A stretch of DNA of 62,458 nucleotides, counting the filler, from Rhabdomonas costata (Eukaryota): the NCBI GenBank assembly GCA_019059605.1. It is 25 parts of 25 records of this genome, joined end to end, with 100 filler letters (N's around TTAATTAATTAA, not from the genome) between each part and the next. Parts side by side here need not be neighbours in the genome. Positions count along the whole stretch, not along the records: positions 37,560 to 39,951 come from JAHMHO010003600.1; 24 more parts are not named here. One strand, 5' to 3'. A program made the translations under genes and the position numbers. Shown here piece by piece: positions 1 through 62,458 of this stretch. A model generated the notes under the pieces. That model did not search any database. It saw only the letters and a list, made by a program, of their open reading frames with translations, and was not told the DNA's origin. Within the stretch, counting starts at the first letter, position 1. The number at the start of each line of letters is the position of its first letter.

Positions 1-6
1 TTTTGT

Positions 7-108
7 TTTTTTCCTGAAAAATCGCCCGTTCTTTGCGATATAACCTGCTTTGCAAAATTTTGCAAAGCAGGTTATATCGCAAAGAACGGGCGATTTTTCA
101 GGAAAAAA
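7..108. repeat. Perfect 102-bp palindrome at contig start (probable fold-back artefact)
   Basis: 7-57 is the exact reverse complement of 58-108 (centre tgcaaaa|ttttgca). Confidence 0.95.
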
Positions 109-1565
109 GCATAACAAACGCCAAGAACAGAAACCGAAATTGAAATGCACTGCGAAAAACAGCCATATCGCCGCGCACAATACCATTATTTGCACGGTTT
201 GGATCTTCTCAACACTTTGCAGATGCGGTGTTCGCAGTGTCTTTCAGTCCCCCCAAACGGCACATGGATGAACACAATTTCTTCACATTGAGCTTTTCCG
301 CGGTGAAATTGCTGGTCCTCTTAATGATGTTCAAGCATGGAATCGTCCTCAAACCCAAGACCCCATTTTGGGACCCACTTGTTGTCGCCATTTCAACTTG
401 ATGGCAAGGTATCCTGCCACCACAGTTCGACCAGACACGAGTGCTCAGAAAATGTTCTCGACAAAGCAAATTCTAAGAGAGGAACTTCCAGAAAAATTCC
501 TCGAGAGGCGCGGGGGCAAACAAAGGAAACACGAGGCTGGATAGGAAGAAGCTGAGGAAACAAGTTGGGGGGGCACCGAGTCCGAAGGAAGCGGCCGGAG
601 GCAAAGGGAAGGGCACAATAAGGGGTCGCAGTTACTACAGAAATTATATCGATTTTCGCTTACATCTTTCCCATTTCCCCTTTCCCCCCACGAAATCCTC
701 TTTCCTGTCGGGCCACTTGGAAAGTACTATTTCCTTCCACACCCGTCAAATATTATGGCCGATTCTCGTGCTCATTTTCCCTCAACTTTTGGGCCAAATC
801 ATGTCCGGACAACCCACCACATTTGACACAACGCGTTTTTTGGCAGGCGGTTTCTTTTCTTCACACTCGTGCTGCGCAGTGGCCTCAACCCGCACCTTGG
901 TTCGAGTCCCATTGCGCTACCGTGCGCTTTTCATCCACTCATCCCTCTGTCGCCCCGGTTTTGTACAGTAATGCGTGTTTTCCCATGAATATTTGCTAAA
1001 AATACCGCGGAAATATGTCGGAAAAAAATTAATCATCAGGCCTTGGGATCAAACTCCATCAAAGCTTTTACTTTCTGAGGGTTTTACAATACTTTACTTG
1101 TAAATTCCCTGTTGGCGTTCTCTTGCCTCTTTCTGGGCTTCCAAAAACACCAACCGCCGACATCACGGAATTAGCCGGCGGGCTTTTCTTTTCCTGTTAG
1201 TCCCGTTTCCTTTTTTCGATCTTCCTGTGTTAAACTTACCGTGTGATCTTTATCCATTCCATCGGTTATTGTTCATTTCAATGGCGGAAAATCAAACTTG
1301 GACCAAGTTGTCGAGGTGGAGTTCGTTAACTGAAATCAAGGGGATAAAAAGACCGGACTACTACACTGGGTAGTGGGGGAATGTGTTTCAACTTGCGCAC
1401 CTCGACGGGAAAACCGCTCAGTGAATTCTCTTGGCAGGAATTACAGAACCAGTCTTTTTTTGCACCACTTCTTCACATACCCTTAGATAATAGGCTTGGT
1501 ACGGTGGAAAATGTCTGGAAAACAGTACCGCTAAATTCAAAAACCTCCCCGTACACCTATTTGTC

Positions 1566-2300
1566 GTGAATAGAAACAAACAACTATGTAAACAACCTGA
1601 AGGGGGAACATCAAACCATACAGAATCACCACCAAGACCTCAGGTACCTCATCTAGCGCCTCTATCGCAGGAATTAACACAAGTCCTAGTGGGACAATTC
1701 ATGACACTGATAGCACAAAACCAAATAACCCTAATGAACGTGATGCAACTTTCCGTATAAGTTACGTAGCAATCAATCCATACCGTCACAGAATTTTACC
1801 AGCCGGAAACCGCAGAAGCAGCAGGCCTACGGAAGCGTCAAGAGCAAAACCCAGAATTCGAAACGTTTGATGAAAAACTTGAGCACTTTCTTGAATGGCT
1901 CATCAGAGTCGATCAATGAAAACAACATCAACTAGTCCCTGACCAGGTCGCAATTAGCGACGCAAGATAGCAGTGGGTGACTCATGTCGGGACAATACAC
2001 ATATGCATTGTGGAACAGTTTTATCGACGTGCTCAAAGCACATTAACTCTCCAAGTACACCACTATTAAATCATTGAGGAATTAAAAGCAAATGTGCGCA
2101 TGCAAAACGGAGACTTTCCCAGCGCGCTATCCAAATTCAAAACCATGATCGAGTGTCTCCATGAGTACAACCAGATCCCCCACATAATCGTTTTCAAAAT
2201 CTTAATGGTGCACAAGGTTGCAAAAAGGAACTCTTAGACGCTCGAAGATACCTACTAGATCTCCTGGGAGGTCTTCCGAGAGCCGCTACACGCGACACAA
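1566..2300 (+). mobile_element. Decayed LTR-retrotransposon (Ty3/gypsy-like) gag
   Basis: Interrupted frames read ...NPEFETFDEKLEHFLEWLIRVDQ*... then ...LWNSFIDVLKAH*... and ...MQNGDFPSALSKFK.... These match the P-x-x-F-D-G...W, WxxFxxxL and Q-x-G patterns of retrotransposon gag. Several stops and frameshifts. Confidence 0.55.
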
Positions 2301-2405
2301 GTCACATACTAAGTTCAAGCGCCAAGAACAGTGCCACCACCCTTATCGCAATTCCCAACATTTTCGTCACCGCCTCCTCCGAGTCAGCATCAATCTCACA
2401 AACCC

Positions 2406-2505
2406 NNNNNNNNNNNNNNNNNNNNNNNNNNNNNNNNNNNNNNNNNNNNTTAATTAATTAANNNNNNNNNNNNNNNNNNNNNNNNNNNNNNNNNNNNNNN
2501 NNNNN
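2406..2505. other. Artificial contig-joining spacer (first of 24)
   Basis: N44-TTAATTAATTAA-N44, with stops in all six frames. It recurs starting at 4913, 7417, 9921, 12426, 14930, 17434, 19938, 22442, 24946, 27448, 29951, 32454, 34958, 37460, 39952, 42455, 44956, 47458, 49959, 52462, 54963, 57458 and 59959. Genes are cut mid-exon at the joins. Confidence 0.99.
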
Positions 2506-2586
2506 AGAAGACCGTGGGGGGGGGCTACTCTTGAGAGGGGTTTACCTGGAACATGGCTGTGAATACCATCTGGTGGCTGGTTACAG

Positions 2587-2856
2587 GAGGAGGAGGACCA
2601 GCCCTGTCAGGTCTGCCAGAGCTACCAGCAGGAGGATCTTTTGCTGCTGTGCGACCGCTGCGACGGCCATTACCACACCTTCTGCGTGGGTCTGGGCCTG
2701 GTGGTGCCCCCGGGCGACTGGTTCTGCCCCCGATGCCAGCATGCCGAGGAGCTTCGCCCCTCTCAGACCTCAGCCTCAGCCTCTGCATCATCTTCATCCT
2801 CGTCCTCACACTTGCTGCCCACGGCAGAGAGCCAAAGTGCTGCAGCTCCTACCACG
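2587..2856 (+). CDS. PHD-finger protein, internal exon
   Basis: After acceptor ttacag: EEEDQPCQVCQSYQQEDLLLLCDRCDGHYHTFCVGLGLVVPPGDWFCPRC, a canonical C4HC3 PHD finger with GDWFC, then a Ser-rich linker. The 3' boundary (gttgag) is tentative. A possible further exon lies at 3181-~3408. Confidence 0.9.
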
Positions 2857-4600
2857 GTTGAGCCCTTCCGAACGCCTAACGAAAAAGTCACTTCTCATCC
2901 TTCTGTTCTGTGTGTTCTTGCAATGCTCCCCGAATTTCTGTCTGTGGGGGGCTGATAACCAAAACGCGAGAGGGTCCGGCAGGAAAGCTTTAAAATAAGA
3001 GAACAGGAGAGAAAATTAATGGAAAACCGAATAGTTGATAGTTGTAAAACAATGCTGGGATGCAGAATACTGTCAAGGACCCGGAAATGGGAGCTTTTGT
3101 GGCGAAAGATATTCAAAAAGATGACAACACGAAGCAAATAGCAGAGGTGCTCCCTGCGGACCCTGTGTGTGTGTGTGCAGAGGGGGCAGGGTGCGCCCGC
3201 TACTCTTCGAAGAAGCTTTCGCTAGGCGTGCTGGTTCGGAGCTAACTCATGCGCACCACTGCACTGTCTCGCCGCTCCCATCGTCCTGCCCCCACTGCCA
3301 CACACAGCCAGGAGCTCAGGGCTCCACAGGGTTGGTGCGCCACCGCATTGGGGTCCGCAGCAGCCAAGCTGCTGGAAGAGCGGCAGCCCCAAGAAGGTCG
3401 AGGGGGAGGGTTGCGACTCTGCTGCTGTCTTTGTTTAATATTTCTTTGTCAGGACAAGGCCTAAAGAAACCGTGGGAAAGTGGCTGCTGACCTTTGTGCT
3501 CCTTCTTACAGTCTCACCCTGTGGGGAAATGGTGTTTATTGAACGTTGCTTCCTTGTGTTATTGATGTAACTGGACTCTTTCTATGACCCTAATTCCGGT
3601 CCCCTCTTTTCCACTCATGCCATTGTTAAGCGACGGACGGTTCCTGTGTTGTGCCTTAGGACTCCACGGGCAAGGCCCACTCCTACCTCTTTCTTGGAGC
3701 AAACGGGGCCCACACTTGCGTGGGCCTGCTCAGGTAGTCTTCTTCTGTTATTCTGCTTTTTCTAGGGTTGTGTGAAAGCCGTTCAAGAGAAAGGACACGT
3801 GTCTATCAATTATGTATGTGGAATCCCACACAGCCGCTGGCGTTGCATGTAAGCCCTCTATTCGCCACCTTCCGGCTTGCCTCCCGTGCGCTTGCATGGG
3901 AATTTAGCGTTGCTGCTGCTGCGGTGATCCTGCAATCGATCTGCGATGGACGCAAGCACCCCCCAATACCACCCCAAATGTGTGTGATGAGTTTTTATTG
4001 GGGCACAAAGGAAACAATCGCGTGTGCGTTTGGGCTCATGTCTTGTGCGTGTGTGAAAAAAGCAAGCCTCATTGGGGTGTTGGTCATTTTCCAAATGTGC
4101 CCGACCAGCTGGATTGCGGTCGCCTCACCTGGGATCCGGCATACTCAGAAAACTCCCAATATGAGTGCTCTAGTCCTCAAGTGAGCGAGAAGGTTCGGCA
4201 CCGAAGCCAGTCGGATGCTGCGCTTCTTTTTCTGAAATGGAAGTGGACCGTGGGCTTTTCGCACTCAGGAAGGGCACATAGGCAGCCCCATGAAGACGAC
4301 GAAAGCAGCTGCTCTTTCAGGTCACTCGCGGAATCACGCACCGCGCCACACTCACCGTTGCGATTATGTCGATTGTCTGCGAGGGGTTTCACCTAGCCAA
4401 CGGTAAGCAGCCTCACCGCACCCAACACCGAAAAGAGCTTTTCCTTGTGGCTGAATTGGTGTGTGTGTGCGTCAAAGTTTGCCTCAAAAACTTGCGTGTA
4501 TGCTAGAACTACCCTTAAAATGCACTTCAGGGGTGGCCATGGGGCCTTATGTGCCGACCAAATGAACCTTCCCTGTTTTTATGCAAGATTCTGCAAAGAG

Positions 4601-4637
4601 AAAAACGCCTCTGAAAAAACGCCTCTGAAAAAACGCC
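4601..4637. repeat. 14-bp tandem repeat, ~2.6 copies (aaaaacgcctctga)
   Basis: Seen directly in the sequence. Confidence 0.85.
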
Positions 4638-5446
4638 ATTCTGTATTTGAAAGGTTGGGGTGGCAGTGGCGCCTCTTTCCACTTCCTTTGTGTGGTTTAA
4701 CAGAACTCGGAGGAAAAAGCGCCGGGGGCTCCCCGATATCCACGAGGTCTGTCGGGGTTGGCTTTGCGGAAGCATAGGCTTACAGCCCTTCGTCATTCCT
4801 CTAGTCCAAGCATACTGCAAAAACAACAGCCGAAGCTGGAGAAATCCAGTACGTGTCGTTGTCGAGAATTTTAGCAGGCATTTGACAGACATAATATATA
4901 ACCGGCATAAAANNNNNNNNNNNNNNNNNNNNNNNNNNNNNNNNNNNNNNNNNNNNTTAATTAATTAANNNNNNNNNNNNNNNNNNNNNNNNNNNNNNNN
5001 NNNNNNNNNNNNGTGTTGGGTGTGGTTGGGGTTTGGGGGTCCCTCAAAGAATTCTCCTCTCCATACGAACAGCCTGTGCTTCCACCTTCCAACAGCTACT
5101 CAGCGCCACACACGCCCTAAAACATGATGAGAGAGCGGGGAGGTTCTGAAAGCAAACTGTAAAACCACCTGGAGGCGAAAAAAATGGAGGCGAACGTGCA
5201 GGCCGTCAGAGAGCATCCGTATAATCCATGCAAGTTTACAAAGTATGCAATGAGAACAGAGCGCAACAGAGAGCGAAATTCAACCCCCCACCATCAGAAA
5301 CGGCCAGGTTTTCCATAACTTCGCTCAGTAGAAGAAAAAGAAACAGGATGCAAGAAACGAGGCCACGGACGGGCTGTGGGGCTGTCGATACGCCGATACG
5401 CCGACCAAGCGTCACATATTCATGCGTGCAAGTCTTCGGCAGCCAA

Positions 5447-7344
5447 CTACCCCATGCTGGAACCGAAGGGAACAACCGTGGATCGGGGCGAGCCGATCTG
5501 GAAGGAGCTGCCAAATGATGACTGGCTGCGGCTGCCAAGACAAGGAAAAGGACAGTGCTGCGCGCAGAGAGGAAACAAATTACACTCAGAATTCATTGGA
5601 TTTCTAGAAAATGCCCACGAAAGCTGAACCCCTCTTCCAGGTTCTAATTCGGGAAGGAAAGAAGAAGGTTGCCCGCCTTCGTTCCTTCCTGAATCCCCGC
5701 CGTCCATGTGATGCTTCACTGTTTATAATATGGCAAAAGGGGGAAACCATTTGACAAATTTTGGATTTAAACGGACTTTGGGTGGTAAAAAAGGCTCATG
5801 TAAATCATGTCAACATGGTTGCATAGTGGGCATTGGAGTCCCAAGTTCGGGTTACATGTTTTTGGAGCTAAGTATGGTTTCCAGGTGCGTGAGTGTGTGT
5901 GTGTGTGTGTGTGCGTGCGTGGACGCGTTTTAGGATTTGCTTCTGGCTTCTCACTTTTGATATGGCACGGAGTGGCATCTCCCCGGCTCTTGTCGAATGA
6001 ATAGAGCCCACCTGTCCTGGGAATGAATAGAGCCCACTGCTGGACAAGAAGGCGAATTAAGATGCTTATGCACACACCAAGCTGAGGCCCGCGCATGGTC
6101 CGCTGCGTCGGGGAAGAAGACTGTCCCCACTGCCACCCGCAGAAACCGCGGCAGCAGCCCCACAACGCATGTCATCAGCAAACACAGCCAGAACAGACCA
6201 CTGCCCGTGGCATGGAAAAAGCTCCAGTAGTAGCCCTTAGTGCTGTCTAAGTCCACCACCATCTGCAGGATAAACGACGCGCCAATGGATACCCTGAGAA
6301 AAGAACAAAACCGACCAAGTAGGATGATCGCTGCTGTCCTTGATCTGATTGAGAATGAACACACACTTCCATAGTTGCTGAAGGAAACCCACTATTCACT
6401 CACAACCGCTCCAGACGACACATTTGACAAGTTTTCACTCGTTCTCGTAATGAGACGCCTTCGTTCAGGACAAAGAAGAAACCGTACTTCAGATTGGAAT
6501 GGGGGCCCCGGCAGAGCCACTTGCAAGGAATGCGCTGCTTGGAGCCACCGTCATGAGTTGCTTGGAGCCACCCCCTCCCTCCCGGATGCTCATCGCACCA
6601 CCCAACCCTCCATTTGGTGGATGCGCCCGCTGTTTTGGTTTTGAGGGGGAGGAAGGAAGGACCCCTCATAACGAGCTCCTGAATATTCCGCCTGAGATAA
6701 TTTTTTACACGAGTTCCTCGTCCAAGATGCGGGTGGATGAAAGACTGTTCTTAAGATTTCGAGGGAGGGAACATCACCAATCATTGTGTCTTCACTTGGC
6801 TTCCAAGTCGCCGTTTGCGGTGAACCAGGTGTGGCTTAAAGATTCTGAGAGCCCTGCAATTTCAGTTTGAAGCTCTCCGCCGAGCATTTCGCAATGTAAA
6901 CCTCAAAAACACCGGTTTGACACCTGCAACCCAGAACAAGAACCCGAAACAATAAGTTAACCCAGAATAAGAAGACTACTCTTCAAGACGTTTTCGACGA
7001 GCATACCAACCTAAAGGAAATAGAGCGCATCGCCGAGGTGAAGGGCATCTGAATATCCAACGGATCGCGCTGACATTGTGGATACAGATCGCTCAGGAAA
7101 GCAAAGAGTCCACGCATGCAAGGGCATACCCCACGGCGGCGAGCAGGTGCCATGTGATGAAGTAGGTCTCCATCAGAAGGTGCAGATTGACCACCAGCAC
7201 CCCACCGTAGAGGTGGGACAGCCCGACGACAGTGAGGTCAACATCGTGCTGCACCATCAGCCCAAAGTAAGGAACGAAGAACACCGCGCTGGACTGCCAC
7301 AGCACTTCGCCGACACACACCAGCACGTGCTGGGTGTTGTAGAG
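5447..7344 (-). CDS. P4-type ATPase (phospholipid flippase), last three exons: 7344-7130, 6293-6078, 5531-5447
   Basis: Phase-compatible GT-AG joins give LYNTQHVLVCVGEVLWQSSAVFFVPYF...VLVVNLHLLMETYFITWHLLAAVG|VSIGASF...GYYWSFFHATGSGLFWLCLLMTCVVGLLPRF..., ending ...GSSMG*. This is typical of the ALA1/ATP10-like PhoLip_ATPase_C transmembrane region. Confidence 0.88.
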
Positions 7345-7887
7345 CTGCACGGAAAATGAACGAGATTACGAGCAGCAGGAACTGCAATACAAGCGTGGTC
7401 ATCCGTCCCACCAACCNNNNNNNNNNNNNNNNNNNNNNNNNNNNNNNNNNNNNNNNNNNNTTAATTAATTAANNNNNNNNNNNNNNNNNNNNNNNNNNNN
7501 NNNNNNNNNNNNNNNNGGGTGGTGTGTGTCAAGAGGGATGTCCGATGCGTCGAGTTCAGGACTTCCCATGCAATTTACGCATTTTGTTGATGAGAAACTT
7601 TTGGCAGAAACCAAAAGTGAGAAAGGGAAGAAATCTACAATGAGGATCGTAAGAAAGGCGTTGTGCAGGATTAGGATTGGGATTAGGATAACCTCTGGGG
7701 GGCAGCCCGCTGTGCTGCATGTTTTTTTCTTTCCGTCCAGAATTACTGTGGCAATCGTTTTCTGCCAGCATTCTTTTGGTTTTCTGTTGCGGTTGTACTT
7801 CGTCTCCGTAAGCCTGGACTTGTTCTCTCAGAATGTGTCTCTCTCCTCTGCTTGCGGAGAATTTCCCAGTGTCAGGTTCTTCATAGC

Positions 7888-9220
7888 ATGACCCCCCGCT
7901 GCGGATTGATACTTGGGCTGCTGGTGGTTCCCACCCTTTGGTTGACCGGGTTGGGACTTTCCTCCCGGCACTGCGGCACACTGCTTCTCGAGGTGCATGG
8001 CCTTCAGGAAGAGCTCCGTGCACTCTCGGAGCAGGAGCGTGCAATGAAGGCCCGCACATCCGCAGCGATCGCTGCGCTGCGCGGTGCCGCAGAGCGAGCT
8101 GGACGAACTCTGAGGGAAGAGGCGATGGGATCATTGGAGGATGCTAAAATTCTGGGGAACCAGCCAGGAGCTTCGGATCCTGGGTGTGACCTTCTAACCT
8201 AAATTTGACTGCTCCCCAGGGACCCTTTCTCCTGCTTAAATTCTTTAATTGAAGGAGTAGTATCATTTATCATCTTGTGGGACCCCCGCCTACCGAAGGA
8301 CGATGCAAGAGCCCTTTTCCACACCGTACATCCAAAGAGAGGGATCTGAGAGAAGACGGGACAACACAAGGCGCTCTTAAATTACACGCACCCTCCCCCC
8401 TCTCCACAATCATCAGTTTTATTAAAGAACACGTGTCTATGCCACCCTGCCGTATGGGATTAGAGGGCGATTATAGAACTTTTGCTTATAAAGAGATTTA
8501 TTCTTTAAAGTAGGAGGACGCAGTCTTGAACGGATCATGGGGGGGACCCCAAGCAATAGTGTTGTGTGGGCATGTACCCAGAGGGAGGACAGAAAAAGAC
8601 ATCTGGAACCACTTGTAACCACAGACCAGATTGTGCTGTTTCCTATCGCGCAACATTCCTGCTCGATTACGAAGAATATGCTTGAGCGGAAATCAGTTGG
8701 GTAAAAAAGGACACTGTTGAGTGACAAATGCAAGGCGTGAAGAAACGCGGCATGGGCTCCGTTGCAGAGAATTTACAACTGATTCCGATATCGTATGCTA
8801 TTACATTTGAAAAGGCGGTGGCGACGACAAATCGAGCAAAAAGTTTTTCTCGATGCCTTCGTCTCTTGGGATCTCGGAGAGGAATGTTACTGGCAAGTTT
8901 TGATTCTCGATACCTGCTGGTCCGGTTGACAATTTTTGACGTGCAACTCATTTTGGGATATTACAGAAAACTATGACAACAAGATTACGTGCGTGAACGC
9001 CCAAACGGGGAAAGAAAGGTCGGCTTCTCTTTGTGTGTGTTGCAGTCTCGTGATCGACGCTGTGGTTGATGCTGTGAAAGGCGAAGGCAGCTGCCTCCGT
9101 GTGGCTCAGGCGAAGTGTCAGAGTCTTCAGGACCGGTGCGCAGCCTTGCGGCAGACGCTTGAGCGGATGATCCAGCAGATGAGCAGCCGCGCGGACCACA
9201 TGCTGACAAACTACTACTGA
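7888..9220 (+). CDS. Hypothetical 156-aa protein with N-terminal hydrophobic helix and coiled coil; exons 7888-8183, 9046-9220
   Basis: ATG at 7888, donor gtgtga, acceptor tgttgcag, compatible phase 2, stop TGA. MTPRCGLILGLLVVPTLWLTGLGL then heptad-like LQEELRALSEQERAMKARTSAAIAALR. Intermediate exons cannot be excluded. Confidence 0.55.
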
Positions 9221-10020
9221 TGCAGCGTGAGATTTCGCTTTTTGGACAATGACCCGCTGCTTGAATTCCGCTCAGTTGCCAGTTCATATTACCTTGCAGA
9301 CTCACACTATGTCTTCTGTCCGGTGTTGGTGGAATGTGGTCTCACAACGCCATCTTGGGTATTTTTTTGGTCCTATGTTCCATCATCCATAGCAAAGGAT
9401 GCCAATGGTTCAGACGAAAAGCAAGGTAATAAATTACACACAAAAGCTGAGAGAAGAAAATGCAAAGCAGCAGGGGGTGTCGGGTCGAACCCGAAGTCAA
9501 TGGGAGAGTTTGGGAGGATGGACACTCCGGCAAAATGGATCCAAACCCCTCGGATTCGTTTATTCGGTCACTAATTCTAGGGGGAAGTTTTCGATGTTTA
9601 AACACTGCCAACTTTCGACGTTTTGGGTAAAGTATAAATCGATGAAACCACCCACGTTGGACGCCCCATTTGATCCTCTAGGACCCACTCCACCTAACAC
9701 AATGGCAACGGTCAGGATTGAACGCAGCGTGTCGAAATTTCCGCGCACAACTATCAACATCCACGAATGCCACGAATGGGCCGACAAGCCGTCGGGAGTA
9801 ACGGTTGGTCAAATTGGACTTGCACACTCCCAGGTGTTCAATTACACCCCACCACCTGGATCCCATGGATGGCCCCAACGGCCTGGTTTGTGCAACTCCA
9901 CACAGATAACCCACCACCCCNNNNNNNNNNNNNNNNNNNNNNNNNNNNNNNNNNNNNNNNNNNNTTAATTAATTAANNNNNNNNNNNNNNNNNNNNNNNN
10001 NNNNNNNNNNNNNNNNNNNN

Positions 10021-11363
10021 GGTGGTTTAGGAGCCTTGCAAAGCGGTCCAGCAGGTTGCCTGGATGACATGACAATAGGAGCTCTCGCGGACATGAGAAT
10101 AGGAGCTCTCGCGGCCGCTTGAATGAACACACTTTGTGGTGCTGACGATGCTTAAGCAGTGAGCAAGGTATAGAGATAAAGCGCTTACAAGTTCCTTCAA
10201 ACTGTGGGTGCACCGACGTCAACTGTGCCTCCACCACACAGCTCGCATAAGGAACAGCACAAGAAAGCTATTTCTGTCATTAAACAGTAAAACTGTGCGA
10301 GAGGCAGCACTGCAGCCATTGAAAGAAAACTTTCCGCGTACTAACCGCAATCACGCTGAAGGAAAGATCCCGGTAAAGCCGCACACAAAGGCGCTCATAG
10401 TGCAGTGCGGTGCAGTGCAGTACAGCTGTGAGGAGGATGTGAGGACCACGCACCGACGGCTATGTCGATTGTCTCCCCGAAGTTACGGTACCGCCGCAGG
10501 GAGTACGAACGCCACGACCTGAGTGTTGCCCCCGCTGACGTACAGCACCACCGGGTTGGCACACCCCGTGACCAGCCGCCCCATCTCAATGTGCCCCACG
10601 CAGTGATTCACCCCCACCATGGGCTTGCCCCACAACTGTGACAGCACCCGGGCCACGGTGGCTACGACAGTCAGGGGGCCCCCCATTCCCGGGCCGCGGG
10701 TGTAGCTGATGCATGTGAGCATCTCGGGGCGGACCTGCGCCTCAGCTAAGGCTTTCTGGACCAGAGCCAGGATGTGCGACTGGGGGTGGGCTGCCGTCTC
10801 ACGGGGCAGGAAGCCCGTCCCAGGAGGGGTTACATAGGTGCACCTGAAAGAGAGAGCGAAAGAGACAGAAAAGAGGTCGCAAATCTCGGGTGTTTAATTC
10901 AATTCTGACGGGCATGCAAGGGATGCCTGCCCACAGACGGTCAACAAAAACTGCGACCTGACGGCAACGTGAGTATCGAAAAGGACGTTAGGCATGGTAG
11001 ATCCTTTCACCGCAGTCACGGAACTGCTCCAAGAAACGACACTCCGCATCTTGTGACACTGATCATTTCAACAGAGTCAGGAGGAGAGGCTCCCCCGAAA
11101 ACGATGAAAACAACCCTGAAAATAGTCGCCACAGCATTTCGCTATGGCAATGATCCAGGCGTCACAGCACCGTTTCCGCCCCACCACATTCCCAATTACC
11201 CGCACCGTTCACTGCAGCAGGCACGCAGCCTAGTTGGGGAGGGGGAGGTTCGAAATGGTGACATGGACAGAGGGCACCTGGGGTTGCACAGGATGGTCCC
11301 GTCCTGAGCAACAATGCCGATTCCCAGCTTATTCGCACTGCCCTCCATGCCCAGCGAAAGCAT
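10021..11363 (-). pseudogene. KAE1: tRNA t6A threonylcarbamoyltransferase Kae1/OSGEP, 5' part; exons 11363-11278, 10843-10454, 10059-~10021; frameshifted as assembled
   Basis: MLSLGMEGSANKLGIGIV...[22 protein letters not shown]...[11 protein letters not shown]...[13 protein letters not shown]...[13 protein letters not shown][ttcg][28 protein letters not shown] is clearly Kae1. The 4 extra nt at 10506-10509 break the frame. Family identity is near certain; pseudogene versus sequencing error is unresolved. Confidence 0.85.
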
Positions 11364-12528
11364 CCCTCCGGGGTGGCAGTCCTCGCTGCTGGCCTTCAGC
11401 AGCATACTGGAGGTTGGGGTGCACGCCTCCGCTGACGAAGTGCACATTGGAAGCGCCAACCGCAGCAACCCGAGAGCAGAGCCGGCGTACAGAACAAAAA
11501 AAAAGCGAAAAAGACAAGAAAGCTGGAAGGTAGTAATTTTTCTACAAAATCGCTTACCCGAAACGGTGCGTCAGTCAGAACCTTACGCCGAGGAGTTCAG
11601 CAGCGTGACATTTGATCTGAATTAAGTTGGCTGCCGAATAGCTCGGAAATGGAACAAAGGTGCATACGAACTGAGTCCAGGATAGATCGGGTGGCTCAAG
11701 AATAGCCGGGGTCTCCAAAAAGAAAAAAACAGGCAAGTCTGCAACCCGTTTGACAGGCGGGGTGGATAAGACCCCTTCGATCCACTATCACGACGACCCA
11801 ATTAACATTAGCCGACTCAATCGAGGCGCCCAGAGTTGGAATGGAAGGATCGTCTTTTTCCAGACATCATCAGGTCAGAAGAATATTAGAGCACAAAAGC
11901 ACAAAAGAGCGCTAATTTCCAGTACAGAGATATCCCCGTGTCAAAGTAGCCCACGGAGACTGGAAACCAAACATGAACCCAGCACCTTCCTCGCGACAAC
12001 TCACCACAATATAGCAGAGAGAGGGCAGCTCAACTTCAGCGAAAATGACACTATATACTCCCACACTCATCTTCAGTCTGCTGCATCACGCACTCTCCCT
12101 GAACCATGGATGGAAATAGCATGGCAGACCCCTTCCATGACAAGGACACAGAAGGATGCCAGCTTAGCCTGCAAGCGGGAAACACACCCCAACCAAACAC
12201 AGAGCACACATCGACCGGCACAGAAGAAGGGTGGCGGCACGCTGGTGTCCGTATGGCAGCAGCAAAAGCCGATCCTTTCCCGTTGAGGACCCACTTCAAA
12301 GGCCTCGAAAGGGCCCTCCTCCTGAGACAAAAAAGAGACGGCGAATGCAAATGTCACGCAAATGGCAGCAGCAGTGCCACAAAATTCAGGAATATTATAG
12401 AGGAAGTTGCGCCGAACAAAACCCCNNNNNNNNNNNNNNNNNNNNNNNNNNNNNNNNNNNNNNNNNNNNTTAATTAATTAANNNNNNNNNNNNNNNNNNN
12501 NNNNNNNNNNNNNNNNNNNNNNNNNGGG

Positions 12529-12704
12529 GTGCGTCCCGGGGGTGGTACGATGGGCGCTGCTCTTGTGTTTCTTCCTTCCTCTCGTTTTCGTGTCACACTG
12601 TGTATCCAACAGTGGATAAACTCATGGATACACAGTGTGACACGAAAACGAGAGGAAGGAAGAAACACAAGTGAAGCGCCCATCGTACCACCCCCGGGAC
12701 GCAC
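12529..12704. repeat. 80-bp inverted repeat at contig start (probable fold-back artefact)
   Basis: 12529-12608 versus 12625-12704 reverse complement, two mismatches, 16-nt loop. Confidence 0.9.
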
Positions 12705-13003
12705 TACCAAAGCGCCGACTTTCGGTCCACACTCCGACGCACATGATACATGATGAATGCACAAAGGCCCGAAAAATAACATCAAACAAGGAAACCTAGA
12801 AAAGGGAAGGCCATCATCGGGGAAGAGGGTACACCAGACACAGTACAGACGTCACATGCTCACCAAATCCGCGGACAAAAGCTTTTTTCGACCTCAGTCT
12901 TCATTTCATCTTTCTCATTTCCTCGTTTGGAAGAAAGGCGGACCCGTCGGCCACTTCCACCTATCCCTAAACTTCGTCTCCTTCCCACATCCAATGCTGG
13001 CAC

Positions 13004-13957
13004 CAGCTGCGCCCTGGACAGGGATTACCACGCCCCTTCCCCGGCCACCCGGAAGAGCCTTGTGGAAGAGCCCTGCAAGCGCCGCGGCCAGTCGGCACCC
13101 GATCGGAGCGGTGCTGGAAGTGGGCTCAGAGGGAATGCATGGGCGGGTCTCAAGGCGCAGCGCAAGGATGAACCCGCCCAGCAAGAGCGTCTTCAGGACG
13201 GGCGTATCCCTCGGCAGGTAGCGCAGAGGTATGGCCTTTGGGAACACCAAAATGGAGCCCCGAGAGCGAAGGAATTTTAAACCGGTGTGCGGAAAGAGCT
13301 AGCAAGTTTTTTCACAGACCACAGGATGGGTACAGAAAACGTATGTGTGGTGGTGGGAATCACAAACCCCCTTCCTCTGTGGGGCTAACAAAGTGGTCCA
13401 TTTACGCCAGGACACCAGGCTAGAGGGTTGCTTGTTGCCTTCTTCGGTTGTTCCCACGGGCATAGGGGTATTGGTCCTTCCCTTGAAAAGAGAAAGAAAA
13501 GCAATGGAGGCTGAGAATTCATCCCATCCCCAATTCTGTTGTCGAGCGTATCAGGTAGAAGCCGAAAGGGAACCATGCACGTCACTGGCGAACCACCGCA
13601 ATACCACCATCGAGGCTACTCCGCTTGTCGGCTTCGCCTGTACAGTGACCACCAGGTGCTGCACGTTGAGGTCGCTGCATCGGAAGACCCACCCCAGGGC
13701 TCTCTGGATCACAGGTGAATCCGTACCCTTTTCCGAGGTTAGCTGTGCTGAGGTGAAGGTCAGCACCTCCTGCCTGGCCTCACCGTCCCCGACCATCACC
13801 CGAACTACCACCAAGAGTTCTGGGCAGGGCGGTGGTCGGCTGTACTGAAGCTTTAGCTTGGAGACTCCCAGGAGACCTGGGATGACGAGGGGCGACGAGG
13901 GCACCGTCATGTTACATCTTCGCAGTGCTGTACCCCACGGCGGGGGGGCGTCGAAGT
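13004..13957 (-). CDS. Hypothetical protein, possibly C2-like beta-sandwich; exons ~13957-13581, 13235-13004
   Basis: Splice-compatible exons with alternating hydrophobic strands (LLVVVRVMV, LVVTVQAK, AIPLRYLPRDTPVLKTLLLGGFILALRLETR). The fold call is weak. Confidence 0.4.
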
Positions 13958-15166
13958 CTAAGAGAACACATCATAGTGCACCGACTCCTTCTACCCCGTC
14001 TGACGATCCCTTACTCTTCTGAAAGCATGCGTGAGTTCCGCTGAGATGCACACACATCGAAGTATCGTTGCCGTTCCGAGCATGGCCGTTGGGTTTGGGT
14101 GCTCTCAAGATTTCGGCTGAAAATCTCCGGAGAAGAACTTGGCTCAGGAATCGCCATTTTTTTTTAGCTATTTGACGGGGGGAAGCTATGTGCGCGGCGG
14201 GTTCGTGGCTTTGTTGCCCTACGCTTCAAGGAGACAGCCTCTTGACCAATGGGACCATCATGGACAGTCACCATTGCCATTCTTCCTTCCTTCCTTCCTT
14301 GCCAGTTTTGCCAATGCTAAAGCAAGGAAGGTGATGCCGGTGCCCAAGCGCAGTGCAATAGTGCCGTTTTAAAACACGTGAGGATACCAGCATCGGTTAT
14401 TGTACCCTCTGGGTAGCGGCCAAAGGGGTGCCCGCGGGAGAGGGAAGGCTCTTTGAGGTCAGCAAGGTGCGCCATCTACTTGCATAGGTATGCTCGGGGA
14501 AACCACAGAGGAGAAGACTTGGACTGCAGTCGAACGCGGGAGAGGGGTGTAGCAATAAAAATAACACCTCGGGTGGTTAACCACTGCGACAACCAAACAA
14601 GCCGGAATTGTCATATTCGAACAAAATCTTTTCAGGGGGTTGCACGGGCAATGCGTGGGGAGCGGTGCGTGAAGAGGGGTTGGGGAGAGTCAAGAGCTCC
14701 GAAGCAGCTCCGCGGCTCAATATCCTAGGTGTTTGACACAAAAAAATCTTAACTTCACCATCTCCAAGCGTACCTGCCCCTGCACGGAACTGCCGCATAT
14801 GCAGATGATTGTTCAGGTACGCTTCCGATTCAGATAAGCCTGTAAACCCTCTCCCCAACCAAACACAGTCCACACCACAAGACGCAGGCGTCGGGACACG
14901 CACAGCAAGCCTCGGCACTCCACCCCCCCNNNNNNNNNNNNNNNNNNNNNNNNNNNNNNNNNNNNNNNNNNNNTTAATTAATTAANNNNNNNNNNNNNNN
15001 NNNNNNNNNNNNNNNNNNNNNNNNNNNNNTGTGGTGGGTGTGGTTGGTTTTTGTTTGGCTGAAAAGCACGCGTGCACGTTATGAATGTTTGGAGGCGGGG
15101 TGGAGGAGTTCAGTCCAGTCTGAGGGGCTGCGTCCTCCGGGCGGTACTGTGGGTGGGTGCGTTCAG

Positions 15167-16638
15167 AGCTCGACTCGACGATTCTGGCCAACTCTGCACT
15201 GCGCAAGAATGCGGGCTTCACGTACCGCTTCCGGATGCTGGACCATACTCGGCTGACGGTGCATCCCCTCCCCCTGTTTGCCCTATCTCTTTTTTCGGAC
15301 CTGGGGAGGGGGTGTCACGAGGATGTTAGGATGTTGGAGGGACGTGCTGCTGACAGAGCCTCCACAGAACAACAGGCATCTGTGCGTCCATTTGATCATC
15401 AGGGCTTCGCTTGCAAGCATGTGATATATTGGACACATGATATTTAGCTACCATAGGGTGTCCCGTTAAAAAGGGTAAAATTACCTTTTTGGAAAATTTT
15501 TCGCTGTGGCTATGGTCTTGGTTGAAATTTAGGCGCCTCAAACACGTGATTCAATTTTTTTTTTACATCCGCGGTCCTGATTGCATGTAGCTCAGAAAAT
15601 CGATTGATTTGGAAGAAGAGACCGGCCCAGCAGCAATGGCAACACCTTCCATCTTTCAGCAGGTTTCATTCAGAACGTATTTCACCATGTTTAATGGTAC
15701 GTTCTGCAATTTCTGAGTTGTGTTAACTGGAAGCTTCCCCAGCCTTCGGCTGGATCTCCACGCCTTGATGTGGCATCTTGGTCCAGTAGTCGCCTTTTAT
15801 ACTGAGACCTGGTTTCCCAGGGCCTGACTTAGGAACAGTTTGCTTTCAGCGTAGTCTAGAGCCCAGAGTAGTTTGTACTGGTGGGACTGCTTCGGGCAAG
15901 GCCGATTTCGGTCTTGTTGAGCCCTTTTTTGACTTGGGGTTTCGCAAATAGAGGATTTTATGTTAGTTGTGCGGTTCTGTTTGCGCAAATGTTCCAAAGG
16001 GAGTGAGAGCGTCTGCCCACGCCCCTGATATGGACATGGCGGTGTTCGAGCTGCTGGGCGAGGCTGCAGGCACCCCAAATCCCAACGCAGATGAGGTTCC
16101 CTGAGGGGACTTTGAGAGTTCTTGAGAGTTCTTTGACCTCGCAAATGAAGCCAAAAGAAATGCCATATTATTCTCCCTGAGCTTGCCGTGGGCATCAGTT
16201 TGGGTGTGCAGGGGTCACTTAAATCTCTCGTGTCAGATGTTCCCGTCATCATGGAATGTGGAGTGTGGAATCCTGAAGCCTTGATTTTGGTGATTCTTGG
16301 CTTGCAAAGGGTCGTCGAGTAGGTAACCTATACAAAAAGTGCATCTCGGGAGGGGAGGGGAGGGTTCCTTTCTCGATGCTTGCTTATGCTCTGCCTACAG
16401 GAGTGGATGTACACCCTGAACCGCACAGAGGTATGCCTCCGCCCAAGAAGAATGTCCACAAAGGGGCGAGAATCCTTGCGACACTTCAAGCTTCCTTTCG
16501 TGCTCTTTGCCTTCACCGTGCGCAAATGTGGTGTGTGAGGTCTGAGGTACTGGCCCGTTTTCTTTTTTGCAGGGGGCAAACCGGGAGGCTCTTTTTGAGG
16601 ACGCGACCAAGGCATTCTTCCAGGCTTCCTTCAAGAAG
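15167..16638 (+). CDS. Hypothetical protein, internal exons 15167-15258, 16401-16430 (30-nt micro-exon), 16573-16638
   Basis: Each exon is flanked by YAG and GT with matching phase 0. Spliced: ELDSTILANSALRKNAGFTYRFRMLDHTRLT|EWMYTLNRTE|GANREALFEDATKAFFQASFKK. Confidence 0.55.
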
Positions 16639-17744
16639 GTTCCGCACCGCTCTCGCCCTCGCTTCTTCACACATATAAACAAACACTCGCTTCAAGGGTG
16701 GATTTTTTTGGGCCCAATGGAAGTCGGGTGGAGGGAGAGGTACCGGTAACCAGTGGTAACAGAAAACTGGCTTAGTTATTGTTTTTAGTTTTTGCTTAAC
16801 TAATAAAACGGTGACGTTAAGTATGCCAGCAGCACATTCGAAATGACTTTATTTTTGTGCAAGGGAATTAAGCTTTGCCAGTGCCCCCCAGGATGATGGT
16901 TTTGTTTAGCAGCTGAAAACTACGGGTGGCTGAGTGCTCGCCAATGGCCGGGATATGGGTGGACGAGTAGGACAGCATTAGGTAGGGGCGAAGGCCGTTG
17001 CTGGGCGGAGGCCAGTCCGCGCCGCGGCCGGAGCGGGCGGCTGAGGCGGGGAAGTGAACTGGGGGCCTTTAACAACTTTAAAATATGACATGCTCCCACA
17101 GTAGAAATTGTTACCACTGGTAACCGTTACCAGTGGTGACAATTACCACCTTCCACCGGTAACCGTTACCCCCCCCCCCTACTTCAACTTCCATCAACTT
17201 CAGCTTCCCCTTCAACTTCCATTGCACCGATTTTTCTATGGACTTCTTTTGGGCGGCGTTTTCGTTTTTCCCGCCGCGCTGCGCCCGGCCGTGGCCTACC
17301 CCCCCCCAATAAACACGTCCCACTCGTTCAACAAAGCCCAGCAAGAAACATTTTCAACCGGTGGAAAATCAGTCAGTGAGAAATACGTACGTGCATCGCC
17401 ACCTAACACACACACACACACAAAAACAACACCNNNNNNNNNNNNNNNNNNNNNNNNNNNNNNNNNNNNNNNNNNNNTTAATTAATTAANNNNNNNNNNN
17501 NNNNNNNNNNNNNNNNNNNNNNNNNNNNNNNNNAGGCATTTATAGATCCCCTCCCCGTTCCTATGGGGTAATTCATCTCGCAAGGGGTTAGATTGGCGAT
17601 GTGCATGTCTGCGATGATGGGTCACCTGTCTCACAAGGAATTGTTTTCGTCTGGATAGGTTTTTGGTCTTGTAGTTTTCGGGATCGTGTCGTTCCTGCAC
17701 TCACTCTGGTTCCATTTTGCATCCACCCTTTTGCTTTTCTACCG

Positions 17745-17992
17745 GCATCTCGGCAAAACGGAAGGCGTAAAGTTCACTCCGTTGGTTACATATGGCATCG
17801 CTCCTACAGCGGAGATCTACAAGACCTGCGAGGAATACATTTCCACCCACCCGGCATTCTGTGGGTGCTATTTCCGCGCCGGCACAACCACGCTGAATCT
17901 GGGGGAGAGGTGGATGCGCCTGCCCACGGACTTCCCCAGCACTGTGCTCCTGGACAACACCAGCTTCAGCGGCCCTACCAACATCGCGCAAG
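17745..17992 (+). CDS. Hypothetical protein exon
   Basis: Coding-like GC3-rich frame HLGKTEGVKFTPLVTYGIAPTAEIYKTCEEYISTHPAFCGCYFRAG...NIAQ ending at donor gtttcc. The 5' boundary is uncertain. Confidence 0.45.
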
Positions 17993-19445
17993 GTTTCCGC
18001 TTTTTCTTCGAACATTTGCATGCATGCACGCATCAGCTGGGCGTGTCGACTAACATGACTACCCATGCTCCTCTGTTGGTTGTTTGGATATATTCCCTCG
18101 TGAATGCGTACATCGCTCTTCCCGTGAGCGACGTGGCTAGCGTATTCGTCAGCGCGCTGTGCGCTGAACACACCGGCAATGTGCCATGTTTGTGTATGGA
18201 CGTGTGCGTGTGAAGTGCTGGCTGATGTATGGCTGCTGACTGGACGCTATTGCCCTCACTTGACCTCTGGACATGTTACCTGCGACTGGCGGGAACTGGC
18301 TGGCGTACCGAATGCATTCGTTGATAGTTAGCGTGCTCATCTCCCGAGCCCTCGGTGGGCGTGGTGCCATAATTGCGGTTTGCAGGTTGTGACTTCGGGC
18401 CCGCTGGCTCCCGTGGTCGGTTGCTTGCTTGGTATGTTATTAGCACTGCTGGGCGCGCTGCTGTTGCCACTGCAAGTGGTGGATTTTATGTGTAAGCGTC
18501 GCACTACACTGTTGCACGCACTTTCGAAGGCTGCTGCATTGAGGTCACCCCCACCGATCGCGACTTGTGGCTCACCCGTGTTGGGCACATGGGGCTGTGC
18601 ACCCCGGACCAGGTGTAATCCTCCTGGAAGCCGCGGGCCCGCATTGCTCAGAGACTTCAGCTTCGAATGTAGTGTGGAGTCTTTTTTGGAAAGCTGTTAC
18701 GTGATCCATGGCGATGTTCAGGGGGGGGGGTGCTGTTCATCTTTCCAACGCACCCCACCTTGCTCTCACGCTTTTCCACCGCCCTTTTTGCATGTGAATG
18801 TGCCTTCTTCCTGGTGTATGTGCACTCCTTGACGGATAAGCAGTGTGCGAGCATGTGCCCGCGTCGGTGCAAATGGATTTGCGATAAAGTGGAACGAAGA
18901 TGGATGGGGCTTGATTTTTTTGTGGTGGAGAACAACCAAAACCAATCTGCTCGCCGCCGTAAACAGTATAAGCACCGTACCACGTCGTGTCTGAAAGTTG
19001 AACGAGCTTTGAACGAGCTTACTTTTGTGTGAGTTGGGCCGAAACCCCGGGGGGAAGAAGGGTTACCCTGCCCACCAACAACGAACCATGGTCACTGCAG
19101 CCACCAGTGCAACGACCCACCAGCGAAGCGCAGCGGCCGCTTTGGTCCAAAATTTCGTCCTATTCTCTGGGTGACCTGATTTATTGATTACTTGGACCGA
19201 AGTCGAACCGGAGTACCTGACGTGTTTGACATTCATTGGAACTTGGATCAAATTAAAAACCTAGTCACTTTTTTGCGTACTCGTTTTGCCTCTTCTCCCC
19301 GTTTTTGCGCTTCTTCGAAAAGCAGCGATCTTTCCCTATTTTGTCTTTGCGTTGACTGTGCTCACCCTTCCATTTATCCATCACTCCTTCTCTTTTCTCG
19401 TTAAGTGTGCCATTCTCTTTCGCTCATCTCCTCTGCAACGCGTAG

Positions 19446-19686
19446 ATGGCTTGCCGGTCCTCGGCTTCCCTTCGCGGGCTTGGCGCAGTCTTAGTTCTGC
19501 TGCGCTGCTTTTCCTTTTGCGGGGCTGACACCTGCCCGGGGTTCCAGGACTGCTCCGGCAACGGCCGGTGCATCACCCGACCCACGGGCGGGGAGCTGGT
19601 GGTGATAGGGTGCCAGTGCTTCGATGACGATTACAACGGCCACTTCACCGGCCGCTTCTGCAATAAGTGCTCAACTGGCTACAAAG
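19446..19686 (+). CDS. Secreted or surface EGF/laminin-EGF-like protein, first coding exon
   Basis: Signal-peptide-like MACRSSASLRGLGAVLVLLRCFSFCGA followed by CPGFQDCSGNGRC...CQCFDDDYNGHFTGRFCNKCSTGYKG. Donor gtgccg. A polypyrimidine tract and AG lie directly before the ATG. Confidence 0.8.
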
Positions 19687-20174
19687 GTGCCGAGGCCCAG
19701 CCGATAAACGAAGAAAGTTAAGCATCGCCGAATTTAAATGAGTATGTGAAAAACAATGAAAATTCGCCTAAAGTTGGGCGTTCCCGTACATTTTATGTTT
19801 TTGGGCTCAGTCTAGCGGCTTTGGGGAATTGTGGTATCAGATCTCTAGGACAACTGACGAAGTGCTGTTTCCCCTTAAATGACGTTGCGGACATAATGAC
19901 TGTAATCACTGAGCGCTGGAGGTGTAGACCCAACAACNNNNNNNNNNNNNNNNNNNNNNNNNNNNNNNNNNNNNNNNNNNNTTAATTAATTAANNNNNNN
20001 NNNNNNNNNNNNNNNNNNNNNNNNNNNNNNNNNNNNNAGCACACTCCCTGTCACCAACAACAGCTTTCACATCCTCCCCATTGCAAGTCCTCCCCTCCAC
20101 CTCCACCAGTGTCAGCAGAACTCCAGCGGCCTCAACCGCTCACACCCGCGCTTCCTTTTTCTGCTTGTTTCCAG

Positions 20175-22412
20175 GAGGAGTATCCGGATGACTTCGACCA
20201 GGCAGGGGAGGAGCCCACGGGGCCACCTCGGGACAGTGGGGCGGTGGTCACTCCTGTGAAGTATGCCGCCACAGGGCGTTTTGCTTCCTCTTCTCAAAAC
20301 TAGCACAACTCGGTTAGAGTAATTGGTAAGAGTATGCACCCATGACCTTTATCAAGCCTTGTTGTGCTGCGGCAAATTGATTCATGGTAGTTATCATCAA
20401 TGACTCAACTTCGCTCCGTTGCGTTTTTTTTTCGCAGGAAGAAGAAGGCAAAGAAGAATGGCGAAGGCAAAGGTATCGTGGCTACACGACACCCCCCCCC
20501 CCGGAGGGACACCGCATCTGTCGCTCCAGGATGCAGTACCCACGGGCACGTTCCCACCCGTTGCCAAATACGTGAAACAATGTATTGCGTGCGTTTTGCT
20601 TGGATCGTAATGTGGCATGTCAAAAGGGAGAACTTTAGCGGGCCGGCTAAGAACAAGGAAACCAATTGGCCGCCGGTTGTCGTTCTTCAGGTTGGCTGAC
20701 CCTCTTTTTATGAATCAACAATGAACAAGGGAATTGCGGTCCACAATCGAGTGCCTACCGCTTTTTGTTGGTCATGGGCGCAGGAGACAAGGACAAGAAG
20801 AAGAAAAAGAAGAAGGACAAGGGCGCAGTGCAGGAGCCGGCGGCTAGTGGGTTGCCGGCCGCGGAGAGCCAACTTGAGGCGTCGTCCGCCTCTGAGCAAG
20901 AGGTTGGCTTTTTGCGCTTCGAGCCATGTTTTCGTGTGCGGTCGGCTGGCTTTTTACTGGTGGTCATGCACTGCAGATATGATAGCCTTTCATCTGCCTT
21001 ATCTACCTAAGATAACCTTTTCGTGGGAAGACTTGCATTCCTGCTGATTCTGTTTTTGTATTGCCCAAGTCAAAGGGAACTTTTGCTGAAAAATGAAAAA
21101 GCATCCGGCATCCAAGATTGTCTTATTCGGTCTTTCCATTAGTTTCCGGACTCTGCCCGTTCTGCGGATCACGAGCCCCTGGCGCCCGCGGGGAGCTCGC
21201 CATCTACCGCACCGCTGGAAGAAGAAACTCCCGAGAAGGTTTTTCGTCCTTTCGTCCGGGGTGGGCGCGCAACCACACCCAAGAGGCCACGGGGGGATGG
21301 GGCACCTTGCTTCTGATCCTGCTACCTTGAACCAGCTTTGTTTAGCCAACCTGGGCGGTTTCTCTGTCCTAAAATATCCCGTCTTCCATACCATGCCTGT
21401 ACTCGAAAATAAAACAAGTGGCAGCAAATGATTTGGATTATGCAGGAGAAAATGCATTTGGGCAAGAGATGTCCTCCGTCCCTGGGGACCTTGGTACGAG
21501 GGTTTCGGCCTCGCACAGGGCGAGGGAAAGAAGAAAAAGAAGAAGGACAAGGGTGCTGTGCTGGAGCCTGCATCCAGCGAGTTGCAGGCGGCAGAGAGCC
21601 AACTTGAGGTATCAGCCGCCTCTGGGTGAAGGTCGCCTTTTTGTGCTTCGGTCGATGGTTCCGCGTGAGTTATGGTGCTTTTCACTGAGGTCTCGTGCAC
21701 TACAGTTGAGCTGAAATGAACAGATAGTCCCGCAGGAGAGTCTTTGCACACTAGTTGGTGGTATTCCTTTTATATTTAGTTATTTTCCTCTATTGTGTTT
21801 GTCATTCGCTCTCCCTTTTTATTTGGTTCTATGTTTTGTCTCGTGTATCTGTCTTGTATTGCTTCCTGGGTCGCTTTCTTTGTCGCGCGCTTTGCCACTG
21901 TGCTGCTGAGTGCTCACATTGTTGACACTGTGCAAAACAATTGCCTTATTATTAAAGAAAAGACACCGCGAAGAAGGTGGCGTGCAGGAACGTTCGCACC
22001 CTTCCTCGGACTTTCCATTAGTTTCCGGCCTCTGCCCTTTCCGCTGACCACGAGCCCCTGGCGCCCGCGGGGAGCTCGCCATCTGCTGCACCGCTGGAAG
22101 AAGAAACTCCCGAGGTTTTTTTTTGTTCCTTTCTTCCAGGGTGGGCACGCAATCACACCCTGGATGCAGAGAAAAAGGGCCGCACGGTCCTATCAATGCA
22201 GGAAGGGAGGTCACCCGTTTCAACTTGCCTCTGTCCTTCCTGTGAACCAGCTTTGTTTAGCCGACTTTCGCGGTCGCGACAACAAGTGGCAACAAGTGAT
22301 TTGGATTCAACGAAAAGACGTGCTTTGGAGAAGAGATGCCTACCGTTCCAGGGACTTTGGCACTGGGCCGCGCACAGGGCGAGGGAAAGAAGAAGAAAAA
22401 GAAGAAGGACAA
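20175..22412 (+). CDS. Lys/Glu-rich low-complexity repetitive protein; exons 20175-20260, 20438-20472, 20784-20902, 21143-21238, 21519-21608, 22022-22114, 22378-end
   Basis: All joins are GT-AG and phase compatible. Alternating modules GxxKKKKKKDKGAV(Q/L)EPA(A/S)S.. and FP(D/A)SA(R/L)SADHEPLAPAGSSPS(T/A)APLEEETPE. Confidence 0.7.
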
Positions 22413-23261
22413 GGAACGGTAGGCATCTCTTCCCCAAAACANNNNNNNNNNNNNNNNNNNNNNNNNNNNNNNNNNNNNNNNNNNNTTAATTAATTAANNN
22501 NNNNNNNNNNNNNNNNNNNNNNNNNNNNNNNNNNNNNNNNNTTGCGGTTACGACTTCCGGATGCATCGATTTTCTTGCGTCATTACAGGTCCCCCAGCCC
22601 CCGTTCCCTTTATAAGCAAAGTTGTCGTACTCGTCCGCCAAAGGTCGTTAACACGTTTACTTGTGCACGGCCCCGTGACCTGCATTAAAGGTTTAAAAGG
22701 TAATTAACTTTAATAATAAATATTCAGTGTACACTTGCACCTAGTCACGGTCACCCCAACTCGCAATGCTCTGTGAGTAGTGTCCAAACATTATGGCCGT
22801 TCATTTCTGACGAGGATGGACTTTTATGCTGCGATCATTATTAAGCAGCTTGGTGCGGCTTGGTGCTACGCCAGAACGTACTCAGGTTAAAGCGCGTTTT
22901 ACTTTCTAAGACCTTGGTTTCTGATTTATTTTTTCATGGCGAATATGCAAAACCGCACTGTGTGTGGCTGAGTTTTAGAACTAACATTAACTGAAATGCC
23001 GCCTGTTTGAGAAGGCTCTTTGTTTGCATCCCTGCCCCGTTGCCCCTTTGCAGATTGTTTTCCGAACCTTTTGCATTTCTTCGGCTTCCAATACACGCTG
23101 TAATCTTTATTTTTTTTTGGACTTTTCTATTTCGGACGAAGGCCCCGTTAGTCTCTGCGGAGGTTGCATTGTCGAAATCTCGCAGTGCACCACGAAACTC
23201 AAACCCAGACGAAAACTGTGTGGCCTTCTCCCCCTCTCCGATCTGTAAAACCTCACTCCTC

Positions 23262-23947
23262 CCACACGATTCGGGCCGAACTTCTGGCGGGCTTTATTCG
23301 AATCAAGGCGAAGGCAGATATGCCTTTGACACTGAAAATTTGCCATATATATAGTGGTGAAATATTGTGAGCACAGAATTGCAACGCTATTTATGAAAGC
23401 ATGGGGTCGTCCTTCGATGCTTTGGTGTACCAGTGTTGTTACGACTGTTTTTGTTGGAATTAGTAGCGACTGGTTTGGTGCGTTCCCTGGGATGGGTGAG
23501 CTGCCAATTCGCTGAACTCCATGCCCTGGCAACCGTTGTTGGTCCAACGAGTCGAGGCTTTCTTCTCAGTCCCCGAAATATCGCCCTGGTAATATATCCA
23601 TATCCAAACTGTGGTGGCTTTTTACATCCGCAACGTTCGCACTTGCCCACCGCTGCCCGGATCAGATAATGTTATCTCCTGTGATGGATCGATACATTTA
23701 CAACCTGAGTTCAAGGTCGGTGTTTTTTGTAATACCGGCCTGCGAGGTGCTGCCGATTGGTGGGGCGCAAGTGACCGCGCGTATGGCAGTGTTTCTGTCA
23801 TAATTACGTTCATGGAGTTTCGAGTAAAATGCTCTTCACACGAATCTACCAGTCTGGTCTTCTCTAACCACCCACATGTCGATGATTCACGCATACATTG
23901 GCAAAATGTAACGCACGCCTGTGAGAAATTTGGCCCGAATCGCGTGG
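23262..23947. mobile_element. MITE-like element with ~31-bp imperfect terminal inverted repeats
   Basis: ccacacgattcgggccgaacttctggcgggc (23262) versus gcctgtgagaaatttggcccgaatcgcgtgg (ends 23947), 6 mismatches. No intact internal ORF and no clear target-site duplication. Confidence 0.5.
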
Positions 23948-24097
23948 ACACGTTTCCCTCAGAATCCTACTCCGTCCTCCACTAGTTCAGTGCCCCTAGA
24001 GAAACTTCAGCGAAAACATACGAAACCAACGATGCTGTCCGCCATTAGCGACCTCAGCGCGGTCCCCTCAATCTGCCCGCCAGTGCTGCTCCTGCAG

Positions 24098-24251
24098 AAC
24101 GTGCTGGAAATGCTTGTCGCCAGCGCAAAGGATATGCCCCAGAGTAGCCTGCGCCGGCTGGACGCCCTGCTGAGCACTTTGGCCGGGGAAGTGAAGAAGA
24201 GGGCCCCGGAGGAGGACCCTGCGGAGAACAGCACCAGCGTGGCTGCGGCAG
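24098..24251 (+). CDS. Hypothetical protein, internal exon
   Basis: ctcctgcag|NVLEMLVASAKDMPQSSLRRLDALLSTLAGEVKKRAPEEDPAENSTSVAAA|gtttgc; GC3-rich. Confidence 0.5.
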
Positions 24252-25382
24252 GTTTGCGGGCTGCCGTGAACTGACAACCCTTGCCGTGACCCAAGATAAC
24301 GCAACCGCTGGCCTAAAGTACACCGTGAAGCGGCGAAAGTGTCAGCACCTTATGTGAGTGTTCAAGCTCTTGAACCATTTTACACCCCACGGGAACGGTT
24401 CGAAATTCCACGTGGGTCCATCATGAGGCCGCCCCAAAGCTGGGGACCCTTCTTGGTCGTCCAAACTTCATCCCTACCCAAACCCTGGTGACATTGTATT
24501 GGGGGAGGGGACGGCCTTAAGCGGTCAAAGGTTTTAAACTCTAAACTGTCATCTTGGAGCACTGGCGCACTAGATGCCCTTTCGCCAAAACAACATCACC
24601 AAAGGCTGACAGGTAATCCCCGCGTTTGAAGAGCTACTTCACGAATAAATGAAACGCTTCTGTTAGCTGTGTTAACATTTGACACTGTTAAGTCGCTGAG
24701 TTCAGGTCACGTTTTTGGGTATATGCCGATGTGTTTCACTGTGCGCGTGACCTTAGCTTTTGCTTTCCGCTTCTCACCTTTGACTTGGCACGGCCACATC
24801 TGTCGTTTGGGTGTTTGAGTAGAGCTTTCTTTTGCTGACCTGGAGGCCCAGAGGATTATCCGTTGCTGCCATTATAAACGGGTCGATGTATTTTCTGAGG
24901 GGCGACAAACCGTGTAACAACATTAAACAGTGGCAACCCCCCCAANNNNNNNNNNNNNNNNNNNNNNNNNNNNNNNNNNNNNNNNNNNNTTAATTAATTA
25001 ANNNNNNNNNNNNNNNNNNNNNNNNNNNNNNNNNNNNNNNNNNNNGGTTTGTTTGGAAACAGAGGGAGAGGAAGACAGACACGCAGGATAGGTCTATTTC
25101 ACAGAAAGTCAAAAAAAATATGACAAAAACCCTCAGGAGGGGGCGACCGAACCAAAATTCTCCTTGATGATGGAGAGAAATCCGCTGCAGGCCCCAGTCC
25201 CATTCTTTCACCCCCACCACCCAGCAAATGACAGCCGAAAGGGAAACTACGGACCTCTCAACCTTAGTGCTGATGCGTTCCTGCCTCCTTCTTTTTTTTG
25301 TCTAATCCACTGTTGTCACTCCTGTGTTCGCTGATATTTTTAATGCTATCAAAACCCGCGTTTACTTTGACACCCCTTTCAG

Positions 25383-26350
25383 GGCGGAGTGGTAGCGAAG
25401 CTCATGGACAACGCTGCAGTGTGTGCGGCAGTAAAGCACTGTGGGCATGGCGCGGTGACGGCGAGAATAGACGCACTTTCTCTGAAGCACAGTGTGCTTC
25501 TGGGGGATGTGGTACATCGCCTTTCCTGCTCGGCTTTATGCTTTCTTCCAGCTGTGGTGTTCAATAATTTCCTCTTTTCGGATCATTTTTATAGTGTCCG
25601 CAAAGCCGTACAGGAATGCTGACCAAATTTGCAAATCAAAAAGTTTGGTGGCATTGCCGCGATGAGCCTTGGCCAAACTCGAAAGAGAAATACTCGTACT
25701 TGTCAAGTTTTGGTTCTTTGAATGGGGTGTGATTGTTTGAGCCATAAAGGAAAGGTGTCAATAGGTGGGGTCGCTTTACCGGCTTCTAATGGTTGAAGCT
25801 ATGTGGAGGTGTCTTGTTTCGAAGTGAAGTGCCCCTGTGGTCTCGTGTATTCGCGCGCACTTGCGTGTGTGGAAACCCGAGAACGATCACATATTTCAGA
25901 AAGAATAAATAACATGTTCCGACACCTTCCGAGGATGCACGAGAGTTCACGAGTTCAGGGATTCCATTCTTTTCCGCCAATTGTAGACCCACCGTCACCT
26001 CCGGACCACAGGTTTACGTTCATGCCACGCCGATCTTCGCTTCTGCTAAGTCACTGGACATTTACGTTGAGGTCGAGGTCGACCGGGTGTTCAGCACTCT
26101 GGGGAGTGACGAGCCTGGCCTTCCACACCCCCTCAAGGTGAACAGCGGCTGCTTCACCTTCGTTGCTCTGGACAAGAAGACAGAGCGGCCTATTAATGTT
26201 CCTCCCGTTTCCGCAACCACCCCCAGGCAGCGCGCTGCCGCGCAGTGGGCGAGAGCTCGGTATGACGCTCGGAAGGCGCGCAGCTCGGCTCTGGCGTGGG
26301 TCAGACCTGCTGCTGGTGGGACCCCGGAGAGTGTGACCCTCCCGAAGTAA
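25383..26350 (+). CDS. Acyl-CoA thioesterase (HotDog fold, ACOT7/YciA-like), last two exons 25383-25511, 26012-26350
   Basis: GGVVAKLMDNAAVCAAVKHCGHGAVTARIDALSLKHSVLLGDV|VYVHATPIFASAKSLDIYVEVEV...NSGCFTFVALDKKTERPINVPP...RYDARKAR...*. The GGxxxxLMD and FTFVALD motifs are present. Confidence 0.9.
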
Positions 26351-27244
26351 GAGCAACGGCTTGAAAAAGAAATAGTGTGTGTTCTGGAAGATTCTGACCC
26401 TATCTCAAGAATCTTCCGTGCTTTTTCGTTGCACCATGGCTTCTTTTTTTCTGTGCTGGTTGCTCTTTCATCTCACCCGAAACAAAGAGCAAGAGGGGAC
26501 GTCTGAAATATTTGGCCCCTGGTATCAGGTTTTGTGCGTCGTAAGGACTCGGGACTGTTTACTGTTTTGTAGAGGGCCTTCCTGCTACCTTGGTTTATCA
26601 GGCTGCATTCCATGAATGGGAGGATGTAGGTATGGTGTTCGTAACGGGTGACGCGGCTACAGTTGTGTATTTCTTTCCTTTTCTCTTCTTTATGAGATAT
26701 TTCATGAAATTGGTCGTCTTCATGGTCATAGGTCACTGTGTCTGAGGTCAAAGCACAGGGGCAAAAGCAGAAGAATGTGTGATTGAAATTGTGCTGTCAT
26801 CTCCTTTTTTTTTGGAGGGGGGGGGTATTCTCAGTTGAAGGAAGGGGAGCAGGGAAGCAGCGAGCGGAGTGAATTGAGAGTTGGGTTGTGGCTACGTGCC
26901 TGGTCGTTGACATCTGTATTTGTTCATCTGAGTTGTGAGCACCCACGTAAGCCTCCAGCAGCTGCCGTCGCAGCCTCTAATTCTCATTCCTTCAACTTAA
27001 CACACGGACAGAACTGCGCCCTCGGGTTGCCTTACCTCTCAAAAGCAGCGGTGGGCAGAAAATAGGTGAATGATAGTATCCTTGATTCGCCGAGCGAGCG
27101 AGAGAGAAGAGCGAGAGAGAGAGAGGGAGGGAGGAGAGAAACGGGAGGGAAGCCGTATCGGACTCCTTCTTCGGGAAAAGGGAAGAGAAATTCCATGGCT
27201 GCAACCCCAGAAACGGTCAGAAAACCGAGACGAATGCCGCACAC

Positions 27245-27355
27245 CCGTGCAGCAGTCCGACTGCACGCACGTCGTAGAGGCGCAGACGGTGGAGGAGGCC
27301 TTGCTGGAGTACCCGCTGGGGCAGGCGTAGCCGCTGCTGCCACACGTGGGGTTAG
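27245..27355 (-). CDS. Cys-rich extracellular module exon (6 Cys, phase 1-1)
   Basis: acacag|xNPTCGSSGYACPSGYSSKASSTVCASTTCVQSDCCT|gtgtgc, 111 nt. Not shown as such in the ORF track. Confidence 0.75.
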
Positions 27356-27706
27356 CTGTGTGTGCATATGTTGGGTGCGTACATGGGCACGTTCATAGGG
27401 GTATACCCAACATGCAGTTTTGAAACTCTCCCTTCGCCCAAAAAAACNNNNNNNNNNNNNNNNNNNNNNNNNNNNNNNNNNNNNNNNNNNNTTAATTAAT
27501 TAANNNNNNNNNNNNNNNNNNNNNNNNNNNNNNNNNNNNNNNNNNNNTGTGTTGGGTTGTTTGTGAGGTTAGGTATATGTGTTTTCTCTCGGAAAAAGTC
27601 TGAAACAGCAAAAAGATGTCGCTGTCCGCTAAGTTGAAGAGGGGGGGGGGGAGCTGGGGCCTTCTTGCTCAGCCTTTTTCAGCACCACAAGGAGGTCGAA
27701 GCGAAT

Positions 27707-29473
27707 CTAGAATGGTCCAATGATATGCCCACCAGGAGACACCCCAAAAGGCGCTAGGGAAGACGAAGGCCAGCGAGCACTGCCCAACAATTCATCCTCC
27801 ATCATTCCCTCGGACCTCAAGATGCGCGTCGTCTCCAACGCGAACAGGCTGCCGTCCTGGGACTTCATCCAAGAGGGAGCGGCCCCCTTGCGGCCCTTCA
27901 GCTGCCACTGCACGGCGGATTCCTCGGCCTGCCCGGGCACTTCCACCACACTGTCCACCCCTGGGAACGTCCCCACCACCCCTCCTCGCGGAAGCACGTC
28001 GGCGTCCCCTGTGTAAGAATAATGTGCGTATGCGACGGACGAGGACCATTCGAACCTAACATGGAAAATCCTATCAAAGCGTGGCAGCAACCAGCAAGGA
28101 GAGGTTCGCAGCCGCAGACATCGCGATGTCACCGAGTCGAGTTTCTCAAGCTTAAACCTCCACTATGGCTCGAAAGGTTCGGCCTTGGACCCTGGTCACT
28201 GTGAATTGTGAATCTGAGGGTACAAGTGGGCATGTTACGGGGGCAAGTCGACAGAAGGTGACAAAGTCGGACAGATGAAAGTGACGTTTCCGGAATGTGT
28301 GCAATTGTTTTAGTCCACACATAACATACCATTTCTTTCCAATACTCTGACACTGCGACTCCTGTCTGTCACAGCACAGCGCTTTACATGAAAATGTGGC
28401 ACTCCTATGCAAAAAACGCAAGAACAAACGCTCGTGTAGCACACCATGATACAGAGAAAAGTGCTGCCCAGGGGTTCCGGCCCAGCTCCACACTTCCTGG
28501 GCTGTGCCGCGGCCTGGGTCGATTCGTACTCGTACCAGACGGGAGAACGAAGGAGAGACACCAGAAAGGTTGGCGTGAAAGTTGTTGTCGAACAGGAGGT
28601 ACTCGTCAGGGGAGACACGGGTTACGGCGTGGGCGTGCCAAAACAGTCCCGTGACATCTCTTCCCTGCCTGTCCCGAAAGAGTAGAAACCACAGAGTACT
28701 TCAAAAGCTTAGCTGGGAGTGAAAAGATAAAGCGCACGCACGATCTCCGCAAAGGCATTCGGGCAGATGGCATAGAGGGGAGCGATGTGCGAAATACTGA
28801 AAAGGTGCAGAGAGAGAATTATTTCGAGTCGAACGTATTTTTGGAAGAGTCAGGCGTCAGAAGTGGATGAGAACGTGCACCCCCCTCCCCAAAAAAAAGT
28901 ACGATGCCGCTGGCACTTTTGGAAGCATCTTCAACTCGATAACTTTGAATTCCCACCTGGGTCAGGCACGTAATTATCGCGCCGGAATCCAAAGGTTTGG
29001 ATTGACGTTCACCAACCTACACTGTTGCAGCGTCTTTGAGAGCAGACTGCCTGCCGGTGAGACAAGGTGTGTTGGAAGGTGGCGGCTTTCGCTTTTTCCA
29101 CCATCTTAGCGATCGAGCGCGTAAGTGTGGTGGCCGAGTGGTCTCTGAGCAAACCTGTCGAGCATCTTTAGAGAGCCCAGCCGTCCGCATGACCAAAGCA
29201 CTCTCCCAGTAGACCGCTGCACCATAAAGAAGGTGTCCAGGTGCCGCGAATTCACCACCACGGCGTCGCCCTGTGGATCGTAGTACACGGAGTTGAAGTG
29301 CACGTAATCCACGGCCCGGGTCCCGGGAAACCGCTGCCGGAGATCCTCGCACTCGTCCCGGAAGGTGCACCTCGCGGTGTGAGCGTGGAGGTCCGACGGC
29401 GAGAACGGGATGTGTTCCAGCACAGACCAGTGCCACAACACGGAACCGGTCAGGTCAACCTCAATGAGGTCAT
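27707..29473 (-). CDS. Arylsulfotransferase (ASST)-family protein; exons 29473-29155, 28668-28445, 28008-~27707
   Basis: DLIEVDLTGSVLWHWS...DYVHFNSVYYDPQGDAVVVNSRHLDTFFMVQRSTGRVLWSCG|...FWHAHAV...LLFDN...SRLVRVRIDP...AQEVWSW...G|DADVLPRG. These are the HxNS, SRH, (Q)H, FDN and GDAxxLP motifs of ASST. Phase-compatible GT-AG introns; 3' end uncertain. Confidence 0.85.
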
Positions 29474-30903
29474 CTGAGGGCAGAAAGAGAAGAAGTTGAA
29501 AAGAAGAAGGAGCGAAACAAAAGTGTTGCTGTTCAGTTGTTCACGAGCGTTCCAATGCCATAGAAAAATCATTGGAGAGATTTTGGCAATCGTAGACCAT
29601 CGAAGTGTGTGGACCCTACTGTTCAACTATTGCATCTTGGGAGAACATCCGAAGAACATCATTGACATCACACCATAGGAGAACAAATTGAGTGAGTTAC
29701 ATGGCGTCATGTTATAAGGGTGAGTCACAGCTGAAGAAATACTTCTGAAAAAATGACCTCGGAACCAGAAATGCGAGGTTTAATTACACTCCTAAGGTCC
29801 GAAAAAGGCTGAAAATTTCCTGACACACCAAGCACACCAAAAAGTCGCTGGTCATGTGTGAAACCCATGTCATTATGCCGCCTTTCAGTGCGCCGCTTCG
29901 AAGATGCGAAGATGTCACCCGTTCCCAACAGCTATGCTGTCCAAACCCATNNNNNNNNNNNNNNNNNNNNNNNNNNNNNNNNNNNNNNNNNNNNTTAATT
30001 AATTAANNNNNNNNNNNNNNNNNNNNNNNNNNNNNNNNNNNNNNNNNNNNGTTTTGGTGGGAGTCTATAAAAACCGGGGATAGTGGGGACATCGGACTCC
30101 TATTCAGTGCTTCACTGTTGGAACCACTTCAGAGTACCGAGGAAACGAGGGTGGACTCAACGGACTCGCCCAATTCTGGCTCTGCCCAAAATCAATCTGG
30201 TGGCATCCCTGAACATCAAGGGCCCATATTTAGTTTTTAATGGAGTCTCTTTGAAGGACTGGACGGAGTATTCACCGCAAATCTCACCTTTTTTCAGCTT
30301 TCTTAGGGGCTTCTTTGACTTTTGGTCTCCCTCAAAACTGACAGCAGTCAGAATGAGGTGGCGCCCCAGAGAGAAGCCCAGCTGCACGGCAGGGTCAATG
30401 CTAGAAAAATAGACGGAGTGAGTGAGTATGTAATACCCTTAATAACCTTAGTTTAGATTGAGGTAGATCGATAAACCTGCGGACTCCTCCCCCTAAACAC
30501 TAACCTCGAATTTCCGAAAAAGATCATACTGAGAAAACCAAAACCCACTGGCATGAGATACATCGCAACAAAGAGTTTCGCAGAGAAGACCGAAACCCTG
30601 AGAAGCTGAGTGGAGGGTAACAATGATTCTGGTGCGGAAATGCAATACTCGGAAAGGGAACTGGAGATATGCATACAAAAAACGCCACAAACGCCACAAC
30701 CCGCAAAGGGAAGACACCCACACCGAAGAATGGGCAGCACCTCTAGAGTAGAGGGAGCCACAGACACTAAGTAAGTATCTTTATGCACACAATGCAACGC
30801 AGAATTCAGAAAAGACCACATCCACACCACCACAACCACCACCACCACCCACACAAAGTGAAGCTAAGATCCCGCTGTGGGGATTCCGTTACCCAAAAAC
30901 ATT

Positions 30904-32413
30904 TTACAAGTAGAGCGCAATCGCCCGCCGGATCGGGCGCCGGCAGAACGGGCAGCACGGCCTCACCGAGGTCGAGGACTGCAAGTGCTGACGGAGGCAG
31001 TCCGAGCAAAGCACGTGGCCGCACCCATCGAACACCACCGAGGGAACCATGGTCAGGCAGACAGGGCACCTGGAGTCGTCCGCGGAGGCTTCCCTGGATC
31101 CGGCACCCGCCCCAGCAACTCACACCATTCTCCATCGTTCGAGACATGGATTTAGCTGACCAAGTGGGCCGGGTGACATTGAGGCTTCCGTTTGAATTGC
31201 CTTGCCTGCAAGGGAGCTGCGCGCGCGCTTCCTTCTCCTTATGCACGCCCCCCCTCCACACACGATCTGGGTCCATTCCGCGTTTTGTTTAGTTGGTTCA
31301 TATCTTGTCAAACAGGTGAATCTGTGACACCACAACCTGCCAAGTAACTAACTCAGTGCCCCAGATATTTCCACATCTCTTTTATTTATTTGGGATCTGG
31401 GACATAAACGCGACATACTGCACCGGAGTCTGTATAGTGGCAGGAACCTCGGGTTTTCATGAGTGATCACTCGCCACGAGCATAAATCCGATGGGAGGTT
31501 AGGGGGAAATGGACCCCCGTCTCCCTGCTAATCAGCTGAGCAACATGACCTTTTACAAACAGCGAAGAGAATGGTTGGTTCCAAGTTGCACAGGTGGTTC
31601 AAGTGAAAAGTGCACACAAACGTGGACACAAAACAGCTATGCTCACTTGGAAAGAAGCCTTCCAAATGGAAACAATCTGAAACCAGGACATGGCTTGGTG
31701 CAGGTCCTTTGGAAATGTCGGGTGAGAAAAACAGAGCGGATACCTGGAGGGGCGATATGCCGGAATTTCCACCAAGACAACCTGCATACAAAAGGAATTC
31801 CAGGGTATACAATCGGAAGACTCCAAACATCAAAGGGCAACTCACAGGAAAGGGCACCTCAGTTATGGGTGCCTGAGTCGGTGAAAGTTCTTGGACCCTT
31901 GCCCTGGGGATCAGCGGGTGATCGCTCAGGGCTGGCATGTCGTACAGGCTTTCAGCCAAGGTCAAACTTCTGTACAAATCCGCAGCCGAGTGGGAGGCAA
32001 CGGCAACAGAGCCGCCCATTAGATAGCACCTGCCGACAAAAAAAGAGGTGCTGCAGTTGGTGCACAAGACAAGACATGACAATGTGTGCACACAAAGGAG
32101 GAGAACAGCCTCTGGCAAATTTTTTTTTTTTTGCGATTATAAAGGCAAAGTGATAACTATAACATGGCGTAGGGAGAGACCTGCAGGCCTGCAAAAACTC
32201 ATTGCGGAGCTTCTTGTGTTCACCTGCGGCAGAACCAAAAAGAGACATTCGCACGAGTTCTTCTAAAAAAAAGACGCTCAATAACACAGGGAAGCACATA
32301 GGATGGGGCGCATACGCTGTGCCTGCCGAAGCTTGAGCCTTGGGCCAAGCCTGGTGAACTCCAGCTGCCTGTCGTCAATATCCAGAAACCCCTCATAGGC
32401 GATTCCACGCCGA
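30904..32413 (-). CDS. SAM-like + C-terminal C3HC4 RING protein (putative E3 ligase); exons 32413-32316, 32223-32181, 32029-31858, (unresolved), 31093-30904
   Basis: The terminal exon encodes CPVCLTMVPSVVFDGCGHVLCSDCLRQHLQSSTSVRPCCPFCRRPIRRAIALYL*, a RING finger missed by the ORF track. An upstream exon, RGIAYEGFLDIDDRQLEFTRLGPRLKLRQA, resembles a SAM domain. Confidence 0.78.
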
Positions 32414-32553
32414 CTGCGAGGAATCCAAGCAGAACACCACCAATTTATTGTGGNNNNNNNNNNNNNNNNNNNNNNNNNNNNNNNNNNNNNNNNNNNNTTA
32501 ATTAATTAANNNNNNNNNNNNNNNNNNNNNNNNNNNNNNNNNNNNNNNNNNNN

Positions 32554-34957
32554 TGTGGGGATTTCTTACCGAGCTCATCTTTTATTTGACTTTCCTCACT
32601 TACGAACTTCTCTTCTGCCACATGCTGCTCTTCTTGTGCCTCTTCCCTTTGAATCTACCCATCCCTTGTTATTTTCTCGCTGCCTCGCCCGGGCTTTTGC
32701 CACCACTCGGATCTCCGTGTCGGGCTTCACTCCATTACTCTTCCACGTATATAACTTCATTGCCTGACGGTTTTCCCTCTTATTCCGAGAGTAGAGGCCT
32801 TCACATGATACCAAAACCCCTCCGCCTTGGCCTCCAGCTGTCGCTATGCACTTCCATGCCAGGGTTTCACACTTTGGTAGGCGCACTCGGTATGCTTCTC
32901 CTCGTTTTGCTGCCACCAGGAACTGCTCCAAGCGCTCTCAGTCCGCTACTTCTCTACAAGCCCCGCCGCCATCAAACTCCTCGTCCACAGCTTGCTCGTC
33001 CACAGCGGCGTCCTGAATCCATGGCGTCCTCTGCACACGCACTCTCTTTTCTCCTATAAAGGGTCTGCTTCTTAAAAAGGTCGTTTATCATTCACTGCAA
33101 AAGAATGCTGTTGAGCTTCAATTGTATCTTCGCAACTCTAGTGCTTCTGCTTTGTACATGTGTACACGGCGCTTTGTAACTGCACAGCACACGTCGGAAG
33201 AAGATAAATGTAGTAGAAAATAAAAAGTCAGCATGGTGAGTCGACAGAAATTTTGTAGTTTCTTGGATGCTTGTTTAGTTTGGAGCTCAAAGGAGTTCGT
33301 TCGAAGAGCAAAGTTCTGTTGAGGCTTTGAAAGTGCTCAACAAAACTGTGTGAGAGCAGTGGAACGGCGAGTCTGCAGCAGGCAGTTGTGCAGATCAAAG
33401 GCCGGTGGAGAAGCAAATGTGAAAAGCAGGTTTCTCAGAGGAGAAGTTTCAGAAAGAGAGTTCAGAAATAGAAATGGAGCAGAGACGGTGAATCTTCGAG
33501 CAAAGTGCTGGCAGCTCATGCGGCGGAAAACAAAAAGGAGAAGGCGCGGGAGGACGGTGATGAGGATAGTTGTGATGAGGACAAGGCCGCAGATCTGATC
33601 ACACGACGAGGTTTGGAGAATTTGAGCCAGAAGGCAGCCCCGGGATGACAGGGAAGTGGCAGCAAAGTGCAGCAGGCGGAGGTCTGAGGCAGCAAGGCCC
33701 CGTCCAGCAGCGCCAGTTGAGTAGAAGGCCTTGGAAAAGCGCAGTGGGACCTAGGTGCTACATGGCAATCCAACGAGAAGAAGCAGAGCTGAATGGCAAG
33801 CCGACGAAAAGAAGCAGAGCGGGAGAGCAAGCCGACAGAGCGTGACGAGAAGCTGAAGAAGAACAACCCCGCGAGAGCAGAGCAGAGCAAAAAACAGCCC
33901 GAAGCCGATGTCAGCGCAGAGGAAAGGAAAGAGAGACAGTTCAAAGAGAAAAGAGAAGAGCAGCCCGATCCAAAAAGGACAGAAAAGCCAGAAGCAGAGA
34001 GCGAGAGCATATATCAGGAGAGAGAAAAGTGGGACAAAGGAGGCCAAAGCGCAGAGATAGAGACAGCTAGAAGAAGGGATAAAATGGATGGAGCAAAAGA
34101 GAAGCAAAAGATCCAGCAGTATTAGCAGTAAAAAGGCTGAGTTTGAGCAGAAAGCCGAGCAAAAGAGAAGCCAGGAGACAAATGGAAGGGCATCCAAAAG
34201 GAAGAAGCGGAGTTTCAGAAGATTGCAGGTTCGCAAGATGAAGGAAAGTAAGGAGAAGAGAAAGCAGCAAAAGAAATTGAGGTGAAAGGGGGTTTTCTTA
34301 GAGTCGGAGCGCCGGAGGCTCAGTAGGAAGATGGGCGCGGCGGGAAAAGAATCGGATCGCAACCAGAAGGTTGAAAGCGTAGAGAAGATGGCATTCGCAC
34401 AAGAACTATCTTGAAAGAGTTCGACATAGAGAACGAGGTGGAGCAAGGAATCTCCCAAAAGCAGGGAGGATTCCGAGGATTCCGGCTTTGGGTGAGATGC
34501 CGTTTCACACACAAAGGTACCGGCAGAGTTACCGAGAGGGTTCAAGGAAGTACGCCGCAGCGGAAGCACAGAAGCACAAAAAGGCCGAATCTAAGAGAGG
34601 CGCGGGCAGACGAGTTCAAGATAACCCAGAGATATAGCAAGACAGAAACAAAAAAAGGGTTGAAGGCCCCCGTCGACACCAACGCGGCGAAGAAAAAATC
34701 GCGAAGGTCACACCACTTCCATCTAACCGGCGTTGCGAACTCAAAAATGGCCACAAATGGTCCGACAACAATGGCCACCTAAAATGGATGCTGATGTGCT
34801 CCAAATCTATCCCTATTCCCTATCCCGCTTAATGTCTTTGACCCTATGCTGGACACCAACACTACCATACCGCACCAACCTCTGTGGAGTCATCTGTCAA
34901 GATTTCCGCGCAAGATTTCCCACGCAAACTTTGGCGGAGCCACGTGGATTGCAACCA
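32554..34957 (+). mobile_element. Possible decayed non-LTR retrotransposon fragments with a purine-rich K/E low-complexity tract
   Basis: Broken frames with weak GDFNAR-like remnants (AVAMHFHARV ~32840, GVICQDFRAR ~34890) flank an A/G-rich stop-riddled tract at 33400-34500. Confidence 0.3.
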
Positions 34958-36431
34958 NNNNNNNNNNNNNNNNNNNNNNNNNNNNNNNNNNNNNNNNNNN
35001 NTTAATTAATTAANNNNNNNNNNNNNNNNNNNNNNNNNNNNNNNNNNNNNNNNNNNNCAGCTCAAAAACCGCTCCATCGCTGTGGTCAACAGCCTGCGAT
35101 GACCACCAGAATGACGTTTAATACATAGGGCAATGTGGGCAAACGTGGGAGTGGTGGTGCTATCCTCAGATATTTTGTAGGTTACAGTACTTGGGCTGCG
35201 CCCGTGGTTTGAGGGGAATATCCTCACACGTCCCAACGGTGAGTACGGTGTATCTAGCACATCCGGGACTCAACCCACAAAAAAGAATGGAAAAACAAGA
35301 AAAAGACCAATGATTGGAAAAGCCATTCAAATGCTACAGCCTCTGAAAAGCCCTAAACAAATTTCTCCTTCAGCTCTCTATGTTTGCAATGTCTGTAACG
35401 TGAAATAAAAACGTATTCAAGTCCCTCTAACACTAGAAATCCGTGTGTGTGTGTGTGTGTGTGTTGAGAGCATAAGACACTGGCTGATTGGAAGCTGATG
35501 TCTCCCACATCCAATGATCCCTTTAGAGAGAAGAACTACAGTAACATAGGGCATGTCCGCACAAAAGGGGCGTCAACCCGGGGTGGTACCTTGTCTTCGC
35601 GTGGGGAGTATGTGCATAAAAAACTAGAACGAATAGAACCCTGTTTCCATTCTCCCACAGCAAAAAATGGCTTCCTTTCCTTTCATCGACTCCATACATC
35701 AGTGATATGCTCCGGCGCTGCTCTGAGGAGCGTGCCAAATGAGCGTCACTCACGAGCAGAAGCATTGCACAGGCTAGCTGGGTCTGCAACTCCCGGATCA
35801 CATCCTGGAGCACTGGAGGGCAGCTCGGGGTAGCCTCCAGCGCTGCTCCCAGAAGCCCACAAGCCTACAACAAGCACGCCAACCTCTGAATATGGGTGTG
35901 CGGTGCGTGGGCGCGCGCAAAAATCAACTATGCCTTCAAAATGCCTTTGCTTGGTGCCTTGATCCGGTCACTGCACTGCGGCAGCTCCTGGAGTCCACTG
36001 CTGCCACTGTTATAATGGTCGGTGCTTTTTTGTGCTTCGCAGAGCGAGGGAGCCACATGGCATTTCTTCCAAGAAGTCGCGGACGCTGGGGTTGTGGCTG
36101 CCCTGGGCGTTGGCACTGCAGCTCGCAGACGGGGAGACCAAAGCAGGAGCCGCGTTCTAGTTGTGCGTTTGTATGCACACCCCCGTGAGAGAATTCGAAG
36201 GTATTGTGAGAAGGCTGGCCCCATCCCATTAATTAGCTGTCATGTGTGCGGGCTGGGGGCTGAGGGTTGAGGGCTGGAGTGGAGTACGAGATATTAATCC
36301 TTTCAAAGGAAGATATGCATTGCAGCGGAGCACACATTGATGGAGAATCACTACCCCTCAACCTATCCTGCCCTGATAAACAAAAGAGGGAGGGTAACAC
36401 GAAGGAATTTGAACAGAGAGGGCACGAGACC

Positions 36432-37077
36432 GCTACAGCTCTCGAGAAGTTCCGGCTGGCCTCAGCGGTCGGTGGCTCTTCTGAGGGCTTCGTCTGAAGC
36501 ATCGTCTCCAGAAGGTGGGTGAGCAAAGGACGGCACAGGGAAGGCTCTGTAATCACAGCCTGCAGCGCTGCTCGGACTCCCCTAAAAAAACGAAAAGATC
36601 GAACCTCGTTGTGCAGTGGTTAATATCCACGGTGCTTGGAATGCATATGCAATGAGATGAAAATGCAACGGCACCTTCATTCCTCCCACCCAAACACAAA
36701 AAACCACGAAAAATGAAAGAGGAAGAATCTGTTGCCTAGTCCACCCCAATTGCCCTGAAAACCGACAAGCATCCGCGGCAAGCCAAGCCCAGTCTTAGCA
36801 GTTCCGAAGTCACCGGGATGGAGTTGTAAACACATAAACACAAATGAGTGCGTGCCGGAGTGGCGTGCATACGGCTCCGGGGGGTGAGGGAAGCCCATCA
36901 GCACGTCCAAGGTGGGCAGAGGGTGCAGCCTGGCTAGGGCCCTCACGCAGAACAAGCAGCCCTGCCACGTCCGCGAGCTGGGCTGCAGCGCGGGCAGGAC
37001 CTCCACGAAGGCGCCGAGATACCGCGGGACCTGCAGAAGGGCCAGCAACAGGTCAGGGTTCTGGGTGTGGCTAGCAG
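36432..37077 (-). CDS. Hypothetical helical (ARM/HEAT-like?) protein, internal exons
   Basis: GC3-rich Leu-rich frames (NPDLLLALLQVPRYLGAFVEVLPAL...; AVITEPSLCRPLLTHLLETMLQ...) after YAG acceptors. Boundaries are tentative. Confidence 0.4.
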
Positions 37078-37807
37078 CTGCGGAAGCAGCACCGAAAGCG
37101 GGCTGCTTCAGCAGCGTTCCGCAATCGCGTTTCCCCTCACCTAACTCTGTGCAAGCCATCACTTCAGCCCATGACACCGCATTTCCCCTTGCCATGTCAT
37201 CTGATACGCCGTGCTTCCTTATTAGGTAAGATGTGCCGCTGAGGTTTACTAATTAAGAACCGCTGGGTCACTGATTGTCAAGACATCTCCTTGTCCAAGC
37301 CACTATATCGCTACTGCCCAATGTTGTTGGGCTGGACTGTTGCAGTCGAGGACGTTGCTATACAAAAAAATTCTGTGCCCAGTCTGGGTCACTCTCAATG
37401 GCTTTGCCACAGTGGTTGACCTTTTCGTTTTGTTGTTACCCAGTTTGACAACCCCCCACNNNNNNNNNNNNNNNNNNNNNNNNNNNNNNNNNNNNNNNNN
37501 NNNTTAATTAATTAANNNNNNNNNNNNNNNNNNNNNNNNNNNNNNNNNNNNNNNNNNNNAAAACCCAATTGCCGTGCATGCCCCATTTTACGAACTCTTG
37601 ACTTCCGTCGATAATATCATCGGTCGCAGTTGTTCATCAGCCGCCTTTTTTGTGCTAAAAAAAACTTCGGCTTTTACTGTTTTTCCTAAAACTTTTGTGA
37701 ACTTCCCCCAATTCACGAGAGAAAACGACCCACAGTGCCAACAGACAACATCCAAACGGAAAAGCATAAACAGAAATAACAAGAATGCAAAATGCAAAAC
37801 CCACGCG

Positions 37808-37864
37808 TCAGCAGAAAGGTTGTTCTCATTGCAATCGACCGCAAATTGCTCATTCTGCCATCAC
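37808..37864 (-). ncRNA. Box C/D snoRNA, U16/SNORD16/snR87-like, copy A (in RPS19 intron)
   Basis: Minus strand: GTGATGG(C)-cagaat-gagcaatttgcg(guide)-g-TCGA(D')-ttgcaatgagaacaacctttctg-CTGA(D). Confidence 0.75.
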
Positions 37865-38127
37865 TCGTCGGGTCAAAATACAAAGAAAGCAAAATAGGAG
37901 AAAAACTAACAGAAACACCATCAACCCCAATGTTAGCAGTGCCTCTACCGCACTGCCTCTACCCGTGGAAGGCGTGGGCGTGTTGCCCAAAAAAAAAATC
38001 TGGTACAATAACCCCTTGAGATGAAACATGCCAAGAGTAACACGGTGAAGCGAGCCATGTCACACACAGCTACTTCTTGTCCAATAGCAAAAGAAAAAAC
38101 GGGCGAAGCGCAAGCATTCACTGAGTG

Positions 38128-38185
38128 TCAACAGAAAAGGTTGTTCTCATTGCATTCAATCGCAAATTGCTCAGTACGCCATCAT
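38128..38185 (-). ncRNA. Box C/D snoRNA, U16-like, copy B (in RPS19 intron)
   Basis: ATGATGG-cgtact-gagcaatttgcg-a-TTGA-atgcaatgagaacaaccttttctg-TTGA. Confidence 0.7.
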
Positions 38186-38450
38186 CCAACGCGAATAAAT
38201 CCATCTCTTTCCCGACGAAAAGCAAGGTAAACAAAAGAGAAGGTTTGAATCAAAACCGTGGCCAGGAAAAGTAGAAGAAGAAGAAAAGCTCAAAAGGTCG
38301 AAATACTTCGACAGAAGTGATCTCCATCCCACGGACGCTCTTTTGAGAGCGTTTCTTCTTTCGCTGGAGAGAGATGAGCTTGGGGGGTTGGGGAAGGAGA
38401 TTCGCACCAAAACGTATGCCACACCCCACTCCACCACACCGCACATATAC

Positions 38451-38574
38451 CCTGCTTCTTCAGGTGGGCCGAGTAGACCCGGATGAAGTCCCTCGGCGCG
38501 ACATCCTTCAGCAGCACGGCGCGGCTGTGGACCTTCTTGGGCTTGTCCCCGGCGGCGGGCTTGGCAGTGGCCAT
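38451..38574 (-). CDS. RPS19: 40S ribosomal protein S19 (eS19), first coding exon
   Basis: MATAKPAAGDKPKKVHSRAVLLKDVAPRDFIRVYSAHLKKQG matches the eS19 N-terminal KDVxxxxFxxxxAxxLKKxG motif. Donor gtatat. Confidence 0.9.
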
Positions 38575-39105
38575 TTTGTCACTTTCCGAAAGGAAGGATT
38601 TTGCGAAGGAAGTGCTCCGGTGAGCGAAGGAGGCGGCTCCAAGGAATGAACGCTGGAGAGGGTGTGTGTGTGCGGCGAGCAAGCGGAGAGCGTAGGGACT
38701 GCACGACACAGGTTCACTCACAGAAGCAGTGCCCGCTGGAAGAGAAGAAAGTAAAAGAGGGGTAAGCAAGACACACGGGGTAAGCTACACATATGCCAGC
38801 CATTTTCCCACAACAAAGACAGCCCCTACATGGAGGGAAGGAACCGGTCAGCCTGCCCGTGCATCTGCGGTGTGAAACCAGTAAAAATATATGCCGCGGC
38901 ACAGATCACGGTAAGAACATTGTTGTCAATTACTAATTCGGGGGAAAAGGTAACACGCGCAATCTAACACACGCCAATTAAGAATTGGACACCTCTTTGT
39001 CTCCTTCCCGTTAGCAATGAAAAATCTCTGACCTCAATTCATCAGTAAAAAAACGAACCTTGCCATCAGATGAATGCAAAAAATGCAGAACCCAGGCGCA
39101 AAACG

Positions 39106-39162
39106 TCAGCAGAACGGTTGTTCTCATTGTAATCGACCGCAAATTGCTCATTCTGCCATCAC
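39106..39162 (-). ncRNA. Box C/D snoRNA, U16-like, copy C (upstream of RPS19 ATG)
   Basis: GTGATGG-cagaat-gagcaatttgcg-g-TCGA-ttacaatgagaacaaccgttctg-CTGA. Near-identical to copy A, including flanks. Confidence 0.75.
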
Positions 39163-39507
39163 CTCGTCGGCCGAAAAAGAAAACAAAAAGGAACAAAAAA
39201 ACAACTCGACCAGCTCCAATTTTTGCGATATCGTCGACACCGTTGACACCCAACGACACTTGTTCCACAATGGATCATGCAAAAGTTCGTAGCAACAAAA
39301 ACATCCTCCGAAAGTTATTGGCCATATTTGCGATATGAAGGTCCGTAGGTCCGTAAGTCAATTGCCACCGATCTGCTCACCTTTTTCCCGTTATCCCGAA
39401 TCTAGCGGAAAAAAAGACAATCTCACCCTTTGCTTAAAAACCAACCTCAGCCCACCACCTCGCACAGGCACGACACGCCTGGAAAAAACAGCAGAAGAAA
39501 ACAAAGC

Positions 39508-39568
39508 TCATTGAAGCCAAGAGGTTTGGTTTCATTGCGATCAGTCGCAAATTGCTCATTGCCATCAT
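39508..39568 (-). ncRNA. Box C/D snoRNA, U16-like, copy D
   Basis: ATGATGG-caat-gagcaatttgcg-a-CTGA(canonical D')-tcgcaatgaaaccaaacctcttggcttca-ATGA. Confidence 0.72.
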
Positions 39569-40187
39569 CCCGCCTTGAAATCAAAGAAATAATTGGTATC
39601 CCTAAAAGCATGCGGGCCAAGGTCAGCTCACTCGAGCTCAGCACAAGCAATGCCGCGGAGGCGAGGCGTGCAATTCTTTTGCTCACACAACAACTCAACC
39701 CACCCGAGCTTTACCACCTCAGCGTTGTTGCACAGAAATCCACCCCAAACTTATCCGTAGCGCTTTGATAGGAAATTGACACCATTCCAGTGATTCCTTA
39801 ACTTCCATTGGTCGTACTTGTGGCTCAGCATTCTTTTTAACCTAAAACCCCACAGCACTTGTTCTCTGAACGCACTTTGTGACATTTCCCGCGATCCCTA
39901 AGAAAGGCCATTTCAAATGGCCATTCCACGGAACTGCGATGCGATTTTTTTNNNNNNNNNNNNNNNNNNNNNNNNNNNNNNNNNNNNNNNNNNNNTTAAT
40001 TAATTAANNNNNNNNNNNNNNNNNNNNNNNNNNNNNNNNNNNNNNNNNNNNTTTTTGGGGGACAATCTACAGAATCTGTATGAGGCTTGTGTGCAGTGCT
40101 TTGATAAGTCTTCCACAGATTTAAAAATGTGCGAAAGAGAATAGTAGATGAATACTAAATATTAGGTGTGGTAGAGAGTACCACAGT

Positions 40188-40960
40188 GTGGATGAATGCA
40201 GTGAAGTGATTTCAGATCGGTACAAGGACATGAAAGAGAATGCAGAGATCACAAATCTAGTGGGTATTCTGGAGCATGGAAGAGTTGGAGCGGCTAAGGC
40301 TATGCAGGAGTTGAACGAGTGGAGGATGATTGCCCAGGGATCTCCACAGTTACCGACCATGAGTACCATTCCACAATTGTTGGAGGATCACTCCATTGTG
40401 AAGTATGTGATGGAGGTGGTTGAACAGATTGATGGATCGGTTCTGATTTCAGAACGTGAGAATATAGGGGGGTGATTAATGAGGTTTTGACGAAGAAGCT
40501 TGTTTCCAGATAATTGTTGTCACAGCTTCCAGAGACGAGGCAGTGGGTGAAGTATCGGGCCCCGAAGACCAACAGCCATCAGTTGCAGATACGTTAGATA
40601 TTTTGCGACAGCTGAAGATGGGTACGGGACAGTTTGTGGAACCTCACAGAGGAGGTAAGGAGGTAATGCATAGCAAGTGACGGGAAGCACGGTAACCGTG
40701 GTGGACAGAGCCATGCCAATGTCTTCCATAGAGAGTGCAGTTCCCAAGGCGGCTCTAGATACAGTTCCAATGTTGGGTACAGCATTCGATTACAGAAACC
40801 AAGAGGTAGCGTAGCGATGCCACTGGAGCAGTATACAATCATACGTGGTCAGGGACCAGTTCCATACCAGAGGCTACGTTTTCAAAGATTAAACCAAGCC
40901 AGACGACCACAATTAAAGTGATTTCCACAGGCAACAGGTTATATTGCACATCCACACATG
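40188..40960 (+). mobile_element. Decayed hAT-like transposase remnant
   Basis: 40855-40959 reads TSSIPEATFSKIKPSQTTTIKVISTGNRLYCTSTH, resembling the hAT dimerisation motif TSAxxERxFSxLKxxxTxxRxxxSxxRL. Upstream frames are broken. Confidence 0.35.
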
Positions 40961-42733
40961 CGAACCGCGCTAACGCCAAACACACACATCTGCTGGTGCT
41001 TCGGGTATGCGCGGCTCTCGTCTGAGGTTTATCAGTGGTTCTTCTGCTGCATCTCCTCTGTAAAAACACAATTAAAGGCAAAACGCAACCAAAATTGAAA
41101 TAAAAGCTACCCTTTAGGTTTAATTGTTAACTGAATCGCGCAATATACAAAACATGATCAAGGAACTCTCTGTAATTCTCGTAGTTCTTGGAGTTCAGGG
41201 GCACCGGGTAGTCAGGACAAATTCTTGAAATTTGCCTGACCTGTGAAAACTCTGAAGAAAGGTGAGGATGCAAACCTCTTCCTCCGGAGCCCTGGAACAC
41301 ACCTTGTTTATTTTCTAATGCCGTCGGGTAGTGTGCTTGATACCTCTTTCCACGCCACTTACATCACTTGGCCTGGCTCTCTGCATCGCCAGGTGTCTTC
41401 ACAACTGTCTCTCTGCTGGCCTTCCATCTCTCATTTTGCACTCATCTGCTCGACTTCTCGCCCATCTGATTGATATATAGCCTGAACAATGGCCCTGGAC
41501 ATGATATGGCTCACTAGTGGCTGAGTTTCACCTTCAGCTAACTCTTGACCTTCTGGTAATTCTGGAAACTTATGTAAAATGTCTGCTTTCAACGAACGTG
41601 ACTTTTCTCCTCTGTATATGTCTCTGTATGTAGAACACCTGGGTAATCTGGACCGTTACACTCTCCACTGATGGGACGGAGGATTTCTCCATCAGACGGC
41701 CGACGGCCAATAACACGAACGGTCCACTTGAAAGACTAAACTGTGAAAGCACATTTTCCACTGTAGATGTGTATTCCTCTATACACACGTGTGTATGGTA
41801 TGTATGTATACAACAGGATCGTCTTTGAGGAAACATGACATGAATATGAACCAACTGTGGATGGTAGGGACACGTATCTGGCGCATCAGCACAACAGTCT
41901 GTGGAAAGGATCCACACAATCCACAAACCTCACACATATCGATTGTAAGCTGTGGAAACACCACACACGCTCTGGAAAAACGACACACACTCACACTTAC
42001 ACAAAATAATAGCTCTGATCGTGTGCAAAAACATACAATTCTGGAACTCTACAGCGTTCATACACTAAAAACTGTTTTTTCAACACTCCTCTGGATCGCA
42101 CATCAACAAACTACAGAAATCTGCATTTAAATGCCTAAGCGCTTCCATAAACGTAAGTGAGGGTGTGGTGGTGGTTGTGGCACCTTACTTGCGGATGTCT
42201 CCTCAAACGACTGTGACTGTGTGGTTTGTGGCTTGGAATTTGCTTGCGGCATGGCACCTAACCATATGTCACCTCAAACTTCTGCTGGTGCTTCTTCTAG
42301 CTAACGCCTTTTATTCAGACATTAATGCTGCTTCAAATGGGGTTTATTGATTGGGTATGCTCTTGGTAAACTCTCTGTAGATGTGAAAGGTACTGCCATT
42401 GCCACTCCAGTCACTGCAGTTCCATTCACATCTACAGAGAGTTTACCAAAAACCNNNNNNNNNNNNNNNNNNNNNNNNNNNNNNNNNNNNNNNNNNNNTT
42501 AATTAATTAANNNNNNNNNNNNNNNNNNNNNNNNNNNNNNNNNNNNNNNNNNNNGTTGTGGGGTGAGAAATGAAAGTGCTGCTACCCGTTCACTCATTGA
42601 ATCAGCTTCTTTGGTGCTCCACGTTCTGCAAGAGATTTCCCTAACATCTGGCATCTCGCACTTTCCCATTTGGGATGTGGTGGATGTGGAGAAACGTGTG
42701 TGCCGGGTGTTTTGTGCTTTATGTGGCGCACAG

Positions 42734-43596
42734 GTCAGCGTGAGTGAGAAAAGGGGTGTGATGACCCTCCGTGCGCACACTCACCGTGAGCGGTGCGAGA
42801 GTAGCACCGGAAAGACCATGATTCTTGCCCGCACGCTCTCCAACTTCGCCCAGGTGCCCATCTCCTTCCTCCCTTGCCAGTGGCCCATCGCGGTGACACT
42901 CATGATCCCCTGCCCACTTTTCTATGGATGTTAGCACCCTCTGCTCAACTCTTGCTCGGGTTTAACAAGCTTACTGGCCTTCAGTACATACCTATAGGGA
43001 GGCGAAACAAACCATGCCTTGAATCGATTCCGTTGAGCAGTTAAAGATCCCCGTTTGCTCGCTTCTCTTCTCATCTTCTTCAAACACCACCCTGCTGGCC
43101 TCTCACCAGATGTGCTGACCTCTTACTCGCATCTCGAGCTGCTAGCCTCAGATTATGAGGTGACATCCCAGACAGTTAAGTCATAGTAGACTGTTCTTGC
43201 CGCTGCATCATCATTCTAGCGAGACTGTCCTTAGAAACCTTTTCAACATTTGCTAGACTGTCCCTTATCGGGGTGGGGGGGCTGGGACCCAGCCGTCATC
43301 TGCTTCCTGGACAGGCCTCGTGGCTTGTCTGTGTTTGCGCCCCGCATCCCACCTGCTCACTTGTCTCGTTCAAACTCGAACCTCTTTTGCAGGTTCCTTC
43401 CTGCAGCCTTCTGGTAAAGCTCATTGTCGTCCGCAAGAAAGGGGTGAGCAGCAGTAGCGTTGGACAGAGCAGCAGCAGCAGGGGCGGCGGCGGCGGCGGC
43501 GCGGCCTCCGCAGAGTCCGAAAGCAGCGACACTGATGACGCCGAGAGCCGGGCCAGCGGGGAGCCTCCTGCAAAGAGGTCCGAAACTACCGACTGA
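42734..43596 (+). CDS. Hypothetical protein, last two exons 42734-42853, 43393-43596
   Basis: Phase-0 GT-AG join gives VSVSEKRGVMTLRAHTHRERCESSTGKTMILARTLSNFAQ|VPSCSLLVKLIVVRKK, then a Ser/Gly/acidic tail with PPAKRS (NLS-like) and TGA. Confidence 0.7.
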
Positions 43597-45351
43597 CCAC
43601 CGGGCACAGTTGTTTGCTGAATACAAAGCTGCATCGGGCACGGGCAGCTTGTGGTGTTCATAAGTATAGGTTCATCAACGGCCACGATGGCCTGCTCACA
43701 TTGGGGCTATGGGGGTGCCTCAGATGGTCACTTGCGCGGCTCCCGTGCAGCGCTGCATTTCCTTCTGAGATGCCGCGGCGAATTCGTGGTATTTTCGATG
43801 TCCTTTCTGCCGACCTGTGTTTTACGTGCGACCTTCGATCGGAGCAGCGGACAATAGACTTCCAGCGTGATGGTGTACAGTTTTTCTCTCTGACTGCTAG
43901 CTCATTTGTGCTGGAGCGGGGATGCATTTGGCCGACGTGTGGTCTCGCGGTCTGATTTGTGGGTTCATGGCTCTGCCTCCTCGTGGCTCCTCGCGGTCGC
44001 CCTGGCTCGGTGGGTTGCATTCTACAGACCTCGCCGTCGCCACAGTATACGTTGTGTACAGCGGTCGGCAAAAGAATGTTACTGTGGGGGTAAAAGTGAG
44101 ATGTGAGGTCATTCAGAGGGCCTCTTAGCCTTCCTTCTGCTTCTTGACGATGCTTTTAGCAATCCATCGCCTTTGGTAAGTTGAGGTATCTCTGCCCACG
44201 TCGCACTCGAATGCCCGTTAAAGCTCCACATGGTTTGCGCCTGATAGCGGTTGTGATATCGTGGTGATACTTCGCCTTCTTTGCAACCCAAAAAATTGAC
44301 CTAAGTACATGTATGTGTGTGGGGGTTCGCAGTGCCCTGCCTCGTACTTCTTCTGGCACCCCGGGCAGCACGGGCTGGGATCGATCACAGGCTCGTCCAC
44401 TGCAGATGACGCCGATGGAGGGCTGCTGCGACCCCCGCCCTGGCCCGCCTCTACGTCGCGCTCGCCGCTGGTCGCTGACATGGCTGACTCCTGACGCACC
44501 TCACTCCCTTTCTGTCTGTCCGCTGCAGCCCCTCGTTTATATTGCTTCTGTCGGTGTTAATTCAAGGGTGAAAGAGAAAGAACAGAGGAAACAGGCTGCA
44601 GGGGGAAGACAAATTCTGTCCCTAACAAATATTTCCGAACCGGGACAGCAGGCAAAGGAGTTTTGGTAAATATCAGTACCGTTGGTGATTCCGGCATGAG
44701 TGCATTTATGCCCCCCCCCCCTTAACCCGCTTTAACCCGCGAACACATGTCCAACAAATGAAAGCACCAAGGATCTTGGGCCGCTGCGCTCTGCGGTCCA
44801 AGACATCCTGGAAAGAGTCCCCGTAAGCACGGGGATCGCCTCCTAACCTCCTGATTCCTATAATAAAATCCCAGGGGACCAGTGCATCGCCACCTAACTC
44901 CCTGCACTCCCAGGGAGCGGCACACAAAAGCACTACCTCACAGCCCAAACAGGGTNNNNNNNNNNNNNNNNNNNNNNNNNNNNNNNNNNNNNNNNNNNNT
45001 TAATTAATTAANNNNNNNNNNNNNNNNNNNNNNNNNNNNNNNNNNNNNNNNNNNNGTGGGTGTGTTTTCGATTTCTGGGTTCCGCTTGCTCTGGAAAAGT
45101 GGCCTTGAGACGGGATTGGTGGGCATTCAGGCAAATAAAGCCCTCAAATAAAGCACCCCAATGCCGGAACCGGCATGTTTTCTGAATGCTTTCCAGCGCG
45201 TTTAAACTCATCGTCGCACTTGAGTCCTGTAGGTCCTTGGGGTGCAAAGTTGTCCAAACTATCAGTATCAAAGGCAAGTCAATTGATGAAATTAGTAACT
45301 TTCCAGTGGAACTTTTCACGAAATATGGGGAAGGTATCTCGTTGTTCGATT

Positions 45352-45408
45352 GATTTGGACTGATTTGGACTTGATTGAGTTCGTTTGATTTGGACTGATT
45401 TGTACTTG
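45352..45408. repeat. Degenerate 11-bp tandem repeat (gatttggactt)
   Basis: About five copies, two of them perfect. Confidence 0.8.
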
Positions 45409-47557
45409 GGGCTAGGTGTGCCCACTTGGGGTTAGGCGCCCGGACCTACAGGCACGGTCTTATCAGGAAGAGTCCCGGGTGAGGTTGACCATGGGCTGGG
45501 CAAGCGTGACACAACACCGCCCGCAAAACAAGCATTTGAGCAGTCCAAACACTTTTAATTAGATGTGTGTAATTGAATCGGCCATTCCACACCCAGTGGT
45601 TGAAACAGAGCGTTAGCCCCCCGGCAAACTACAGCGCATCTAATTGAGCCTTCTTGTCATTCTACTTCCGTTTGCCCTGACTATGTCTGGTGTAGCTTCC
45701 ATCTCGGCATCGATCCTTGTGCTGCTCTCTTCCTGCCACAAGCAGTTTGGGACAACGATTCATCCCGCAAAACAAATGCCAACGGCCCGCTTTCCCGAGT
45801 GCGGGCCGTGTTTCCTTGGCGCCTATTGTGTTGAGGTGTGTGACGATTGGGGACCGCGACGGGTGAACGACACACCATGGAGAATTTAGTGAATTGGGTG
45901 ACCGAAAGAAAGAATACCAAAACCCTGAAGTTATAAATATAAATAAAAATTTTCAACACACCCACACCCACACAAAAAATACCAAAATTCCCTTGGATCC
46001 TTTTCCCCCCCGGATCAGAAACAAATGCGCAAAGGCGGGTTTTGTGGTCAGGCTCTTCCTTCTGAGGCGGTCGTCGTAATCGCGGCGGCGCCCCCGGGAC
46101 CAAGGTAACGGTTCCTTTTGCATTTGCCTGGGCTTGTCCTTGGCGTACAGCCTTGGGCACCTTGATTGGTGTGAATATTTGGTTTTCATCAGTTGGTCGA
46201 CCCTTCTGACGTGTTTGCCTTCCCGCCATTTTGTCCGTGTTACCTTGCTTTCGGTCCCCCCCTTTTTTTTCTTCATCTACTTCTTTTGAACAAATCGCCC
46301 GGCCCCTTGGTCTACCTTGGTTCCGCCGCCCACTTGAATCACGCCTTCCACAACACCTAAAATAACCGAACGCCATCCCGAAACCATGCCCATTTTTAAT
46401 CCGCCCTATCCCGAAAAACCTCCACCCTACCCCCGGTAACCTAACCGTAAAAACACAAAACGACCAGTAGGAGCGTCTTCGCGTGGATAAAATGATAAAG
46501 AACACGTTGGTTTTGCAGCCCACGGAATTTTTCAAGGTTTTTTTTTGTTTTCGATGAAATGGAGAAGTTGGTCGAAATAAATTAGAACGGGATGGTCGAC
46601 CAGCGAAGCTGGATTTGAGAAAAGAAGAAAGCGCTGTTGGTGGCATGAGACTTCATAAAAGGAATCGGGATAAAAAGAATCGGGATAAACCAAGCCTCGT
46701 ACTAGGTGTTTCCGCCCAGGCAAACCGCGGCAACGCTCACTTAGCGAAATCTAAGTCGGAATAAAAGTTTTCAGAAGCGGAGCTCACCCGCAAGACGGCG
46801 ATGCCATGATCCGTTTGTTGTTGCGTTAGGTTTTTGCACCCACTTCGTTTGATTCATTCTTTTGGCGTTCCTTTCCGACCGCGCGCCCGTACAGCCTCCG
46901 ATCCGCCGAGGGCTCCGAACTCTTCGGTAACGGAATCCATGTCAACACCCCAATGCTGGCGCCTACACTTTCTTTATTCTTTCGTTTCTTGCGTGCGCGC
47001 CTCCCCGGTGTTGTCCTTTGCCTTCTTCCTGCGGCCGTGATTGGTGTGCGAGATCCTCTTTTTCCCACACCCTGCCAGTTTGGACTTTTGAGATGTGTTC
47101 CCTCTGTCGGTCTTCCTCGGCGGGCTGCGGTTGTTGTGATCCTCCGCCTTTTTCGAACCATGGTAATATGGTAATCTGGCCCGCGTTGCATCTGGTCGCT
47201 TTCCGGTTTTTTCACAGTTCACGACCGGAAGCCCAACTTTTCGATGGGACAGGTCAATAGATCTACGCGAAAGTGTACACTACTAGCGCAATTAATCCCA
47301 GCCAACCTTTCTGGAAACAGGGATCAATCAAAGGGTGGCAGGTGATGCAAAATAATGAAATTAAAAACGAAGAAATCACGCCACGGTACCCCCCCGATCG
47401 CGCATCGTACTCAATATGATGAGTGATTTTCCAACTCGGGCGCAAACCACCAAAACCNNNNNNNNNNNNNNNNNNNNNNNNNNNNNNNNNNNNNNNNNNN
47501 NTTAATTAATTAANNNNNNNNNNNNNNNNNNNNNNNNNNNNNNNNNNNNNNNNNNNN

Positions 47558-48331
47558 GGCACTGACTAAGTCGCCCAAGTGCCGAAGGGCAGGAGACCAC
47601 CAGAAGATTCTGTGCAGCTTCAAAGCAATCGCCGCATCATCGAGAAGATCAGACCAGTGGATGTGATTGTGGAAACTTGCCAAATCGTTTGAAAGACCAT
47701 CCCATCGAAAAGTTAAGAGTTTCTTCATCATGACGGGTACCAGCGAAACATTCACCACACTCCCTTTTGTCGCAAGGGTGCCCCGGCAGGCAACCACGGG
47801 AGAGCCATCCGGTCGCTCGGCAAAGAAGCCATCCTCTGTAGCAGCACGAATGTCGTATCCCCGCAGCACCTCTTTGAAAGGCAGCCGCCTGACCTGATCT
47901 CTGAGATGTGCTAAACGGGAGCTGTCATCCTTTCCCAAACATTCGTATGCAAGCGCAGAGAGGTGCGCATTTTCACAAGCCAGTCGCGGTATGGCGGCAT
48001 TTGAAAGCGGTGGAAATCGGTCAGGATCACAGAGCAGGCGTACAGCTGGGGACGTGAGCAAAAGGATCTCTTTCTCTCGTGCAGGCAAAATCGGGGTCTC
48101 AACAGTAATGTTCTTCGTCAGCAAGCTCCAACATGCCCGGGCGTCCATCTCATTGTGCCAACCCCCAAGCTCACCCTCCGTGAGGTGCACCACTCGAAAT
48201 TTAAAAACGTTCCAGTCCCAGAAGCGACGCGCAAAAAGTCCCGCTGCACCTGGAAAACAACGGTAACGCTGAAGAATCAAAGGGTCTGTTTTCTCCAGGG
48301 TTTCCCAAAACAGCCAACCCGAGCCACTTGG
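47558..48331 (-). CDS. Class-3 lipase-like alpha/beta hydrolase, partial (long exon)
   Basis: Open for >250 codons, with AHLSALAYE...VVACRGT...DLLDD matching the Lipase_3 N-terminal motifs. The contig ends before the GHSLG nucleophile elbow. Confidence 0.6.
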
Positions 48332-49726
48332 CTGAGGTTGAGCATACATCGAATTAAAAAAGAAAAGAAAAGCGACTTCGAAGGGAGGGCAGAGACAGTG
48401 AAAGGGAAGGTTTAGCACAGAACTTAGACCACTAACAAGCACGATTTTCAAATAGGCTCCCCACCCAATGTTGCATGGACCCATCGGGCCTCACCCCCTT
48501 CTCCATCTCTATGCCTCGCCGCCTCCCATCTCTCCCCCTGCCTCACAGAGTTGGGCCCCCCTCGGGACCTGCGACCGATGTTGTACGCGGGGCCTTCGGA
48601 ACGACTGGTCCGTTTGGAGTTCGTTCACAGCCGCCAACCCTCCGTGCTCGAACAACCCGGTTGGATTGAAGTCCCCTTACACCTTTGCGTAGGCCTGAGT
48701 CCTGCCTTACTGTGCAGCACTCACGTTTGCCATAGCATGCACTCCTTCTCTCCTTCTTTCTGTGCAGGCACGCACACGCACACTAGGTGCACTTGGCAAG
48801 GATGAATTTTTCTGGGGTCCCACCTTTCGATGGTACCTTGTCCCGCTGTCTTGTCACGTAGGATTGACTTACACAACGTGAATCCCACTCCACAGTGTAC
48901 GCGGGGCCCTGGGAACCCCGCACGTTTAGAGACTCTCTCACTCTGAACGCCGAGGGGTAATTTCGGTTTTGTCATGAGCAACGATTATTCCGGTCTGGTG
49001 GCCCCGGAGGATGCGGGCTTGTCAGGCCCTGCACCCGCGCCAGGGTTTTCCCGCTTATTGTCCCCAGAGACCCCTCAGAACACTGCTTCTCTCCTTGAGC
49101 ACCATCTTCTCCACCTCTGTCACCATGGCTTTCACCTCTCTCACTTTCTTTTTTCGGGCGATACCCTCTTCTTTTTTTAGGACAAAAGCCTGTTTTGTTT
49201 TTTCCTCTTTTCTCTTTTTATTCCCTCCCTTCCCTCCTTTCCCCCCTACTTCTCTTGTTCTTTTTCCTATCCTTTTCCCCCTCCCTGCTGCACACTGGCG
49301 GCTCCAGCCGACTGCGTCCCGCTCTCTCTTGTTCCCGTCCTTTCCCGCTGCTTCACGCTGGGGCGACTCTCTGCTAACAACCGACTTCTTTGCTGCGTCC
49401 AGACCTTCACGCTGTTGACTGCGTCGCCACCTAGCCTGCGGGGTTTTTTGTGGTTCCCTTTTTCCAGCGACACAGCTGCCAAGTCTAATTGACACGGAGA
49501 CTGCACAATTCTGCGTAATTCCCCATTGAACCGCACTCGTTTGAGTCCGAGAACAAACACGCACGCACACGCACGCACGTGCACACACACACACACACAT
49601 GCAAACGAACACATGGTTCATTTAGTGGCACGACAAGCAGCCGAGACTCCGGGGACAAGTTGGGCGATGACTCCTCCCCAGTGGATTGCATACAGTCCCT
49701 TCTCGCAGCGTTTGAAACGCTTGAGC

Positions 49727-49762
49727 CGGCGGCGGCGGCGGCGGCAGCAGCAGCAGCAGCAG
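49727..49762. repeat. Compound (GCG)n(GCA)n microsatellite
   Basis: Seen directly; may encode poly-Ala in an unresolved exon. Confidence 0.85.
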
Positions 49763-51524
49763 GGGTTGAGGCTTAACCACGCGAAGTGCAGGTCCTGGTG
49801 GAGGGAATTTCTTGGATTCTGTGGTCCTCCTGGCCTCTGAGTCCTGGGGACATTTGTTGGCTGGGCCTCTTTCGAGCGGAACTAGCTGCCGTCTACGATA
49901 AGCATGAGGCCGGGCTGACGGGCTGACGAAGCCGGAGGTCTTGGAGAACCACACCCCCNNNNNNNNNNNNNNNNNNNNNNNNNNNNNNNNNNNNNNNNNN
50001 NNTTAATTAATTAANNNNNNNNNNNNNNNNNNNNNNNNNNNNNNNNNNNNNNNNNNNNGACAGTACTCAGGTTCTCAGGTAGCATTTAATCCTTCACCGG
50101 GGTGTGGGCTTAGGTGGACCCTTGGCCGGATCTCCCATGGAAAACGAAAGGGGGGAGCCGATTTGGGTGTGCGCGCAAACGCACACGCGCCGGGGTTTTT
50201 TTATTGTGCGGCGTTGTGCCTGTGCGCTGTGTAAGCAAGGTAACCTAGCCTTTTTCTCATACAAAATACTTAGGCAAACTTTGGATTTCCATGGCGGGAA
50301 ATGTCGAGAGCCAAAGGTCCGCCTTTTCTTGAGCAAACATTAAAATAGCTGTGTGCTGCAGGCATCACCAACTCTCTTTTTGCTGCTTTGGGTTTTCTTT
50401 GGGGTTAGGGAGTCGTCAGAGGATCTGGGTGAGTTTGGCACGATAACCTGGGCGGAGGATGGAGTGGAAATGGGAGGAATCCTGACTCTCAAGAACGGCA
50501 CACGCACTGGGACACAAAGAGGGTGCACCCACGCTCTGGGACACCACGGTGGGCGCTGCATCCTGGGTAGCCTCGCTCAGCAATTACGGCCTTGTTATTG
50601 TTGTAAACATATTTGATAAAATTAATAGAATACTAACAAATTTACTTATAAATAACAATACTAATGGATTTAATTAAATTTTTAATTATTATTTTAGTAA
50701 TTTGGTGTTTGACTGTGTAAGTGCCTCTTATTTCATTCACAGCCGCCCTTCTTTGCACATGCACATGCACATGCATTCAACTCGTTTTTTGCTGTTCGGT
50801 ATCACCAGTCTCGTCCCAAAATGTGGTTTTCGAGCCTCTGGCCTTTGCCAATTCCTGACTAGCTTTCACTCCCTGCCCCCCTCCCGGCAGCAGCCGCTGA
50901 ATACCTGTGAAGTTTTCCTTGAGCCGATCTTACTATTTTGCCTTTTTCACCACATCAGGCTGTGTTCCGTGCATGCGTTTGCATGGAGGGGCGCTGTCCT
51001 TAGGGTGTAGACGTGCTTCTGGCCAAGCCGAGAGGATTCTGGCGCGGCCCCACAATAGAGGTGTGGCATACTGGTTGCCCTGACTGAATCATTCCCAAAT
51101 TATTCTTCGCTGTTTTCCTAAAGCAGTGTTTCTGTGGTGACGCAGTGCTGTGATTCTGTCCAGTGGTATTTTCTCCTCGAGAACACCCTCTGCAAAACCC
51201 GTCTTTCCTGGTCCTCATTCTCCGCCTCCTGCCTTATTTTTTCATCTGCACTGAAAGTTGATGTGTTCCCAAACAAATCATAGCTTACTACGGCTGTATG
51301 GGCAGAGGCGAGTGGGGTCACTCCGAAGATGTCAACTGAAACCCCATCGGTGCGACGACCACCGCGCATTCACATCCGCCAGCATCACCATACATCTGTC
51401 TCATCCACGCTGGCCTGTCATCGCGCCAGTCGACCCGCGTGGTCGGGCATGTTGCGTGGTTGTGGGCCATCTCCCATTGGGACAGAGGGAAGACGCAGTC
51501 TCGTGTCCGCTCGGCGTTCGCTGG

Positions 51525-51554
51525 GGGATCGAACGGGATCGAACGGGATCGAAC
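51525..51554. repeat. 10-bp tandem repeat x3 (gggatcgaac)
   Basis: Seen directly in the sequence. Confidence 0.9.
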
Positions 51555-52561
51555 CGTTCTCCGCCCGTGTTAAACCTCGACGAGAGCAGCCATAGACCAC
51601 GGTGGAATGAATGGGTTCTCGTCCCTCACTGCGTCTGCCCAATAGTTCTCACATAGGTCTTCTGATAACCTTCGAGTACGAAACACACACACACACACAC
51701 ACACAGTCTCTCTCTCTTTCTCTCTTTACGCAGCCGTGAAGTCGTTCCGTTGGCTCCTTTGCCCGAAGTGCTGCTGCACATCTGCGAGCACCCCGCCGGT
51801 CAGGACAGTGGCATTCACCTTGGGCATCCCAGAGGCCCTCCTGCAGCCCGAGCAAAAGGCATCTACCGCGCCTCACAGGGTGCTGGGAGAATGAGACGGA
51901 AAAAAAATTCCCCAAGAAGACCGTCAAGACGTTTTGAGGTCATCGTGGGACAGGACAGGACCAAGTCCCTCTCCAAACCATTCAGAAATATAGGGAGCGC
52001 ATTTGTCTGTCACCCCAAATTCAGCGGTGACGCTGTCTTGTGCGCCATGCGTGCAGCCATATTTTTAGTTGGAGATGCTACGGCTTTTTTGAAGAACGAT
52101 GTGTGCTTCTCAGGCGAGTCAGTGTCCTCACGGCTGCACTCTCTGCGCGGCCCCAACTCCACGTGCGAAGCTCCCCTCGAAAACCTCCAAGCGGCGCCGT
52201 GGCCCTTCTGCCCAGCATGGTCTCTGTTTCTCTCGCTCCAACTCCTATTCTTTGCTCTCCATTTTTATGCGGTTTTCTGGATTCTGTGGGATTACATGGG
52301 AGTAAAGCCGTGGTGCTGTCGTTAGAACATGGAGGGGATCCATCTTTTTGTGTTTTATATTTTATGTACTCGAGCTGTTTTTTGCGCGACCGATTTTGAG
52401 TTTACGTGGTCTTGTGGAAGCTTGGAGCACAAGATTTAACCCTTCCCCACCCACCCCCAAANNNNNNNNNNNNNNNNNNNNNNNNNNNNNNNNNNNNNNN
52501 NNNNNTTAATTAATTAANNNNNNNNNNNNNNNNNNNNNNNNNNNNNNNNNNNNNNNNNNNN

Positions 52562-54539
52562 TGGTGGGGTCCGTGGCGTTCAGCGGGGTGAGCAACGTGA
52601 AGTTCGCAATGGGAGGGGGGTTGACCAAGGGGTTGTTGGTCTCCAGGTCAATCTCAGAGTGGCTGAAGAACTGGCAAGAAAGCAAGGGGAGCCGAAACAT
52701 GGTCCATCCCATCTCTCTCCAGGTGCACACATCCATCCGATTTCGACCCGCACACAGCTGAGGGACGCCCCCCCCTCCAAAGTATCAATAAACATCGGAC
52801 CCATGCCAGGAACCGTACCTTCCCATGGCTCGCCCCGATGAGGTACCCCGAAGGCAGCGCGAAGACCACGAACAGGCGGTCCGCGGGGTTGGCAACCAGC
52901 GAGAGGAGAATCGCACTGATCTCATATGTGCTCGCAGAGACCGCGACTTTTAGAACGGCCTGGAGGTCCGCCGTGGGCACGGTGCACGCCAAAACTACCC
53001 GAGGGATACCTGTGGCGGAGGGAATACAGGAGCAACAGAAAGACATGGAAAAGGATGCGGTCAGAGCATAACTCAAAAATACGGCGAAAATACGAGGTGA
53101 ACAAATTTCTTTTGGTTTCTTTTATCTTCCAAGAAACAAAGAGGTAACAAACACCTGTGATGATCACAAAGTCCACCATGTTGAGCCACTCGCACCGCGG
53201 GGAGGCGTAGCGCAGGGAGGGAACCGCCGTGATGCTCGAGGTGTCGGTAAAGAGGTCGTAGCAGTGCAGGTCGGCTGAGGTCACCCGGTCCACGGCGCAG
53301 CTGCGTGCCACCACCCTCCGCGTGGCAAAGTCGATCCTGTCCACCGTGCGGACAAAGGTCTCCTCAACGGCGCCCGTGAACACATTCACGTTGAGCCGCA
53401 TCGCAGAGATTCTGTGGTAGTCCTCGGGAAGTTCGGACGCCGGGGGTTGCGAAGAGTTGCTCCTGCGAGGGGAAAGGAAGGGAATGGAATCAGAACCAGC
53501 ATTATGTTCAACGAAGGGGAGGCTGCCAATGTGTTGCACTCCGCCGACCAGAAGAGAAAGGGGTGGCAATTCCCCCACAAGCAGCGGCCAGGGGAGGTGG
53601 GAGAATCGATCAGAAGCCCGCTTGCAGAAGAGCTCCAAACAACTTGTGCCTTTTGCAAAAAAATTCAAGTCTGCGTGAGTGAGTGGGTGTCCCCCAAACC
53701 AGATCAAACCCATGGGGACTGGCCCTAGTATCCACTTGGCTTCACCCTCCATCCCTCCCGACATCTCCCCACATCGGGGTTGCTTTAGCTGACGTTTCCC
53801 CCAAAACATATACTTGTTGCAGTCCACACACATAATTCTCTCTCTCTTTTTTATAAACAATTCTTTCCGAACTTTTTTTTCAACTCTCTGACACTGCAGC
53901 ATTTGTCTGCCACGGCCCCGTGCTGTACGTGACTGCATCCTCTTGCCAAACGGGAAACGGGAGTTTCCGAAGGAAATTTTGTTTAATGGGATGGATGGTG
54001 ATGTCTTGGTAAGAAGGCGAAGCACACACGGGAGGGAGTCAGGGGCAGACCCTCCCAAGGCAGACGTACCCAAGGGAAATGCAGGCAATTCAGGCAATGC
54101 ACTCGCGGTGGGGGCCTGGGGGTTGTGGAGGAGGAGGAGGAGGGATGTGGCACTCATGCCGGCAACCCCCCATGCACGCTCCCTCCCCCTCCGGCACAGG
54201 CAGACAATACGAGACACCGATGCACTTATCTGGATGTGAGTAAGAATGGCTCGCAGGCTGTCTCGACGAGAAACAATGCCAACACAAAGGGATGCTGAGG
54301 ACATACGGCTGCGAGATGGAGAGCGACAGCATCTGCGCCCACTGGTTTGCCTGTACCGCGTACCGCAGGTTGCCCTGAAAGGGCAGCAGGGTGGTGACAT
54401 TGGCCCGGGCTTCACTCCCGGGCTGGTCGAGCACCCCAGAGGCCTGCACCAAGGACACTGTACTGAGGGCCAGAGCCTCCACGCGGTTGACCGCGGTGTT
54501 CAGGTAGGTTTTCACGCTGCTGGCAAGGGTGGCCTGCAT
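52562..54539 (-). CDS. Putative membrane receptor ectodomain (Cache-like; probably a receptor adenylate/guanylate cyclase), multi-exon, partial
   Basis: Exons 54539-54307, ~53463-53155, ~53009-52819, 52670-52562 read MQATLASSVKTYLNTAVNRVEALA... ISAILLSLVANPADRLFVVFALPSGYLIGASHGK|FFSHSEIDLETNNPLVNPPPIANFTLLTPLNATDP. This is a long helix plus the ISxxLxxL...FVV...GxLIxxS pattern of Cache sensors, with several N-x-T sites. No catalytic domain in the window. Confidence 0.5.
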
Positions 54540-55489
54540 CTGTGTAGCAGCCGTCTGCGCAAGGGGCAGGGAAAACCAGTGGTATAAAAACGAGGCTCCA
54601 GCACCAAATGATCAGAAACTTCAACCGTCGAAACAACAGCCAACACAAATGTTTCCAACCAGTCCAATACCATTATTAAGGAATCAGACTGGGAGGCGAT
54701 CGGTCCGCCACCGCAAAAGGAAAAGTAGTGCACGCATCCCACTCATCGCGCATTCCATTACAGCGATGCGCGGCGCCTTCTTGGTTGCCTTCTTGGTTGG
54801 GTCACTCTGGCACACCACCCATTCAGGAACATCACAATGTGCGTGGGGCAGAGACATCAACAATATTCAAAGAACTGTTCAGCCCAGTGGGAAAAAAAGA
54901 GGGGGAGGACCCAATCAGGAATCAGAACTTTTTTATTTATCACAGTGATAAAACCCAAAACCNNNNNNNNNNNNNNNNNNNNNNNNNNNNNNNNNNNNNN
55001 NNNNNNTTAATTAATTAANNNNNNNNNNNNNNNNNNNNNNNNNNNNNNNNNNNNNNNNNNNNGTTGTGTGTTATTCGTTTCCCACCGGAATCCGCCGACT
55101 TTGGACAATCGCCCTCGCCGCCGAGCTTCGCCGTTATCTCAAAGACAGCTCCAGAATTGAAGCCTTGCAACTTGCTTGCATGCTCATTTTTGCACCGTGT
55201 GCCGGAGGCTGAGAACATGACCGGCAAATCAACCAGATGGTTGAACGCCGGATTCGGTTGTGGACCACAGTTTAGCAGCTGGAGCTCTTACGAGAGGTCA
55301 ATCTAGAAACAGTTCGCCAGCGCAAGAAACAGCCGGGCGCAAAACTCCTGACGAGGAGAATTGCGGCCTCGCCGGACGAACTCGTCGCGCAGTTCTGAGA
55401 GGGTGCTCTGAGCAGCCTCAAAGGTGCTTCTCGAGTGCGATTGTGGAATGTTGGGACCTGAAGCAGACTCTGCTCTCCGCGAGCTCCAC

Positions 55490-55780
55490 TTCAGCAGACC
55501 TACCTCGACAACGACAGTCAGCCGAGCCCTGAAAAGCTTTGCCCCTTGGGTCGGGAGCTGCCTTTTTTGTCAGTCCATCTACCTCGTGGCTCCAACCCCG
55601 AGTCCGGCGACCTCCATGCTGCACTCACGGCGTTTTGTACAGAGTTTGTCCGCGGCAAGCTTCGGAGGATCAGCATGGGTGGCACCCATGGCACCTCATC
55701 TCCATCGCGAAGAAGCCAGCTGGAGTCCGGCCGATCGCGGTGGGTGAGACGCCGCCGCCTTGCTGCCAAATGCAAAAGCC
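55490..55780 (+). mobile_element. Decayed non-LTR retrotransposon reverse transcriptase (CRE-like)
   Basis: Across frameshifts: VSRALKSFAP..GS / LHAALTAFCTEFVRGKL / LISIAKKPAGVRPIAVGET-RRLAAKC. This is the LxxxxKxxGGVRPIAVGExLRRL motif of RT domains 1-2 in early-branching non-LTR elements. Confidence 0.78.
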
Positions 55781-57557
55781 CTGCAAGGTGAAACCTGGTT
55801 ATATCGTTCACCCAACCTCTATCTGAGTGGAGGCAGTTGGCCATGTATGCTAATGCAATAAATGCTCGTACGTTGTATTAATAACTCCCCCGAGGACAAC
55901 ATATTTAAAAATAGGCGAGTTTACATTTAAAACTTTTATATTGCCCATGATCACATCTAGTTGCGCTTCAAAAAGGCGGCCACATACCGACCCAAGATCA
56001 AATGGATCCACCATTTCCTCCTGCGTTGTTCCCTGCAGAAACGGGTCGTCATCCTCAAGACTTCTGGCCAGCTGGGTCATTGGCCTGGGCATCTTCTGGG
56101 GTACGGCTACGGGTAGTAATTCTTCGATCACGCAACCAAAGAAATGTTTCGCCGGATTTTTCCAGTGTTTCAGGCCGCCGACAACGCGAAGTTTGTAACA
56201 CTGTTGAATTTGGTTTGCGGTAAGCAGAGTTTGAAGGATCATGTATGTTTTTTTTGGAGGGGGTGATCGCTGTTTTCATGCTAAAATCGCCCATGTTCTA
56301 TAATTGCAAAGTTTAGGTACTTCAGTTAGTTCAGATGTCCCGTGAATAACCACCAAGAGTTTGAGTTCAGGGTGGTCGTGCAAGGCTTTCTAGTTCCCAG
56401 AATTTTAACGAGAATTAAGCAAAAAATAAAAAGGGATTTCGCCCGCCCTCATGAGGCTCTTCCTCTATCCGGAAGAAGCTGAACGCCGGGACCGGAAACA
56501 ACTTACCCCAGCCCACAACCTGAGGAGGCCATGGGCCCCACCACACCCAATGCGCCGAGGAGGACACCGCCTGTTGAAGTCAAGCCGTCGGTAAGTCGGA
56601 ACTTGTGATACTCGTTGCTGTGAACATGCGTTGCTGCTAATTTGTGTCTTCCCATGCTGGTTTTGGGCATAATGCAGATAACCACAACGATGCAACAAAT
56701 TACACCATGCACAAAACCATGCAGCAAACAAGGCCATAGTGGTCCACCAAGTGCCTAAATGCCGCAGGCAAAGCTTAGCAACCGCACAACGGCCTTGAGG
56801 CCTGGAGGGATTTGGGGTAATGATACAGTGATCCATCCCGCTTGGACAGCAGTGCCTATCCTAAGACGTGGGAAGTAACCATGGCACGGAACATGCATTT
56901 GAAGGCCGTTCGTCGAAAAGCGCATTTGCACAAGATCCCTGCGCTGACAATCTCTGCTAGCGACCTCTAATTTTGCTTGCTCCGCCATTTACCTGTGGTC
57001 TGGCTTGGAGTGGATGTGCTGCATCCTGGGGAAACACTCCCCTTGCCGGGTTTTGCATTCTGACGTGCTACGGCAGTGGGCGTCTTCCCGCTTCATCTCC
57101 AGCACGACAGTTGCATATGGGAAGCATATTTGCGGGTGGGTTTCATTCGTCCGCCTGTTTGGACACCTCATCCGCAAACCACTGACCAAATGAATTCGGT
57201 GCCTCTGTGAAAATGCGGTTACTTTCCTTAATCCGTAAATGGATTAAGGAGGACCTTGATCCATTGAACCATTATTAGCACTTTTACACACAAAAATTTC
57301 TGACAGACCTGGTAGTCAGTGCGGTATTAGGCAATCAGGTGCACTCCAAGTCGCGGCAAGGTCTCCTAGAATCACTGCCACTTCGAGACAAAGTGCGGAT
57401 CACAAGCGAACCTCAGCACCCCGTCGTGCCTGACTCGATGTGCCATCCGAGGCAAACNNNNNNNNNNNNNNNNNNNNNNNNNNNNNNNNNNNNNNNNNNN
57501 NTTAATTAATTAANNNNNNNNNNNNNNNNNNNNNNNNNNNNNNNNNNNNNNNNNNNN

Positions 57558-59958
57558 CAAACCATGCCAAACGAAATATATGTTTTCATCGCATCTTGCT
57601 GTTCAAAATCGGATCTCGCGTCCTGTTCTCTTCCCTGGTTTGCGTGCACGCCCCCTTTCCTTGCAGGGAATCGAGAGATATTTGATACTTTTATTTGGCG
57701 AACTTAAAAAGTCATGGTCTGACTCTGCCATTGCGAATTGTGTTCCATGGAAAACACCTACCAACTCATTTTGGCACAAATGTTTTCCACATTTTTACCA
57801 CGCTCCAAACCACACCAATTACCTTGGCTAATGTGGTTTCCAGTGGTTTCACATTGGTCGAGCAGCGAAGATCCCCCCAAAATACAACTAAAGATTCAAA
57901 AAAAATGTCACATTTTAGTACAAGGTTATCTAAAAGTGAACCATCCACCAAATAAAAGTGTCTACCGCGGCATGTTTCCATTTTTCTTTCGAGATTATCT
58001 ACTCACGTCAGAAAAAGGAGAAACCCTGTCAAAGGTGAGTCGCAGAGAGAGCTAGCCTTCTTCCCCCTCCACAGGTGTTTTGTTTCCTCACTTCTCCTTT
58101 CTCGTCACCTCCACTCTTCCTGGGGTCACTTACTGCAGCTCGAGCTCGCACCGGTTGACCTTCTCCAACCCGACCACCACACACCCTCCGTTTTTCCAAA
58201 TGGCGGACATCTTCCTGCGAGTGCCCAAGTTCCTCCGCCGATCCCCCCCGCTGTACGTCCACGCCTTCTTCTGGTGGATGGTTGTCGCTGGCTTCGTGAT
58301 GTCGATTGAATCCTGCCTGGCCTTCCGCGTCGCCGCCTTCTTCGGCGGTCCGTCGTACCTCCCAAATGCGTCCCTCATCTCGCATAAGACACTTGGTCTG
58401 GGTTTCTTCCAGTGGGGTGACCCTTGCTCGAAGCTGGGCCCGCGCCCTCGTCTGGCACCTCTTTGCTGCCGCCTGCTTTCTCGCATCACGTTGGCGGCAT
58501 TTCTGTGGTTTCTGTTCTGTTGTTTCCGACCGTTCGGTTAGTAAGTAGTAGATTGTCAGTGCTGTCAGCAGGATCTCTTTAAATTCAACTCACCTTTCTA
58601 AGGGCAAATTCCATCAGTTACCCTTTTATCGTACTCAATGTAATTCCTCCTCCTTGACCCTCTCTTTGCAATGGTTTTTCAGAGTGCCCATCCACACGCT
58701 TTGATTTTTCGGCTGATAGGAGCGCTGGGGCAGTCTTTCTTCGCGAAAGCCCTGTACGGTGCGACGTTGGGAATGGGCTGGACGTCATCTCTTTCCCTCT
58801 CTATCTTTCTCTATCCTTTTTTGTGGGCCTTGTGAAGGTTGGCGCGATATTTCACATCGCCGTCTCTGTGTGTTTTTCCGCCTCAACCCTCTGGTCTCCT
58901 CATTACCCTTGTTACCTTCCGTGGGCGGACTTTTTCTTCCATGCTTCTTCCATTCTTCTTCTTCTCTCTCTCTCGTTCTCTCTGCTTATTGACTTTGTGC
59001 CCCAGGCCCCTTCCTCTCTCGGACGCTATGTGTGTGCAGCCCTGTTTGTCTTCAGCGACGTTCTCACCGAGAATACGTGTGCGTGTCCATGTAGTTTTCT
59101 CATGCATCTTTCCCTTTCCCTCAACACCGTTTTGTGTTCAGCGCAACCGCTCTTCTGTTTCAGCGTTTGTTGTGTTGTGAGACGGTTAAGTCTTGGGGAT
59201 ATACCGCGGAGGAGGGAAAAGGAGGAAGGCTGCTATCTTCCGATCATTATGAGTGAAATGCTCGGAAGAATTCAAGAAGAACGTTAACGTAAACACCCAC
59301 GTGCGTGATTAAACGTGCCGGAACCCACAGTCGCAAATGAGCGTAGTCGAGAGAAAATAAGGGCTTCCTTTTTTCCGTAAAAAGAACGCAAGTCGAAAAG
59401 ACGTAAAACGTAATCGCAAAATCAACTTCTTAAAAAATCATAACAGAACCGAGCTTTGGGATGCAGCCACGTATACAGTTACACAGCATTGTCTCCTATC
59501 TTGCTGAAGTAGGAAGCTCCTCACTTACTCCGTCCCCAACAAAGCTTAAGTGGAAAATAGAACCCCCTGAGCGATGAGATCGGTGGCTCTTCAGAGGTTG
59601 GAAGCGACAGAAGCATCTGTACCTGGAATTGAAATGGGGAAGCAAAACGTGATGACATTTTGCCTAGGGTGTGGACGTCTGCGATCACTTACCAGCGCTT
59701 TTTTGAAGGTTTGAATTTCGGTTTATCAATGTTCTGTCGAGCTTTGGAGAGAAGCAAGGCACATCAGCTGATCCATCCTCTCCCCTTCCACGGCGATCCA
59801 AACCTTCAGAGGAGCTCTCTTCAAAACAGGGCAAACCATGCCAAACGAAATATATGTTTTCATCGCATCTTGCTGTTCAAAATCGGATCTCGCGTCCTGT
59901 TCTCTTCCCTGGTTTGCGTACACGCCCCCTTTCCTTGCAGGGAATCGAGAGATATTTG
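57558..59958. repeat. Contig with 127-bp terminal direct repeat (57558-57684 = 59832-59958, 1 mismatch): 2274-bp circular or tandem unit
   Basis: Direct comparison; the only difference is gtgcac versus gtacac. Confidence 0.92.
58200..58416 (+). CDS. Small membrane protein, probable first exon
   Basis: ATG in good context (caaATGgcg) after a polypyrimidine/AG tract. MADIFLRVPKFLRRSPPLYVHAFFWWMVVAGFVMSIESCLAFRVAAFFGGPSYLPNASLISHKTLGLGFFQW, GC3-rich with one TM helix. Possible donor gtgacc, or read-through to the stop at 58541. Confidence 0.6.
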
Positions 59959-60300
59959 NNNNNNNNNNNNNNNNNNNNNNNNNNNNNNNNNNNNNNNNNN
60001 NNTTAATTAATTAANNNNNNNNNNNNNNNNNNNNNNNNNNNNNNNNNNNNNNNNNNNNTGTTGGGGTTGTAAGTTCGGACCGGTGCCGGGGTTACGCAAG
60101 CGGGAGTTCTTGTATGTTGGGTGTGTGTATGTGTCGCTCTCCCTCTCCTCCTCCTCCTCCTCCTCCTTTCCGCCCTTCCTCGTCCGTCCCTCCCTCCTTT
60201 TCGCTTTTGGCTGCGGGATCCGACCTTGCGCTTCTTATTGTTTTCTGCAGTGCCGCGTGCACTCGCCTTGCAGCCGCTTCGGTGGCAAACACACTTCCGT

Positions 60301-61092
60301 TCAAGGCGAGACCGTTCGCAGCACTCCTGTGTGTGTGTGGGGGGGGGTGCAACCCTTGGACGCTGAGGACTGTGTGGAGGCGGCAGCTCGCTCCCTAGCA
60401 AGCTCCTTGACTCGACCCGCCTTTAGAGTGGAGATGCCGTAGCCTTGCAGCGCGTTGTCTGTCGCCGCGGCGAGGTCGGCCCAGCTCAGCAGGGGCTCAT
60501 CGCTAAGCATCTTCGTGGCCACCGGTGTACTAGAGGAAGGACAGAAAGAGATATAAACTCAGTGCCTGCCTTGGCTGCCACCGCTACCCATAGAATCGTC
60601 CCCAGTTGGCAGAAATCAAGCATGGATGATTGGTGAACAGCAGCTAACGGAGAGGTAAAGTATCATTTCCTTCCTTTTCACCATAAAGAAGATGAAACAA
60701 AGAATCGTAATCAAACAAAAGGCAGCTTTGCAAACAAAAAAAGTTGGACCAGGTGTTGGCAACCTTACCACACCGAAAATGATCGCATTGAGATTATGCA
60801 ATTGAAGAGAGCCCTTTTGCTCAGAAGCACCCCACTCACAAAAACACAGAAACTAAAACAAAGCATCACCTCTTCTTTTACCCTTCCGTTAGACCCCTCT
60901 TCTTCAGCAGGCACAGGGTTTGAGTGGTTCATACCAATCCTGCACTCGGGCCATCCCCAGCAATTCGGCCAGTGCCTCAGCTGTCACCGCGTCAGCCGCG
61001 GCAGAGCCCGCCTTGGAGGGTGGGGCAGGACGTTGCCGGATCCAGTCCAAAAGATCATCGTGATCTTCCGCAGGCTTCGCGGAAGACGCCAT
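60301..61092 (-). CDS. Hypothetical protein with SAM-like helices; exons 61092-60935, 60529-~60301
   Basis: MASSAKPAEDHDDLLDWIRQ...ARVQD|CTPVATKMLSDEPLLSWADLAAATDNALQGYGISTLKAGRVKELARE. Phase-2 join gtatga...ctctag. 3' end uncertain. Confidence 0.6.
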
Positions 61093-61802
61093 TTTGCAGC
61101 AACAATACGGAAAGGTGATAGGAGCCGAGGAACAGGCACGTAATAATCGCACAAGTCGAATAAGCAACCTGTAGAACAGGTACAGAACAGAGTCAAGGGC
61201 GTGAAGGACCGGTGACGACAAGCCTAGGAAACGTGATTCATTGACTCGGCGGGGTTTTGGGGGGAATTTGCTGATGGAATTTTCTTGCACAGGTTGAAGG
61301 TGATGCCATCGTAGTGCCACTCAGGCCCAAACTCAGAGAGGAAGTTTCCAATAATCACCCATAATCACCACCACCCAACAGCACACAGCGGCCGGTTGAG
61401 TAAACCAGATTTTGTGACATTGCGAAAAAAAAAAGCCCACCCCCCCAGTGGCGTTTCCCGGAGCCAGGTTCGTGATCTCCATGTTAGTGGCGATGCACGT
61501 GTCCCCCATGATGTCAGTCCAGGATGTTTTGGGCCAGCCAGCTGCTTCGGTTGGGGTGGGGGCTTTTGTGACAATGTCATAAACGTTAGCTCACCAAACG
61601 AGCTACGTCCCACAGCTCTCGAGGTTTCACATCTCGTCCTTCCCAACGAAGTCCGGGTCCCAACGTTCCAGGCAACACTTCGGGTCAGCAAACGAAGACT
61701 AAGGAAGAAGACCTGCAGAACCACGACAACCGAGGAAGAAAACCGCGCGGGGACCTGCTCTCGCAATGAAAGGTGGTGTGAGTATTTTTCCTTTCGTTGT
61801 CT

Positions 61803-62100
61803 TTATTCCGCAGCCCCAGGAAGCTCTTCAACCACGGAACTGCCCTCACTCACCCGCGTCCTTTTGCGGCGCTTGGCGCGCCTCTCGCCGGGCGTGGGTT
61901 GCACCCCCTCTTCCGCAGCGAGGTCAATCGGCTGCTGGGGAGCAGCAGAGCTCTGCTCAGATCGTGGAGCGCGGCGGCGGGACGCGAGAGTCTTGTGCCT
62001 CTCTTCCTTCTGCCGAGCATCCAGAACTGAAGACAGCTGCTGCACCAGACGGCTGCCTGCACCTGTTGCCCAACCCATGAAGAAAGCGGTCCTGTTCACC
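61803..62100 (-). CDS. Hypothetical protein, terminal exon with NLS-like basic cluster
   Basis: ttccttag|VNRTAFFMGWATGAGSRLVQQLSSVLDARQKEERHK...RRAKRRKRTR...GAAE*(TAA). Confidence 0.55.
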
Positions 62101-62458
62101 CTAAGGAAAAATGAGGAAAGGTTACTGGTGGTTTCGAATCGGGAGGACACGGGTATCAACAAGCTATAAGCTATACTCTCCGGTAAGGGCCCAGATTTGG
62201 TGACACACCGGATCTCATTAGTTCCGTTTACTGGCATCTTCACAGCCCCTGAATCATTACGATTGGAAGGGTCCATCCCCCCATATGTGCCGAAGGTCGG
62301 GATGGTTTGTGGATTTTAAGGACATATAGGAAGGAAACCGAGCTGGTGGTAGTGATTTAGATAAAAAAAAAAGGTGAACAGGGATAAACGCCTACTCACC
62401 GAATCATCCGTTTGCAAGCAAGATTCAACTGATGCGGGGGAATTTTACCCAACAACCC

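Follow-up and report, generated by a model that had tools for sequence, protein, structure and literature searches.

The locus raises the question of what is encoded by four short repeats that lie, all in one orientation, around a short open reading frame. The window, that is, the whole stretch of 62,458 nucleotides that was analysed, consists of 25 contigs of about 2.4 kb each, which are separated by spacers of the form N...TTAATTAATTAA...N. Physical linkage to the repeats is given for the contig at 37560-39951 alone (2.4 kb). As a separate observation on the other contigs, a Pfam scan of 16 of their long ORFs gave only a weak arylsulfotransferase match (25.5 bits), and one 311-aa ORF proved to be without homologues.

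The sequence-only reading of this DNA had described four dispersed same-strand repeats of about 57-61 nt, and these are indeed present: the four copies, designated A to D and 57-61 nt long, all lie on the minus strand of the single contig at 37560-39951 (Table 1). When all 62 kb were searched, with filters off, by means of a profile built from the four sequences, these four copies alone were returned (62-75 bits), and the match ranked next had 7.3 bits. Likewise, the scan for the 13-mer TGAGCAATTTGCG with one mismatch or fewer returned four matches, a number that was reached in 0 of 100 shuffles (shuffle mean, 0.15). Both the guide scan and the profile search found zero further copies in the other 24 contigs (about 60 kb). 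A SINE-like spread in random orientation had been named beforehand as an outcome that would speak against a snoRNA family; within the 62 kb, the profile gives four same-strand copies only. The distances between the same-sense copies are 321, 977 and 408 nt, and the whole set is contained within about 1.8 kb. All four are oriented in the sense direction of a 42-codon exon, with copies A and B located 3′ of this ORF and copies C and D located 5′ of its ATG. Another element (E, 39072-39030) was considered as a fifth copy and was rejected, being undetected by the four-copy profile.

Table 1. Positions of the four copies, their boxes and the neighbouring gene features, in window coordinates
Feature	Position	Strand	Details
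Copy A	37808..37864	-	57 nt from box C to box D; profile 75.1 bits
Copy A, box C GTGATGG	37864-37858	-	sequence reading
Copy A, guide TGAGCAATTTGCG	37852-37840	-	sequence reading
Copy A, D′ TCGA	37838-35	-	sequence reading
Copy A, C′ AATGAGA	37830-24	-	followed by spacer ACAACCTTTCTG
Copy A, D CTGA (canonical)	37811-08	-	sequence reading
Copy B	38128..38185	-	profile 71.0 bits
Copy B, box C ATGATGG	38185-79	-	guide at 38173-61
Copy B, D′ TTGA	38159-56	-	C′ AATGAGA at 38151-45
Copy B, terminal D variant TTGA	38131-28	-	canonical CTGA absent
Copy C	39106..39162	-	57 nt; near-duplicate of A; profile 73.3 bits
Copy C, box C GTGATGG	39162-56	-	guide at 39150-38
Copy C, D′ TCGA	39136-33	-	C′ AATGAGA at 39128-22
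Copy C, D CTGA (canonical)	39109-06	-	sequence reading
Copy D	39508..39568	-	61 nt; most diverged; profile 62.4 bits
Copy D, box C ATGATGG	39568-62	-	guide at 39558-46
Copy D, D′ CTGA (canonical)	39544-41	-	C′ AATGAAA at 39536-30
Copy D, terminal ATGA	39511-08	-	CTGA absent; sequence reading
Probable first coding exon, eS19 (RPS19)-like	38451..38575	-	ATG at 38575; 42 codons; GC3-rich
Exon end AG/GTATAT, phase 1	donor GT 38450-38449	-	sequence reading
Presumed intron 1, open-ended	37560..38450	-	at least 891 nt; holds B and A; donor visible; leaves the contig
Polypyrimidine tract and AG (tttactttcttctcttccAG)	38736..38755	-	160 nt upstream of the ATG; sequence reading only

The box C/D class of RNAs is characterized by a box C (RUGAUGA) near the 5′ end and a box D (CUGA) near the 3′ end, and further by an internal pair of D′ and C′ boxes, by an antisense element of 10 nt or more that stops beside D′, and by a terminal stem through which C and D are brought together. 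In all four copies, box C reads RTGATGG; six of its seven columns are invariant, and the last position is G, not A. Exactly one nucleotide past the invariant 13-mer, all four copies carry a D′ box (NNGA), which takes the consensus form in copy D only. The earlier description of an RTGATGG box C, an invariant TGAGCAATTTGCG and a D′ box one nucleotide further on is thus confirmed in every copy. The C′ box (AATGARA) lies 4 nt past D′ throughout, as AATGAGA in three copies and as AATGAAA in D. A terminal D box had also been assigned to each copy, and this is correct in part: the UGA core is found in all four, while the canonical CTGA is restricted to A and C, the ends of B and D being TTGA and ATGA, respectively. 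Copies A and C exactly fit the pattern RTGATGN-46 nt-CTGA, with a total length of 57 nt.

A clear difference is seen between the boxes and the spacers in the degree of conservation. The invariant columns amount to 25 of the 27 in boxes C and C′ and the guide, as compared with 9 of the 22 in the spacers (Fisher p = 1.3e-4), in agreement with the divergence of the spacers that had been noticed from the sequence. The pairwise identity within the core ranges from 39 to 54 of 54-56 positions, and that of the flanks is roughly 40-60%. The cores of A and C are identical at 54 of 56 positions, and their likeness runs on into the 3′ flank. Copy D differs from A or C at 14-15 of the 54 core positions, with the guide and box C unchanged. 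In the MFE folds, a terminal stem occurs in A (interrupted) and in D, and none occurs in B or C; the lowest z value was -1.55 (copy A), which is not significant, and the folds did no better than those of shuffled sequences. The fold of copy D places a 6-bp stem (CAAGGC/GCUUUG) on both sides of its GGGA...AUGA ends.

The information on the rRNA segment facing the 13-mer, together with the +5 rule, which is well established for guides of the box C/D type, provides a clue to the target. The 13-nt guide is a perfect complement of the segment CGCAAAUUGCUCA in the SSU rRNA of an environmental eukaryote. This rRNA (L013) is a metagenome contig identified as eukaryotic SSU rRNA (365 bits) and serves as a proxy from another organism; since it was retrieved by searching for the guide complement, its 13-nt match holds by construction. 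In this segment, the universal CGCAAAUUACCCA appears in its local form. The segment aligns with the universal GCGCGCAAAUUACCC and, in the Rfam eukaryotic SSU alignment, with the consensus GCGCGcAAAUUaCCCAAU. The universal consensus alone guarantees 8 contiguous guide pairs (CGCAAAUU), and our reading presupposes that at least CGCAAAUUGC would be present in the organism's own SSU rRNA.

On both L013 and the Rfam consensus, the pairing partner of the first A of CGCAAAUU is the fifth nucleotide upstream of D′. The A selected in this manner is position 438 of the Rfam SSU model and corresponds to yeast A436 at an offset of +2, a value set with the aid of Cm414, Am420 and Um578, which it fits as well (for the sites in yeast, see PMC5199042). 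The sequence-only reading had arrived at the same A, namely yeast Am436 and human Am484, and its register holds. This target is the site of snR87, U16 and AtU16 (PMC8817022, Table 1), with the equivalence of CD8 included (PMC3542256, Table 4). The target predicted here, which is the first A to follow GCGCGC in the 5′ domain of the SSU, is shared by snR87 of yeast, SNORD16 (= U16) of human, AtU16, CD8 of Dictyostelium, PFS11 of Plasmodium and Me-Eh-SSU-A431 of Entamoeba, for which the site is numbered Am436, Am484, Am438, Am432, Am442 and A431, respectively (PMC8817022, PMC3542256). It is methylated in yeast, human, Arabidopsis, Dictyostelium, Plasmodium and Entamoeba (PMC8817022, PMC3542256), and no T. 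brucei counterpart for this SSU site is given in a comparative table of 2012 (PMC3542256).

In snR87 and U16, an accessory rRNA pairing beside the target is reported to accompany a conserved off-consensus D′ (van Nues et al. 2011, PMC3116282), and the present copies have plausible counterparts of both. The sequence CAACCTT of A and B complements AAGGTTG, a segment of L013 that precedes the target by 10 nt; 506 of 20000 shuffles match as well as this. By eye, copy C keeps 5 of the accessory pairs, and copy D has 7 with a bulge. Through the conserved ACAACC past C′, the RNA would probably gain accessory base pairs with the AAGGUUG that lies 10 nt upstream of its target. The possibility that another methylation guide precedes box D was also considered and was rejected: the region in question varies among the copies, and its sole nearby rRNA complement starts at position 5.

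The searches for relatives gave the following results. Rfam returned no match at the gathering score over the 62 kb; the best one was to snoU83D at 18 bits, as compared with a gathering score of 55, and is regarded as sub-threshold noise. The Rfam models SNORD16 and snR87 had been proposed as a check on the U16/snR87-type assignment, and neither recognises the copies, being absent even at E ≤ 10 (2.4-kb contig; 86 nt). Since these models are silent, we refer to the RNA as a functional counterpart, and not as a demonstrated member, of the SNORD16/snR87 family. In metagenomes, at least 120 loci were matched by the guide or by its complement. Among the matches listed, one was an SSU rRNA (L013) and three carried a C-box-like motif upstream; these three had no downstream CTGA, and no snoRNA homologue was found among the matches listed. 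When box C and the guide were sought in combination, the genome contigs (7 loci) and the viral contigs (13 loci) gave unrelated bacterial or phage coding DNA only. A literature search for the guide string found no paper.

We also examined the exon around which the copies are arranged. Residues 20-42 of its peptide, as compared by eye with residues 4-26 of human RPS19, are identical at 11 of the 23 positions, where the human N-terminus was taken from PMC5827021 and bioRxiv 10.1101/2023.02.22.529597. At E ≤ 10, Pfam returned no families for the peptide, Ribosomal_S19e (PF01090) included, and PDB returned no chains with either the 42-aa or the 28-aa query; with 42 residues, these tests are weak. 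No matches were obtained when the longer proteins of a 5.8-billion-protein library were searched with the peptide. The representatives of a 1.84-billion-protein library provided two matches, which were rejected as long low-complexity proteins (1402 and 3381 aa) that fit the basic N-terminus. For the previous designation of the gene as RPS19, the by-eye identity to the human N-terminus is the evidence at hand, and Pfam, PDB and the two large protein libraries give it no support. As a side observation, the peptide has no PDB chain match although a full ribosome model of Euglena gracilis with 34 SSU proteins has been published (PMC7672448). If the chain concerned includes its N-terminus in that model, the window probably does not derive from E. 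gracilis.

The exon ends at a consensus splice donor, and the minus-strand frames, read as far as the contig extends, contain no eS19-like continuation. The copies had been described as two intronic and two upstream ones. Their positions relative to the exon agree with this description; the term intron, in turn, is founded on the donor GT alone, because exon 2 and the acceptor are off the contig. On the upstream side, the polypyrimidine tract with its AG may serve as a 3′ splice or trans-splice acceptor, in which case C and D would belong to an outron or to a 5′UTR intron.

Ribosomal-protein genes that host snoRNAs, and clusters of snoRNA isoforms, are classical arrangements, and box C/D snoRNAs accumulate as stable small RNAs in a particle with fibrillarin, Nop56, Nop58 and Snu13. 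Judging from the sequence features, we interpret the four copies as isoforms of a single, compact box C/D snoRNA that has a ribosomal-protein gene as its host, with a probability of about 0.72. The family itself is very probably a genuine box C/D isoform family with a ribosomal-protein host, and its arrangement around the exon is ordinary for eukaryotes. After excision of the first intron, copies A and B would be freed from it through debranching and trimming by exonucleases to the snoRNP, and C and D would be freed from the RNA upstream of the strong 3′ splice-type site, either a trans-splicing outron or a 5′UTR intron. The stable RNA would most likely derive from A and C, which have the canonical CUGA, and B (UUGA) and D (AUGA) may be weaker. 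In the snoRNP, fibrillarin would then 2′-O-methylate the first A of the target segment, as predicted by the +5 rule.

Other interpretations were weighed against this one. The copies might constitute an independent polycistronic cluster of isoforms that has its own promoter and no dependence on host splicing, and the short eS19-like ORF among them might be a pseudo-exon or be unrelated. The lack of database support for the eS19 label and the location of exon 2 off the contig would be consistent with this, the same-sense spacings resemble those of a loose cluster, and the guide snoRNA genes of Euglena and trypanosomatids are clustered and polycistronic, according to PMC7671301 and PMC2784804. 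Nevertheless, we consider it unlikely, given that the ORF has an ATG, a strong GC3 bias, a terminal AG/GTATAT donor and the above identity to RPS19, and that the copies are all sense to the ORF and lack regular tandem spacing.

The loss of CTGA in B and D and the off-consensus D′ of A, B and C, along with the non-significant folds and the silence of Rfam, could instead indicate decayed snoRNA-derived repeats (pseudogenes or SINE-like elements) that are not processed into functional guides. The guide and box C are, however, invariant in all four copies despite the differences that separate D from A and C, which is unexpected under neutral decay. In addition, there are zero copies in the other contigs, and neither poly-A tails nor target-site duplications were seen at the copies on reading the sequence, and hence decay appears improbable to us. 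Still less probable, to the extent that we give it hardly any weight, is a real box C/D RNA whose 13-nt element is aimed at an LSU rRNA, an snRNA or an mRNA instead of the SSU site. The guarantee of only 8 contiguous pairs by the universal SSU consensus leaves room for such a target, but the match sits exactly on a site methylated across six eukaryotes and in the right register for D′, and a natural SSU rRNA (L013) bears the full 13-nt complement.

The isoform family, with its probable ribosomal-protein host, can be compared with several known systems. The host of vertebrate U16 is a ribosomal-protein gene. Vertebrate U16 is intron-encoded, as indicated by the title of Caffarelli 1996, a study cited in PMC8817022. 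The copies are effectively single-guide RNAs, a likeness to the snR87/U16 group. They differ from snR87 and U16 in that sequence-model similarity was undetectable (no Rfam match at E ≤ 10), that the guide is suited to an rRNA variant with GCUCA, and that the RNA is much shorter (57-61 nt) and is represented by four isoforms at one locus. The occurrence of several same-sense isoforms of one compact RNA within such a short distance is reminiscent of the clusters of Euglena gracilis and trypanosomatids, which yield isoforms, as stated in the introduction of PMC7671301 and in section 11 of PMC2784804. Here, by contrast, the spacing is irregular, and the copies are distributed on both sides of a protein-coding exon instead of forming a tandem array. 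Several snoRNAs in one host intron, as presumed here, are also found in the intronic clusters of plants and Chlamydomonas and among the intronic snoRNAs of animal ribosomal-protein genes. Such snoRNAs are processed from the spliced-out RNA, according to the introduction of PMC7671301 and the title of its reference 15. Unlike in these systems, two of the four copies precede the start codon, and the splicing and processing are those predicted from the sequence.

It is possible, albeit doubtful, that the source is a euglenid or some other trans-splicing euglenozoan and that the locus represents the first U16/snR87-type guide in the phylum, and the first there to come from both intron 1 and an outron or 5′UTR intron of a ribosomal-protein gene. 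If this is true, the production of an rRNA-modifying RNA would be coupled to ribosomal-protein expression in a lineage thought to be limited to free-standing polycistronic clusters, and two rRNA changes specific to the lineage (ACCC>GCUC and GGAAGG>GGUUGG) would be accompanied by co-evolution of the guide and of the accessory element. The locus opens no new mechanism. It adds an unannotated guide for a very widely conserved rRNA ribose methylation, in a eukaryote that is poorly sampled and whose assembly is fragmented, and it is a compact example of isoforms spread across an exon by local duplication, as A and C are nearly identical on opposite sides. If the host is a euglenozoan, intron- or outron-hosted snoRNAs would exist alongside the free-standing clusters of the group, and the locus would provide a tidy case of co-variation between a guide and its rRNA.

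Copies A–D, the four minus-strand repeats of 57–61 nt, all lie within the single contig at 37560–39951, and only this range is physically linked to them. The window is composed of 25 contigs of 2392–2407 bp each, placed longest first, with 45–55% GC and 100-nt spacers (N...TTAATTAATTAA...N) at the joints; because separate contigs are joined, adjacent "genes" are not genomic neighbours. Our conclusions are based on 2.4 kb of DNA, public collections and papers. Among 16 long ORFs of the other contigs, the sole Pfam match was a weak one, to arylsulfotransferase (PF05935; 25.5 bits versus a cut-off of 24.2), in an ORF fragment at 28152–28700 (minus strand), and a homologue search with a 311-aa ORF elsewhere in the window found none.

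Features of the snoRNA-bearing contig and their coordinates
Feature	Position	Strand	Characteristics
Copy A	37864–37808	minus	RTGATGN, then canonical CTGA; 57 nt in all
Copy B	ends at 38128	minus	terminal TTGA at 38131–38128
Copy C	39162–39106	minus	RTGATGN, then canonical CTGA; 57 nt in all
Copy D	ends at 39508	minus	terminal ATGA at 39511–39508
ORF between copies B and C	ATG at 38575	minus	42 codons; nearly every third position G or C; ends CAG G|GTATAT
20-nt pyrimidine tract + AG	38755–38736	minus	between copy C and the ATG; candidate acceptor

A repeat search recovered the four copies as a family with a 35-nt core (83–100% identity to the reference copy) and with spacings of 321, 977 and 408 nt between successive members. 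The putative guide, the 13-mer TGAGCAATTTGCG, occurs four times at ≤ 1 mismatch, against a mean of 0.15 after shuffling (0 of 100 shuffles reach four), and box C and the 13-mer occur together three times, against 0.00 expected. R1, a sequence-only profile built from the four copies, was run over the 62,458 bases with filters off: it matched the four copies alone (62.4–75.1 bits), the runner-up reaching 7.3 bits (E = 0.28). Since the profile finds only the four copies, and in view of the shuffle counts, the family described in the sequence-only reading is real and local and, within the 60 kb sampled at least, is not a dispersed repeat of the common kind.

RNAs of the box C/D class are organized in the order C, antisense element, D′, C′, spacer and D, and variation is tolerated in the spacers. 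In the minus-strand alignment (n = 4), every copy has the box C RTGATGG, followed after a variable gap of 3–5 nt by the 13-mer, which is invariant in all four. One variable nucleotide later stands a D′-type box, four letters ending in GA (TCGA, TTGA, TCGA and CTGA in A, B, C and D, respectively); a 4-nt linker leads to a C′-type box, AATGAGA in A, B and C and AATGAAA in D, and then to a spacer of 12–18 nt that starts with ACAACC (CCAAACC in D). All copies end in NTGA. The earlier claim that each carries a terminal D box thus holds in canonical form for A and C only: CTGA was not found at the 3′ end of B or D, which have TTGA and ATGA there. Of the 27 columns that make up the boxes C and C′ and the 13-mer, 25 are invariant, versus 9 of 22 spacer and linker columns (Fisher p = 1.3e-4), and between copies 39–54 of 54–56 core positions are identical, against roughly 40–60% in the aligned flanks. 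Although 14–15 of 54 core positions of copy D depart from A and C, its box C and its whole 13-mer are intact, which argues against neutral decay. The order and spacing of the elements, as read from the alignment, are those of the box C/D class, and the copies vary where the class tolerates variation; the anatomy originally proposed is upheld in this respect. Predicted folds have terminal stems in A and D, in D a 6-bp stem (CAAGGC/GCUUUG) directly outside the terminal ATGA; such stems are absent in B and C, and no z-score is below − 1.55. A weak fold signal is usual for box C/D RNAs.

Copies A and C are 85% identical over 84 nt (37781–37864 versus 39079–39162), reaching into the 3′ flank, and this likeness across the exon points to gene conversion or duplication that was both local and recent. 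An element at 39030–39072 (minus strand), a short way 3′ of copy C, consists of TGATGGCAA, 13 nt and ACTGAT, with the box spacing of the 5′ half of copy D and a different 13-mer (GGTTCGTTTTTTT). No D box follows it, and R1 gives no match there; the element may be a paralogue in decay whose guide was exchanged, or it may have arisen by chance.

In box C/D guides, the fifth nucleotide upstream of D′ marks the partner of the methylated nucleotide. This is U in each copy, and its partner is the first A of 5′-CGCAAAUU-3′. Metagenome contigs were scanned for the complement of the 13-mer, which gave at least 120 loci. One of those listed, L013, is an SSU rRNA gene of a eukaryote (365 bits) with the sequence GGCAGCAGGCGCGCAAATTGCTCAAT; the other 119 listed are chance-like matches, three with a C-box-like motif upstream, and no CTGA was found downstream in these three. 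The 13-nt match of L013 exists by construction, as the contig was picked by the complement search, so that its informative part is the place of the match and the existence of such an SSU variant; it is the SSU of another organism, and only eight pairs (CGCAAAUU) are guaranteed against the universal consensus. Its segment aligns under the Rfam SSU consensus GCAGCAGGCGCGcAAAUUaCCCAAU, the first A being model position 438. An offset of +2 places the yeast 18S methylations Cm414, Am420, Am436 and Um578, as listed in PMC5199042, on consensus C416, a422, A438 and U580, while offsets of +1 or +3 would place Cm414 on U; the predicted target therefore corresponds to yeast A436 (human Am484), as the sequence-only reading had it. 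The L013 SSU is divergent, with ~340 nt extra before the target region relative to yeast numbering, and its upstream spacer (minus strand) contains a long direct repeat, in which a block starting tttctctctggactggagcttctct... occurs twice, ~870 nt apart (2397–2270 and about 1530–1400).

Table 1 of PMC8817022 gives the guides for this position: snR87 for A436 of yeast, U16 for human Am484, AtU16 for Am438 of Arabidopsis and CD8 for Am432 of Dictyostelium. Table 4 of PMC3542256 assigns Plasmodium PFS11 and Entamoeba Me-Eh-SSU-A431 to the same site and lists no T. brucei counterpart. Copies A–D would be the functional counterpart of snR87 and U16, with the same predicted SSU site. The Rfam search suggested earlier for SNORD16 and snR87 recognized neither: the whole window gave no match at gathering score, and at E ≤ 10, with 2.4 kb or 86 nt searched, both families were absent, the best match being snoU83D (18.2 bits versus a gathering score of 55). 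The copies are therefore classed as a functional counterpart only.

A second methylation guide upstream of box D is implausible, as this region varies (CCTTTCTG, CCTTTTCTG, CCGTTCTG; longer and different in D) and the sole near-target rRNA complement begins at position 5 from box D. The ACAACC with which the region starts is conserved, and in A and B the string CAACCTT complements AAGGTTG of L013, which stands 10 nt upstream of the target. Of 20,000 shuffled spacers, 506 reach a complement of 7 nt no further than 40 nt from the target on either side; over the whole 1165-nt SSU piece, runs of this length turn up often (1320 of 5000 shuffles). According to van Nues et al. (PMC3116282), additional pairing next to the methylated site is conserved in snR87 and U16, and the element described here resembles it; in single-guide snoRNAs they locate such elements at a distance from box D, within the second guide region, and they note that the D′ of snR87 is conserved but non-consensus. 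The CAACCTT/AAGGTTG match is suggestive, not proof, of accessory pairing of this kind.

The proposed RPS19 host was recognized neither in Pfam nor in the PDB (no family, and no chain for 42- or 28-residue queries, at E ≤ 10), nor among the longer proteins of a 5.8-billion-protein library; 1.84 billion protein representatives gave just two long low-complexity proteins. Since a complete Euglena gracilis ribosome model, with 34 SSU proteins, has been published, the absence of any PDB match is weak evidence against E. gracilis as the source. Residues 20–42 of the 42-codon ORF and the N-terminal residues 4–26 of human RPS19, as given in a table of PMC5827021 and in bioRxiv 10.1101/2023.02.22.529597, are identical by eye at 11 of 23 positions, including KDV, F-x-R and LKK-x-G. 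The ORF is likely, though short of demonstrated, to be an eS19 (RPS19) exon. No eS19-like continuation was found 3′ of the donor in any frame up to the contig end, so the putative intron, with B and A inside it, spans 891 nt or more and is open-ended. Copies C and D may lie in an intron or outron, if the candidate acceptor serves in cis- or trans-splicing. The putative 5′-UTR also has a consensus donor, GTGAGT (38721–38716, minus strand), and 60 nt later ctctccAG (38654–38653), possibly a 69-nt mini-intron (38653–38721) or an alternative acceptor.

In genome and viral collections, box C plus the guide was found only in unrelated coding DNA. Thirteen viral contigs (L128–L140) share an identical 22-nt string matching both, inside an apparent single conserved phage gene, with no relation to the snoRNA. 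The guide string was not found in the literature searched, which did not include the primary Euglena snoRNA papers; their supplements may bear on whether a guide to this position, or copies within introns, have already been published. According to PMC7671301, snoRNAs in ribosomal-protein gene introns and intronic isoform clusters are a classical feature of animals, plants and Chlamydomonas; there and in PMC2784804, guide snoRNA genes of Euglena and trypanosomatids are described as clustered and polycistronic. As judged from their sequences, the four copies are very probably true isoforms of one box C/D snoRNA, an ordinary family that had not been annotated before and that is probably eS19-hosted. 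The family would gain in interest if the organism is a euglenozoan with trans-splicing, its euglenozoan nature being an assumption of the sequence-only reading, and if copies C and D derive from an outron.
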